This document shows positions 1 through 64,000 of a stretch of 64,000 bases of DNA, in pieces. The stretch spans positions 5,580,001 through 5,644,000 of the forward strand of contig OZ218953.1 in assembly GCA_965112735.1 (NCBI GenBank), read 5' to 3'. Within the stretch, counting starts at the first letter, position 1. Every line of letters begins with the position of its first letter. Made by a program: the position numbers and the translations under genes. Under the pieces are notes generated by a model. That model did no database searches and was not told the DNA's origin. It was given only the letters and a program-made list of their open reading frames with translations. This DNA comes from Phaeosaccion multiseriatum. Lineage: Eukaryota; Protista; Ochrophyta, other classes.

Positions 1-2605
1 GCAGACAGACAGACAGAGAGAGAGGGGTGTCCAGTGCAGCCAAGCAGCGGAGAGGAGGAGGAGGAGTAAGAGGAGTAAGAGGAGGGAGGAAGGAAGGTGA
101 ACGAGACCCCCCCTCAATCCCCTGAAAGGGCATGTTGCCGTATTTGGCCAAGCAAGGCAATCAGAGACAAGTCTTCTTCCCTTCCATGCTTCACTCTTGC
201 CCCCCCCCCTCCTCCCCTCCCCACCTCAGTCCTTTCTTGCCCGTGGGCAGCTTGAGCATGACTGCGAAGAGCTCGTCGATCAGCAGGGAGCGGTGCCGTG
301 TGTAGTGCGCGAACACGGCGTGAAGAACCCCCACTGAGCACAGCTGAAGAGCGTGCAGCTTGGATGCCTCAGCCGCCGAGGACTGCGTTATCAGCGTGGA
401 CTTCAATTGAAGGCAAGGGAGGGGGAGGTGGGCGGGCGGGCAGGCACGCAAAGGAAGCAGTGAGAGGGAGTCAGCGTAAAAGGCCACCCTCCAGAGACCA
501 GGCACATCGGAGGGCAGGTGGAGAGGCCGAGCACGGAAGCGTGGGAAAGCCTTGAGATTGGGGTAGAGCCTAAAGATGGGTGGAAATCTAGAGCCTACTG
601 AATTGGAGGTGGGAGGGGGGGAAATATACCATTATGCCATTGGGAGCATGCGTGTGGAGGAGGCCAAGTGCCCCTTGAGGCACTGCACCGCAAGGCTCAA
701 ACTCACACTGACCTGCATGGTGGAGCACAGAGTGAGTATGTGCCTGTCCTGCAGCTTCTTGCACACCAGGCCCTCCAGCTTGCCCACAAGCTCGTACACC
801 TGGGGCAGCGTCTTCAGCAGCTCCCTATGGCAACAACAGGACAGGGCGTAGGCATAGGGTAGCGCATGCATGGTCAGGGGCACGCCACGGCTCGGTGAGA
901 AGGGTCAGTAGATTGAGCTGGCCATTTCGACAAAGAGGGGCAAGCAAAGAGCTTGGGGGGGGGGCTCCCGAGTCGGGGCGGACGAGACAGACTGGGGAGG
1001 AAGGACAGGAGAAGAAGGGGCAGCAGGACTGGCTCGGCATCGCTTCTTACTTGCAGAGGGGTTTGACCCAGCCCGTCACCTCGTCTGCTTTGGTGGCCTT
1101 CTTCCTCTTCTTGCTGCTGCTGGCCGCCTTCTCCTTCCTCTTGCCACCGCTGGGGGCAGGGCTCGACAAGACTCCTCCCCCCTTCTCCTCCTCCTCTTCC
1201 TCTTCGCCTCTGGCACTAGCCCTGGCTGGAGCAGCTCCTGTACAGAGGTCTGCAATGCACTTCTCGAGTCTGGCGCTGCTCTCGGTGGGGTCGAAGCAGT
1301 AAGTGAAGTGCTGCGAGAGGTGCTGCTTAGTGAGGCCGATGACGTCGTCGATGAGGTCCTCGTCCAGCAGCAGGGGGTCCACAGAGGGGGTGGACAGCAC
1401 CATCAGGGCAGAGGTGGCGGCGAGCAGCGACAGCTTCAGGCAGGCCACCTCTTCCCTGAGAGCGCTCACCCCTGTGGAGGACGTCCCGTTGCTCGCGTGT
1501 TGGGCCTTGTGGGTGGGGTGCCGAGAGGCAGGGCAGGGCAGGTCAGGACGGTTGGGGGGGGGGGAGGCTGAAGAAACCCACCCACATCAGATCATTGCCT
1601 ACAATTACTTTCACCTCTCCTCTCTCTCTGACGGACCTGTTTGGCAGTGAGCTGGAAGAGGTCGATGCTCACCCCCACTCGCACAGCCCCCCCCAGGAGA
1701 CGCATGAAGGGCGCCAAAGTCTCCACTTTTACCTGGTGCAAGCACTTGAGGCGTCGCAGGGTGGACAAGCGTGCAAAGGCGCCCTGCAGCTGCTTGTACG
1801 ACAGCAGATTCTTCCTACTCGCAACCGCGTCGTTGTCTCTACCGCCGTCTGGGACGTGCTCTGTGCCATCGTACTGCCGGGCCTTGGTGCTCTGCCTCAC
1901 TTCACTGTCCTCGCACGACCCCACCAAGCCGTCGATGTAGTCTCCAAACTGCTCGATAACGTCCTTTGCGTTCTGCACGGCCTCGGAGCCTCCTTCTGAA
2001 GCTGCTGCTCCCCTTCCCTTGCCCCCAGCCCCTGAGGGAGCAGCCGCTACGGAAGCCTCCTCGTCCCCCCCAGCAGACGTCGTTCGCCGTCTCTTCTTCC
2101 TCCCCTTCCATACCCTGCCCCCCCACGCATCGCCGTCCTCCTCTTCCTCATCGGCGCCCCCTTCCTCCTCCTCTTCTTCGTCCTCCTCTTCTTCTTCCTC
2201 CTCCTCTTCTTCGTCTTCTTCTTCTTCTTCTTCTTCGTCCTCCTCCTCCTTGCCCCCCTCTTGGTCTTCGTTTTCCGCGCTTCGCAGCCGCCGCTGCTGC
2301 AGAGTATCGCCTCCATCCTGCAGGATGATGTCCTGAAGCTCCTCCAGATCGACTTCTTCCCTGTCTCCGTCCTCGTAGGTGATGCCATACACCGTCACCG
2401 TTGGCGCCTCTTGCTCGCTCCCCGCTGGAGCTTCACACGCAGCCACGGACAGGTCGTAAATGACAGACCCCGTGTAGAACTCCCCATCTGCGAACAGCTT
2501 GGACACCTTCTTCTTCATGTAGGGGCTATCGAGACGAGCCCCCTCTGGCGGTGCAGAGTCCAGGCCGTCCTCCTCCTCGTCCATCATGTCGACACTCTCA
2601 CTCAT
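1..2605 (-). CDS. SCC2: Cohesin loader NIPBL/Scc2 (Nipped-B-like), 5' exons; the gene runs off the left edge. It has an N-terminal Tudor-like domain and an acidic tract.
   Basis: Spliced exons give ALMVLSTPSVDPLLLDEDLIDDVIGLTKQHL..CFDP and LQLCSVGVLHAVFAHYTRHRSLLIDELFAVMLKLPTGKKGLR. These match conserved NIPBL segments of the form ..EDVIERVI..TKFHL..QYDP and LQL..VFSRYEKHRQLILEEIF..LARLPTSKRSLR. Exons lie at about 2605-1646, 1471-1051, 800-682 and 408-225, with GT-AG introns. Confidence 0.85.
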
Positions 2606-3713
2606 GGGGCTACTCCCTTCTTGGCCCCCTTTGCCTCACGCCCACGCACAACGACGCCAAAGATCCCTGCTTCGTTGACAAGAGGTGGAGAGAAGGGGGT
2701 GGGTGCGAGGACATCGAGTACCAAGTGAAAGAGGGGGAAGAGAGAGGTGTGAAGCAGTTGCCCGTTGAAGCCGGGGGGGGCATCGGGTTTGAGGAGTTGC
2801 AGATTAAGAGAGAAGCGCCAGAGGAGAGACCGAGATCCCCACAGCAAATACTTCATCAGTCCTAAGCAAAGGTGAGGGCGTGCAGAGAGAATCACACAAA
2901 AATCTAATCTAATCATTCCTCCCCCCCTCCCGCCAAGGCGGGAAGGCGGATCCACTTCGATTTTGGTATCTTGGCGGCCGCGCCGTCTGTGGAGAAGGAG
3001 GAGAGGGACACACTCAGTCTTTCCTCTCCAACCACACTTGTCCCCTCACCTCGTTGTTCCCGCCTTGCCTGCCCTGTCTATCCTGCACCCCCCCCTGATG
3101 TCCCAACCGTACATCCATCCCGGCTCGGAGTCCGTCCGTTCCTCCCGGGGTGGAATCCAGGCCTCGAGTTTTATCCCCTTGAGCAGACTCACTTTAGCAT
3201 TACGAGTATCGACGGCTCGACGTGTGGCGGAGGAATCTGGTGCAGTGCCTGCTTGATTAGAACGCCGGTAAAGTAGAGGACGTTGCTCGCAATCCCGAGT
3301 TCGCTGCCTTAAAGTGTTGAATGGAAGTGCAGGGGAGGGGCAGTGAGGGGAGGCGCTCGCGACGCACTCGCACCAGGGTGACCCGCCTCGACCGAATCTC
3401 TGCGTGAGAAGGGACGGAAGCGCGTGGATAGACTGCCCGTTTTCTGCGCTGCGATCGCTTTCTCGCAGCTCTTGCGCGGCTTTTCTCGGCCTAGCGGGAG
3501 GCGATCACTGTCCAGAGTGGTCGAATTGAGCAGCAGCAGCCGCAGAAGCGGTAGGCAGCAACAGGAGCACCTCGTCGCGGGAATCGAAGTAGCTGCCACG
3601 GTAGCGGCAGTCGCAGCCGTGGCAATGGCCGGCAGTAGGAGTTGTTGAGTCGGCCCGATCAAGGGAGCGCAGGTGATTGGCGACGACGGTGGGAGGCGTG
3701 GCCGCAAGTCGCC

Positions 3714-4881
3714 ATGGCTCCGGCCTCACCAAAGGGTGCGCATACAGTGTGCCTCGCGAAATGCAAGAATCGCAAGAACATGTTCTGGCCCGCGCGCATT
3801 TGCGACGCCGATGAGGTGGATCAGCATTTGGCGGGGGGTGCGGATGCTGCTGATGACACCGGCACAGCAAGGAAAGCGGGACCGAAGCCGTCGGTGTCTG
3901 CGAGTGACGAGGACATGGACCCCAGAAATAACGTGCTGGTACAAATATTATGGTAAGTAAGCGCCGGGCGTTGGCTTCGGGAGCGGAGCGAAGGAGAGGG
4001 AATTATAGGAATGGGGAGGGAGAGGGACTCCTTTTTTTTCTTTTTTCTTTTTTCTGTGACGATCTGCTTCTCGCGGCGAGTTGCTTCGCGTGTATGTGAG
4101 TGATCCACCAAGGGCAGTACTGCAGCGAGCGGCTTTGGCGGAGAGCAGCCGCTGCGCGTGGAAGAATCCACGGCCTTCGACTATCCTTTGATTGCCGTGC
4201 GTGATTTCTTTTTTTTTCTCATTTTTTTTCGCAAGACCGAGCACGTTGAGCGAACGCTCTCCTTCATTTCGCCACGCCACGTCTATGGGCTGCGCCGCCT
4301 CTCGACCCTTCTCTCCTCGTTTCCCTCCTTCTCTTCTGACCTGCTTGCCTGCTTTTGCTCCCTGCGTCCCACTCACTTGTCGCCTTGATCCTGACCAATC
4401 AGTGAGAGCGGCCACAACTACTTGGACTGGATCCAACCCGACCACATCAAGAGATTCGCCGTGGGCTACGGGGGCGGCAATTTGGCGGATCGGACGGGCT
4501 TGGTCGATTATCAGGTACGGTTAAAGGTCAAGCAAGTGAGTGCTTGTAAGACAACGCGGCGGCAGCGTCTCCCAACAGTCGCACGGCTTGCGCGAAGAGC
4601 ACACACACAATTTTTTCCCTCGCCAGTGTGCCTTTTGTCAGTCTACCTACTCGCATTTGGTGGGATCTCAATCTCAATCCCCTCCAGCAACACTAGGGGG
4701 ACACACAGGATAGGACAGGCTCGAAGCTTTTCCTCCCTTTGCTGTGCATGCTCTCCTCTTTTCCGCTCACCGCTCCCTGTCCGATGAGCGGAGCTCACTC
4801 ATCACTCAGCATAGCCCCGCCGAGTAACCACGTCCCCCACACTCCCCCGGCCTTGCTCTTGTCGCCATGCGTGCTGCCTTT

Positions 4882-4917
<36 letters not shown>

Positions 4918-6254
4918 CTGCCGAGTGCCTGGCTGCCAAGCTTCTCGAGTGCAAGGCCGAGGAGGAGGAGATTGAGGCCAAGGTCAGAGCCCAGCGGGTC
5001 ACCCTCGGCCTGCCCGCCCTCGACACAGACTCCGCCAGCAAGGGCGCCGAGCTGCGCATGCACAGGTACAATAGGGAGGCCTTTAATTTCTACGACGATC
5101 AGCTCGAGTGCCCATGGAGGTGCAAAGAGTGTAACCAGCACACGGCAAGCTGCGGCTGCGAGAAGGGGCTCACGGCGTATATTACTGACGTGCTGACCAA
5201 GGGGCCGGACAAGAAGAAGAAGAAGGGCACGTCGGCGCGCAGCAGGGGCGTGAATCGCTATGTGATGTTCCGCTGCCCTGTGGCCGTGGCGGAAAAGGCC
5301 GGCATCAACAGGTCAAAGAAGTGTATGTACTGCAACCCCCCGGGGCAGCTGATATATATGGTGGAGTGGGGCAAAAAGGACTTTGTGGCGGTGGCGGATC
5401 AGGCCTTTGCCGAGCAAGCGCGCCTCGAGGCTATGTACGAGCCTGTGGACAACAAGCCCACAGCATCCCCCCCCACATCTGCGACTAGGCTTAGGGTTAC
5501 CGCCGACAGTGGTAGCGGCAGCGGTAGCAGCGGTGAAAGCGGCGGAGACTCCTCTATGTTGTCGAGCACCCGGAGAAAGGTGCCTCCCGCCCCGCAGAAC
5601 CCGGCCGCGCCCCCCTCAGGGGCAGGGGCAGGAGCAGGAGCAGCAGGAGGAGCGGTGGGGGGGGTGGGCACGAAGAGCAGCAGCAGTCGCCATAGCGGGC
5701 CCCTTCGGATACGCAGGTGCAATCAGTGCGAGGGCTGCACGGCCCCGAACTGCGGCGAGTGCTGGGCCTGCAAAGACATGGTCTTCTTCGGAGGGAGAGG
5801 CACCCGGCGCCAGCCCTGTGTGCTACGCTGGTGTAGGGAGAAGGCGCGCATGCAAGAGGAGGTGAGAGACAAGGGATTTAGAGAGAAGGGAGAAATCGAG
5901 GGGGGGGAGACAAAGAAGACTGAGAGAGGGAGAAGTTACGAAACGAGCAAGAGAGAGCGAGGCGAGACAGAGGACATTCACGCGCTCACACTCGGAGCGT
6001 CGCATTCCAGTCTCTTCTCTTCCTCCTCTCTAGACCTGTTGGTGCTTCGTTGTGTCGTCTCTCTCCCTGTTTCGCGCCTTCTTGATTCTTACAGCAGCGG
6101 CAGGCTTTCGAGGATCAGCAGCAAGAGCGGCGAGCTCGAATGGCGGCAGGTAAGCCCTCCCAGCCGCCAAGAAGGGCCTCCAATCCTACTCCTAGCAGTA
6201 GCGCGAGCAGCAGGGCAGCGGCAGCAGCAGCGACGACAGCGGCGGCAGAAGCAG

Positions 6255-6290
<36 letters not shown>

Positions 6291-9200
6291 CGGCGAGGGG
6301 CAAGAGAAACGAACAGCCTGTCGCTCCGATTGACCCCGCTGCCTCGTTTTCCTCCTCGCGCTCGCTAAGAGCAAAGCGACCGCGCTCGCTCCGCCTGGAG
6401 CTGGAAAGTGACCCCTCCTCCGGCCCACGCCTACGGGGCAGCAGCTCTGCCGCAGCACCGGTGGCGCGCAAGGTCGCGAAGGGGGCAAAGGTGGTGGCGG
6501 CTGCTGGGGGGAGCACTGGGGGGAGCTCTGGGGTTAGCACTGGGACTGCCAAGGGGGGACAGAGTAGTCCGGCGGGCAAAGGGCGCAAGGGAAGGGCTGC
6601 GGCAGGGACGGGGACAGGGGTAGGGGCAGGGGCAGCAGTTGGTGATACAGGGGCAGGGGCAGAGGCAGGGGCAGGTAGGACGGGTAGAGCGGGCAGGAGG
6701 AAGACCGCCGCACAGCTCGAGGCGGAGAAGCGCCAGGAGAGGCACAACTTGCTTCTAGAGAAGCTGCGCAGCAATGCGCCGCCGCAGACGCTCTTGACGG
6801 AGGAGGAGAGCCAGCAGACGGCGGCGGCTGCCAAGGTAAGACAGCTCAGTTAGGGGGGACTGACCTACTCACTCACTGACTTCCCTAGAGCTCGACCATT
6901 TTACTTCAGTCTGATGAACTAAGGCGAAAGTGTTGCATCATGTGACTGTACAAAACCCCAAAGGTTATGAAGAAGCAGGCCGTGGCCGTTGTGTGCTCTG
7001 CTGCCAAAGACTGCAACCCTTCTCGCGAAAAGTACCGTGACAACGAAGGCAACATGAAGGTGCGCGACTTTCTCACCAACGGCTTCAGGGTGCTCAAGCT
7101 CTGGACAGAACTCAACTCGGTAGAGAGGGGGGGGGAGGGCTTCGGTTTTCCCATGTGCTCTGTGAATAGAGGTTCGAGGAGAGGAGGAGGAGGAGGAGGG
7201 GCAGAGAGGGGAGCGGAAGGGGGAAGGGGAAGCAAAGAAGAAGCAGCACCCAAAAGCTCGTGGCTGCAGTCGGCCGGGCGACAAGGACTCCATCCTTTCG
7301 CCAAGTATGACTACGGAGTGATGCAAGTGGTCGTGCCGAAGCGCATCGTCTCTGCGGTGTGGGCAGTGGACCCCTTCGTGGTGGTGCCTGAAATTGGAGC
7401 ACGGATGGTCTCGGGGCTGAAGAACAATGACCTTGGTCTTGTTCCCGATGCCCCGGGTGCGGCCACTGCTGTCCGGGGGGGGCGCAGGAGCCCGCGAGGG
7501 AGGGGCTCTGCTGCTTCGCCAGACACCGTGACGGACACTGTGACGGCACACTCGTCCTCGTCAGAAGGGAGGGGAGGGAGGGGAGGAGGTGGAGGGGAGT
7601 TGGCCTTACCAGACGCTGCCAAAAGGCTGCCCACGAACTTCAATGGCAAAGCACGCCGCAAGTCATCCTCTTACCGAGGTGTCTCTTTGCAGAAGAAGAA
7701 GTGGGTAGCAAGGATTCGTCGGCCTCGGACTGGGGACGATCGAACCCTTGGACACTACGACACGGAAATGGAGGCGGCGAGGGCGTACGACGCTGTTGCG
7801 AAGATTTACTACAAGGACAAGGCCACCCTCAATTTCACAGACGACGTCGACGCCGGAGAGGCGGCTTTGGCGGCCGCGGCGGCTGCTTCTGCAGCAGCGA
7901 AGGAAGACGAAGAGGAATTGCTGGTAGAAACGGGGGGAGAACGCGCAGGAGTGAAGAGACGGCGAGTGGAGGAGAGCAAGGACGCAGCGATTCTCAACGA
8001 GGGTGCGAGAGTGTCCGGAAGAGGAGAAGCTGTGGTGATTGGCGGTGGGGCTGCCGAGGCGAGCAAGACGGAGGGGGGGGGGCAAGGAGCAGTGGGGGGC
8101 GGAGCAGGACAAGGAGGTGGAGGGGTTCATGTCAGCACGGAAGGTGCTTCGTCCTCGGCCTCCCCGCCTTACAAGGGCGGAGACGGAGAGGTTACACTGC
8201 TGGGGAAGAACCAATCGATGGAGGGGACGGAGGGGAAGAAAACAGGACCAGTAGACTCAGGAAGGGGCGCTGCAGGTAGTGACAAGTCTGTTGCCGGAAA
8301 GTCTCTCCCTAGCACTGAACACGCTGAGAAGGGGGGCTTGGGTGGTGTCCGTCCTGCAGCCGAAAAGGCGCACGGTGCCACACCCTCAGTGGTCGCTGCT
8401 TCCAACGGAGCGAGGCCCGTGGTGGGACCCAATTCTGGCGGGGCCAACGGTCCATGCGAGGAGAAGGCGGCTGCTGGGGCTGCTCATTTGAACGGAAGCG
8501 CCACAGCCCCTACTAGTCCCACGGCCAGCAGCGGGGCAGGTTTGGGAAAGAGCGGAGCCGAGAGCGGTGTTGTTGGCGCAGAGGCGACGGCCATGGATGT
8601 TGCTGCAGATGGGGTAGGGGTAGTAGGCGGCGGTGTGGAGTCTGGCAGGAGCGGTGGTGGTGACAGTCTCGCCGCTGATGCTGGCGGTGATGGGGCGAAA
8701 GGGGGCAGGAAAGGGCTGGTGCCAGGCCAGGCTTTGCTCTCGTTCTTGTGCTGCCAACCGCCAGGACGGGATATCAGCGCCGTTGGCACCGACACAAGTC
8801 TGCGTGGTGGTGCTTCGCAGTGGTCTCTGGAGGCGCAGGTCCGCGTGATGAAGCAGAGGCACCTTGTTGAGAGCATCATGCTGCTCGTGCAGGGGGCGAC
8901 AGGCTCGAGGCAAGTGGCCCGCTCCAAAGCGTCGGTAGCGAAGGCGAGGGCACTGGCAGCGACCAAGCCAAGGAAGGGGGCAGGGGGGGTGGGGAGGGCA
9001 GCCAAGACGCTGGAGCGGGAGCCAGAGTCCAGTAAAGCAGGAATAGCGAGAGGAGGAGGGAAGGCGACAGGAGAAGGAGGGGGGGGGGCGGTAGGGAAGA
9101 CATCGGCCAAGGGAGAGAGGGCATCGAAGTGGGAAAGCTCTAGTTCTGGAGGGGCAGGAGCGGACGGGAGCAATAAGGAGCAAACCTCCTCCGGGCCACT

Positions 9201-9601
9201 GTCGAAGGGGAAAGTGGCGAAGGGAGGAGCGGGAGGAGGTGCGCCTATGGGAATGACAGCAGAGGTGGACAAGAGAAGCACGGGAAAGGAAGACGAGACA
9301 GGGGCGGGGAAGGGGAAGAAGGCGGGGGGGAAGGCACCTTCTTCCTCCTCTGTGAGCTCCTCTTTGGTATCCTCTGTAGCCACGGGAGGGGCTTCTGCTG
9401 CACGGGTCCCGCCCCCTCCTCCTGTCGCATCGTCTTCTGCCCCTCCTCGTCCTCCTTCCGCGAAGTCGGCAGGGGGGGTGGCTGCAGCAGCAGTGGCACC
9501 AGCAGCACCAGCACCAGCAACAGTAGCAGCAGCTGCAGCAACAGCAGCAGCGAAAACGACAGCAGCACCAACACCAGCAACCACAACACCACCACCACCA
9601 C

Positions 9602-9636
<35 letters not shown>

Positions 9637-11572
9637 AGTGGCAGCAATGGCTGCAATGACAGCAAGGAAAGGAGGGGAAAAGCTGCACCTTCATCTGGCC
9701 TGCGCTCGTCATCAGCAGCGGCCAAGACCAAGGCTAAGGCCAAGGTCAACCCCAAGGCCAAAGCCAATGCCAAGCCACAGGCCAAGAAGCTCAGCGGGCG
9801 TTCACTTGCCGCTGCCGTGGACGAGGCCCTGGAGATCCTGGAGGTGACTCACAGGAGCCTGCAGGAGCTGCTCGATGAGGACGGGGCGGCGGTAAAGGTG
9901 GCGTTGGACGGGGCCTTAGAGGAGTATGTGGCACGAGTCAAGACGCAAGTACAAGTGCTGCGCATGTGTTTGGAGGACGCGCAGACCAACTGTGTGCAGC
10001 TCAGGCAGAGAAGGACGGCCAAGGAGGCCCATCTCAACACCCTCGCTCGCACTCTGCAGATGGGGGGGGGCTTGGCACCAGCAGCGAAAGAGGGCGCTAG
10101 TGCAAGTAGTGGGGTTAACAGAGTCGGCACTGGTGGTGGCAGCAGTGCTACTGCTGAGGGTGGTGGGGGTGGTAGAAGTAGTAGTAGTAGTAGTAGAGGT
10201 GGTGATGGTAGTGGTGACAATAGCAGTAGTGGAAAGAAGAGGGGCAACAGCAGCGGTGGTGGCGGCACAGGTGGTGCCCAGGTGCAGTCCCTCCTCAGCT
10301 CAAACTCTGCACAGCTCGCAACTCAGATCCTCGCGGCGGAGTGGGCAGATGTGGCCAAGCTCAAGGAGGAGGAGGCGGAGATGCAAGAGGGGCTTAAGGT
10401 TATGGAAAGGGACCTCGAGGCCGCGCAGGGCAGACTCGACAAGAAGCTGCTCGAGGCAAGGGACGGGGAGGCGGCACGCTGGCTCAAGGAGAGGGAGGGG
10501 CAGCTGCGCTTGGTGGCGAGGGAGTGGGACGGCCTCCGTGCTGTGCTCAAGAGACAGGTGAGGGGCCGTGGCCTGTCGGTGGGAGAGGGAGGGAGGGACG
10601 AGAGGAGAGGGGGATTGACGGAAAGGAGGGGGGGAATCCCCTTGGTGTGTCGTTCACGCCACCGTAGAGCCCAGCATTCCTTTCAGCGTCAGCCTTAGCC
10701 TCAGCCAGGAGCATGCGCGAGCAAACACACGTCTGATTGTCTTGCTTCTTGCTGCTGCTGCTGACGTTGTTGTTTCCTGTGAGCAGCTCGAGTCCAGTCG
10801 CACGCTTCTTCTCAGTGACTCCGCGTGCCGCGAACATTTGGTGCCGCCGGAGAAACTGGAGCGGCCCAAACGGATGGACGAGGTGAGAATTGCATACGCT
10901 TCTTCCCTCGCGGCTCACGGAAGCGAGGCGGTGGTGCTTTGGTGTCCCACGAGCGGCTTTGCTTTGCTTTGCCTTCCTGTGGGCAAAATAACGACGGACG
11001 ATGCGCCCACCCCACCCCCCCCTCCTTTGCCCCTCCCTTCGTACTCCATGTGCCTGCCGAAACTTCTTCTCTGTCAACTCCTCCTCCTCCTCCTCGTCGT
11101 CGTCGTCGTCGTCGTGGTCGTCGTCATGGTCGTTGTTGTTGGGTCGCGTAACCTTAACCCCGCTTCTTTCTTGCTTCCATCTCACTCCCATGATTCTTCT
11201 GTGTTTCCTTCCTGCCTCCGCCCCCCTCCGCTCTACGACTTCGCCACACCCCACTACACCTTCACACACCACACCACACCACGCTACCCCCCAGGCTGTC
11301 CGCGCAATTTCCTTCACCTCCCAGGCCCTTCCTCTTGAGACGCACGTGAAGGACTTTGTGGACTCGGAGTGGCTCGACATGATCTTCCCCAACGCTCTGC
11401 TCAAGCTTGCTCACAGCGTCACTTACGTGGCCCGGCTACAGGACCGGATCGCCAAGGCAGGCACCTCGTGGGAGTGCCTCACAGCGGACGACATGAGCGA
11501 CGACGAGGACCCGGACAGCATGTCGGGCAAGATGAACAGGGACACAGTGGGCAACCAGAGGTGCGTGCCGGC

Positions 11573-11612
<40 letters not shown>

Positions 11613-12668
11613 TGACTTGTTGATGTCGCCCCGTACCAGGCTGGGGCGGGAGCTGTGGCTGGGGCTGCTCTGCAGGACGTCCGAAAAGAGTGCCTCAACT
11701 CTGTTTCCCTCCCTCTCCCTCTCCCTCTCCCTCTCCCTCTCTCTTTCTCCGCCTATCCCTTCCCATGATCTGTCCCTTCCTTCCCACGGGACGTGACCAG
11801 GTCGTGGGCTGCCGCGCAAGCAGCAGCAGGGTCGGTGATTGAAGCCATCGACCGCGTGCTCTTCGGTCGGGCGCACAATGCCTTCTGCGCGGTGCGGCCG
11901 CCGGGCCATCACGCGGGCATTCACCTCCACTGCATGGGAGCGGTGTCGAACGGCTTCTGCTTGATCAACAACGTCGCTCTAGGGGCCATGTACGCACACC
12001 ACCACCGGGGCCTGGGGAGGATCGCCGTTGTGGACTTTGACGTGCATCACGGGAACGGCACGCAGGATGTGCTCTGCCGCACCTACCACCCTTCCTTTCT
12101 GTATGCCTCCATCCATGCGCACGGCTGGGCAGAACAGAGTGCAGGGGGGATGAAGATCTTCCCGGGCACGGGCGGCACTGAGGTGCCTACTCACGACCAC
12201 GTGCTCAACCTCCCTATCAGCGGCAGGGTCACGCCCTCTGCCTTCCACCGCGCCACCACGACGATCTGCGAGGCCCTGGACCGCTTCCGCCCAGACTTGA
12301 TCTTGCTCAGCTCGGGCTTCGACGCGCACCAGGCAGACCCCTCGAAGCTGGGCATGCTCGAGGCGAGCGACTTTGGTATCTTCACTAGGAGGATGGTCAA
12401 TGCAGCGGAGCGGCTCTGCTGTGGCCGCCTCGTGAGTGTACTCGAGGGGGGCTACGCGCTGGACTGCACAGAGAGCGTGCAGGCGGAGGGCTTGAATGGG
12501 AGTCTGGCCCCCGGGGGTGGGAACCCTTTCGCGGTGAAGAGGGTCAAGCACGCCGGCACGGACAACCCGTTGGAGGAGACGCTCTCAGACTGCATTGAGG
12601 CGCATGTACAGGCACTCGTGGACGGCGTCACCATGCGCGTGAGGAAGGAGGAGGGAGAGGGGCAGTAG
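3714..12668 (+). CDS. Multidomain chromatin protein: PWWP + Cys-rich motif + CXXC zinc finger + AP2/ERF + coiled coil + class II-type histone deacetylase
   Basis: Phase-consistent exons at about 3714-3952, 4403-4514, 4917-5861, 6093-6835, 6964-10557, 10787-10882, 11296-11560 and 11801-12668. PWWP: CLAKCK..FWPARIC..VLVQILC..YLDWIQPDHIKRF. CXXC: CNQCEGC..CGECWAC..FGG..RQPC..RWC. AP2: SSYRGVS..KWVARIR..LGHYDTEMEAARAYD..ATLNF. HDAC: ERPKR, RPPGHHAG, GFC, DFDVHHGNGTQ, GFDAH, LEGGY. Confidence 0.85.
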
Positions 12669-13073
12669 GCTTGGGAGGGAAGGAGGGAATGGAGAAGGTG
12701 CGACGAGGGGAGGGAAAAGGTGCACCACACCTCGAAGATAGATCATGATTATGATATTTCGTCCTTGCGGCGAGCTCGTGCAGGCCGGCCGCAAGAGGGG
12801 AGAGGGAGGATATGTTCCAAAGTACGCGAGCAAAAGGAAGTAGAAGGAAGTATAATTGTACTAAATTCCATTTCCCCCAACTTCTTAAAAGCTATTATCT
12901 TACAATTAACTATGTACAGTCAAAGGCGCCACTCGACCTCTGCGGTGTGCTTTTGACTGTGTTACAGCAGGGGGGGCGCTTTGCCCTGCTGCGGGCCCTT
13001 TGAGATACATGGCCTGAGGCCACACATGGCCTGAGGCCCGCCCCCTCACCCCGCCCCCCCCAGCGCACTCCCA

Positions 13074-15575
13074 TCAGTCGAAGTGTATCCCAATCGCGTC
13101 GCACTGGTCCCACGAGTAGCTGTCGTACATGTAGGGCAGGCTGTCGCTGCCCGGCAGGATGAGGTCGAGGATCTCGCCATTTGTGAGGCGCACCGTCTCC
13201 CCGTCAATCTCGAAGGAGAAAGGCCTAATGTCGTCGTAGCCGTGCCCAAAGCACGTCCCGCTGACGCAAGTGGGCAGTTCCACCTCAGTCTCCACCTCGC
13301 TCCAATCGCAAACGAGTCCGCTGTCTCCCACGTCGCTCGTGTGCATGTATCCCCACGCCGGGTCCCACGAGGCGTCTGCCGTGAGAAATTTCTGCCCCAG
13401 GAAGCGCTCCATGGCGGGGTGCAGGATCCAAAAGGTGGGGTCTTGCGGGGCGGCGGACGTGTACATCTCCCCCACCGTGCCCGTCTCGCACAACACACCG
13501 AGGATGCTTGTCCACATGTGTGCGGTGGCGGCCTCGTCCTCCTCCAAGCCCGCGTACATGAAGCGGCCCAGCGCCTCGTCGTAGTAAATGTATGACGACG
13601 AGACGGCCATCCACTCCAGGGCCTTGCTCTGCTGTAGGGCGTCGTAAGAAGAGAGTCCGTTGGCCTCGAGCACCTCCGCCGGACAGGAGGTGCGGCATTC
13701 CGAGTACGGCACGCCCTCCGAGCAGTCCTCGGCGGTGCGGAGGAAGCCCATCCTCCAGAGGGTCTTGAAGAGGAGGGGGTGTTTGCCGGGCATCCTAAGC
13801 TTCATCATGAGGTCATTCACTTCGTCACCAAGCCCCCACTCGCCGCCGATGAGGATGTGCACGGGCCCGTGGGTGCCGCCGTTGAGGCAGTTCTGCATAG
13901 CGGCGAAGCTGATCAACCATGTCCCGTGTTGTGTGTGAGAGCGTTTGGGAATCAACACCAAGATCCAAGAGCAGGGGTTCATGTGAGGATGGGGGGGAAG
14001 CGGCGGAGGGGAGATTGAGATCATTGTAGAGGGGGATGGACGGGGTTGAAGAAAGTACTCTCTGCTCACAAGGGTGTTCTGAATAGCATGTCCGTTCTGA
14101 GCTCTGCCCACACTTTCCATCCACAAACTTGAGTGGCAGATATATCGCACGCACGCATGCACACATACACGTGCACATGCACACACGCACACCCGCACAC
14201 GATCATACACGAATACACTCACAACGCGCACACGCCCCCCCCCTCACCTTGGTCTGATGAAGCAGTCCTTGAACGTAGAGCAGGTGGGCGGAGAGAAAGT
14301 GGTCACACCATTGGTCTTGACACTCCGCTGCAGGAATGGCACCGGGCTCGTGTTCCACGGCGACCGCAGCAAGCCGTACGGATTGTGCACCGCCTCCCAC
14401 GCGTCTGCCGCCACCGGGGTGTATGCCCACCTCCCCTGACGAACAACATGGTTTGGCAAGTTGTCGCCCTCCCCTCCCTCAGTGACAGGGTTGTTGTTCC
14501 CGAACCAATTGGCATGGAAGATCGGGCTCTTATCTAGGGTGCCGTCTGTAGAAAGCTCCCCATCAATGGTGTGGTCCCAGTAGGGGATGGCTACCGAAGG
14601 GTCAATGACTTGCAAAGCCTGCTCCACCGATAGCGTCACCCCCACGTGGTTGGTGACGATGCCGGCGTCATCGTGCCAACCGTCGCACGTCTTCACACCA
14701 GCCCCGTCAAGGTGCATGCTAATAAAGAAGGACATTGGCTTGTAGGAAGGTCCGAAGAGCTGCTTCCCTGTGCTGTCGTCGACTCGATACATGGTCTCCA
14801 ATGCATCGAGGAAACGGTTCCTGTCGTCGTCCGTTAGTGCCCGGATTTCTCTGCGTACATACTTCACCATGACCTCCCCCGTCAAAGTCGTGGAGTGACT
14901 CCACGCATCTCCATCAACGAGCTGTCCCTGCTGGACCTGAACCGTCTGATATCCCACCGATGTGAAGGTGTAGTCCACTGCAGAGCTGCCGCTGCTGCTC
15001 CACTCGGAACCAATGGACCACCTATAGGCCGCCCCATCCGCAGCGGTCGGGCAGGCCTCTGTCGACGGCTCCCCTCCCTCCTCCCCGCTGCTGCACTGCA
15101 CCTCCAGAGTGCTCGTCCGGAAAGGCTCGGCCAAGTGTGCCCACTTGTCTATCCAGGTGATGGGCTGTTCTCGAGTATAGCTATTCGTCACCGTGAAGCT
15201 TACGGCCCGTCCCGCTAACTCTGCAGTCGCCGTTGAGCTCGAAAGCTTGTCTGCAGTGGCGGCCTGCATACCGCTACCACCAACAATGTCAAGTCCATCA
15301 CCATTCGAGGACACAAGGGGGCCTCGTAATGCCACACCAAGGACCCCTACAAAAGTCAAGGTCAAGACTCCCACAAGCGCAAGCCGTAACTTGCCTCGAG
15401 ACCGCGGCGATGGCTCCTGCTGCTGCTGCTGCTGCTGCTGCGGGTGCAGCAAGGACGAGCGCAGAGACGATGCTGAAGGCAGGTCTTGAGAGAGCGAGTG
15501 AGGCAAGCCCTTCTCTGGCACCGCACTTCCATGGCCGTCTGAGAAGCTGTTGTAGTGATACCGCTGCAGAGGCAT
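13074..15575 (-). CDS. Tyrosinase-like (type-3 dicopper) protein with an N-terminal membrane anchor; 2 exons
   Basis: VRREIRALTDDDRNRFLDAL; CuA histidines (SMH, GWH, TNH) followed by SVAIPYWD; CuB GTHGPVH..GG and APQDPTFWILHPAMER. TM helix LALVGVLTLTFVGVLGVAL. One intron at about 14248-13910. Confidence 0.85.
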
Positions 15576-16130
15576 CTTGCCTACAGCGACACGGAAGTTA
15601 TGGTTGAATTTTGGCTCGTCTTATCATAGCACTGCTGCTGTTGCTTTGCTCTTTTATGTATCATCTCTATCTCGACGTTACACATACCTCACCTCAAACT
15701 GGAAATTCTGCGTTTCTCCTCCCAGCTGGCGGCGGTTTAGTTCTATTTTTCTATTTTTTTTACAATGTAATTAATTAAAACAATAACTAATAATGGAGAG
15801 TGGAGAGTAGACTTCCGAGTATCGCGGCACTACACGGAGGCTCGGCTTGCTCGAAGCGGAATACATTGGCGCTCCGCTCGCTTGAAGCTGGGCGCCAAAC
15901 AGGGGAGGGAAGGATTGAAGCGCGCGAGAGAGAGAGCTTGAGAGTGGAATGGTGCCTTGAAGCGAGGGGCTTACTTCGCCCTGCCCTTTCACCCCCCGCG
16001 CCCAAGCCGTCTCCAAGGCTCCAGCCATTCCTCCTGCCGTGTGTGTGGCTCCTGGGGGCTTGAACTGACTCAATCGAGCCTCTCCCTCGCCCCTTGTCAC
16101 AGCTCCAATCCTCCAAGAAGCTCGTTCGAA

Positions 16131-18644
16131 TCATGGAAAGGAGACGGGAAGCGTGTTGTACTTTCTGAACTCCTCAGGAATGCCCAGCACCGTTCCTTTC
16201 AGGCAGACAAGGCGAGTGGGATGGGCGAGGTGAGCAGCAGCGATACAGAGGGGGGGACACGCCAAGACAAGCGCAATACAGAGGGGTTCGGTCTCCCCTG
16301 CCCGTCAGCTGCACGGGAGGGAGAGCTTTGTCTCCCGTGCCTATCCCCATCCGGGCCCAATCCGGGCAATTCGATTCATCTCACCTTGGCACTGAGAGTT
16401 ATCCACGGCAAACATCTCCCACGCCTCGATCCCGCACTCTCCCAGCACCTTTTCCACCTTGGCCAGTTGCTTCTCCTCGGGCCAGTTGCCGGTGGGGGTC
16501 ACGACGAGGGCCCCGCTGTAGGCCTGGCCTGCTGCCTTCGCGGCGCCTGAGTAATAGAAAACGCCTGGGGAGGGGGAGAGTGAGGCTGTGAGACTACTAC
16601 TCCATCGTGCAGAGGGGCCTTCAGAGCTCCACATGCAGCGACGGGGCCTTGCCTGCTTAACTCACCCCAGCTTAGATCGTCCTCCACGTGCACGATCCTC
16701 CAGTACTCCTGCGAGGTCACTCCGTTGTCCAGCACGCTGAAGTGAAACGTGGCTGGCTCGGTGCCCCTCTTGACTCGGTAGTGCCTTCGCCGCCACACCT
16801 TTTCGCCTATGATGCCCCGTGCGAGGAGAAAGGGGAGAGAGAGGAGACGACAGGAAGATGGGTAAGCGAAAGAGGACCGCAGTGGAAACGGGGGCACACA
16901 ACAGTCAACACGGAGAGGGGAAAGCAGCATTGCCTCCACCTCCACCTATATGCCTCCATCCCCAGACTCACCGGCAAGGGTCTCCACTCTGAAGACCGGA
17001 TCGTACCACATGCCCGTCTTGCCCTTGCCCTTGTAAAAGATTTGGTATTGGCAATTGAACTGGTCGTAGGCAGCATTCAGACCCGCCACCACCTTCCAGG
17101 AGTGGGCGGGCTTGGGATCCTCAGGCCGCTCGTTGCCATTGACCATTGCTGGGTCACGGCCCAGCCACCCGATGAAGAGCTTCTCGGCGATTTCGAAGGT
17201 CATGGGTTGTTTGCGGAAGGATTTCATGGGCGTTATCTCAGGTAGCATGGGCGTTGTGGCGGTGTTTCCCATGCAGTTGTTCTTCTGCAGGATGCAGAGC
17301 GCAAACTGTTCGAATTTCTCCGACTCGTAGGATGTGATGCACCTGTAAGCGCAAACTTTAATTTCATCAAAGAAGGAGCGCGAGGGCGAGGGCGAGGGCG
17401 AGGAGAGCATCAAGACTCACCGAGACAAAGCGCGTGTGTGCATGGACAGGGATGTAGACCAGAAGACTGACGGAAGTTAGTAAGGAAGGGCCTACCTTGG
17501 TCGTTGGGCGGACAGGCCTCGAGGCAGTCCAGGCAGGCCTTGCAGTCGGGGTCGCTAACGCAGGAAACAATCTGACTCGTGCATTTTGTACACATGCACT
17601 TTAATTCGTTCAAACCCGCCTTCTTGCCCAGGCCTTGCACCTGGCGGGTGCAGGAAGAGACACAGCATGGCAGAGCAGAGCAGAGCTGAGCATCACACAC
17701 GGTCCCCTTCGCGAGAGGGGCGTGCCCTTCTCCCCACTACTTCTCTCTGACCTGTTCCACAGGCGTGACGTAGGCGTGTATGAGGGACAGCAAGAGGAAG
17801 GTGATGTCCTCTGGCGCCCCCCGCTCAAAGTAGGACTCCACGGCCTCCCACACCCCCTCGTCCTTCTTGCTGCCGCTGCCCCAGGCCCCGAGCAGCTCCA
17901 ACAGACTTGCAAACACACCGCCGCTTCCCCGCTGGCCTTCATCGTATGGGTTGAGCCCGCCAAGCTTGCTTGCCTGCTGCAGGGTGGAAGAAGAGGCGAA
18001 CGATAGTCTCGTGGGCACTGGTTGGATGGCCTCGCTGAGACGGGAGCGAACAAACGAAGGCAAGGAAAGGGAGGTCAGAGGCACAGAAAGACGAAGATGC
18101 AAAGCGTGGGAAGAGGAGGAAGGAGTATGAGCAGGCGGGCTCTCTGCGAACATCACCTGAGGTAGGTCGCCACAGATGTGTCCGAGACATGCGCAGCGAA
18201 GAAGATATTCGCGCTTCCGAGGGCTTCTTCGAAGCGGTCGCGCTGTTCGCCGCCATCAGCAAGGGAAGCCTCCTCAAAGACATCCATGCTAAAGGCGGGG
18301 TTTGTCCACGCGAGCCTCCTGGCGAGCTGCTGCATCACCTCATGCCAGGGGATGTGTCGCCCGCGCCACTTGAAGCGACTATCCACAGCTGCGGGCGCCA
18401 CACACACGACTCTGCAAAGCTCGCTTGCGGCGCTCGAAGCACCCTTCCTTATCGTGTCCAATTGTTCGGTGCCCATTGGTGCGCCCGCGGTGGACAAGCG
18501 CAGCTCGCTGCTTCTCCTCATGCTCCTGCTGCCCTGAGCTGTCTTCGTTCTGCTTGTCGTTCTCAGGAAGGACGAGACGAAAGGCGACGCCGTCTTGCAG
18601 CAGCAGAGCAGCGTAGCGCCTGCCAGTATCAGAGGTCGCCTCAT
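16131..18644 (-). CDS. VDR: Violaxanthin de-epoxidase-related protein (VDR), plastid-targeted, multi-exon
   Basis: Signal-like N-terminus (..KTASPFVS). Cys-rich domain C..C..DPDCKACLDCL..C..NDQVCAYRCITSYES..F..CILQKNNC. Lipocalin-like part WKVVAGLNAAYDQFNCQYQIFY, MWYDPVFRV, VWRRRHYRVKR, FSVLDNGV, YSGAAKAAGQAYSGA. Last exon GTVLGIPEEF..FP*. Confidence 0.88.
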
Positions 18645-18787
18645 GATAGAAGGCAGAGAAGAGGCGGTAGGGATCGGGGAACAAAAGAGCAGGCAGGCAG
18701 CAGGGAAAGAGAGAACCAACCAGGCTATCACAGATGGCGAAGAGAGCGACATTTTTTTTTTTTGGTCAGTTGCTCTGTTTGAGAGAC

Positions 18788-19708
18788 ATGAAGCGGCCTC
18801 GCCCCCGCAGTGATGACGAAGACCAGGAGCAGGAGAGTGGCGATGCTGGGACTGCGGTAGCAGGAGAGCAGGCATCGAAGAAGGGGGCGGGGGCAGTGCC
18901 AACCGTGCTGAGACCCCCCACGCTTGGGCCTGCGGCACCGCAAGGGGGCACCGTGCTGGAAAGAGCCCTCGGCAAGCCTGAAACAGGGCCACCGAGCGGG
19001 AAGGTCTTTATGGGTAATCTCGAGTGGAGGTGAGGCGGAGTGAAAGTTCCCCCTGGCGACTTACCTGCCATTTCCGATGATAGGTCGTCGGAACTGCTGT
19101 CCCTCTGTGAACGACTCCTGACTGTACCATCCCGAAATTTTATGCCAACTACCACCCCCCCCCCTCCCTCTCTCAGAGTTACCGAAGAGATGATACTGAA
19201 GGTGTGTCGGCAGTTTGGTACGCTGGTTAGATCCTCCTTTGCGCACCACCACGACGGCCCCTTACGAGGCAAGCCGCGCGGGTACTGCTTCGTGGAGTTT
19301 AACACAGCAGAAGAGGCCGCCAAGGCTATCATGGGGCTGGACGGACGCCGCCTTTTCGGGAAGACGCTCAAAGTGCGTTTCTCCAAACCCGAGGGCGCAG
19401 GGCCTGATTATGTGTATCCAGGCCCCAATGGCACCACAGGAGCTGCAGCAGGGGCGACCAGCGCGACTGGAGGCATCCCTGGCGGAGGGGGCGATGCTGG
19501 AGGAGGACTTCCTGGAGGACTTGCTGTCGGTGCTGCTGATGCTGGAGCAAGCGCGGCCGCTACTGCGGCAGCTGCTGCGAGCGATACCATGGCTGGGGAT
19601 GAGATGAAGTTGACGCGGACAATGGCTTTGCTCAAGCAGAAGCTGAGGGAGGGTCGCCTTGCTCGCGAAGAGGATAAGAAGCCTCGCCATGATGGAAGGA
19701 AGAGCTAA
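18788..19708 (+). CDS. RBM18: RRM-containing RNA-binding protein, RBM18-like; 2 exons
   Basis: KVFMGNLEWRVTEEMILKVCRQFG..HHHDGPLRGKPRGYCFVEFNTAEEAAKAIMGLDGRRLFGKTLKVRFS. The H..G...G.PRGYCFV.F RNP1 context is typical of RBM18. Intron at about 19030-19177. Confidence 0.75.
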
Positions 19709-20227
19709 ATTATGACACGATGGCAACTGCCTTTTGCTCACATGTACAAGTGCGCGTCTCAAATTACCAACGGATGTGGTCCTTGCTGCTGCTGAGACAC
19801 GGGCACTCCTTTGTGTGGAGTTTAGCTTGTCGGCTTGGCTTCTCTTTCACCCCTCTCCCAAATCGACCACTCTTTGACTCTTTGGTCTCTGTCGCCGGTG
19901 TTGCGTCACAGCCTCTGTTAGGTCCTCCTCAAACCGCGCTCAATTTGTATACATGAACACCCGCTACTCGTGTCCATGTGGAGCGCAAGTGTAAGGCGGC
20001 TACTTTGGTGATTTGCGTCGCTTGGTGCTGCACGACACACGTACGGTATGTGATGTCCCAAAAAAAACAAAAAACAGAAGGCTTTAAGACAAGCAAGCCA
20101 GTTGTGATTCAAATCGTCGGATCATCAACACGGACCGGTGTCGCACTCTCTTCCTTTTTTCCCTCTCTTGCTCATCCTGATTAAGACCTCGCCCCCCACA
20201 ACCTGCTACCTGCTGAGAAAGTGCGGA

Positions 20228-21563
20228 ATGTCTCACTCCAAAGTGTGGTGCGCGATCTGCTGCTACTCTCTGGCTGTGGCCCTGTGCTTCATAGCCTCCT
20301 CCGCACTGAGGATGATTCCTGTGGCGCCTCTTTCTCTGGCACCATCGGACTTTCGGTCCAAGTCATGTCAGCGGGGGGGGGGGCTGGTGCACTCCTTCGG
20401 AAGAGTGGATACCAACAGGTGCGTGTAGGGGGGTGGGGGAAGTGGACGTTCTTTCCTTCCTCCGAATCCCCCGGCTTGACCCTCTGGTGCCTCTGGCAAC
20501 CCTTCGCGTCACTTGGCCATTCAGCCCGTGGGCATGCTCTGCGTCGGCGAGCTCCAAACGGAGGAGCAGGAGCTGTGTAGGAAGCACACTGTTTGCCAAG
20601 GGTAAAGGCGGGAGCTCTGAGGGCGGAGCCCCCCGGTCCTCCCCCAAGGGCTTCGGGAAGCCCCCAGCGCCGGCATCAGCACCAGAATCGGCAGTGCCAG
20701 GGCCCGCTGCCCAGGGAGGGAGTAGCGACGCTGGGGAGAATATTGAAGGAAAGGGTATCGCCATGATGGGTGCGAATAGCACACCAGCGGCACCGGACGA
20801 ACAACTACAGAATGCGAAACTCACACTGGCTTTCACCTGCAAGCTGTGCAAGTCGAGAAGCGTGTACAAGGTGCGCAGTGGAGGAGAGAGAAATGGGGGT
20901 CACGAAGATGTAGGGAGGGCAACAGCGAGTACCATACTCCCTCTGAATTTCCCTCTCTGCGTTTTCCGAGGGGTGGAGGACTATCCATCTCCTTTCAAGA
21001 CACTACTCGTCGCTGGCTGCAATGGCCTTCACTGCGAGATTGTGGAGGAGGATGAGGGGCTCGTGCGTGGAACATCTCAGTTTTGACACGATGCATGTGT
21101 TGATAGGTAACCTTGCTCGCTGCTCTCCTCTTGTCCATCCTATCTGTCGTGGTGATCGTGCTGCTGCTGCTGCTGCTGCTGCTATTGCTATTGCTATTGC
21201 TTGTTGCCTCGCCTATGCTCCGAGCAGATCAGCCGCATCGCCTATAACGAGGGCATGGTGATTGCCATCTGCAGGGGCTGCCAGGCTAAGCATCTCATTG
21301 CAGACAACAACGACAAGATGGACTTCAAAGGCTTCACCAGCAACATCGAGGAGTTCCTCAAGCTCAAGGGGGAGGGGGTGCAGCGCATCAAGGTCACGGA
21401 GGAGGGGCTCAAGCACAAGACGGCGGAGTACTTGGCGGGGGGAGGGCGGAAAGTGTGGGACAGCGTCAGTGGAGATGCCCCCCATGCAGTCTTGTCTACC
21501 CCGATGGAGGAGGGAGAGGCGCTCGCCGAGGTTGTGACCGCCGAGGAGGACTACCAAGAGTAG
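20228..21563 (+). CDS. DNL-type zinc-finger protein (Hsp70 escort Hep/Zim17 family), probably plastid-targeted; 3 exons
   Basis: LAFTCKLCKSRS..ISRIAYNEGMVIAICRGCQAKHLIADN is the zf-DNL consensus. The N-terminus is hydrophobic and signal-like, followed by a Ser/Arg-rich transit-like region. Exons at about 20228-20418, 20525-20870 and 21227-21563. Confidence 0.8.
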
Positions 21564-21925
21564 GGAGCAGGGGGACTACCAAGGGTATAGAGATGTTCGA
21601 TCGAAAGAGGGGAGAGGGGGAGCCGTAGAGCGGAGAGGGGAGGGCAGGAGGAGGTGGAGGACGAACCAGTGTCGGATATTCGCGGCAGGAGGAGTTTAGA
21701 AAGCGTGAATGTTTTTTTTGAAAAGAACATAAGACGGACAGCACTGCTGCCATTGTACATGAACAACTTTTGTTTCCGGGTTTGTTCGGGCGGGTGTGAT
21801 GATCGAGTGTGAGAAGGATGACAGAATTTGAGTTTCAGGTGGCGATTGCACTTTGCCACACCCCGTGCAAACAAGAGAAAGAGAGAGAGAAAGAGAGAGC
21901 AAGAGAGAGGGAAAAGGGTGTAGGA

Positions 21926-24169
21926 ATGCGTCGCCTCCTCGCAGAAAGGCTGGTCCAAGCTGGCCAGCGAAGGAGAGAAGTGTGGAGCGGGGCGACGCAC
22001 TTAACTCATCATCACCCGCACCGGCAGCAGATCAGGGAGATTCGGGGCGGAGCAGTGGTTGGAGGGAAGAGAGGAAGAGAGGGTGGGGCTGCCACGCCTC
22101 CATCTTCATCTTCTGGAGCTCTTGGTGGAAGCAGGGAAAGTGGGAGCAGCTTGCTGCCCGGAAATGTTTCAGAGGAGCTTAACCAGAAGTTTTCGGCCTC
22201 CCTCGCAGGTGGAGACACGGTGGCCGCTACGGGGTATTATTGGAAGATTCATGACTCGAGCAGCCCCCTCCGGACGCATAGGAGAATGCAGATGATACAA
22301 TTGCTGTGCCGGCTGGAGAAGCTCACAGAAGCCAGTGAACTGCTCACTATGACTCTGCAGGGACCATCGCAGGGACAAGCCACAGAAAAGACAGGATCTG
22401 AGGGAAGAAGAGCCGCGAGAAAGAGGGGAACAGGAAGAACAAGAGGAAGACGAGGAGCAGCAGCGGCAGCAGAGGCAACAATAGGGACTCCATACCGAAG
22501 CCTCCATGCTCACGACGCGAGCACTGTGGCCGCCTTCATCTACCTGTTGGAGGCTGTTGTGAGAGCCGGAGACGTGCCGCTGGCGCTACTGCACTTTCGC
22601 CAGGCAAGGGATCTCTGCGTCTCGCTTGACCTCCCTCTCCTCACAGACCTCACTCTCTTGCTCCTTCAAACTACTTCGGACAACGAGACCCGTGAGAGAC
22701 TGCGGGCACAGGAGGGGCAGCCGCAGACGGCGGAATTTGGCGCCTCAGATAGATGGGAGCCCATGTGGGAGGTTTTGAAGTACACTCGGCAGCTTGGCAT
22801 GAAGCCTCCGCAGCCGGTCATGGAGCAGATCCTCGTGGTGGCAAGCAGCGCCTACGACATGTCCCTGGCCCTGGACACGATTCACTTCATGTCTGGGCTT
22901 GAGCAAAGGCCATCCGCTGCGCTTTGCACACAATTGGCCTACCGCACCAAGAAGGCGCTCGCTGCCTTGGACCGCAGCGAGCAGGAGTATGTCAACGACA
23001 TTGTTAAGGCAGCGGGGGGCTGGGGCGGCGACGCTACGCGGCTGCGAATAGTTCAGACCCAGCTTGATGAACTCTACCACAACCTTTTGCTGGAGAATTA
23101 TGCAGAGGACAGTACAGATACGGCGCCACCGCGACGGCCAAGAGTAGCCACTATCGAAGACGAGGCAGGAGAAGTGTGGGATGACGGTGAGGAGGAGGGG
23201 CGAGAGGGGAAGGGGGATGTGGAGTGTCTCGGGCTGGACGGGGCGACTCTAGCGGCGGTGGAGGGCGTGTGGAGGAGGGCGATGGAGGCGAGGAGAGTGT
23301 TGGCGGGGGTGCGTGACTGTGCTGTGCGACAGTTTCAGGCGCACACTGACGAAGTCAATATGCGCAAGATGAAGTGGCTCCAGGACGGCTTGCTGGAGCT
23401 GGTGGACGAGGAGGAGGAGAGAGAAGCAAGGGGGGGGGGGAGTCTGCTCGAACACCTGGGCGTGCTTGATTTAGATGATAGCGGGGACGAGGCGGAGGGG
23501 GCGGAGTATGAGGAGAGTGATGACGACACTGATGACGACAGTGGCGACAGCAGCAGCGAGAGCGATGACTACGGCAGTGACGACTGCTCAGACGAGCGAG
23601 TGACCGCATCAGGCGCCTTCCGCAGGAGGAGCAGAAGGAGGAGCACACACAAAGGACCGATTGGGCTTGGTGGCATTGGTGCTGCTGCGAGGGGAGAGCG
23701 CGGGGCTTCTTACACGGCGTACGCGAGGGAGCAGAGACACGCGGAACAGAAGGAGGCGCTGAGAGAGACGGCGAGGATGGTGTCCAAGATACGCAGGCTG
23801 AAGGAAAGGGCTGCTCTGTTGGTTACGGAAACGGAGGAGGTAGACGAGGAATCCTCTGGAGGAGGGGGGGGCACGACGCCCGACGAAAACGAGGAGAGTG
23901 AGTGGGAGGTGGAAGAGCGGAGAGAGCGGGAGGCCCAGCAGGCGGAGGACGACTTCGTTTCGGACCTGCACAGTCACTTTAGAACCAACAGCATTGACTT
24001 GAGCTTCACAGCGACGCCTGCGGCTCCTGCCGCTGCTGCTGCTGCTGTGGCCGGGGCGCAGCACTCTGAGGCGGATTCTGCCGCCGCTGCCGCCGCCGCC
24101 GCGCTCATCGTTGGTAGGCCTCTGCGGAGAGGGGCGGGACAGGGTAGCGAGGACATTCCAGACGAGTGA
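21926..24169 (+). CDS. Hypothetical intronless protein with an Arg-rich (mitochondrial-like) presequence, degenerate PPR-like helical repeats and an acidic tail
   Basis: Long single ORF. Segments such as AFIYLLEAVVRAGDVPLALLHFRQAR and EVLKYTRQLGMKPPQPVMEQILVVAS..ALDTIHFMSGLEQRPS resemble PPR helix pairs. The N-terminus MRRLLAERLVQAGQRRR is Arg-rich. Confidence 0.55.
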   Translation: MRRLLAERLVQAGQRRREVWSGATHLTHHHPHRQQIREIRGGAVVGGKRGREGGAATPPSSSSGALGGSRESGSSLLPGNVSEELNQKFSASLAGGDTVAATGYYWKIHDSSSPLRTHRRMQMIQLLCRLEKLTEASELLTMTLQGPSQGQATEKTGSEGRRAARKRGTGRTRGRRGAAAAAEATIGTPYRSLHAHDASTVAAFIYLLEAVVRAGDVPLALLHFRQARDLCVSLDLPLLTDLTLLLLQTTSDNETRERLRAQEGQPQTAEFGASDRWEPMWEVLKYTRQLGMKPPQPVMEQILVVASSAYDMSLALDTIHFMSGLEQRPSAALCTQLAYRTKKALAALDRSEQEYVNDIVKAAGGWGGDATRLRIVQTQLDELYHNLLLENYAEDSTDTAPPRRPRVATIEDEAGEVWDDGEEEGREGKGDVECLGLDGATLAAVEGVWRRAMEARRVLAGVRDCAVRQFQAHTDEVNMRKMKWLQDGLLELVDEEEEREARGGGSLLEHLGVLDLDDSGDEAEGAEYEESDDDTDDDSGDSSSESDDYGSDDCSDERVTASGAFRRRSRRRSTHKGPIGLGGIGAAARGERGASYTAYAREQRHAEQKEALRETARMVSKIRRLKERAALLVTETEEVDEESSGGGGGTTPDENEESEWEVEERREREAQQAEDDFVSDLHSHFRTNSIDLSFTATPAAPAAAAAAVAGAQHSEADSAAAAAAAALIVGRPLRRGAGQGSEDIPDE

Positions 24170-24328
24170 GAAAAACAAAAAGAAACAAAAATGAGGGCTG
24201 GCGGGAACAACCACCGCGATCGTTTCCCCAACATGATTTCCCCCCTAAAAAATGGAGGTATATGGGCCTGCTCTCCCCCTACCATTTCGTATCGTATCCG
24301 ATTCCTCTCTTTTTTTTATGAAAGCAAG

Positions 24329-25698
24329 ATGAGTCCTCTACCTGCATCTGCACTGTTGGTGGTAGCACTGGGCGGAGCATCGAGTAGTATTGGATCCTCT
24401 GTGCAGGCGTTCGTCCCCGCTTTCCCTGCCCAAGGACGAGCAAGTGCCCCAGTGGGAGGGGGAGGAGAGAGTGCATCGGGGAGGAGAGCTGGAGCAACAG
24501 TTGCAACTGCTGCCGTGGCGAGAGGCGACACTGGAGGTGCTGGAAAGGGTCCACCCAAGAAGGCTGGGGGAAAGAAGGCGGCGGCGGCGGCGGCGGCGGC
24601 TGCTGCTGCCGCTGCTGCTGCCGATGAGGCCCCTCGGCGCCAAGCCCTGGAGGGCGTGATGATGCAGATCGAGCGTTGCTATGGCCGAGGGTCTATCTTA
24701 AAGCTGGGAGAATCGGACGCCATGGGTGTGGAGACAACTAGTACGGGAGCGCTCACTCTGGACATCGCTTTGGGTAAGCGTGTTGTCCATCTCCCCCTTT
24801 TTCGCCCATTGAAGTCTGTCCTTCTCTGCTCCCCCCGCCCCCTCCACCCGCCTCACTGTATACAATATCGTTTACCTCCTATCTCCTGCCCCCCCTCCCT
24901 CTCGCACCTCTCTTATCCTCTGGTCTGCCGTACTTTCCCTTCTGCTTTCCACTGTTTTCGCTCCTCTTTCATTCGCCCCCCCCCCCCCCACAAACACACC
25001 ACACACCACTAACCAACACGCAACGCACAACACCAACAACACCAAATCCCCCCAGGCGGTGGCCTCCCGCGTGGCCGAGTGATTGAGATCTACGGCCCCG
25101 AGAGCAGCGGCAAGACGACTCTCGCGCTCCACGCCCTCGCAGAGGTGCAGAAGAACGGCGGCGTGGCCGCCTTCATCGACGCAGAGCACGCGCTGGACCC
25201 TGCGTACGCTTCCAACCTGGGCGTGGACACAGACAACATGCTGGTGTCTCAGCCCGACTCCGGAGAGATGGCCCTGGACATTGTTGATCAGCTTGTGCGC
25301 TCCTCAGCGGTGGACATGGTTGTAGTGGACTCTGTGGCCGCTCTGGTGCCTCGCGCCGAGCTGGAGGGGGATATGGCGGACATGCAGATGGGCCTGCAGG
25401 CAAGGCTCATGAGCAAGGTGAGGTGCTGAGCGGCAAGGGAGGGGAGGGGAGGGGGGCTGTTTTTTTTTTGACTTAGGGTTAAGCGGCAAGGGAGGGGGCT
25501 CTTTTTTTATAACTTACAGGAATCAACCTAAGAATTACATGTGTGTGTATATGTGCAAGGGAGGGGAGGGGGATGAGAGGGTGGGGGGAAGCTTGAGGAG
25601 AGCCGTTGGGTGAGCGACGACCGACACGCAGGGGCTGGAAAGATGGATAGGAAGGAAAGAGATGTTATGTGTGTATATGCTCAGTTGATAACCTTTCT

Positions 25699-25769
<71 letters not shown>

Positions 25770-26902
25770 CACACAGGCGATGCGCAAAGTCACGGGCTCT
25801 CTGTCCAAGTCCGCGTGCACCGTGGTGTTCATCAACCAGCTCAGAAGCAAAATCGGCGTCATCTACGGCAGCCCAGAGGTCACCGCGGGGGGCAACGCGC
25901 TCAAGTACTATTCGTCTGTGCGCCTTGATGTGCGCAGGAAGGAGACGATGCGGGACGGAACGGGCATCGTGGTCAAGGTCAAGGTGGCCAAGAACAAAGT
26001 GGCACCCCCCTTCAAGGTCAGGGAAGAGGGAGGACGGAGGAGAAAGAGGAGGGACTTGGAGGTGCTGGCTCGCTCGCTCGGTCGCTTGCTTGCTTGCTTG
26101 CTTGCTTGCTCTCGGAGGGGGGATCATCACTAGGAACTCATTCGTTCCGTCATCCGTCCGCCTGCCCGCCCTGCCTCCGGCCTTTCGAGTCATACACCCA
26201 ACACTGGACGGGGCCAGCCGATTGATTCCGTTCCGTGTGATATAACTTGAGTCGCGCCTCTGCGCTGCCTGTGCCTGTTGCCTCTGCTGCGCAGGTTGTG
26301 GAGCTGGACGTGCTGTTCGGAAAGGGCATCGACTCCGTCTCCTGCCTGCTCGACGCCGGGGAGAAGGCGGGCTGCATCGAGCGCAAGGGCTCCTGGTACA
26401 GCTACGACGGCAACAACGTTGCTCAGGGAAGGCTCAACACCGTGGACTGGCTCAAGAAGGTGCGTTGTGTGCGCCGGAGAAACACGTTAACATGCACTCC
26501 GCTCTGCCCGATAGCTCTACCCGCTACCTCTACACTGTAGCTCTGCCCTACAGCAGCGGTAGCACTCTGCCCAGTGGTAGTAAGCCAACTAACTGAACCC
26601 CCCGAGCCGTCTTGTCACACCAACACGATGCTGTGTACCCCGTATGCATGTATGTATCATCGCAGAACCCTGATGCCCGGGAGAGTCTCGAGCAAAGGGT
26701 GCGCACTCAGCTGTCGGTGGATGGAGGGGCCGCTCAAGTAGAGGCTGACGAGGATGAGGGGCAGGACCTTGGGGAGGGGGAGGCGGAGGAGGAGGGGGAC
26801 GCGGAGGAGGAGCGCCCCTCGTTTGAGCGAGATCAGCCTCGGGCGAAGGACGGATTAAATCAGATGGACATGGCAGCGCACTTCAGCCAGGGAATCCTCT
26901 AA
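24329..26902 (+). CDS. recA: Nucleus-encoded, plastid-targeted RecA; 5 exons
   Basis: Bipartite presequence (..SSVQAFVP). [44 protein letters not shown] (Walker A), [57 protein letters not shown], and an acidic C-terminal tail. Confidence 0.95.
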
Positions 26903-26973
26903 ATGATACCACCAGGGAATCTCTAAATGATGCCACCAGGGAATCCTCTAATCAGCCAGGGGATCCTCTAAAT
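26885..26973 (+). repeat. About 4 degenerate tandem copies of CCAGGGAATCCTCTAAAT spanning the recA stop codon and 3' UTR
   Basis: Direct repeats of the last codons plus TAA are visible in the sequence. Confidence 0.8.
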
Positions 26974-27480
26974 GGTACACAAACCGAAGTGCTTTCAAAG
27001 GAAGGCCTCTGTTTGGTAAGGGTTGTTGAGCTTTGAGCTTTGGTCGGTCCTTGTCAGCCGCGGCATCGCCCCGAGGGGAGAGGGGGAAAGGATCAGACGG
27101 TGACTTGTAACAATACACAATGGGGGGGTGGGACGAGGGGGAAGGACCTTAGGGCTGGGCACCGTACACCGCGTCGGAGAGAGCCGAGGAGGGCAGGACG
27201 AGGTAGGGGCAGCACAGGACAGGGGAAGGCAGTGGATGGCCCTGCACATGGTTGGCAAAGGAGACAAGTCCGCAGCGACTTTACATGTAGATGAACAAGA
27301 AAGGGAGCCGTACATTACAGCCGTATGTATATATGACAATAAATCGGCGCTCTTGATTTGATTGCCCAATGGCTTTGGATGCTTTCACTCTCCTTATTGT
27401 ACCAGTGGGACCAGCCTACGCTCCCACTGCTCCACTTTATGCTTTACTGCCGGCCAACGGCTATGTCCACACTTCAAATG

Positions 27481-28633
27481 TCAAAACTCGGGCGAAGCAG
27501 ACCGTGTCAAGCCGTAGTAGCCTGCAGTCACTGCAGTCACTGCTCCGCCCCGCCCCTCTTCTCCCGCCCACTCGGCCCCCTCTTGTGCCCCTCCGCTCTC
27601 GCCCTCGCCCTCGCCCTGCCCCTGCCCAGGCCACTGCTCCTGCTGCTGCTGCTCCATCATGTGATCCTCCTCCTCTTCCTCTTCGTCCTGTGCTTCCACG
27701 AGCTCCGGAAAGGTGAGAGCAAAGATGGCCTGAGAGATGAGGGCCTTGACCTCGTCTGCCAGCCCTCCCTTCTTGGCCCCGCCCCAGCCCTTCTTGCCAT
27801 CCGGCACGAGCATCCGTTCGAGGTCCACAAAGGCCTTCTCAGCTCTGAGGTTCGAAGCAATCGTAGCAGGGGGGAAGGAAATGAGAAGTGGGCGGAGGGA
27901 CAGACAAGGAGAGAATAAAGTCGGGAAGACGCTAAGCACGACTGAGACGCTCTGCCGTGCGAGGCCCAACGCTCAACGCTCAACGCATGTGAGAGCTCTG
28001 GAGGGAGGCTCACGAGAAAATCGAATCGACATTGATGTTCGATATGGGCCGGGAAGAAACTGAAACAGCGTACCTTGACTCCCACGTCCATTGTGCTTGG
28101 TCCTCAAGCCGTGTCCTCAGGGCCTTCATCCCCTCCGCCACCACGGTCAAGTGCTCGTCATCGTCGAAACACATCGCCACTCCTTCGAGAGATGAGAGTG
28201 GACGGGGAGGAGGGGCACGCGGAGGACGGGGGTCAAACTCACACACGCACACACGTACTACGAAGTACGAAACAAAACCGCTCCCTTTCTTCCCTCGAGG
28301 CCGGGTTTTCTCTCACTCACCTTTGAGCCTGGTGGCCAGTGCCTCGACGGGCCCCCAGCCCCCCGCCTCCTCTACCGCCTCTTCCACCCCGGGGAAGCCA
28401 AGTAGGCTCAGCACGAAGTCGCGCGCTTTGAAGGCGGCGAGGGCCTCTGCTACGCAAGAGAAGTGGCGCATGGACAGCTCTAGGGTCCGCCCCTGCCCGC
28501 CCCCCCCTCCTCCTGCCGTTCTCCCTGATGGCGCCCCCCCTCTCCCTGCTGCCCCTTTTCTTGTTGCCTTGACTTGCTCAATGTATCTCTCTGCGTCTTC
28601 CAATCCCTTGGGCACGTGAGAGTGCTCACTTCC

Positions 28634-28679
<46 letters not shown>

Positions 28680-30031
28680 ATCCCCAGCTGCTGCTCCTGC
28701 CGTCGCCCGTAGGCATGGAGCTCACGCAGCGCCTGCGCAAAGATGGAGGCGAGGGCTCCATCCATAGCCGCTGCGCTGGACTCGCCTTGGGTGGGCAGCC
28801 TCATGTCTACAAGCCGCCACACAGAGCTCCGGATGGAGTCACCGTCAACGTCACCGCTGCTGGAGCCAGAGCTACCGCCCACGCTGAGGGGGAAGGGTGA
28901 ATATAGAGGGGCGGGGAGAGACGCGGTGCTGGTGAGGCGGAATCGTTAGTTTCGAATGGTGCTGTAGAATAGGTTGGGGTGGCAAAGGCAAAGCGCGAAC
29001 CAAACGGAGAGCGGGTCGAGGTACTATCGCTTGTACCGCCCAAAGAACGCAGAGCAGGGAGGGACGAAATACAACACAAAAAGTATCACGAAAGGACACC
29101 ACCATTTTCGTACCTCGCGCCCTCACCGCAGAGAAGAAAAGGGTTCACTGTGGGTGCGGCCATCCCGAGGGGCTCGCTGTTGAGGAGGCGGCGAAGGTGG
29201 AAGCGCAGGAGCGAGCTCAGGAAGCCCGCAAGGCGCGAGCGGAGGGGCGACTCCAGCGCCGCCACTCTACTCCACCCCGCCACGCCGCCCGACATGGACT
29301 GAGACGAGTCAGGGGAGGAGAATGAGGAGGGGGGCCTGCACGAGTACACACAGCAGAGCTCTCGAAGATAACAGGCCGCCGCTGAAGTCACGTGCGTCTC
29401 GGACACCTCCGAGCCCATCTGCCGCGCAGCCTCTACCACCACTCCGGCCAAGCTGAGCCCCGTCCCTGCTACTGCTGTATCACCAACTCCTGCGTCTTGT
29501 ACGGTGTGAGTCGGTGGAGCGGCGGCTGCTACTACCGAGGATGACGAGTCTGTTGATGACTTAGCGACCATCACAGCTATGGAGGGGCTCTGCTCGCTCC
29601 TGCTCGCGCTGCTCTCGCTCTTAAGCGCACTCCTGCGCGTACCCGTCGCTGCCCCTCTGCCGCTGCGGGCAATGGTCTTCAGAGCTCGCATGAACGTCAG
29701 CAGCGCGTCCTCCCCCCCCTCCCCTCCTGCAAAGTGTCCAGCACGACTGCTGACGGCCCTGCCCTTAACAATATCCTCCTGCTCAATGACCCTCGACAGC
29801 AACTCTGCGCACCGCTCGGAGGTTCGCCGCGAGGCCGGCCTGGAGTCGACAGGAAGCGCCACCGCCGACAAGTCAAAGCTACAGAAGCGCACCTTGCCCA
29901 GGGGGGGGGCGCTACTCTCCGCTCGAAGGCTCTCCACCGCGGCGGCCTCCGCTGCCATCATGGCCTGGAGCATCGGGAGCAGGGTCACCACCCCCGTCTG
30001 CTCCTGTTGCCCTTGCTGCTGTATCACCAAC

Positions 30032-30067
<36 letters not shown>

Positions 30068-30218
30068 TGCTGGACGAGAGCCAGGGCGGAGGCGAAGACC
30101 GCTGGCAGCACGGCTCCGGCAGTATGGCGATATTTGAGGCGGGCGGCCTGCTCCATGATTTGCTGCCCCGAAGGGACTACAGGCAAGGGAGGGCGCGACC
30201 AAGAGGAAGCGCCTTGTC

Positions 30219-30257
<39 letters not shown>

Positions 30258-30872
30258 CTCCCACGCCTCTGTGGCCATAAGCCGTCCGCAGCACTTGTAA
30301 CTCGCGCTCTACACGCAGAGCCTCGGGCTCCATGGGCTCAGCCTCGAGCAGGGGGGGATTGGCTGCAGAGGCGGACGTGTCCGGCCCGGCTTTTGTCTGT
30401 CCTACCAAAAGCCCTCCTGGGGTCTTTCCTTGCTCTGCCCAAAGAACGCTCGAGCAAGAGTCCTGCGTGCCGCCCATCGACTCCACAACAGGGACTTGGC
30501 TGGCATCTGTACCACTGCTGATGCCGCTGATGCCGCTGATACTGCTGGTGCCGCTGGTGCTGCTGGTGACCGGCAAAGGGGCGGCAACTGCGAGGGCCTT
30601 CTCGTCAAGCTTCCGCCGCCTCCGTCCGGCAGCGTCTTGCGCTGCGAGGGCGCGTAAGTTGGTGCTGCTGCTGTTAGTGCCCTTACCACCACCCCCTTGC
30701 ACAGCCCGAGCCGCAGCCTTGCGCTTAATGGGCAGGGGAGACGGCAGGCAAGGCCAACCGGAGGTGTGTGAATGTGTGAGGGCAGAGGCCACCGGGGCGG
30801 AGGATGGCACGCACTTTCGCTTCTTGACCACCTTCCCCCGCTCCTCGGGGATGGGCACGAGGCCTGGATGTC

Positions 30873-30913
<41 letters not shown>

Positions 30914-31862
30914 ATCACCAATTGCCCCCTCTGAGCACCCCCGGAGGCGCCTCCTTTCCCTCCCTGGCCCTGACGAGCTGCAGCTGCTGGCTTCGACCCA
31001 CCTCTCCCCCCTGCCGCTGTTTTGGCGGTGGCCTTATTCGTCCTCCTCGCCCCCTGCGTCTCGTCAGTCGCCTTGTCAGCCTTCCTCACTTCTGCCACAC
31101 CCCCTCCGGCGGTTTCAGCTGTTGCTCCGGGTACTGCGGAGGTCCCATGCGCTGTCACCGCCTCCCCGTCTCTTGCTGCTCTACCTGCTCCTCCCTTCTG
31201 CGGAACATTCCGACTCCTCTTCACGCCCCGCTCCCGCTCCCCCCCCCCCTCCTCCTCCTCCTCCTCCGCCACGACTTGCTCGTTGTACACCACGCGGCCC
31301 CTCCGACTGATCCTCAAGCTCCGACGACGGAGGGATTGGTCCCTCTTCTGCACCTGCTCTGTCATCTTCAGAATCTGTGCCGAGATTGCCGCCGCCTCTC
31401 CCCCCCCCTCTCCCTCCCCGCCTCCCTCCCCTGCACTTTGTCCATCCTCTCCGCTGCCCCCCCCCCCCCCCTTGCCGCCCCTGCTACTACAACTACTTGT
31501 GCGGGCCTCACTTCCCCCCACCACCCCTGATTCTGCATCGCCTGCTTCTGCTTCGTCGTCATCATCCTTCAGGAAATCATCGTCAATCACGAGCATCCCC
31601 TCCCCTGCTCCTGCTGCTGTATCACCAACTGCTGCTGGTGCTCGTGCTGCTGGTGCTCCTGCTGCTGGTGCTCCTGCTGCTGGTGCTGCTGTGGTTGGGT
31701 CTCCCCCAGTTTTTGGGCTGTGATTCCACTCTCCAATCCTGCCGAGTCCGATTCCCAGCAACATGTCGTCGTTCTGCGGCATGCCGAAGTCGTCAGGCAT
31801 GGCCACCTCGTCCAACTCAGAAACATCCATCAAGTCCTCCGCTGCCGATATGTCTCCTCCTC

Positions 31863-31893
<31 letters not shown>

Positions 31894-33897
31894 ACCCTTT
31901 CCTCCTCCTTCGCTCCCCTCTTCTCCGTTCCTTGCCAGGGACAGCGCCTGCGTGTCAGCCTTTGCTTCCAACGCTGTTGCTGCTTCTGTTGCTGCCGCTG
32001 CGTGTACTGCTTTTGGTGCTGCTTTTGCTGCTTCCGTTGCTGCTGCGGCTGTTGCGACTACTGGCCTTTCTTCGTGTGTGCAATCTCCAGCACCTTCGCC
32101 ATGCTTCTCTTCCGTCGCTGAGACGGGGGCTGCTGGGATGAGACTCCGAAGCAAGGCGTCTCCCTGCAGCTCCTGCCCCAGGTTTGCTGACGTAAAAAGC
32201 TCCTTCAGGCCGCGCGCTAACGTCTCTACCGCCGTCTCGCCCGTCTTCGTTCCTTCGTCCATCGCTGTAGCGGAGGTGGCGGTAGCCATACCTTTCCCCC
32301 GTTTGCTGCCTCTGCCTCTGCCTCTGCCTCTGCCTTGCTCTTGACCCTCGTCTTGCTCCTTGGTGGCGCAGCCCCCTGCCCCGCCCTCCCCTGCAATTGT
32401 GTGAGCGACGACGGCCCTCAATCCCTGCTGTAGCGCAACAAGCTTGTCCTGGACACATTTCACCTCCTCATTGGCCCTCGTTAAGGCAGCCTTGTCCTTC
32501 TTTCCCTTGGCCTTGAGAGCAGCTGCGCTTTCCTTGAATCGCCGCTGCGCCGCGTCACTCTGCTCTTTCAAACAATCTACTTGGGCGCTCAGCTCGCCGT
32601 TCTCGCGGGTAAGAGCAGCGGTTTTGAACCCTTGCTGCTCTTGTACTTGCTGCTGCCTCTCTGTCCCCTCCTCCCGCAGTCTGTGTGCTTCTTGCAGCGC
32701 TGTGGCCAAACCTGATGCCATGTCCCTGCCCTCAATCTCCATGGAGTCCACACGGGCCCTGAGGGCGGCATTCTCCTCTTGCAGACTAGTCTGCCGTCGA
32801 ACGAGTTCCCTCCTCTCCGCCTCGGCCTCTCCAGCAACCGCAGCAACCGCAGCTTTGGTCTTTGCCAGCCCCTGTTGCTCGTCTCGCTCTTTCTCCTCGC
32901 GAACAATCGCCGCCTCCCTGCCCAACCTCACGTTCTCCGACTCCAGCGTCTCGATCTTGCTCTGAAGCTTCTGCACCTCAACTTCCGTCTTTTTGGCCTG
33001 CTGTAAAGTTTCCTCCCTTTGAGCACAAGCCCCCTGTACCTCTCCCACCAAAGCCTCAGCTGCCAGCTTGGCCGTCTTGGTCTCGTGTCTTGCGAGCGCC
33101 AGCTCGCTCTCCAAACCAGCCACACGCTCCTCCAAAGTCTTGATCTGTTGTATCGACGCCACCCACTTCGCCTGATGTTGCTGTTGCTCCTCCTCCTGTT
33201 GCTTCGCTTTCTGCAGCTCCTCCTGACGCTCTTGCTTTTCTTGACTGGGCTCTTCCTTATTCCGGGCGGCTTCTTTCTTCTCTTGCTGCTGCCGCTCCTC
33301 CGTGCAGCTACCGCCGCTCTCCGCCTTTCTTGGATGACCGTCATTGCCCCTATCTATCCTTCCGGCGTCTACCCCCCTAACTCCTGCTACCCCTACTACC
33401 CTATGGTGTTGTTGTCGTTGCTGTTGCTGCTGTTGCTGCTGTTGTTGTCTATATTTCTGCTTTTCCTGTTGCTTATGTTTCAAGTCTGCGAACAGTGAAG
33501 GCTGACCACAGCTGTTCGTGCCCCCGGCTGGGGATAGTGGCCCCGAATCTTTCCCATCGGCACTGCTGCCACCACCGCCACCCCCATTCTTCCCGTCTTT
33601 CCTCGACGCGTGGAGAGAGGGGACAGAAAACTGCGCCAGCGCTTCGCCTACTCCAGACGTAAGAAGACCACTCGGTCGAGCCTTCCCCTTTCTCGGACTT
33701 CTTCGGAGCTGCTGTTGCTGTTGCTGACCTGCTGAGCATTCAGGGAACTCCGTTCTCTGCTTGGTTGCCGCTACTTCTTCCCTATTAATATCCTTTACCC
33801 CCAGGGCCTTCTTGCCACTGCCTGCCCTGCCACTGCCTTCGCTGCCCACGCCCCCCTCCGGAGCTGCTCCTGGTCCATCCGTGAAGATGAACGGCAT
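27481..33897 (-). CDS. Large hypothetical protein: N-terminal coiled coil, long low-complexity (polyQ/G/A) middle, helical C-terminal part; about 4 exons
   Basis: 1603-aa ORF with a heptad-rich region (IKTLEERVAGLESELALAR..LQSKIETLESEN). Downstream exons at about 28883-28321, 28185-28074 and 27845-27481 join in phase through GT-AG sites. No family recognised. Confidence 0.7.
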
Positions 33898-34038
33898 ACT
33901 CAGGAGGATCTCTCTCTATTCTCTCTCTTGCTTATATAAAAAAATCCTCTAACGGTCGTTCCGCCGACACTCGAGAAGATGGCACTGGATGGATGGCTTG
34001 CTCATGCGTTGGGCATACCATTGGACACCCCAAAAGGG

Positions 34039-37000
34039 ATGAAGCGGGCCAAGGCGTCAGGAGAGGCCAAGGTGGTTGGTCCACCCCCTGTGCTACTGCT
34101 CTTCGCCGCGACGGCATTGCTACAAACGGTCCATGTCACGGCCTTCAGCCTTGTTCATTCTCCCCCTGCCTCTGGTCTGGCCCGGCGCAGCAGCAGCGGG
34201 AGCACGCGCAGGAGCAACAGATTGCGGGGTGAAGGGAGTGGGTGGGGTTCTCCTTCATCGTGTGGCTGTGGGAGAAAAAGTTGCGGCAAGAGAGGGGGCA
34301 GTCAGCAGCAGTACGGCTGGAGAGAGGAAGGTCTGCTGTTGAGGAAGTCAACTGCTCGTGATGGAGAAGAGGTGCAGGATGGCAGTCGGAAAAGGCGCAG
34401 AGGAGACTCCAGCAGCAGGAGAAGTCGGCTCGCTGACACGAGGCTGGCTGCGGCGAGCACTCCAACAGGCAGCGCGGGGGGGGGGGGTGACAAGGCGCGA
34501 GGCTTAACAAGGAGAGACTTGCTATCCTCTGCCGCCCTGGCCGCCACTACGGGCACTGCCGCTGCAGCAGTGCTCACGGCTTTCCCTCAAGTATCCAAGG
34601 CAGCAGCGGCCGCAGCGCTAGGAGGATCCGGCTCCCCTGCCTCTGGATCTTTCAATTACGTCCCTCCCGAGCTGGTGTGGACCCCCGTGAACGAGGCGGG
34701 GCAGGCAGCGGCCAGCGGGACGGGGACGTACAGCCCGCGCTTCACAGCCTACTTGGCCCGATTCCTCCTGAACTTCGACCCCCGCAGCATGTACTGGTGG
34801 GAGCAGCAGAAGAGAAAAGTACCCCGAGACAAGGCCGAGGCACTGGCCAGGGAGCTGATGGAAAATGGCTCCGACGCGGTCTTTCGAGCGCTCGATCTCA
34901 ACAAAGACGGCGAGGTGGACAAGGAGGAGTTCTTCGTGTCGCTGAGCAATCAGAAGAGCGCCTTTAGTGGCTTCCAAGCCTCCGTGAGCTTTGGTAAGTG
35001 CAGGGTCCGAGGTGGGCGTAAGTGTTCGCGCCTCGGGCATGCCTCGTTTTGTTGTCTACACTGTTCGTCCTCCGCCCTCCTCGAGACTGCTTTTTGTCGG
35101 TGATGTCTTTTTATGCTCCTGAGAATGAATGCAAGTCGATTAGTCCATCCCTCCCTCGATGAGTATCGTCCTCCTCTCCTGTTTCTCCTCTCCTCTTCTC
35201 TCCTCTCCTCTCCTCTCCTCCCCCCCCCCCTCCCGTCCCCTCCCCGCGCGTCTCACGCCAACTCACTCACTCACTCGCTCACTCAGGCCTGCGCAATTAC
35301 CAAGGGAAGGACGGCACGCAACGCCTCTTCACCCTGCTCATGGACGAGTTCGGCCGCTCTCTGTCCAACAAGCGCCAGATCGCGCTGCTCTTCTCTCTGC
35401 TGGACTCCGAGCAGCCCACGCAGCTCATCAAGAAGCTCATCGCCGAGACGGACAACTCCTCCGTGGAGTCGTACAAGTAGGTGCTACTGAGTGAGTGAGT
35501 GTGTTCTGGCTAGAGGGGCTAGGTGGTTATGTTTTGTGTGCTACTGAGTGAGTGAGTGTGGCACGTCAGCGAGAGGCGAGGGAGAGGCGAGGGGGGGAGG
35601 GACTTGTGTTCGTGCTGGAGCTCTGGGAGAGGAGAGGAACGAACAGCGAGGGGCTATGGCATATACCCATATACCCATAAACTAAGTAAAGTATCCTTGT
35701 CCCCACGTCCCCACTACCCTTCCCTCCCCGCCCCCCGCCCCCCCCCCATCCACTGCCATCTCTCTCGTTTCTCTTAGGGTTGTGAATGGAGGCTCTGGCT
35801 ATTCTCCCCGGAAGCCCCCTCTAGTGACTGTGGAGAAGCCTCTGTACAAGGCGGATCAGGCCACCGCCAAGTGCACTCTCAAGCCCACGGGCCGCTTATT
35901 CCGCATCAAGGTAGGAACCACAGAGGGGGGCTTAAGTATGCTTAAGTATGGCCGGTATAGTCTGTCCCCTTTCTGTTTTTCAAGGACGAGTGGGGAGCAG
36001 GCCAGCGCGAGCCGTTGTGTTGTGCCTTGGGGAGGGAGCAGATGACAGAATAAGTGAAGAGAGCACTTGGACCCTGGGCCGGCTCCGAGGGACGAGGACA
36101 CCATCCAGGGTGACCACAGGGAGTACCACCAAAGTGCCACCAGATTGGTCGCTCCCCGCCCTCTCCCCCACCTCTTGCTCCTTTGGCATGATGTCACTTC
36201 GCTACCATCCTGGCCGTTTTCCCGATGCCGTCTTGGTCACTCTCTTCGCTGTATTTATGCACACCGTGCCGGGCGTCCCTGCACTTGCCAACACTTGCCT
36301 GGCCGCTGAGCATGCCTCTTCCTCTGTACCTCCTCTGTCTCTGTGTGCACCCCCCCCCCCCAGGTGCTCAGCGGCGGCAAGGGCTACACCAGCCCCCCCG
36401 AGGTGACTGTTTCCAGTCCGGCGTGGGGCAGAGGCGAGTCTGCCAAGGCCATCGCCACCATCAAGGGCGGGCAGGTGGCGGGCATTGTCCTGACCAATCA
36501 GGTGGGGAGGGGAGATACACAGTAGTTAGCAACCCTGTACATGTTTGGTCTTAGATCTCTTGTTCTCGTGTGTTCGTCTTGGTCCGCTCTCTGTCTGCTG
36601 ATGCCCTTGCCCTGCCTTGCCTCGCTGCTGTGCTCTCTCCTTCAGGGAAAGGATTACAGCCCCGATGACCCGCTCATTGTCTCGATTGGGCTGCCCACCC
36701 CCAAGGACGCCAACGTGATTCAGGACCTTGAGTCGGTCATGGGCGGTGAGTTGTGCGTTGTGCGTTGGAGGGCACCACTGGGAGTCCGCTTGCTGGTGCT
36801 GCTGGTGCTGGTGCTGGTGCTGGTGCTGCTTCTTCTGCATTCCCAAACTGCCTGTCTCCGAGGCTTTGGACGGTGGCGGATTTGTTTTGTTGGGCTCAAG
36901 TCTTTCCCCTTGGACTCATCGTTCCTTCCTCCGTGCCCCTCTTTGCCTCTCTCCCTCCCTCCCACCCGCCAAATCGATTGCCCACACCACACCAACACCT

Positions 37001-39789
37001 GTCACAGGCGCATCTGCAGAGGCTGTCTTAGAGTGGTGCGTGTCCTCCGTGGAGGTGGTCGACCCCGGCTCAGGCTATGCGCACTCCATCCCGCCCAAGG
37101 TCACTGTAGAACCCCCCCCGGACAGAAACGAGTTCGCCAACTTCGGCCAAGCCGCCAAAGTGGAGGCCGTACTGAGCGAGTCCCCGGGGGGCCTGATCCT
37201 GACGTCATGGCTGCCCACGCCCACCATGAACCAGGAGGTGACCACTCTGCTGCCATCCAACCTGGTGCCGTCGTACGACCCCTGCCTCGGCAAGTTTTAC
37301 ATCTCTCCGGTGCCCGTGCAGGACCCCAACTATTGCGTGTACTTTGCACAGGACAACTTTGAGGTGTGTATGACCAACATGTGTGCGTGTGTTTGCTTGT
37401 GTACCGTCGTCTCGTGAAGAATGGCGAGCGAAAACTCGACTGTTGAATGGTGGCCCCTCGCTCCGCCCTTTAGGCTCTCCCCTCTTTTCTACTGTCACTC
37501 ATTCGCATTGGGGGGAAATACCCTTACTCCAAGCCGTGGACTTACGCACCCGCACCCGCACACACGCACCCACCCACCCGCGTCCTCCTCCCGTCGTTGT
37601 GCTGCTGTATCACCAACTGCTGCTGCTGTTGCTGCTGCTGTGCGCAGGTGTACCCGTCTGAGAAGATGAGTCGCTACTTCAGCTTCCTGGACGGCCCTCG
37701 CGCCCGCTACCCCGTGGAGAAGGAGCGGCAGCTCGACCTCGGCGTGTTCCTACGCTTTGCGGCCTGCGGGGCGGTGTGCGGATCTGCGGCGCACGCGTTG
37801 CTCGTGCCCATCGACGTGGTGAAGACTCGGATGCAGAGCGAACCCGAGAAATACAAGGGCATGGTGGGGGCCTTTAAGACTATCGTCAAGGAGGAGGGGA
37901 AGGAGGCCTTTTTGCTCGGCGCGGTGAGTGAGGGAGGGAGTGAATGCGTTGTGTGGCGTCGCTCGTCGCTCGTTACCGTGTGTGTGTCCTCTTTCCTCTG
38001 TTCTCTGTTCTTTGGCCCTCCCTTCCGTATGTCCACCCTCCCCCCCTGATGCGATTCCCATCCCCTGATGCCATACCTCACCCCGGCCCTGTCGCTTGCC
38101 CCATCCCGCCTCCTGTGCCTGGCACACCTTTGCGCGCGCACACACACACACAGGGTGCAACGACAGTGGGGTACATGCTCTACGGAGGCTTCTCCTTCGG
38201 ACTAACAGAGTTCTTTAAGCGGAAGTTCGTGGAGTTTGCAGGGCCCGGTCCTGCCGCCCTTTACCCTGTGCCCATCCTGCTGCTTGCGAGTGCCTGTGCC
38301 GCCACCTTCGCAGCCACCGCGGTGACCCCCTTCGAGGCCATTCGCATCCGCACAGTGACTGTGAAGGACTACCCCAAGTCGCTGGTCGGGGCTCTCAAGC
38401 ACGTGAGTAGAGGGAGGAGGGAGTAGAAGGAGCAAAGGGCGGAGGGTGGGGGGCGTGTGAAGGGATGAGGAGCGTTTATGGCAGAGAGCGCCAGGAGGGA
38501 GACAGGGATCTAGCCCTAAGCGTGAGGAGGGAGAGAGGGCCCTAACCTAAGCGTGAGGAGGGAGAGAGGGCCCTAACGTAAGCGTGAGGAGGGAGAGAGG
38601 GCCCTAACCTAAGCGTGAGGAGGGAGAGAGGGCCCTAACCTAAGCGTGAGGAGGGAGAGAGGGCCTTCGCTCATTGGCAGGAGTGTGCTCGAGCTCGCGA
38701 CGCTTTGCCACTCCAATTCGTTGGATCCCTTCTAATCGCTCCCTCCCCCCCCCCCCGCCTCTGTTTGTCCCTCAGACGCTCGAGACCGGCGAAGTGGGAG
38801 ATCTTTTCTACGGCGTACCCGTGCTGCTCCTCGCGGAGATTCCCTTCATGATGACCAAATTCGCGGTGTTTGACTTCACCTCCAAGCTTACGTACTCGCT
38901 CTTCCCCGTGGCCGCCGACTCTGTGACGCTGTCCCTGCTCGTGTCGTTGGTGAGCGGCATGATCGCCGGAGTGATGGCGAGTCTCGTGTCGCAGCCCTCG
39001 GACACCATCATGACGGAGGTCAGCGAGGGCGGGCATGAGGCGGGGGAAGCGGAGGGAGGGGAGGCAGGGGCTGGGGCAGGCAGGGGGGAGTACGAGGAGT
39101 CGGGCATCGAGAGCTCTTTGGTAGCAGCGGCAGAGTCCAAGGTTGCAGCCCTCGCACTCGCCGCCACAGAGGCGGAGGGGGGAGGAGGCGGGGAGGAGGG
39201 AGGATTGCTCGCAGAAGCGGCTGCCGAGGCGGAGGCGGCGGTGGCGGCGCTGGCACTCGCGGCCAAGGGAGGCGCGGAGGAAGAGCTGCAGCCCGGCCTG
39301 GCCCTCGCAGCCGTCAAAGGCGTGGAGGAAGCGGCATCTGTGGGGCAGAACGGTCTCGTCGATGAGGAGGGGGGGCTGACAGCAGCAGCGGCACCAGCAG
39401 CAGCAGCACCAGCAGCAGCAGCAGCGTCAGCAGCATCAGCAGCAGCGGCGGCGGGAGATGCGACAAGCTCTCTTTCCGCACCCGAGGCCCCTCCCGTACC
39501 GCAGGAGTTGCACAAGCCCGGCGGTGTGAACATTCCCGAGGTGGCGGCTCGGCTCATCAGGGAGGGTGGAGGTCCCTTAGCGCTCTACAGCGGAGCCCTC
39601 CCGCGGTCCATCAAGAGCGCCGTGAACATCGCGGTGCAGTTCTTCCTGTACGACTTCTGCAAGCGTGTGGCCATGGTGTCCCCGGACGACATCAAGGTGT
39701 TCTTTGACGTCATGTCCGGCCTTGAGGTGAATGATCCGGGCCTCGCATCCAAAATCATCTCGGGGGCCGCCAATATCCCCACCCCGTGA
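34039..39789 (+). CDS. Mitochondrial-carrier-family (phosphate-carrier-like) protein with a plastid presequence, twin-Arg motif, EF-hand and GSGY beta-repeat N-terminal extension; multi-exon
   Basis: Signal peptide + TAFSL; LTRRDLL; EF loop DLNKDGEVDKEE. Carrier signatures PIDVVKTRMQ, PFEAIRIR and QPSDTIM. PiC-like motifs GY..G.F.FG..E.FK, IP..M.KF and VSQP. An alternative start lies at 33979. Confidence 0.8.
38515..38665. repeat. Intronic 31-bp minisatellite (CCTAAGCGTGAGGAGGGAGAGAGGGCCCTAA) x~5
   Basis: Near-identical head-to-tail copies with no spacers. Confidence 0.9.
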
Positions 39790-40522
39790 GCGAGTACGAG
39801 TGAGAAGGAGTGGGTGGTACGAGTGTGAGTACGAGTGAGAAGGAGTCGTGCGTGAAGCGCTACTCTTGGCATTATACTAACTGTTTTACAGCACCTTTTT
39901 TATTATTATTTTTATTATTATTATGTTTGCAATAACAAAACTTGCACAAGACAAAAGGACAGCGGACAGAGGAAAGAGCGGGGTGTCGGAGGAGAAGGGG
40001 GAAGCGATATACTGAAGGGGGAGGGGGCACCGAGGACATGTAGAACAAAAGATTTTCATGAATACGTAACATACAATTATACGACTATAAAGTATTACGA
40101 TATGAAAATATGAGAGAGACCGCCTTGAGATGGAAGCGGTACGGTCAGGCAGTGCAGTAAGGCAGCACAAGGCAAACCACACCACACGCCATAATTACAC
40201 AGTCACACGCTGCCTCTCCCCCTCACAGCAGAGCAGAGCAAAATTGTATGACCCGCGGCGACTCTGCAATCGTCCCAGAGACTCTCCTCTCCTCTCCTCT
40301 TCTCTTCTCGTTCCACTCTCAAGAGCATGTGCTCCCCCCTCCACGCTCCACTAATTACACCACTATCCACTCTGTGAACTTGATCACTCCACTCAACACA
40401 CTTCACTGCAGCACCCAAACACCACCGGAGAGAGGAGCACACCTCACACCTGTCTGTGTCCCTTGTACGTGGCGCTGCCAAGCCTCAGCCTCACTTCAGA
40501 ACACCTCACTGGACCACTCAGT

Positions 40523-44056
<3,534 letters not shown>

Positions 44057-44708
44057 GGCTGCCGTCTGTTCGCTCAGGTAGCAGCAGGAGTCGCGAATAC
44101 AAAGCCTGCAATAGGTCCTGCGAGCAAAGCGGAAGCGGAAGGGTTATTGTAAACCGTGCTTCCCAAATTGTGGGACCTCCTCCCTTCTTCCTCAAGTGGA
44201 GCAGTCTGAACGACGACTATACAAGGCGAAGAAATCTGTCACTCAACAAGCACCCCTCACACCATTGTCAGCCCCTATGGGACGAACACTCTGCTGGACA
44301 AGGACAGAATTGAGCGTGAGAGGGAGAGCAAGACGGAAGGACTTTTCCTCCGCCACCCGTCCTATTTCGGGGCTGCAGATGGATAGCAGCAAGAGCAGTA
44401 CGCTCTTCTTTGTTCATTAGGGTGTATACAAGCTTTACCTGGCTTCTCGCGACGTTTTTTTTTTGTCTTTCGGGTATTTAAAGTTAGACAGGATTCGTGG
44501 GGGGGGAAAAAAGGATGGCACCAGACGGGTAGCCAGCTAGCCAGCTCGATCTCACCCTCACCCTCCCCTGGTGATTATCTCAAAGCTCCTCCAATCCGAT
44601 TGACCGAAAGAGAGGGGAAACACACAGCATAGAGCAGCGACGAACCTCTCCTCGGCTGCTGCAGCAAGCGCCAGGAGCGGAGGGGGGGGGTTAGGGCGAG
44701 GGAAAGTC

Positions 44709-47700
44709 ATGAGATCGAGCAAGCCCGGCGGCGGCTTCAAAGCAAACCTAAGCGGCAGCAATGGGCTCCGGGGAGGCGCAGGAGGGCCCTCTGTCAAGAA
44801 GAAAATGGTCATCAAGGTAGGCGGGTGGTCGGTGGAGGTTGTAAAGGTTGCACGTGTTGGTCTTCCACTATTGCCTCTGCTGTTAGATATTTGGCGGGGA
44901 GGGGGGGGTGCAGCAGAGTGTTTGGAGCTGATCAGAGGCACCTCCTCTATGTTGCTTTCAATTTTGCAGCGAAAGAAGGCCAGTGTAGGGAAGGAGAGAG
45001 AGGGCTGGTGAGTGTGAACGAACAAAGAGCTCCTCCTGTGCATTCATTCGCCCCTCAGCCCATTGACATGCGTCCCTCCCTCCCCCCCAAACCTGTGAGG
45101 TCAGCCCTTTAAGGTCCAGCCTAAGCTGCCCGAGGGCTTCGAGGACGCCACCTGGGAGAAGCTGCGAGAGGGCGTGGTGGCCGTGTTCGCCAACAAGTCT
45201 GTCGCCTCGAGCAGGGAGGAGCTGTACCGGGCGGTTGAGGACGTGTGCGTGCACAAGCTTGGGCCCAAGCTCTACCAGCGGCTCTCCGCAGAGTGCGGTG
45301 AGTCACCAGTCAGTCCCTCTGCACTGGATGTGATAGTCAAGGACTTTGGGGAGAAGGGTAGGAGTGCAAGGCAAGGGCCTGACCTGGACTCTCGGAGCTT
45401 GCCTCCTTACCCCGCGGAGCCCCCTTTCTGCCGTCCGTCCTCTTTGTCCCCCTCACCCCCTCCCTCTCGCATGCGCCAGACTCCCATACCAAAGCCAAAA
45501 TCGACTCTCTCTCTAATCAAACGCCGGACTGCAGCGCATTTCTGCAATTGGCCAACAGCTGCTGGAACGACCACTGCGACCACTTGCTCGTAAGTACAGG
45601 AGGGAAGACCGCCCTCTTCTTGTTCTCTCCATCTCACAGCACGCCATCACAGAGACTTACCCTGCTTTTACCCTGCTCTTACGCTCTGTTCTTTCCCTGC
45701 CCCCCCCCCCTTATTCTGCACTCTCTCCGCCGTCCAGACCGTTCGAAACATCTTCCTCTATTTAGACCGAAGCTTCGTGCTGCCGGACCCGTCCCTGCGG
45801 AGCATCTGGGACATGGGGCTGCACTACTTCCGCAGGTATGGAAGGAACAAGGGTGTGAGAGGGGCCTTTTTGTTCGGCTTTGGGGTTCGGGGTGGACCAT
45901 CCCAAGCCATCCCAGCCCAACCTAGGAGTTGAGAAGGACTGAATGAGTTGGTGGTCCAAGCGGAGGGAGAGGGGAGTAGGTAGAGGACAGCGCATCTGTC
46001 CTTTAGTCTCTTCCAAGTGTCCTGTCCAGCCCTTCCTCTCGGCGCCTGTTGCCTTCGCTAACGCGCCCCCTTCTATGTGCCATGTGATGTGCGCTTGGTT
46101 GGGTGGGTTGTCTTGGGACGATCTCTTCATCCACTCCCTTGCTCAGCCATCTGTTGGCGTCGACAGAGGTGAAGGAGAAGCTAGTGGCAGGGCTGCTGGA
46201 CCTCATCGAGCGAGAGCGCAAGGGGGAGGACGTGGACAAACAGCTCATCCGATCGCTGCTTCGCATGCTCAGCGCACTCGGGCTGTATACAGAGCAGTTC
46301 CAGGGCCGCTTCTTGGCGGAGACGGAGCTGTTTTACAAGGCGGAGGGCCTGAGGTACATGACCTCGTCGGATGTGCCCCACTTCCTCAGGTGAGACGCAG
46401 CAGCAGAGCGACAGGGCGAGGGAGAGAGGGCCATGCAGAGACAGAGAGGGAGGGCCTTCGGGTGTGGAGACAGAGAGGGTAGGCCTTAAGGGTGTGGAGA
46501 CAGAGAGGGTAGGCCTTAAGGGTGTGCAGACAGAGAGGGAGGGCCTTAGGGTGTGCAGACAGAGAGGGGCCTTAAGGGTGTGCAGACAGAGAGGGAGGGC
46601 CTTAGGGTGTGGAGACAGAGAGGTTGTGGCTGACGGGCCGCTCCTTGCGCTTGCTTCAAAGCCTCGTGCGCACGGGGAGAGGGGCGCTCGTTGGTGGTTG
46701 GTGGGTTCGTTGCTTGATCGGTCGGTCGGTCGGTGTCCAAGCTCCCACTGATACTAATTCATGTCATCCGTCTCCTGAACTGAGCGGAAGTGAAGTGGAC
46801 TGAAGTGAACTCTCTCGTCTATTGCAGGCACGTGGAGCTGCGTCTGTCGCAGGAGGCGGAGCGCGTGGTGCAGTACCTGTCCGAGCACACTCGGAAACCC
46901 CTCGTGGCGTGTGTGGAGGGCACGCTGCTGGTACCGCACACAGGGGCCGTGTTGGAGAGGGGCTTCAAGGCGCTGCTTGACGGGCACCGCCTCACGGACC
47001 TGCAGAGGATGTACACGCTGGTAAGAGGAGGAAGCTGCAGCTGGAGGGACTAGAGGGACTAGAGGGAGCTGGGTCAGTCAGTCAGTCAGCCAGTCAGTCA
47101 TTCAGTCATTCAGTCATTGAGTCAGTGAGTCAGTGAGTCAGGTCAGGGTGTAGAGGACCCTTTTGCCACTGGGGCCCTGTTCTGTTCATGTTACAACAGA
47201 TCAATCGTGTGTTTGAGTGGGATTACTTCGTTCGTCCTGACACAGCGTTGCTTTGCTGCACCCACCTATACACTTGACTCAATCCCCACCCCATGTGTGT
47301 GTTGCGTGTGATGTTCGACATGTGTCATGGTCGTGCTCATGACTCTGCTCTCTCTCTCTCTCTCTCTCTTCAGTTCGCTCGAGTGGACGCTCTGCCGCAG
47401 CTGAAGCAGTGCCTGCACGAGTGCGCGTACAACTTCGGTTACGCCATCATCATGGACAAGGAGAACGACAAGGACATGGTGCTCAACCTGCTCGCCTTCA
47501 AGAAGAAGCTTGACGAGGTAAGGGGTGGCGTCATATCCTTTCGTGTTGGGAAGGAGGAGGAGGAAGGAAGGAACGGCGCTCTGCTGCGAGCACGGTAGCA
47601 GCACGCGCAACGCCGGCCCGCACACACATTCTTGTTAGCGCCACAGACAGTCGTGCTAGCCCCACAGAATGCTCGCCCCGTCACTCGACCACAAGCCTGT

Positions 47701-50555
47701 TGCTTCTTCCGCTGCCCCCCACCACATGGCGGATCGTACCGGTATACTAAACTGAAACTGCAACACACTCAACGCACTGTCCCTCCGCCCTCCCTCCGTC
47801 ACCACAGGTGCTGCTGCGTTCCTTCAGCAAGAACGAGCAGTACGCCTACGCCCTGAAGGAATGCTGGGAGAGGTTCGTCAACGAGGGAAAGGGCAGACAG
47901 AACAGGCCGGCCGAGCTGCTGGCCAAGTTTGTGGACGCCAAGCTCAAGGGGGAGAAGGGCATGGCGGACGATGACGTAGAGGCGCTGCTCGACAGGTAGG
48001 TACAGGGAGAGGGAGAGAGAGAGACAGGGGGGGGTGGAGTGTGTATGTGTGTGTGAGAAGAGAGGATGGGAGGGAGAGTGAGAGAGAGAGTAATGCTCTG
48101 CCTAATTCCTCCCCCATCCCCCCCCCCCTCTCTGTATGTGTGCGCTCATCTCTCTCTCTCTCCCTCTCAGACTGATGGAGCTGTTCCGCTTTGTGCACGC
48201 CAAGGACGTGTTTGAGGCCTTCTACAAGAAGGACTTGGCCAAGCGGCTCCTGCTGCAGAGGTATGCATTCGATGTCGGCACATCGAATATCGACGTGTCG
48301 TCGATATCTTGATCGATATCGTATTGTGTTTATGGTCTGAGAAACTGCACCTGAACCCCCCTTTCACCACCCCCAGGTCCTCCTCGTTCGACCTGGAGAA
48401 GAGCATGATCTCCAAGCTCAAGACGGAGTGTGGCAGCGCCTTCACCACCAAGCTCGAGGGCATGTTCAAGGATATCGACCTCTCCAGGGACCTCATGAAC
48501 AACTACAGGTAAGTGTGTGTGTGTGTGTGTGCGCGCGTTTGTGTGTTTTTACCTGACTCTTGTCGGGCTGCCCTTCCCCCTTCCCAGTCAATACCTGCGG
48601 GACCGCACTCTGGAGCCACGCTTCTTCTCCAGCGACAAGGCCAAGGAGGTGGACGTTAACGTGCAGGTCTTGACCACAGGTTAGTTGGCTTAATTAGTTG
48701 ACTTTGTCAGTTAGCTTGTTACTTCATTTGTCTACTGTGAAAGTGGAGCACCCTCGCAGGGCACGGTTCCAAACGGTACGCTCCCCCACGGGCCCTGGGC
48801 CTGGGTGTGGGCACACACGTGCCTCGCCTAAATGTCCCTCTCTCACACACCACCCCGCCCTGGAACCTTGCTCCTCTGCCCCCCGCCCCTACCCCTGCCC
48901 CTGCCCTTTTGTGCTTGACTCTTGTGTGCTTGACTCTTGTGTGCTTGACTCTGTGGTGCGGTACTGCGCGTCAGGCTACTGGCCCTCATACCCGCCTATG
49001 GAGTTGACTGTGCCCTTCGAGCTGTCCGAGCACATGGACAAGTTCACCACGTATTACATGGGCAAGTACCAGGGAAGGAGGATCATGTGGCAGCACGGGT
49101 GAGTGGATGGCAGTGGATGGGTGAGGGGGTGGCAGTGGATGGGCAGGAGGGGAGGGGGAGTGAAGGAGGATCATGTGGCAGCACGGGTGAATCGATAATG
49201 TGCAGGGCAAGAAGGGCATTTGTCCCTTGTTCAACCTCTTCCCCCCTTCCCCTCCCTCCGTGCCTTGTTTCTCGTGTTCGTTGGAAAGGCTCGGGCACTG
49301 CGTACTCAAGGCAGTGTTCCCCAAGGGCAAGAAGGAGCTTGCGGTGAGCCAGCTGCAGGTAAGGAAGGGGTGAGCCCTTCATCTAAGCTGGGGGCGGGGC
49401 GATGCGCCTCTGCAGCTGCCCTTCTCACAAGCGGAGCTTCATGCTGCTGCCCTCCTCCGGCCTTTATTTAGTTTGTCACTTGGCCTCGCTGAACCTTACC
49501 TCCTTGCCTTTCTGTTGCCGTGGGCCCCTGCTTCCCTCCCCTTCCTCCCTCCCTTCCCCCCTCCCTCTTACCTCCCCTGCCCAGGCTATCGTGCTGCTGC
49601 TGTTCTCCTCCGTGGACTGCTTGACGCTGGAGGAGATTAAGGCCGCCACTCTCATTGAGGATGGAGAGCTCCGGAGAGTGCTCCAGTCGCTGGCGTGTGG
49701 CAAGGTGTGTGTGTATGTGTGCGTGTGTGTGTCTTGTGTGTGTTTTGTGTGTGTTGTGTGTGTGCATGTGTGTCTTGTATGGCAAGGTGTGAAGTGAGAT
49801 TTTGCATACTCTCTGTCTGCGCGTACGTGACGTTGCGTTGCGTGCAGTGCAGTGTGTGCTCTGTGGCTGGGAGTGTTGCGCCTCCATCCTCCCAAGGCCA
49901 AGTGGTCTTTTCTTGACGTACCCTTCCCCTCATAGGTGCAAGGCCGTGTGCTAAAGAAGAGCCCCAAGGGCAAGGAAGTGGAGGATGGAGACTCCTTCCA
50001 CTTCAACAGTGACTTTCAACAGAAGCTCTTCCGCATCAAGATCAACTCCATCCAGCTCAAGGAGACGGTGCAGGAGAACGAAAAGACGCACGAGGCCGTC
50101 TTTCGGGACAGGCAGTACCAAGTAAGTCAGTGAGAGGAGTGGGGTTGGGGTGTGGCCGAGAGGGGAGGGAGGGAGGGCACGCACACAAAGCGGATGAGCT
50201 GCTGGTGTGCACAGTTTTGGACGGTCCGTGCGAACTACTCTCCACCGACACTTTGCGACTGTACTCCGCTCTGCTCTGCCCAACTGGCTGCTTCCATCCA
50301 TCCATCCATCCATCTTGCTCCACTCTTTGCACTGCCCAACTCTCTCCACCCCCCCCTAAGGTGGATGCGGCCATCGTGCGAATAATGAAGAGCCGTAAGA
50401 CTCTCTCGCACCAGCTGCTTGTGAGCGAGCTGTTCGGACAGCTCAAGTTTCCCGCCAAGCCCGTGGACCTGAAGAAGCGCATAGAGAGCCTCTTGGAGAG
50501 GGAATACCTCGAGAGAGACCCCAACACGCCGGGCATGTACAACTACCTGGCATAG
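44709..50555 (+). CDS. CUL4: Cullin-4; about 14 exons
   Basis: [44 protein letters not shown]; NIFLYLDR; [11 protein letters not shown]; [12 protein letters not shown]; [17 protein letters not shown]; [27 protein letters not shown]; [10 protein letters not shown]; [13 protein letters not shown]; [18 protein letters not shown]; [21 protein letters not shown]. Confidence 0.95.
46439..46623. repeat. Intronic ~30-bp minisatellite (AGACAGAGAGGG(A/T)(G/A)GGCCTTA(A)GGGTGTG(G/C)) x~6
   Basis: Visible tandem copies in a CUL4 intron. Confidence 0.85.
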
Positions 50556-51329
50556 GAGGGACTCCGCGATCATGCATGTATACAACTACCTAGGATGAGA
50601 AGAGAAGACTTGACATGAGAATGGAGGACTTGGGGCATGCATGTACAAAGAGAAACTGCTTGTGTCTCACTCACTCCGGCGGCCACAGGAGCAGCTCTCA
50701 CTCATGGCTGCAGCACAGTGAGCAGGGGAAGGGGAAGGAAGTGCGCCCTCCGTCTTTGGGCAACGTCGAGCGAATCGGCAATGTGTTCTCTGTTTTGGAT
50801 ATCGCGACATGGAGGACCTCCACTCCCACCCCCACCACAGCTAAGCAGCAGTAGCAGCAGCAGCAGCGGACGTACCGAGGAGGTGAGATGGAGATGGAGC
50901 GCTGCTCTGCTCTGCTCTGATGCGGGGCCAGCTGCAGTGCACAGGCTGTAGTGCAGTGCCCGTCCCTCCACAGGGCCCTCCATCCGGTGGGGCTGTGGGA
51001 CTGTGGGACTGTGGACTTGCTCTGCTCTTCGAAGAAGAGCCTCCGTCTTCGAAGAAGAGATACGAGGAGCATATGGAAAGCCCGAAGCCCGCGCAGTGTC
51101 AGAAGCTATGGGCGCGAGGCTGAAGCGACGGCCCCTGTCCCTGCCGTGTGGCAATGTGCAGTAAGGGCAGCGGGGCAGTAGGCGCGGCAGTGTGTTCCTC
51201 CCGAGCGGCCCTTGGGATCGGAACTATGTTAATAGAATGTTAAATTGGGTTTCGCCAACAGGAGGTGCTACGCCCCCTCTCGATCATCAAGTATCGATGC
51301 ATCCATCCCCCCTCTCTACTGTGTACAAG

Positions 51330-52829
51330 CTATTCCAGACTTGGCGGCCCAAAGAGCGTCGCTTCGTGCAGCAGCAAGGCCTCCGCCGCTCGAATCCGCC
51401 GAAAGTGCTCTCCGTCATCCGCACACCCCTTGTTGGGCCACCAGGAGGGGACCTGGGGGGCAGAGGGGCGGAGGAGGGGGGTGAGTCATTCGGAGCTCGA
51501 GAGAGGACGGCACGACTCGGAAGTGCAGAGCAGAAGAACGTCGTACGCTCTCGCTCCACGCCATGGGTGGTCGTTCGCGAGGGGAATCGTTGAGGGGAAG
51601 CGCACACCCAGCCCAGCCACAAGCAATCGCAGATCATCCAATCGTCCGGCAACGCAACACAGCACAACTTGTCTTCTCACTCACGCACACACGCACCTTT
51701 CTTTGGCGTTCTTTCTGGGCCTCCAAGGCCTTCTCCTCCTCCTCCCCTTGCTGCTGGAGCTCGGGATGGAGCACAAGCACGAACTTGCCGTCCTGAAACG
51801 TTTTGTACTGACGCGCACGGAGGCTGCGCGGAGAGGTGGCTCGGTCTTGGAGCGAGTACACCAGGCTGAAGGGGTTATCGCGGAAGGGGAAGTCGGGGCC
51901 GAACCAGGCTACCTGCTCAGGCGCAAGCAAGGAGGTATGTGTGTGTAATGTGTGGGTGGATGGGCGCGTGCGTGCGTGGGGAGGCGGGTGGTGAGCGAGG
52001 ATGAAAGAAAGAGATACGGCCGTGAGAAGGGGCGAAGCAAGGTTTGCCGCAAGCAATAGCAAGCACTGCGTGTGTCCAGAAAACGAAATGCGGACGGAGG
52101 CAGCAGTTAACCACCAAATCATGAACGTTCTAAGACAAGCAAGGGCCTGCCCTACCACAAGCATAGATGGCACTTGAGGGTGTAATATATAGACTGCCCT
52201 ACCGCTTACCAGCTCCTTGCAGTCCCCCAGGAAGTCGAGCTTGCTGCGCACCGCGAGGAGAAGGTTGGAGCCTCCCCACACGAAGGGAAGGTCCTTCTTA
52301 CTGCAGCCCGTGCTACCGTCCTCCTTGGCTTGCTGCCGCTGCCGTTGGCGCTGCTGTCGCGGTTGCTGCACCTCACTTCGGTCACGATCTTCTCTTGCCC
52401 CCCCATCCAACCCGCCCCCTTCCTCCTTCTCCCCCTCCTTCTCCTCCTCCTCCTCTTCCGCCTCCTCCTCGTCTTCCTCTTCCCGCTCGCCCTCCCCCCC
52501 TGCTTCCTTGCGCAATATCTCACGCCACTTGCCCACCGCCTCCACGACATCGAGTGTGACGGTGTGCATCCCAAGCACCGCCCTTCCCCTCCAGTCCTTG
52601 TCTGGGTCGCAGCCCCCCTCTGGCGGCCTATACGGCCCTAACATGGCCAGCAGCTCCTCGAACACCTTGTGTTGGATGGAGTACAGCTGCGCCCCCCGGA
52701 AGCGCTCGAGCGACGAGCTTAAGCAGCGCCGGACCTCTCTCACGTACTTCTCGTGTGCGATGGCACAGCGTATCACATGGCTCTCGGCGGCGAGGCGAGC
52801 GGGACTGACGAGGTGCTGCGGTATCACCA

Positions 52830-52871
<42 letters not shown>

Positions 52872-55589
52872 GACCGGCACTCCTAGTCCGACACCTCAAC
52901 GCCCCGTCCTCCTCACCAGCGCGGCCATTGCTCTGACGGCGAGCAGGGGGAATAGCGCAGCGCCCTTCCTGCCCTTCCTGCCCTTCGGTGTCCTCGCTTC
53001 CGCCCCTTTGCTGTGTGTAGACAGGTATCCTCCTGTGCTGCCCCGGCATCTGAGCGCCACGCTCCTCTATACGCCTCTCCATACGGTTGCTCCTGCTACT
53101 GCTGCTGCTAGTGCTCCTGCCCCCCCTCCGGCTTGCGCCCCCTGCTGTGGCTCTCCCTGCTCCTCCACCAGTGACTGCCTTCTCCCCACTACCGCTACCT
53201 CTCCGCTGAAACGCCAGCGGACGCTCCTGGGCCCCAATCTCCCTCTTGCGTGCCTCTGTCTTGTGCAGCAGTGGGGTGCGGCCGTTCCACTCGGGTTTCT
53301 TGACCCTTCTCTCTGCCTGAAGCTGTCGGAGTCGCTTCATCTCCTCGCCAATTGTAATCGGTTGCCCCCAGCTTCTCCGCAACGCCTCGACGGTCCCGTT
53401 CATCAGCACCACCTTGTCTTTGCTCTTTCCCTTGAGCGCGGAGAGCGCCTGGCGATGGTCCTCCCTGTCCCTCTTCTCCTTCTCCTGTCTCCGCTGCTTC
53501 TTCGACAACTGTTCTTGTTGCGGCGGAAGTTCTTCCTCTTCCTGGTGTGCAGCGTCCGCACCACTTCGAGTCTGCTGTCCCTCCTCCATACTACTCACTT
53601 CACCAAGCTTGCCCAACTTACGGAGATGCTGGGGCAAGACAGGTCCCTCCCTTTCCTGCAGCCCGTCTCTGTACTTCACATTGACCTGCCCTGAGTCGTC
53701 ATTGTATACAAAGGACACTTGGGCAGGGGCCCAGACGGAAGTCACGTGAGGCGCGGAGAGGCGATTGGGCTTCCTCCAGCGACACTCCACCTCCTCGCCC
53801 ACGGTAAAGCACGTCTGCACCACCTTTTTCGTGTGCAGAACCTCCAGGGCTAGCCCTTCCAAATGGGACGAGGACACGTGGCCATCTCCTGTTCCTGATG
53901 CCCTTCTACCTTCATGCCTTGCGCCATCCCTGCTATTCAGATCCTTTCTTTTGGCTGGTCCTGCTCCTCCTCCTCCTCCTCCTCCTCCTCCTCCTCCTGG
54001 GACTGATCCTGCTCCTACCCCTGCTCCAGCCACTCCACTTCCCCCGACGCTACCCGCTTGTGGGTGGGCAGGTCTCTGTCGGCGCCTTCTCCTCACATCT
54101 GTGCCCATTCGTGCGTCTGTCTGCAGCAAGCCGTCAAGCTCGCTCACCAGTTGTAGGTGGGTGGGTGGCTTGTCAGAGTCGCTGTCGTCGCTTTCGCTGC
54201 TCTCACCCGGAAAATGCCCCCGATGCCCGTCCCCCTCCTTGCCTATCTCTGTCTTTCCTCCCGCTGCCTTCTTCATCCGCTCGCTGCTGCAGACACTGCC
54301 CACATCGCCCCGGCCAAGTGCCAGCCCCTGTATCCCTCCCTCTCCGCTCACAAAGCACTGGTGCCCTGCTGTCTCGAGAAGGTCGTCTGTGCCCTCTCTC
54401 CATCGTCCTGCCCGTACCTCGGCCGCATCCAAAGGGAAGTAAGGGTCCACCGGAGGAAGCCTGCGGTGCGCCTCAGCCATCATCTGGGGGTGTTGCACCC
54501 ACTTCACACCGCGGTTGTACGTCTCGTACACATGTGAGAAGATTGCCGGATGTCTTGTTGCGCAACGGAAATGAGACGACGGACGGGGCGAGGGAGAGAG
54601 AGGGAGGGAGGGGAGAAATGAGAGAAAGGGAAGGAAAAGAAGGAAACTCTTCGAAGTTATGATTCATTGCCTCGCAACTCTCTCTCCTCATCGCTTCAAG
54701 CACAAGCCTCTCACCTGCGAAGATGGGTGATAGCGAGACAAGTGGACCAACGGCGCGGGGTGACTCCCGGGGGTGGATCCGGCGTGCAGCCCCCCAGAGC
54801 CTTTTCAAGTGCTGGACTGGGCTGCCACAGCCCGTTACTACTCTGCAGCCGACAGAGCTTCACAATGGACGGTGGGACGTAGTCTATGTGGCTGGAGGCT
54901 TGGGCTTCTCTCTCCTCTGCCTCAGCTTTGACGGCGCGTTGCAGGTACCGCTTCGGATTGACCGTGGACTTTGGTTGTCGGAAAGTAGTCGGATAGGAAA
55001 AGAGAGTTGAGAAAGCAGGCGAAAAAAGAAAACAAGAAAGGGGGCACATGAGTTAATGCATGTGACGATGGCTCTCCTCTTTACGCTCTCCTTCCCCTTA
55101 CCCACGACACACTATACGGATCCCTCTTCCACGTACCAGTTGTCCTTCCTGAACGGCCAGCTTTGTAGCCCTCGCCCTGAGGAAAGGGTCCAGAATTTGT
55201 CTGTCGAAGGTAACCTTAGCCTGTGCCTCGTAAAAGGGGCCCTGCTTGATCCATTCGTCCTTGCACTCCTTGGACGAAGACTTAAAAGGTCTCCTCTTCT
55301 CTTTCCCTTTGCCCGGGCGCCCTCGTCTCTTCGTTCCATTGTTGGCGGGCAAGTGTGGTGAGCAGCTTTTACCCCGATTCCCTTCTAAAGAGCCGAAGCT
55401 CGCCTCGCTGCGGCTGCTACCGCCGATTGCCCCCTCATCGGCACCCTCGCTGCTGGTGCTACTGCGTCCGCCACTGTGGGAGCTGCTATCGCCGATTCCG
55501 CCCTCATTCCCATCCTCACTGCTGGAACTACTGCTTCTACTACTATGGGAACCCTCCAGGCTTGGCTTCGCGCCTGGCGGAGGACGCAT
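51330..55589 (-). CDS. Hypothetical protein with a VWA5/PARP4-C-terminal-like helical motif, a Tudor/Agenet-like domain and a conserved-looking C-terminal domain; about 5 exons
   Basis: Exons at about 55589-55135, 54994-54714, 54548-52210, 51912-51697 and 51452-51330 (..HFRRIRAAEALLLHE..LE*). Motifs: IVKLCRLQSSNGLW..WSTCLAITHL; FTVGEEVECRWR..WAPAQV..VNVKYRDG..E..V....LRKL; PFVWGGSNLLL..LDFL..WFGPDFPFRDNPF. Confidence 0.6.
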
Positions 55590-55688
55590 AAAAGAAGCAA
55601 AACAAGAGGGGACGAGGCGGGAGGTTACGGATGGCACCAGACGGACTTGGCGACTGCGGATTCGACATGAGGAGAGTTGGAAAGGCAG

Positions 55689-58600
55689 ATGGCCGGTTCT
55701 GTCCACGTCCGCCTCGTGTGGTGGCTGGAAACGGTACTCTTGGCCCTGCTACTAACAGGGGAAGCAGGTGTGGTTCTGTTCTCGGTGCAGCCGTCCTCCT
55801 GCCTTCGATTTGGGGGAAATCTTGCCCTGTTCACAACGGCCAGCTCGGTCCAGGCTCAACAGCAGCAGACTCCAGACAGCGGAATAGGCCATGGGACTGG
55901 AGACGAGAGGCTTGTGGAAGAGGAAGTTGGGACTCTGCTTCGCAAGGCGCAGCTGCTTTTGGAAGGAGTGCCGGATGGGGCAGAAGGGGGAGAGCAAGTT
56001 GCCAGAGTGGAAGATGTCGTACACGCGATGGAGCTCATGGGCAAAGGTGAGTCCTGTTCTGCCAGCTTAGACAGACACATCCTAGAGAGGATCTTAGGAG
56101 GGGCTTAATGTGGGCATTGGGTGGGGTGCTTACCTCTCACTTGACTACCGCTTTCTTTCTCCCCTTCACCTGCCTCCCTTCTCCCCGCCACTTCACCCCT
56201 CGTAATGCACTGCACTGTGCGCTCTCATTCTTGCATCTTCCTCTCAGCCCTCCTGCTCAGCCCAGGCTCTCCCCGGGCGCAGCTCTCCCTTCTGAACCTC
56301 CTGTCTGGCGTAGGCGACACGTCCCAGCGCCTGTGGCTGCTGGAGACGGCGGTTGACCAGCTCCAGATGCTTTCTCTCCCCTCCCTCGCATCAACCCTGG
56401 CGGCCAACCTCGCATCCCTGGAGGACGACGTCCACAGCCCCTCCGCAGACGCCATGTTCGAGGAGAGTCTCCGCCTCGACCCGGACAACGTAGGCAAGTT
56501 GCAGGCAGTTGTTACTCACGCGCCCTCCATACTCCGCTAACCCTGTCGTCGCGTTGAGAGTCATTCATACCTTGCACTATCACCCGCCAAGAGACTGTGC
56601 CCCAACTTTGGAATTATTGGTTTTCTCGGAAGCTTGCAGTATCCCCTTTGAGCCCTGCGTTGATACATGTGAATGAAGGCACCTTTGCTTACCACCCCAC
56701 CACCCGGCGTGCGCTCTCTTCTCCTGTCTCGCGAACATGGCAGCGGCGCTTCTCTTCCACGGAAGCCGCCTGCAGCACTCGAACCGCTTGCCCCAGATGC
56801 GCCATCTCTACGCCGAGCACATCCAGCGACGGCCAGACCGCCTCGGAGTTAGGCTTGTCAACGCAGCAGCGGCGCCTGCCCACTTTGAGTCTTCGGAGGA
56901 TGTCTTGTCGTGGTACACAGTCGTGCTCCAAGCCATGCAGGACTTCGTTGGGGAGCTGGAGCTGCAGCAGCAACAGCAGCAGGAGGAGTCGCAGCACCAC
57001 GAGGAGCACGTGGAGGGGTACGAGAATGAAGCACGTCAAGGATACGACCCTGCTATGGAGATTATCAACATGCCGAGCTATCCGTGGCAGTGGATGGGAT
57101 TCAGCATGCGGCCGCTAATGCAGGTACATGCTTGCTCTTTAGTCCAGACTACTGTACCGTCGCCTGGTGAGCGTGCCTGCGGATGTTTGAGAGGGGGGGG
57201 GGAGGGTTGAGATGGTGCCTCAAGGGGCTGCATTTGTTTTTCCCTTCGAGTTTCAGGCAAGAGAGGAGCAAGCACGACGCAGCTTGTGTCCTGCTGGCTT
57301 TCTCCCCAGAGCTGGTATACGTGCTTTCCAGACATCGGAGGGGAAGAGGACGCGGGACATGCTCAAATCTCTCCTTGTGACACGAACAAACAGCCCAAAG
57401 CCATCGATACCTTTGCGTTGAACTTCTGCTCTCGCCTTCTCCCTCCCGTCGCCGACTCTCCTCTCCTTCCCTTTCCTACCCTCACTCAGGCCTTATCTGC
57501 CTCTTTGGTTACCTTGGCGCCATCCTTATCGGGAGTAGCCTACGGCTTGTCCCCTCTCTCGGCGAGCGGCGCCGCTGCTCCTCCTGCCAAGCGCATCCGT
57601 CTAGGCGTGGTGTTTGAGAGGCCCACCAACCACTCCCCATTCCGTCTGCTGGTGCCAGTTTTGGAGAAGCTTGATCGGTCGGCCTTCCAAATCGTTGTGT
57701 TTGCTCCGGAGTCGTCGGCGGCAGCAGAGGCGGCGCTGTCGTCATCTTCGGGCGTCGGGGATGGAGGTGATGATAGAAATGATGATGGGAGCCGAAAGCG
57801 TGGCAGTGGGGAGGAGCAGTACGGCCATCACTATCCCCCGGCAGCTGCGGCGTTGCTTCGCTTGGCGGACGAAGTTGTGTGGCTTGCTCCATCATCAAGC
57901 TTCCCGAGCCTGTCGGACACGTGGGCTGCTCGACAAGCCGTCTGCGCCGCGCGAGTGGACGTGCTGCTCTTCATGGCGCTTGGGAACACCCTCACCACTC
58001 AGCTCCTGGCGGTGGGTAGGCTCGCTCCGGTGCAGGTGAGAAAGAGTGTTTGGCGGGCGGGGGGGTGAGGAAAGAGGCGAGTACGCCCCGGAGGAAACGG
58101 GGCACGAAACTGAGGATGTGCGGCGGGGGTGGTGGCGATGTGGGGCGAGGAGGACATGGGAGCCAGGATCTACACGCACGCACCGGCAAGCGGACAAGCG
58201 CTCAACCAAATGAAACTTGTAGCTCTCCCTGCCAAGTCGCAATGCCAACCCACTAAACACTAAACACCGTTCCCCCGGCCCTCTCTCCGTAACGCTCTTG
58301 CAGATGGGATTCGGCCACGGCCACCCCGTGACGTCAGGCTCTGGCAGCATAGACTACTTTGTCTCGTCTGATCTGTTCGAGACGCAGTCCTCACTGGCGG
58401 CGAGAGAGGAGCGCAGGTGGTGAGCGAGAAGGGATGCCTCGTGACATACCCAAAGTACTTTTTGCCTGACTCAGCTGAGCTGTGAAACACACCACGGGCC
58501 ATCTCCCTGTCCCGTGAGAAAGGCCGGGGAGGAAATCCTGACACTGCTCTCTCCTCTCTGTCCTCTCTGCACACTTCCACTGACCCGAAAGGCTCCTGGA

Positions 58601-60092
58601 GAATGGCGGAGGAAGTCAGCAAGCGCCGCAAGAGCCACCGGCAAATGGCGACGGCGCCCAGGACTACACGGAGCAGCTCGTGCTCTTTGATTCTCTCACT
58701 GTCGCATGGCCATCTGGAGCCGCCTCTGCTGCGGACTCGCCCTCGTTGTCTGCTGCGGCTTCTCTACGAGATGGCATTCTACGTGTTCCTGCGAACGCGA
58801 CGCTGTACCACTGCCTTCAGGCGAGTGTCAAGCTCCACCCGGCCTTCGACGCGGTACTGAAGGGCATTCTGGAGGCAGATGCGTCTGCCAGGATTCTTCT
58901 CCTCAAGGGCAATCAGGTGGGTAAGGAAGGGTCTCTGCCCCTAGTCTGATGGCATCGAGGAGGGAGTTGAGCAAACTCACGCTAACCTCCTTTTCTCGCC
59001 TCTTCATGCACCTGGCCCTGCCTCTTTATCTCCCTTCGCACTGTGCTATCGGCAGGCGAACTGGCCTCGCTGGCAGCGCTCGCTGGGCCCGCTCCTGCTG
59101 CAGCGCCTCGAGCTCGTAGACTACATGCCCTACAAGGACATGATGGTGCTGGTGAGTGCTGAGTGGGGGGGGGGGGTAGAGGAGGGGAGACGAGGGGGCG
59201 CGGCCAATGTCCCTTACTGACCATGGCCACTCTTGGGGAATGAAGCGCTGCTACTGGTGTGTTAGAAGTGCTCAGCGGACGGCTTGTCGCAGAGCTCTGG
59301 TGCAGAGGCATCAGTCCACACCAACGCTTGCCGCACTCTCCTCCTCCTCGACCCCATTATTGTCTCTCTGCACTCTCTGCGCTCTCTGCAGGTGGGCGCT
59401 TGTGATGTCATGCTGGACACCTTCCCTTGGGGTACGGGGGTGACTGCTCTGGAGGCCTTCGCCCTGGGTGTGCCCGTCGTCACTCTTCCTTCGAGGTGCG
59501 TTGCTCGTCTTTGCAGAGAGACAGGGTGCTCTGTGGGTGGGGCGGGCACCACTGTGGACTACACCCCCTCACACAGCCCCTGCTCTTGAGAACGTGAAGG
59601 AAAGCTGTTGCTGTAAGATTTTAGTGACTTGGTATACCTCCCTTAGCTTCTGAACTTCGACTGGCCCCTCGTACAACTCCCTTACTCGACTGGCCTCTAC
59701 TCCTCTCTTGTACCTTCCACTCTGTCTCTCACAGGGTGTCCGTTCTCCAGCTGGTGCAAGGCCAAGTGCTGCAGCTGGGAGGGGACGTGCTCACCTCTAG
59801 CCTCATCGCTACGGATTTGGACGATTTTGTAGCGAAGGCCGTGCGCTTGGCCAGGAAGGAAGGACCTGCTCGTGACTTGGTCAGGCGGGAGATCAAGGCT
59901 CGGCGGCACCGGCTGTTTGGACTTGATTCTGATTCCGCTGACTCCGATTCCATCCATGCTGATTCTGTCGATCCCAGCTTCGGTGGTGACCGGGGTGATG
60001 ATCGCGGTTCAACTCCTGCAGATGCGGTGGTTCGAGAATGGGAAGGCTTCCTCAAGAGGACACTGAAATGCGCGCCCGGAGGCTGGGGTTGA
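55689..60092 (+). CDS. GT41-family (SPINDLY/OGT/HMW1C-like) glycosyltransferase with a hydrophobic N-terminus and a TPR-like segment; multi-exon
   Basis: RIRLGVV..NHSP..LDRSAFQIVVF; VDVLLF; RLAPVQ..GHPVTSG..IDYFVS; YTEQLV; CLQASVKLHPAFD..IL; DVMLDTFPWGTGVTALEAFALGVPVVTLP; LIATDLDDFVAKAVRLA. Confidence 0.85.
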
Positions 60093-60190
60093 ATACTTGG
60101 GGAGCAAAGCGCCAGGGAGAGAGGCAGTAGAGACGCCATGCAGCACAGCTTCAGGGGGAGGTGATCGCTGTGTTCCCGTTGGCAACTGGA

Positions 60191-60388
60191 TCCTACCCCC
60201 AGTGTCGGCACTGAGCTCACTAGGGTCTCTTGGTATTCTTCGAAGTTTAGGATATGCATATGCTCATCGCTCCTCCTGTAGATGGTGCCGCTTCGGCCGG
60301 ACAGAAGAGCGATGAGCATATGCATATCCTAAACTTCGAAGAATACCAAGAGACCCTAGTGAGCTCAGTGCCGACACTGGGGGTAGGA
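60191..60388. repeat. Perfect 82-bp inverted repeat (arms 60191-60272 and 60307-60388) with a 34-bp spacer
   Basis: The left arm TCCTACCCCCAGTG...CATATGCTCATCGCTC is the exact reverse complement of the right arm GAGCGATGAGCATATG...CACTGGGGGTAGGA. Confidence 0.95.
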
Positions 60389-60648
60389 GCGCAGGAGGTC
60401 GCGGCTGAGTGCCCCCCTCCTGACGTTGGTGCAGAGGCACCAGGTGTTGACGCCATTGGTGGTCAGCCCCTAACTAATAAAGACCGTGAAGAGTGTGAAG
60501 GTGTACCAGATACTATTCAAGGGCCATCAGAGGGACACCCTCCCTCTGAGGCACGCCGCAGAGAGGTGCTAGGTCCCATTGTGGACAAGGCAATCACTGA
60601 TCATGATTTCCCTGCGGAGCTGAGAGAGCCAATGATGGAAAGTTTGGG

Positions 60649-60732
60649 TTAGGGTTAGGGTTAGGGTTAGGGTTAGGGTTAGGGTTAGGGTTAGGGTTAG
60701 GGTTAGGGTTAGGGTTAGGGTTAGGGTTAGGG
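60649..60732 (+). repeat. Telomeric repeat (TTAGGG)14, preceded by one TTTGGG variant (60643-60648)
   Basis: Canonical G-strand running toward the chromosome end. Confidence 0.95.
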
Positions 60733-63700
60733 CCAGGCCAGGCCAGGCCAGGCCAGGCCAGGCCAGGCCAGGCCAGGCCAGGCCAGGCCAGGCCAGGCCA
60801 GGCCAGGCCAGGCCAGGCCAGGCCAGGCCAGGCCAGGCCAGGCCAGGCCAGGCCAGGCCAGGCCAGGCCAGGCCAGGCCAGGCCAGGCCAGGCCAGGCCA
60901 GGCCAGGCCAGGCCAGGCCAGGCCAGGCCAGGCCAGGCCAGGCCAGGCCAGGCCAGGCCAGGCCAGGCCAGGCCAGGCCAGGCCAGGCCAGGCCAGGCCA
61001 GGCCAGGCCAGGCCAGGCCAGGCCAGGCCAGGCCAGGCCAGGCCAGGCCAGGCCAGGCCAGGCCAGGCCAGGCCAGGCCAGGCCAGGCCAGGCCAGGCCA
61101 GGCCAGGCCAGGCCAGGCCAGGCCAGGCCAGGCCAGGCCAGGCCAGGCCAGGCCAGGCCAGGCCAGGCCAGGCCAGGCCAGGCCAGGCCAGGCCAGGCCA
61201 GGCCAGGCCAGGCCAGGCCAGGCCAGGCCAGGCCAGGCCAGGCCAGGCCAGGCCAGGCCAGGCCAGGCCAGGCCAGGCCAGGCCAGGCCAGGCCAGGCCA
61301 GGCCAGGCCAGGCCAGGCCAGGCCAGGCCAGGCCAGGCCAGGCCAGGCCAGGCCAGGCCAGGCCAGGCCAGGCCAGGCCAGGCCAGGCCAGGCCAGGCCA
61401 GGCCAGGCCAGGCCAGGCCAGGCCAGGCCAGGCCAGGCCAGGCCAGGCCAGGCCAGGCCAGGCCAGGCCAGGCCAGGCCAGGCCAGGCCAGGCCAGGCCA
61501 GGCCAGGCCAGGCCAGGCCAGGCCAGGCCAGGCCAGGCCAGGCCAGGCCAGGCCAGGCCAGGCCAGGCCAGGCCAGGCCAGGCCAGGCCAGGCCAGGCCA
61601 GGCCAGGCCAGGCCAGGCCAGGCCAGGCCAGGCCAGGCCAGGCCAGGCCAGGCCAGGCCAGGCCAGGCCAGGCCAGGCCAGGCCAGGCCAGGCCAGGCCA
61701 GGCCAGGCCAGGCCAGGCCAGGCCAGGCCAGGCCAGGCCAGGCCAGGCCAGGCCAGGCCAGGCCAGGCCAGGCCAGGCCAGGCCAGGCCAGGCCAGGCCA
61801 GGCCAGGCCAGGCCAGGCCAGGCCAGGCCAGGCCAGGCCAGGCCAGGCCAGGCCAGGCCAGGCCAGGCCAGGCCAGGCCAGGCCAGGCCAGGCCAGGCCA
61901 GGCCAGGCCAGGCCAGGCCAGGCCAGGCCAGGCCAGGCCAGGCCAGGCCAGGCCAGGCCAGGCCAGGCCAGGCCAGGCCAGGCCAGGCCAGGCCAGGCCA
62001 GGCCAGGCCAGGCCAGGCCAGGCCAGGCCAGGCCAGGCCAGGCCAGGCCAGGCCAGGCCAGGCCAGGCCAGGCCAGGCCAGGCCAGGCCAGGCCAGGCCA
62101 GGCCAGGCCAGGCCAGGCCAGGCCAGGCCAGGCCAGGCCAGGCCAGGCCAGGCCAGGCCAGGCCAGGCCAGGCCAGGCCAGGCCAGGCCAGGCCAGGCCA
62201 GGCCAGGCCAGGCCAGGCCAGGCCAGGCCAGGCCAGGCCAGGCCAGGCCAGGCCAGGCCAGGCCAGGCCAGGCCAGGCCAGGCCAGGCCAGGCCAGGCCA
62301 GGCCAGGCCAGGCCAGGCCAGGCCAGGCCAGGCCAGGCCAGGCCAGGCCAGGCCAGGCCAGGCCAGGCCAGGCCAGGCCAGGCCAGGCCAGGCCAGGCCA
62401 GGCCAGGCCAGGCCAGGCCAGGCCAGGCCAGGCCAGGCCAGGCCAGGCCAGGCCAGGCCAGGCCAGGCCAGGCCAGGCCAGGCCAGGCCAGGCCAGGCCA
62501 GGCCAGGCCAGGCCAGGCCAGGCCAGGCCAGGCCAGGCCAGGCCAGGCCAGGCCAGGCCAGGCCAGGCCAGGCCAGGCCAGGCCAGGCCAGGCCAGGCCA
62601 GGCCAGGCCAGGCCAGGCCAGGCCAGGCCAGGCCAGGCCAGGCCAGGCCAGGCCAGGCCAGGCCAGGCCAGGCCAGGCCAGGCCAGGCCAGGCCAGGCCA
62701 GGCCAGGCCAGGCCAGGCCAGGCCAGGCCAGGCCAGGCCAGGCCAGGCCAGGCCAGGCCAGGCCAGGCCAGGCCAGGCCAGGCCAGGCCAGGCCAGGCCA
62801 GGCCAGGCCAGGCCAGGCCAGGCCAGGCCAGGCCAGGCCAGGCCAGGCCAGGCCAGGCCAGGCCAGGCCAGGCCAGGCCAGGCCAGGCCAGGCCAGGCCA
62901 GGCCAGGCCAGGCCAGGCCAGGCCAGGCCAGGCCAGGCCAGGCCAGGCCAGGCCAGGCCAGGCCAGGCCAGGCCAGGCCAGGCCAGGCCAGGCCAGGCCA
63001 GGCCAGGCCAGGCCAGGCCAGGCCAGGCCAGGCCAGGCCAGGCCAGGCCAGGCCAGGCCAGGCCAGGCCAGGCCAGGCCAGGCCAGGCCAGGCCAGGCCA
63101 GGCCAGGCCAGGCCAGGCCAGGCCAGGCCAGGCCAGGCCAGGCCAGGCCAGGCCAGGCCAGGCCAGGCCAGGCCAGGCCAGGCCAGGCCAGGCCAGGCCA
63201 GGCCAGGCCAGGCCAGGCCAGGCCAGGCCAGGCCAGGCCAGGCCAGGCCAGGCCAGGCCAGGCCAGGCCAGGCCAGGCCAGGCCAGGCCAGGCCAGGCCA
63301 GGCCAGGCCAGGCCAGGCCAGGCCAGGCCAGGCCAGGCCAGGCCAGGCCAGGCCAGGCCAGGCCAGGCCAGGCCAGGCCAGGCCAGGCCAGGCCAGGCCA
63401 GGCCAGGCCAGGCCAGGCCAGGCCAGGCCAGGCCAGGCCAGGCCAGGCCAGGCCAGGCCAGGCCAGGCCAGGCCAGGCCAGGCCAGGCCAGGCCAGGCCA
63501 GGCCAGGCCAGGCCAGGCCAGGCCAGGCCAGGCCAGGCCAGGCCAGGCCAGGCCAGGCCAGGCCAGGCCAGGCCAGGCCAGGCCAGGCCAGGCCAGGCCA
63601 GGCCAGGCCAGGCCAGGCCAGGCCAGGCCAGGCCAGGCCAGGCCAGGCCAGGCCAGGCCAGGCCAGGCCAGGCCAGGCCAGGCCAGGCCAGGCCAGGCCA

Positions 63701-64000
63701 GGCCAGGCCAGGCCAGGCCAGGCCAGGCCAGGCCAGGCCAGGCCAGGCCAGGCCAGGCCAGGCCAGGCCAGGCCAGGCCAGGCCAGGCCAGGCCAGGCCA
63801 GGCCAGGCCAGGCCAGGCCAGGCCAGGCCAGGCCAGGCCAGGCCAGGCCAGGCCAGGCCAGGCCAGGCCAGGCCAGGCCAGGCCAGGCCAGGCCAGGCCA
63901 GGCCAGGCCAGGCCAGGCCAGGCCAGGCCAGGCCAGGCCAGGCCAGGCCAGGCCAGGCCAGGCCAGGCCAGGCCAGGCCAGGCCAGGCCAGGCCAGGCCA
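60731..64000 (+). repeat. Homogeneous (GGCCA)n array (654 units to the window end), distal to TTAGGG; probably miscalled telomere
   Basis: A 5-mer array with no variant unit that I could see, starting abruptly inside the last TTAGGG. The confidence refers to the array being present in this assembly, not to it being real DNA. Confidence 0.9.

Follow-up and report, generated by a model that had tools for sequence, protein, structure and literature searches.

The PWWP-CXXC-AP2-HDAC locus of Phaeosaccion multiseriatum comprises eight exons on the forward strand (positions 3714-12668 of the window, the 64,000-nucleotide stretch of contig OZ218953.1 that was analyzed), which join in phase to encode a 2286-aa protein. 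Judged by comparison with its relatives, this gene is a real, conserved, and uncharacterized variant among stramenopile reader-HDAC fusions, and the enzyme that it encodes is probably equipped with its own means of targeting. We favor, with moderate confidence, the reading of a single gene whose 2286-aa product is a nuclear chromatin enzyme with a deacetylase that would be recruited multivalently.

Exon structure of the locus

The joined exons amount to 6861 nt, or 2286 codons with zero internal stops, and every intron has a GT donor and an AG acceptor, in agreement with the original prediction of eight phase-compatible exons encoding roughly 2,300 aa. The two junctions named in that prediction, 6835/6964 and 10557/10787, were confirmed at exactly those positions. 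Exon 7 had been started at 11325, and this start was replaced by 11295, since the 10 residues gained align with brown-algal and diatom HDACs and close a gap relative to the Ectocarpus, Scytosiphon, and diatom domains. The resulting features are as follows.

3714..3952, + strand: exon 1; start codon context gccATGg; N-terminal half of the PWWP-like module, with the FWPAR motif at 3783-3797
4403..4514, + strand: exon 2; C-terminal half of the PWWP-like module, with the strand-3 motif straddling the exon 1/2 junction
4917..5861, + strand: exon 3; 8-Cys module (~5055-5369), low-complexity linker, and type-1 zf-CXXC (~5706-5846)
6095..6835, + strand: exon 4; linker rich in Ala, Gly, Ser, and Arg, with a charged helical stretch at its end
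6964..10557, + strand: exon 5; small conserved module (~7060-7377), AP2/ERF domain (~7663-7842), and EW motif (10519-10548)
10787..10882, + strand: exon 6; beginning of the HDAC domain, which aligns with orthologues
11295..11560, + strand: exon 7; N-terminal HDAC part, acceptor at 11295
11801..12668, + strand: exon 8; HDAC catalytic core, C-terminal tail, and stop codon
Motifs within exon 8, + strand: HH dyad, 11907-11912; DxH, 12039-12047; FDA, 12318-12326; LEGGY, 12441-12455

Upstream of 3714, there is an in-frame stop at 3636 and no ATG. The phase-2 acceptor of exon 2 (GC1/2/3 = 0.57/0.38/0.84) brings the frame back. Exon 4 is free of stops in its own frame, the two others holding 4 and 10; its last 135 nt (GC1/2/3 = 0.67/0.42/0.89) are strongly coding up to the GTAAGA donor, and it holds a short colinear motif matching residues 540-554 of a Scytosiphon promiscuus protein (CAM9333614.1, P0267). 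Exon 5, which also holds a long low-complexity linker and coiled-coil stretches, has 0 stops in 1198 codons (3.6 kb), compared with 29 and 38 in the other forward frames, so its frame is not due to chance.

Catalytic domain and targeting modules

The HDAC domain is, by its sequence, a class II-type Zn-dependent deacetylase with the full set of catalytic residues. Pfam PF00850 matched exon 8 with 194.8 bits (E = 2.8e-57, profile positions 76-289), while the N-terminal part of the domain comes from exons 6 and 7, as judged by alignment to orthologues. The motifs GHHAG (aa 2033-2037), DVH (2078-2080), FDA (2171-2173), and LEGGY (2212-2216) are intact, and H2034-H2035, D2078, H2080, D2172, and Y2216 all align with HDAC6; their roles were assigned from established HDAC structures. 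The earlier impression of an active enzyme, based on the HH dyad, Zn ligands, and catalytic Tyr, is thus borne out at the level of motifs. Class IIa HDACs have a His in place of the catalytic Tyr of the GGY motif.

Matches in the PDB included HDAC6, HDAH, and HDAC4, with the best per-domain scores obtained for bacterial HDAC-like amidohydrolases (126-120 bits) versus 97 and 88 bits for the single domains of HDAC6. In the HDAC tree, the domain fell into a stramenopile-specific clade whose closest neighbors are bacterial HDAC-family proteins of ~310 aa, and the clade joining the Phaeosaccion protein with diatom proteins had a support of 0.987. The domain is 62% identical to that of Ectocarpus (P0152), and a conserved EW motif immediately N-terminal of it has aligned counterparts in brown algae, Phaeothamnion, and diatoms.

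The CXXC finger in exon 3 scored 43 bits against the Pfam zf-CXXC profile (E = 4.6e-11, cutoff of 26.5) and aligned without gaps to the CXXC domains of DNMT1, KDM2B, MLL, and CFP1 (PDB sequences). Type-1 ZF-CxxC domains, as a review of the family sets them out, have CxxCxxCx4/5CGxCxxC and CxxRxC clusters, a KFGG motif, and a KQ/RQ dipeptide (PMC3685328). The Phaeosaccion finger has CxxCxxCx4CGxCxxC at aa 385-402 and CxxRxC at aa 418-423, i.e., eight Cys residues in exact spacing, and its RRQ occupies the place of SKQ in DNMT1 and IRQ in CFP1. The KFGG position reads FFGG, a Lys-to-Phe change in a motif that, according to the same review, does not touch DNA in a sequence-specific manner and may confer rigidity (PMC3685328). 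All three features had been foreseen, and the finger is a type-1 CXXC domain, with nonmethylated CpG as its expected ligand. Brown-algal orthologues, however, carry EYGG and NQ (RNQ) rather than FFGG and RQ; since the NQ lies in the CpG-contacting loop, the ability to read CpG may not be shared.

The AP2 profile (PF00847) matched with 27.3 bits (E = 4.6e-6), under the curated cutoff of 33.3 and only in a scan of a 128-aa slice. When the slice was compared with solved structures, the whole domain of WRI1 was covered (E = 3.8e-9), and ERF096, AtERF1, and TEM1 were matched too, with slice residues 11-77 covered. The YRG and WxAxI strands followed by the AAxAYD helix are present, and identity is 42% to Ectocarpus and 40% to Scytosiphon. 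The single AP2/ERF domain is complete, and sequence-specific DNA binding would be expected of it.

The N-terminal module is probably a PWWP domain with a divergent barrel. The PWWP profile (PF00855) scored 17.8 bits against a cutoff of 25.6 and covered profile positions 3-29 only; the module is split by an intron, and profile scans were run per exon. Exon 2 alone gave zero matches to the Pfam PWWP profile, and a PDB sequence search with the module was without match. PWWP domains nevertheless made up 44 of the 100 nearest clusters in the ESM Atlas (score of 0.85, 176 shared features), and the FWPAR and strand-3 motifs are kept in brown algae and diatoms. The exon 1 part is 48% identical to residues 50-78 of P0267, a homologue of exon 2 was found in Scytosiphon (L005, 12310-12357), and hhalign aligned the module with its diatom counterpart (E = 1.1e-5). 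Both AlphaFold predictions were of too low quality to be informative; the one for the homologous module from diatoms had a pLDDT of 52, and its Foldseek matches were nonsignificant, albeit with PWWP domains at the top. Such a module would be expected to sit on nucleosomal DNA and possibly on methylated H3K36. Of the four modules originally placed on one chain, then, CXXC, AP2, and HDAC stand, whereas the PWWP assignment is subthreshold, the evidence for it being the Atlas neighbors and motif conservation.

Between this module and the CXXC finger lies the conserved 8-Cys module, which is 40% identical to residues 267-346 of P0267 (E = 2.9e-19) and matched none of the Pfam families scanned; it probably binds two zinc ions.

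One gene or more

The Scytosiphon protein P0267 is annotated as the 1752-aa product of a single gene, has the same modules in identical succession, and shares five colinear homologous blocks with the Phaeosaccion protein. At the locus of Ectocarpus sp. CCAP 1310/34, CAB1119811.1 and an upstream 1865-aa model place CXXC, AP2, and HDAC in that order on one strand, and two conserved exons lie within the gap separating the two models. Both brown algae share the Phaeosaccion order (PWWP-like, 8-Cys, CXXC, small module, AP2, coiled coil plus EW, HDAC); their reader modules are 40-56% and their HDAC domains 53-62% identical to the Phaeosaccion ones, and by these sequence comparisons their genes are orthologues of the Phaeosaccion gene. 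They are shorter and have far more numerous and longer introns, such that the Scytosiphon gene spans 23 kb. As a separate observation, the Ectocarpus annotation splits the locus, probably wrongly, and the Scytosiphon model omits the second PWWP exon.

Within the Phaeosaccion locus, exon 6 is preceded by an in-frame stop at 10616 and has its first ATG at 10874, beyond the start of the conserved domain. This first HDAC exon therefore has no start codon of its own and requires an upstream exon. Moreover, homology to P0004, P0152, P0267, and diatom proteins is continuous over the exon 5/6 junction. Given the single Scytosiphon model, the colinearity with Ectocarpus, the start-less exon 6, and the exon 5/6 homology, we infer a single transcript in P. 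multiseriatum, and the earlier proposal of a four-module single polypeptide gains support from these same comparisons.

One gene could also yield multiple products. Exon 5 contains in-frame ATGs at 6967 and, near its end, at 10381 and 10402, diatom relatives work with fewer modules, and KDM2A/B provide a precedent described in the CXXC review (PMC3685328). We regard this arrangement as rather unlikely, although it is the stronger of the two alternatives to a single product from a single gene.

Two genes lying head to tail are more improbable still. The upstream gene would encode PWWP, 8-Cys, and CXXC and end at the TAG at 6851-6853, which read-through of the exon 4 donor meets after 16 nt, and an AP2-HDAC gene would start from the ATG at 6967, immediately after the proposed exon 5 acceptor. 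That acceptor is an unusual one within this gene ("aag," compared with "cag" at the remaining six), and the Ectocarpus annotation is likewise split, but elsewhere in the locus. Against this arrangement, the 114-nt spacer would have to suffice for the poly(A) site of the first gene and for the promoter and 5' untranslated region of the second, whereas neighboring spacers measure 0.4 kb (between convergent genes) and 1.1 kb (between divergent ones). The exon 4/5 junction is also in phase, coding character persists right to the exon 4 donor, conserved colinear motifs flank the junction on both sides, and the Scytosiphon model unites CXXC and AP2, as does the 1865-aa model of Ectocarpus.

Related fusions and proposed function

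The single-chain protein can be set beside several known systems. Oomycete class II HDACs with PHD and AP2 domains (plus Med27), such as Aphanomyces invadans RHY35018.1 (P0151), share the C-terminal class II-type HDAC, the AP2 domain, and a reader, but their reader is a PHD finger rather than a PWWP domain, they are without CXXC and 8-Cys modules, and their HDAC is not part of the well-supported clade of ochrophytes. The oomycete PHD-AP2-HDAC form is already published (PMC5112689). Diatom PWWP-like-HDAC proteins (MMETSP; Attheya, Entomoneis, and Rhizosolenia; P0007, P0013, and P0026) share the HDAC clade, the EW motif, and the FWPAR module, and neither CXXC nor AP2 was found in them by motif search or phmmer. 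Since these forms are transcript derived, reader and HDAC are cotranscribed in diatoms. A literature search found no paper describing the PWWP-CXXC-AP2-HDAC form. The suggestion of an undescribed architecture is to be qualified, as unnamed, uncharacterized brown-algal members are already present in public annotations and the form belongs to a wider fusion family.

The concept of a methyl-lysine or DNA reader steering a deacetylase to chromatin is shared with Rpd3S and NuRD. In Rpd3S, the Eaf3 chromodomain reads H3K36me and directs Rpd3. Both complexes, however, are multisubunit and use class I HDACs, whereas in Phaeosaccion a single polypeptide carries a bacterial-like HDAC of class II type; the comparison is conceptual and does not imply subunit homology. 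The animal proteins KDM2A/B, CFP1-SET1, MLL1/2, DNMT1, and TET1/3 share the type-1 Cys clusters and the RQ/KQ loop, and in such enzymes the finger takes a chromatin-modifying activity to CpG-rich DNA, as the CXXC review describes (PMC3685328). None of the 12 mouse ZF-CxxC proteins in Table 1 of that review is a deacetylase (PMC3685328). In Phaeosaccion, unlike in these animal enzymes, the partner of the CXXC finger is an HDAC, with an AP2 domain in addition.

In the mechanism that we propose, the deacetylase would be tethered through long disordered linkers and coiled-coil stretches to the CXXC, AP2, PWWP-like, and 8-Cys modules, whose individually weak contacts would sum on nucleosomal, CpG-containing DNA with an AP2 motif. 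The recruited enzyme would strip acetyl groups off nearby histone tails, leading to local transcriptional repression, such that one chain might do the work of a DNA-binding factor and a corepressor-HDAC complex. We infer the ligands of the modules, the histone substrate, and the repressive outcome.

The bacterial affinities of the HDAC, in both PDB scores and tree neighbors, could instead point to a chromatin-tethered amidohydrolase acting on some other acetylated protein or on an acetylated small amine, because the substrates of the bacterial enzymes are not histones, or the domain could serve mainly as a scaffold. We give this reading little credence: three or four chromatin or DNA modules are fused to the enzyme across brown algae, and other readers in diatoms and oomycetes, which indicates chromatin substrates, and retention of all catalytic residues makes a pure scaffold unlikely.

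The original suggestion that one polypeptide may integrate H3K36me, the methylation state of CpG, and DNA sequence is reasonable, albeit weakened by the weak PWWP assignment and by the NQ of the brown-algal CXXC in place of RQ. More tentative, and somewhat doubtful, is a strict form in which, at least since the ancestor of brown algae and Phaeosaccion, CXXC has read unmethylated CpG, PWWP and 8-Cys a histone or nucleosome feature, and AP2 a motif, with deacetylation only where all coincide. If it were true, this would be CpG-directed deacetylation without a counterpart among known animal and plant CXXC proteins, operating in lineages with scarce or absent cytosine methylation.

In animals, CXXC fingers are the means by which methyltransferases, demethylases, DNMT1, and TET enzymes reach CpG islands. 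Direct fusion of such a finger to a deacetylase, with AP2 and a PWWP-like reader in the same polypeptide, would wire chromatin repression in another and very compact way. Conservation in the genetic model Ectocarpus makes knockout and chromatin profiling feasible, and the series of forms, from PWWP-like only (diatoms) and PHD plus AP2 (oomycetes) to PWWP, 8-Cys, CXXC, and AP2 (Phaeosaccion), lends itself to studying how a single catalytic core gains targeting modules.

Gene model and continuity of the locus

The window is eukaryotic in character, with ~60% G+C and GT-AG introns. When the gene was rebuilt base by base, the eight exons that the original prediction had joined into one protein proved to be in phase, with no internal stops and a product of 2286 aa, and the junctions at 6835/6964 and 10557/10787 were both confirmed at exactly the positions first proposed. 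The exon model held in all other respects apart from the exon 7 acceptor, which had been placed at 11325; since that choice drops 10 residues present in every relative, the in-frame acceptor is instead 11295. Chance does not account for the open frame of the long exon 5, whose 1198 codons contain 0 stops, while the two alternative plus-strand frames contain 29 and 38. No record matched exactly when the 1243-aa ORF that includes this exon was looked up.

Features of the locus (positions in the window)
1592-2605, minus strand: divergent upstream neighbor, beginning at 2605; Pfam PTM/DIR17-like Tudor domain (E 9.8e-8)
3714-3952, 4403-4514, 4917-5861 and 6095-6835, plus strand: exons 1 to 4 of the HDAC-fusion gene, joining in phase
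6964-10557, 10787-10882, 11295-11560 and 11801-12668, plus strand: exons 5 to 8 of the HDAC-fusion gene, joining in phase
13074-14231, minus strand: convergent downstream ORF of 385 aa, with its end near 13074; weak match to the central domain of tyrosinase (below the cutoff, E 0.004)

The upstream neighbor encodes an acidic protein and lies head-to-head with the HDAC-fusion gene, 1.1 kb from its start codon. Given this arrangement, a second chromatin-reader gene may share the promoter region.

Comparison with relatives indicates that the locus is very probably a single gene. Searches for sequencing runs yielded only DNA runs or runs of unknown kind, and contigs from runs X1 to X4 were colinear through every intron, with even depth and no splice joints, so these runs represent DNA. 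Exon 6, the first HDAC exon, cannot begin a protein, because an in-frame stop precedes it at 10616 and its sole ATG, at 10874, lies past the start of the conserved domain. A conserved motif that the original prediction lacked, the EW motif, occupies the extreme 3′ end of exon 5 directly ahead of the HDAC, and it forms a single aligned block with the HDAC start in exon 6 when compared with the Phaeothamnion (P0004), Ectocarpus (P0152), Scytosiphon (P0267) and diatom proteins. The weakest junction is 6835/6964, where a two-gene or short-isoform layout is a less likely alternative, given that the acceptor (aag) is atypical and an ATG is found at 6967. However, the coding signal of exon 4 stays strong as far as the donor site (GC1/2/3 = 0.67/0.42/0.89), reading through would leave only 114 nt between the stop and the next ATG, whereas true spacers nearby measure 0.4 to 1.1 kb, and short conserved motifs are colinear on either side of the junction.

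Orthologous loci in brown algae

A Scytosiphon promiscuus protein of 1752 aa (CAM9333614.1) falls into one 90% cluster with the Ectocarpus HDAC. It is annotated as a single 23-kb gene, and five blocks of it align colinearly with the protein encoded in the window.

Blocks shared with the Scytosiphon protein
PWWP N-half: 48% identity
8-Cys module: 40% identity, E 2.9e-19
CXXC: 56% identity
AP2: 40% identity
Coiled coil plus HDAC: 53% identity, E 4.6e-140

Scytosiphon DNA also contains an exon coding for the C-terminal half of the PWWP-like module (12310-12357 of the locus, L005), which the annotated 1752-aa model skips. At the Ectocarpus locus (L004), CXXC, AP2 and HDAC follow one another in this order on one strand, and the annotation of Ectocarpus sp. 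CCAP 1310/34 (CACKRE030005118.1) divides them into a 1865-aa product with CXXC and AP2 and a separate 489-aa product with the HDAC. Since the Scytosiphon protein matches two conserved exons (8049-8129 and 8819-8935) within the supposed intergenic gap at 5371-10000, this split looks like an annotation artifact, and a single gene probably underlies both models. A blastp comparison against Ectocarpus segments without low-complexity masking was swamped by Ala/Gly-rich matches, and its result was set aside. The nearest HDAC match (P0005), also set aside, lies in an intron-poor genome and has unrelated neighbors.

Modules of the predicted protein

The CXXC assignment is solid: the domain matched Pfam at 43 bits and gave a gap-free alignment with the DNMT1 CXXC, followed by those of KDM2B, MLL1, CFP1, KDM2A, FBXL19 and KMT2B, all type-1 domains. 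As predicted, both defining Cys clusters were found. FFGG stands where KFGG is usual, and the position that contacts CpG is occupied by RRQ; the type-1 features used here follow PMC3685328. The AP2 domain was missed by a Pfam scan of the whole 1243-aa ORF (window 6964-10698) and recovered from a 128-aa slice at 27.3 bits, which is below the curated cutoff, and its match to solved structures spans the entire AP2/ERF domain of WRI1, ERF096, AtERF1 and TEM1. Short domains in comparable low-complexity, Ala/Gly-rich proteins are likely underannotated, both in this genome and in relatives. The HDAC domain scored 194.8 bits in Pfam. As had been proposed, its HH dyad, its zinc ligands (Asp/His/Asp) and the tyrosine of GGY are all conserved, and the catalytic core is intact. 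Among solved structures, HDAC6 was the best match overall and bacterial HDAC-like amidohydrolases were the best per domain.

The PWWP is the weakest of the modules. Its assignment was backed by an ESM Atlas feature search of exon 1, in which PWWP clusters made up 44 of 100 matches, and by the FWPAR motif and following strand, which are kept in relatives, but the Pfam match was partial and below threshold and a PDB sequence search with exon 1 did not find a PWWP. For the homologous diatom module, a PDB profile search gave no PWWP match, and an AlphaFold model built from five sequences (pLDDT 52.4) was too low in confidence for use, with Foldseek matches at E values of at least 4.

Between the PWWP and CXXC lies a conserved 8-Cys module (aa 164-268; window 5055-5369) that was absent from the original prediction. 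Its pattern is C-x3-C-x2-C-x6-C-x-C, a lone Cys, and C-x2-C followed by NPPG, and it is 40 to 47% identical to Scytosiphon. It matched no Pfam family, its Atlas search gave weak leads only (zf-CW, CXXC, PHD and ADD clusters; 0.67 to 0.68), and a two-sequence AlphaFold model (pLDDT 35.7) was likewise too low for use. It could represent a chromatin module that binds zinc and has so far gone undescribed. The exon 5 N terminus also gave only weak Atlas leads (score 0.67 to 0.68). Homologue searches limited to candidates near query length, a range that did not extend to a 2286-aa protein, returned 0 matches for exon 3 and only a multi-AP2 protein for the N-terminal 330 aa of exon 5.

Proposed targeting model and the stramenopile family

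Long Ala/Gly/Ser-rich linkers and coiled-coil stretches hold the modules on one chain, and the coiled-coil part may mediate dimerization. The simplest mechanism would be multivalent targeting through three or four modules directed at chromatin or DNA. AP2 would supply sequence preference and CXXC affinity for nonmethylated CpG, while contacts with nucleosomes or histone marks would come from the PWWP-like and 8-Cys modules; the HDAC would then deacetylate nearby histone tails and repress transcription. Since the brown-algal CXXC has NQ instead of the window's RQ, the PWWP cage is putative, and the HDAC is bacterial-like, with non-histone enzymes as its solved relatives, this model is better taken less literally. 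The observed/expected CpG ratio was 0.64 over the whole window, 0.74 within the gene and 0.87 in the promoter region (2605-3714); this moderate depletion could reflect cytosine methylation in the alga, which would bear on what the CXXC reads.

In a FastTree phylogeny of 80 HDAC domains, the window's domain paired with a Phaeothamnion fragment, and the pair joined Ectocarpus and Scytosiphon (support 0.98), with a second Phaeothamnion sequence next to join. All were nested, along with Aureococcus and diatoms, in an ochrophyte clade with good support (0.987), whose neighbors were other long eukaryotic proteins and a bacterial ~310-aa HDAC family. The diatom members, known from MMETSP transcripts, combine the HDAC and the EW motif with a PWWP-like module that is homologous (hhalign E 1.1e-5), but motif and phmmer searches detected neither CXXC nor AP2 in them. 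An oomycete relative, from Aphanomyces, combines PHD, AP2 and HDAC.

A full-text literature search found no report of a PWWP-CXXC-AP2-HDAC protein or of any CXXC-HDAC fusion. The suggestion of an undescribed architecture must nevertheless be qualified in two ways: the proteins are present, unnamed, in public brown-algal annotations, and AP2-HDAC fusions with a PHD reader have been published, the PHD-AP2-HDAC architecture having been described in oomycete class II HDACs (PMC5112689). The PWWP-CXXC-AP2-HDAC fusion is real, conserved and uncharacterized, and Ectocarpus is an organism in which it could be tested. Taken together, the diatom, oomycete and brown-algal forms therefore indicate that stramenopiles hold a deacetylase family with interchangeable N-terminal readers, of which the richest form seen is that of the window, which brown algae also have.

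Follow-up and report, generated by a model that had tools for sequence, protein, structure and literature searches.

A candidate thylakoid-membrane carrier with a putative Tat-exported lumenal domain in the ochrophyte alga Phaeosaccion multiseriatum

A single nine-exon nuclear gene of Phaeosaccion multiseriatum (34039-39789, + strand, about 1,135 codons) combines a plastid-type presequence and a large N-terminal domain with a carrier related to mitochondrial phosphate carriers. All positions refer to the window, i.e., the whole 64,000-nucleotide stretch that was analysed (contig OZ218953.1). Judged from its sequence, the encoded protein is probably best read as a thylakoid-membrane carrier whose N-terminal domain would be exported into the lumen by the twin-arginine translocation (Tat) pathway; its localisation, Tat dependence, topology and substrate are predicted on the same basis.

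Gene structure and full-length homologues

All eight introns have GT..AG borders in the window sequence. An alternative in-frame ATG lies at 33979, 60 bases upstream of the start at 34039. The features of the gene are listed below.

34039-34993, +: exon 1, with signal peptide, transit region, Tat-type signal, helical block and EF-hand
34039-34143, +: ER-type signal peptide, residues 1-35, predicted cleavage HVTA/F; read directly
34144-34506, +: transit-peptide-like Ser/Arg/Gly-rich region, unconserved; composition read directly
34507-34602, +: putative Tat-type lumen-targeting signal, TRRDLL followed by an A/T/G-rich h-region and SKA/A; RR column in homologues
34603-34993, +: remaining part of exon 1, where the mature helical domain begins; near-invariant columns, at least 50 representative proteins
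34729-34800, +: core block YSPRFTAYLARFLLNFDPRSMYWW / YSPRFTAYLARFLLNFD..WW, inside the helical domain of exon 1
34894-34929, +: canonical EF-hand loop DLNKDGEVDKEE, 12 residues; Pfam EF-hand_5, residues 280-298
35287-35476, +: exon 2, second half of the helical domain (YQGKDG.., RQIALLFSL.., QP..LIKKLIAETDN); tblastn and GT..AG borders
35778-35910, +: exon 3, GxGY beta repeat 1; tblastn colinearity with homologues
36364-36501, +: exon 4, GxGY beta repeat 2; tblastn colinearity with homologues
36646-36745, +: exon 5, GxDY beta repeat 3; splice sites and comparison by eye with P0002
37008-37363, +: exon 6, beta repeat 4 and conserved linker LLPSNLVP.YDPCLGKFY..DPNYC; tblastn, 51-55% identity
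37648-37923, +: exon 7, YFSFLDGPRARYPVEKE junction and carrier repeat 1 (PIDVVKTRMQ); Mito_carr E 3.6e-13
38154-38402, +: exon 8, carrier helix 2 to helix 3 (PFEAIRIR); Mito_carr E 2.5e-6, 64-69% identity
38776-39789, +: exon 9, carrier helices 4-6; Mito_carr E 9e-12, two stretches

In tblastn comparisons, exon 2 is 54-59% identical to the homologues P0002, P0088 and P0003, and exon 7 is 67-79% identical to P0002 and P0088. Exon 5 is below the length that can be scored by tblastn; the P0002 segment GQGYTEDDRVTVQIDPPPG corresponds to it. Exon 9, which ends with the stop codon at 39787-39789, contains an Ala/Glu/Gly-rich low-complexity insertion of about 170 amino acids in the third matrix-side loop. 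Homologues skip this insertion, their matches covering 38773-39024 and 39520-39732. Only four public runs contain this stretch, all as DNA contigs that retain the introns. Joints seen in the runs were rejected as splice evidence, since they are repeat artefacts with non-canonical ends. A preliminary description of the sequence had placed a carrier protein at 34039-34930. The gene does encode a carrier, but these coordinates lie within exon 1 only, and the carrier is found 2.7 kb further downstream in exons 7-9 (37648-39789).

Comparison with homologues shows that the N-terminal domain and the carrier are parts of one gene. The preliminary description had named a separate N-terminal gene as a finding that would overturn its reading; the proteins of Chrysoparadoxa, Nemacystus, Nannochloropsis and Chrysochromulina are colinear with the gene exon by exon (exon 5 being unscorable). 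Diatoms and brown algae, in which a homologue search had been proposed, both yielded full-length members, and colinear full-length proteins are also present in Tribonema, Chrysoparadoxa, Nannochloropsis and a haptophyte. Further annotated full-length members come from Tribonema, Undaria, Ectocarpus, Ascophyllum, Laminaria and Cyclostephanos. Unspliced read-on from exon 6 reaches a stop after 18 codons, and several database models are split in this way (P0001 has 362 aa, P0128 and P0129 are carrier-only), as would be expected if exons 1-6, for a soluble lumenal protein exported by Tat, and exons 7-9, for a carrier, were two genes wrongly joined. However, the short models, which lie on short contigs, appear to be fragments, and the N-terminal domain precedes a C-terminal Mito_carr region in all nine scanned homologues of at least 700 aa, which come from eustigmatophytes, brown algae, diatoms and haptophytes (the 568-aa P0026 has none). 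Furthermore, the opening of exon 7 (YFSFLDGPRAR.P.EKE) is conserved and continuous in the sub-clade proteins P0002, P0088, P0003 and P0087, exons 6 and 7 are in phase across a 284-base GT..AG intron, and the sole in-frame ATG of exon 7 (EKMSRY) would yield a carrier without a targeting signal. Two wrongly joined genes are therefore highly improbable.

The closest family members belong to xanthophytes, Chrysoparadoxa and brown algae. Every named member that was retrieved has only a generic annotation (hypothetical, unnamed or EF-hand-domain protein) and belongs to an ochrophyte or haptophyte with plastids; the matches included no oomycete and no other non-photosynthetic name. The genome itself holds two more paralogues on contigs 7 and 15, with the RR signals QSRRSLL and SDRREFV. 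The main texts of the diatom plastid transporter atlas and of the ochrophyte plastid proteome paper mention no such protein. Identity with Phaeodactylum MCFc was considered and rejected, as MCFc is an ADP/ATP- or BAC-like carrier of about 40 kDa without the extension (PMC12645085).

The carrier domain and its relatives

The Mito_carr profile (PF00153) scored 49.5, 27.6 and 45.0 bits over exons 7, 8 and 9 (cut-off 22.3), and the orthologues P0002 and P0088 each have three Mito_carr stretches with E-values of 1e-41 to 1e-43. The P-x-[DE]-x-x-[KR] signature is present in H1 (PIDVVK) and H3 (PFEAIR), while H5 reads PSDTIM without the basic residue, as do the aligned canonical phosphate carriers (columns 587-592). 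Together with a His in TM1, this PxD motif lacking the basic residue of repeat 3 is common to the family and to phosphate carriers. The nearest named relatives are SLC25A3, Mir1 and 'Cu/Pi carrier' proteins (30-38% identity, E about 1e-40). In a tree with a small outgroup sample of three other carriers, the family and the phosphate carriers split from these three at 100/99, and the family itself forms one separate group at 95/93. The protein thus resembles the mitochondrial phosphate carrier (SLC25A3, yeast Mir1 and Pic2) in its three Mito_carr repeats and its tree clan, whereas it differs in belonging to a separate clade, in the low-complexity loop insertion of about 170 residues and in an N-terminal extension of about 600 residues with plastid and Tat-type signals.

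Only 50 of the 85 near-invariant residues of canonical phosphate carriers are kept, and the replaced positions include Lys, Arg, Glu and Asp residues in columns 324, 349, 361, 365, 528 and 649. With several charged positions lost, phosphate may not be the substrate. Canonical phosphate carriers are matched better by other genes of this genome (best by one on contig 8, E 6e-51), so that the gene in the window is an extra paralogue. As a divergent relative of the mitochondrial phosphate/H+ (Cu/Pi) carrier, the protein would most likely perform delta-pH-driven transport of phosphate, another small anion or a metal complex from the lumen to the stroma.

In this proposed job only, the protein would be like plant PHT4;1, which has an unrelated fold of the major-facilitator type. 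PHT4;1 moves Pi over the thylakoid membrane and supplies the stroma and the ATP synthase (PMC5948301). PHT4 and TAAC, which transport Pi and nucleotides, respectively, in plant thylakoids, were both reported to be absent from diatoms and brown algae, and TAAC was reported from the green lineage only (PMC5948301). Arabidopsis TAAC/PAPST1 provides a precedent for a carrier-family protein in the thylakoid membrane, although it was reported in the envelope as well (PMC5948301). Unlike the protein described here, TAAC/PAPST1 belongs to the nucleotide-carrier subfamily and has neither a Tat signal nor a lumenal domain.

Presequence and predicted route to the thylakoid

From the start of the gene, the preliminary description had read a signal peptide, a Ser/Arg-rich transit region, and TRRDLL followed by a hydrophobic stretch ending in SKA/A, and all three elements hold, the hydrophobic stretch being rich in Ala, Thr and Gly. 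The signal peptide covers residues 1-35 (34039-34143), has a basic n-region followed by the hydrophobic core VLLLFAATALL (read directly), and ends in HVTA with Phe36 (34144-34146) at +1. Together with the Ser/Arg-rich stretch that extends from there to 34506, HVTA/FSL is predicted to form an ochrophyte bipartite presequence of the ASAFAP type. The layout of a signal peptide with Phe at +1 is also found in Nannochloropsis, Chaetoceros and other family members; the transit-like region itself does not align between homologues. Further downstream, T-R-R-D-L-L (34507-34524, RR at 34510-34515) conforms to the Tat motif (S/T)-R-R-x-[FL]-[LI], and A188 behind SKA is encoded at 34600-34602.

Lack of RR conservation had been named beforehand as an observation that would speak against a Tat signal. 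In a set of 35 non-redundant homologues (pairwise <80% identical), 30 have RR in the same alignment column, and three others keep the first Arg only (RN, RQ and RA). The presequence around it is otherwise unconserved, apart from a Ser or Thr that precedes RR in most homologues. Family-wide, the h-region has a mean Kyte-Doolittle hydropathy of 1.32 over 16 residues, and an AxA-type processing site follows, which is SKA/A here and of the AQA, ASA or AEA type in other members. Curated Tat-signal profiles gave no match to exon 1 in Pfam (E up to 1) or NCBIfam (E up to 10); these profiles model bacterial N-terminal signals, and the signal in exon 1 is internal. Since the core block recurs in at least 50 representatives and the RR column is conserved, the elements of exon 1 are not due to chance.

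The HCF136 orthologue of the same genome served as a control. It starts with a signal peptide that ends in SSVHVDA/FAP, and continues with a Ser/Arg transit region that is followed by SRRGFM, an h-region and AEA/A. This three-part layout, in which HCF136/Ycf48 and the protein described here agree, strengthens the plastid and thylakoid reading. A PsbP-like protein of the genome carries RQ instead of RR, hence the choice of HCF136. Considering also the RN, RQ and RA variants in three homologues, RR is not absolute. An intact TatC is encoded on contig 19 and a TatA-family (TatA-like) gene on contig 2. A second TatC-like sequence, on contig 18, is interrupted by stops when read in the standard code; it may be mitochondrial.

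The signal peptide would bring the precursor to the outer, ER-derived compartment of the plastid, and the Phe-led Ser/Arg-rich transit region would mediate its passage over the inner plastid membranes to the stroma. There, the internal signal of (S/T)RR, a weakly hydrophobic stretch and AxA would engage the thylakoid Tat translocase. Tat would then export the folded N-terminal domain of about 480 residues to the lumen, presumably nine helices with one EF-hand and, behind them, the four GxGY beta repeats. Next, the carrier with its six helices would enter the membrane, so that both its termini would be lumenal. Its cytoplasmic-type face would be exposed to the acidic lumen and its matrix-type face to the stroma, an orientation that would be energetically the same as in mitochondria. 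The Tat substrates known from thylakoids are either soluble or have a single anchor, and in contrast to HCF136 and the others, six membrane helices follow the putative exported domain here. We know of none in which an exported domain is followed by six helices in the membrane; therefore, a second insertion step must be assumed.

With the same entry into the plastid, the carrier could instead lie in the inner envelope, the RR/hydrophobic segment being a stop-transfer sequence, an anchor or a relic. The N-terminal domain would then reside in the stroma, or in the intermembrane or periplastidial space. In favour of this reading, we know of no Tat substrate of thylakoids that is polytopic, and the plastid carrier-family proteins characterised so far are mostly located in the envelope, including Phaeodactylum MCFc (PMC12645085); TAAC itself was in part re-assigned to it (PMC5948301). 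However, a relic or plain anchor would not be expected to hold the RR column in 30 of 35 diverged members amid drift, and the segment equals the lumen signal of the genome's own HCF136 feature for feature. Moreover, a hydropathy of 1.32 is too weak for a typical membrane anchor and, as far as we are aware, Tat components within plastids occur in thylakoids only. Thus, we regard an envelope carrier as rather unlikely.

Less probable still is a phosphate carrier of the mitochondrial inner membrane, with a mitochondrial Tat system moving its N-terminal domain out of the matrix into the intermembrane space. Such a topology would suit a carrier too, the carrier domain is phosphate-carrier-like, and the TatC-like sequence on contig 18 may be mitochondrial. 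Nevertheless, instead of an amphipathic mitochondrial presequence, the protein and its homologues start with an ER-type signal peptide that has a long hydrophobic core and Phe at +1, and the presequence of the protein closely mirrors that of plastid HCF136. The plastid-bearing hosts of all named members and the better fit of other genes, above all the one on contig 8, to canonical phosphate carriers also argue against a mitochondrial protein.

With a thylakoid location as the preferred reading, the family is a concrete and testable candidate for the exchange of solutes between the thylakoid lumen and the stroma. It is conserved across ochrophytes and haptophytes, with three paralogues in this genome. 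Ochrophytes and haptophytes perform a large share of marine photosynthesis, and the same unstudied gene in related algae makes a good candidate for a missing thylakoid transporter. If this is true, Tat export and membrane insertion must cooperate on one chain consisting of a 480-residue domain and six helices. Orthologues in the genetically tractable Nannochloropsis and in diatoms (Chaetoceros, Cyclostephanos) make tests feasible.

The N-terminal domain and its EF-hand

The canonical EF loop of the preliminary description is located exactly at 34894-34929, where DLNKDGEVDKEE reads D-L-N-K-D-G-E-V-D-K-E-E, with ligand residues at loop positions 1, 3, 5, 9 and 12 and Gly at position 6. EF-hand_5 of Pfam scored 27.0 bits (curated cut-off 25.9), a protein-atlas feature search with exon 1 returned EF-hand clusters only, and in the AF2 model of an orthologue the loop is flanked by helices. 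Only one loop is present, EF-hand pair profiles staying under the Pfam cut-offs. The EF-hand sits in an insertion of about 38 residues found in one of three sub-clades; the turn between the preceding helices is predicted to comprise four residues in the orthologue's model. Because of this restriction to one sub-clade, Ca2+ sensing cannot be the core function of the family. The lumenal domain might be a regulatory or docking module and, in the EF-hand sub-clade, might respond to lumenal Ca2+, provided that the EF-hand binds Ca2+ and regulates the carrier as its sequence suggests.

SCaMC/APC and aralar/citrin carriers are mitochondrial proteins of the ATP-Mg/Pi and Asp/Glu subfamilies with several paired EF-hands. 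They likewise have an N-terminal EF-hand domain before the carrier, on its cytoplasmic-type face. The preliminary description was right to set the protein apart from them: their architecture (a multi-EF-hand N-terminal domain plus an ATP-Mg/Pi or Asp/Glu carrier) was not found here, where a single unpaired EF-hand lies in an otherwise unrelated helical domain behind a plastid/Tat-type presequence, and the carrier is phosphate-carrier-like by named matches and tree. Another parallel is diatom KEA3, a thylakoid ion transporter of a stramenopile alga with an EF-hand that is absent from its plant orthologues and for which Ca2+ binding and a functional need were shown (bioRxiv 10.1101/2021.09.06.459119). 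KEA3 differs in being a member of the cation/H+ antiporter family. Its EF-hand lies beside a regulatory RCK domain and was tied to intracellular Ca2+, not to a lumenal pool, and the KEA3 paper mentions no twin-arginine signal (bioRxiv 10.1101/2021.09.06.459119). If the reading proposed here is true, the clade-specific EF-hand would make a second Ca2+-controlled thylakoid transporter beside diatom KEA3. As a tentative idea, for which we see the smaller chance, these proteins could be the first case of polytopic transporters of the thylakoid in which Tat exports a large lumenal domain and a six-helix mitochondrial-type carrier enters the membrane after it, and could be the missing thylakoid phosphate (or metal/anion) exporter of red-lineage secondary algae, gated by lumenal Ca2+ via the inserted EF-hand in the branch of brown algae, xanthophytes and eustigmatophytes.

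A conserved-looking block ending in WW had also been noted in exon 1. It corresponds to the conserved helical block YSPRFTAYLARFLLNFDPRSMYWW at 34729-34800, with the near-invariant columns Y, F, Y, L, R, L, D, W and W, and is carried by at least 50 proteins among 1.84 billion representatives. The helical domain of an orthologue is modelled with nine helices (AF2, pLDDT 87.2), and exons 3-6 encode the four GxGY beta repeats. For the whole N-terminal domain of the orthologue P0002 (pLDDT 81.8), a Foldseek search against the PDB returned nothing at E <0.04, the best VIA match had a Z of 5.0 and concerned a 76-residue piece of the T4 sheath protein, and matches in the ESM Atlas, mostly phage structural proteins, reached a TM of at most 0.41. 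The helical domain alone gave generic three-helix matches only (Z at most 6.6, Foldseek E >1). Among the structures searched, the N-terminal domain thus appears to be a confidently modelled fold without a solved relative. Two Cys residues in the exon 6 linker are conserved in the EF-hand sub-clade only, and for this reason the pair was dropped as a sign of an oxidising compartment. The beta repeats of the N-terminal domain also occur in phage structural proteins.

Gene structure and anatomy of exon 1

The gene under study is predicted to comprise nine exons on the + strand (34039-39789). The model was searched one exon at a time, with database orthologues used in place of the joined spliced protein.

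Exons of the gene (exons 2 to 9 with GT..AG borders)
34039-34993, +: exon 1; GTAAGT at 34994, frame closing shortly beyond
35287-35476, +: exon 2
35778-35910, +: exon 3; G-x-G-Y..P-P-x-V-T-V type repeat
36364-36501, +: exon 4; repeat of the same type
36646-36745, +: exon 5; repeat of the same type
37008-37363, +: exon 6; repeat of the same type
37648-37923, +: exon 7; Mito_carr, E 3.6e-13
38154-38402, +: exon 8; Mito_carr, E 2.5e-6
38776-39789, +: exon 9; Mito_carr, E 9e-12

Exon 1 lies in a + strand open frame of 374 codons from 33979. The product is taken to start at 34039, but translation may instead begin at the in-frame ATG at 33979, which would lengthen it by 20 residues.

Elements read directly in exon 1 (+ strand), in order from the ATG at 34039
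N-terminus, +: basic n-region
after the n-region, +: hydrophobic core VLLLFAATALL
34144-34146, +: Phe, preceded by ..HVTA
after Phe, +: Ser-, Arg-, Gly-rich region, ~120 residues
34510-34515, +: twin arginine of G-L-T-R-R-D-L-L
34600-34602, +: end, P-Q-V-S-K-A|A, of an Ala/Thr/Gly-rich stretch of 22 residues
34729-34800, +: YSPRFTAYLARFLLNFDPRSMYWW block
34894-34929 exactly, +: EF loop DLNKDGEVDKEE, also detected by Pfam

The preliminary description had placed a carrier with a plastid/thylakoid Tat presequence and an EF-hand at 34039-34930. All its exon 1 elements were found at the positions given, and the EF-hand also exceeds the Pfam threshold (EF-hand_5, 27.0 bits vs curated 25.9). However, this interval covers exon 1 only, and the carrier itself lies 2.7 kb downstream in exons 7-9.

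Four full-length family members gave colinear tblastn matches to the window, of which the homologues P0002 and P0088 match all exons but the short exon 5, with exon order and predicted frames preserved. The junction motif YFSFLDGPRAR.P.EKE at the start of exon 7 is uninterrupted in the full-length proteins of the sub-clade (P0002, P0088, P0003, P0087). Among ten scanned homologues, Mito_carr was C-terminal in all nine of at least 700 aa and was not found in the 568-aa P0026. Because the homologues are colinear, end in Mito_carr and run continuously through the exon 7 junction, it is strongly supported by sequence comparison that exons 1-9 form a single gene. That the N-terminal domain and the carrier belong to two separate genes is highly improbable in view of this conserved architecture and uninterrupted junction.

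The four public runs covering the gene are DNA contigs with introns included. Apparent joints in read contigs were rejected as splice evidence: they fall on low-complexity repeats within introns, and their ends are non-canonical. Introns 1 and 6 carry CT-rich and CTG-rich simple repeats, where read contigs break, and in intron 8 (38505-38670) a ~32-base unit (..ccctaacctaagcgtgaggagggagagagggc..) is repeated about five times in tandem. Exon 9 contains a ~170-residue Ala/Glu/Gly-rich low-complexity insertion (39030-39520) in the third matrix-side loop, which is skipped by homologues; Nannochloropsis members have an insertion in the second carrier repeat instead.

Family members and the N-terminal domain

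When the mature part of exon 1 (34501-34992) was used as query, exhaustive HMMER searching returned 76 representatives; the Y.P.F..YL.RFLLN.D...WW block was present in ~50 of these. Full-length members occur in Chrysoparadoxa australica, Nannochloropsis oceanica, the brown alga Nemacystus decipiens, the haptophyte Chrysochromulina parva and the diatom Chaetoceros neogracilis; a profile search added Tribonema minus, Undaria, Ectocarpus, Ascophyllum, Scytosiphon, Laminaria and Cyclostephanos. None of the named members retrieved has an annotation beyond hypothetical, unnamed or 'EF-hand domain-containing protein', and no description of the family was found in the literature searched. Identity with Phaeodactylum MCFc was rejected, as MCFc is a different carrier. 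What is new is the combination of a known carrier superfamily with a known targeting signal, plus a predicted lumenal domain without earlier description.

The same genome encodes two further paralogues. One on contig 7 (1691610-1694918, +) has QSRRSLL, the repeats and the carrier. The other, on contig 15 (~703000-707500, -), has a signal peptide ..TYG|F, SDRREFV, YSEPFVAYLARFLL and a carrier closer to canonical phosphate carriers; it is without beta repeats. The RR signal is kept in all three genes.

The EF-hand, unpaired in the window protein, sits within a ~38-residue insertion shared with Heterococcus-like, Chrysoparadoxa, Tribonema, brown-algal and Nannochloropsis members; in Nannochloropsis, loop position 6 is Thr. 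The EF-hand insertion is missing from the diatom, haptophyte and remaining clades. AlphaFold2 modelling of the orthologous N-terminal domain (P0002, 25-row alignment) predicted nine helices followed by a beta-rich region made of the repeats (pLDDT 81.8, pTM 0.73); the helical part modelled alone reached pLDDT 87.2. Foldseek found no convincing solved relative of either model (E 0.047 or worse). The best VIA matches were a T4 sheath (gp18) subdomain for the whole domain (Z 5.0) and generic three-helix pieces for the helical part (Z 6.6), and ESM Atlas matches were weak (TM <=0.41), largely phage structural proteins or Uroviricota clusters. The four GxGY..PPxVTV repeats (35779-37170, exons 3-6) are related in sequence to repeats of phage structural proteins: the profile search matched proteins with Phage_sheath_1, Phage-Gp8 and T4 neck-protein domains (E 1e-19 to 1e-8).

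Presequence and Tat signal

The 85 residues upstream of the conserved block were aligned for all members with sufficient N-terminus. Among 35 sequences with mutual identity below 80%, 30 have the twin arginine in one column pair; its loss in homologues would have spoken against the proposed targeting. Of the other five, three read RN, RQ or RA, another is truncated and the last is apparently mis-modelled. Ser or Thr precedes it in most homologues, and an Ala/Gly/Thr/Leu-rich stretch (mean Kyte-Doolittle 1.32) with AxA-like triplets at its end follows, while the regions upstream cannot be aligned. A drifting presequence with fixed (S/T)RR, h-region and AxA has, judged from this alignment, the appearance of a functional Tat signal. 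Bacterial Tat-signal profiles (Pfam, NCBIfam) did not score the RR segment; this negative result speaks against the Tat reading, although it is unsurprising for an internal signal.

In members with complete N-termini, Phe comes directly after an initial ER-type signal peptide (Nannochloropsis ..TPATA|F, P0003 ..AST|F, P0051 ..GQS|F, Chaetoceros ..ARA|F), a hallmark of ochrophyte plastid import. A mitochondrial carrier served by a mitochondrial Tat system is thus very unlikely, as the named members retrieved are also confined to phototrophs. HCF136/Ycf48 proteins are lumenal and, in plants, exported by Tat. The orthologue in the same genome, which serves as the best control, reads MKRS..LLSSVHVDA|FAP, a Ser/Arg-rich stretch, SRRGFM, an Ala/Thr/Gly h-region and AEA|A, and matches the presequence of the gene under study feature by feature. 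This match and the RR conservation make it unlikely that the protein is an inner-envelope carrier whose RR segment has a non-Tat role.

The genome encodes an intact TatC (contig 19, 183 bits) and a TatA-family gene (contig 2). A second TatC-like sequence on contig 18 (56869-57482, -, loci L004/L005) is interrupted by several stops in the standard code (TGA, TAG and TAA) and could be either a pseudogene or a mitochondrial tatC divided between frames. A PsbP-family protein (contig 10, 1046762-1050175, locus L006, ORF 1486..2292, -) has a signal peptide ..TEG|FAP and T-R-Q-H-F-F in place of the twin arginine; therefore, one Arg may be enough for some lumenal proteins of this alga.

Carrier relationships and a proposed thylakoid role

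With the carrier domain of the closest full-length orthologue as query, the nearest named relatives were the mitochondrial phosphate carriers SLC25A3, Mir1 and 'Cu/Pi carrier' (30-38% identity, E ~1e-40). In a maximum-likelihood tree, from which rows without a recognisable first signature were excluded, the family and phosphate carriers split from three other carriers at 100/99, and the family grouped together (95/93; 97% of bootstrap trees) and divided into three sub-clades. In 21 canonical phosphate carriers, 85 columns are near-invariant, and 50 of these are retained in the window protein, among them the TM1 His and, in repeat 3, the P-x-D-T motif lacking a basic residue; several columns with Lys, Arg, Glu or Asp are not retained. 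Canonical phosphate carriers are matched better by other genes in the genome, best of all by one on contig 8 that is presumably the mitochondrial phosphate carrier. Based on the tree, the kept columns and these better matches, the window protein is classified by sequence as a divergent extra paralogue of the phosphate-carrier clan.

The ER signal peptide and transit peptide probably lead the protein to the stroma, from where Tat would export the folded N-terminal domain to the lumen, and the carrier would be inserted with both termini lumenal. To our knowledge, no thylakoid Tat substrate has six trailing membrane helices, so a second insertion step must be assumed, which is the main weakness of this model. 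With both termini lumenal, the cytoplasmic-type face would point to the acidic side and the matrix-type face to the stroma, as in mitochondria, and under illumination a phosphate/H+ symporter would carry phosphate out of the lumen into the stroma. PHT4 and TAAC are reported absent from these algae (PMC5948301), which leaves the thylakoid phosphate role vacant. Diatom KEA3 is a precedent for a thylakoid transporter under EF-hand control.

Two neighbours flank the gene. Head-to-head with it lies an open frame of 1,603 codons (29086-33897, -), rich in coiled-coil-like, poly-Gln, poly-Gly and poly-Ala stretches. The short distance between its ATG and the two candidate starts of the gene (82-142 bases) suggests a common bidirectional promoter region. 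Tail-to-tail downstream, the neighbour has an FNR-type C-terminus, with an NAD_binding_1 domain at 40526-40849 (-; E 8e-9).
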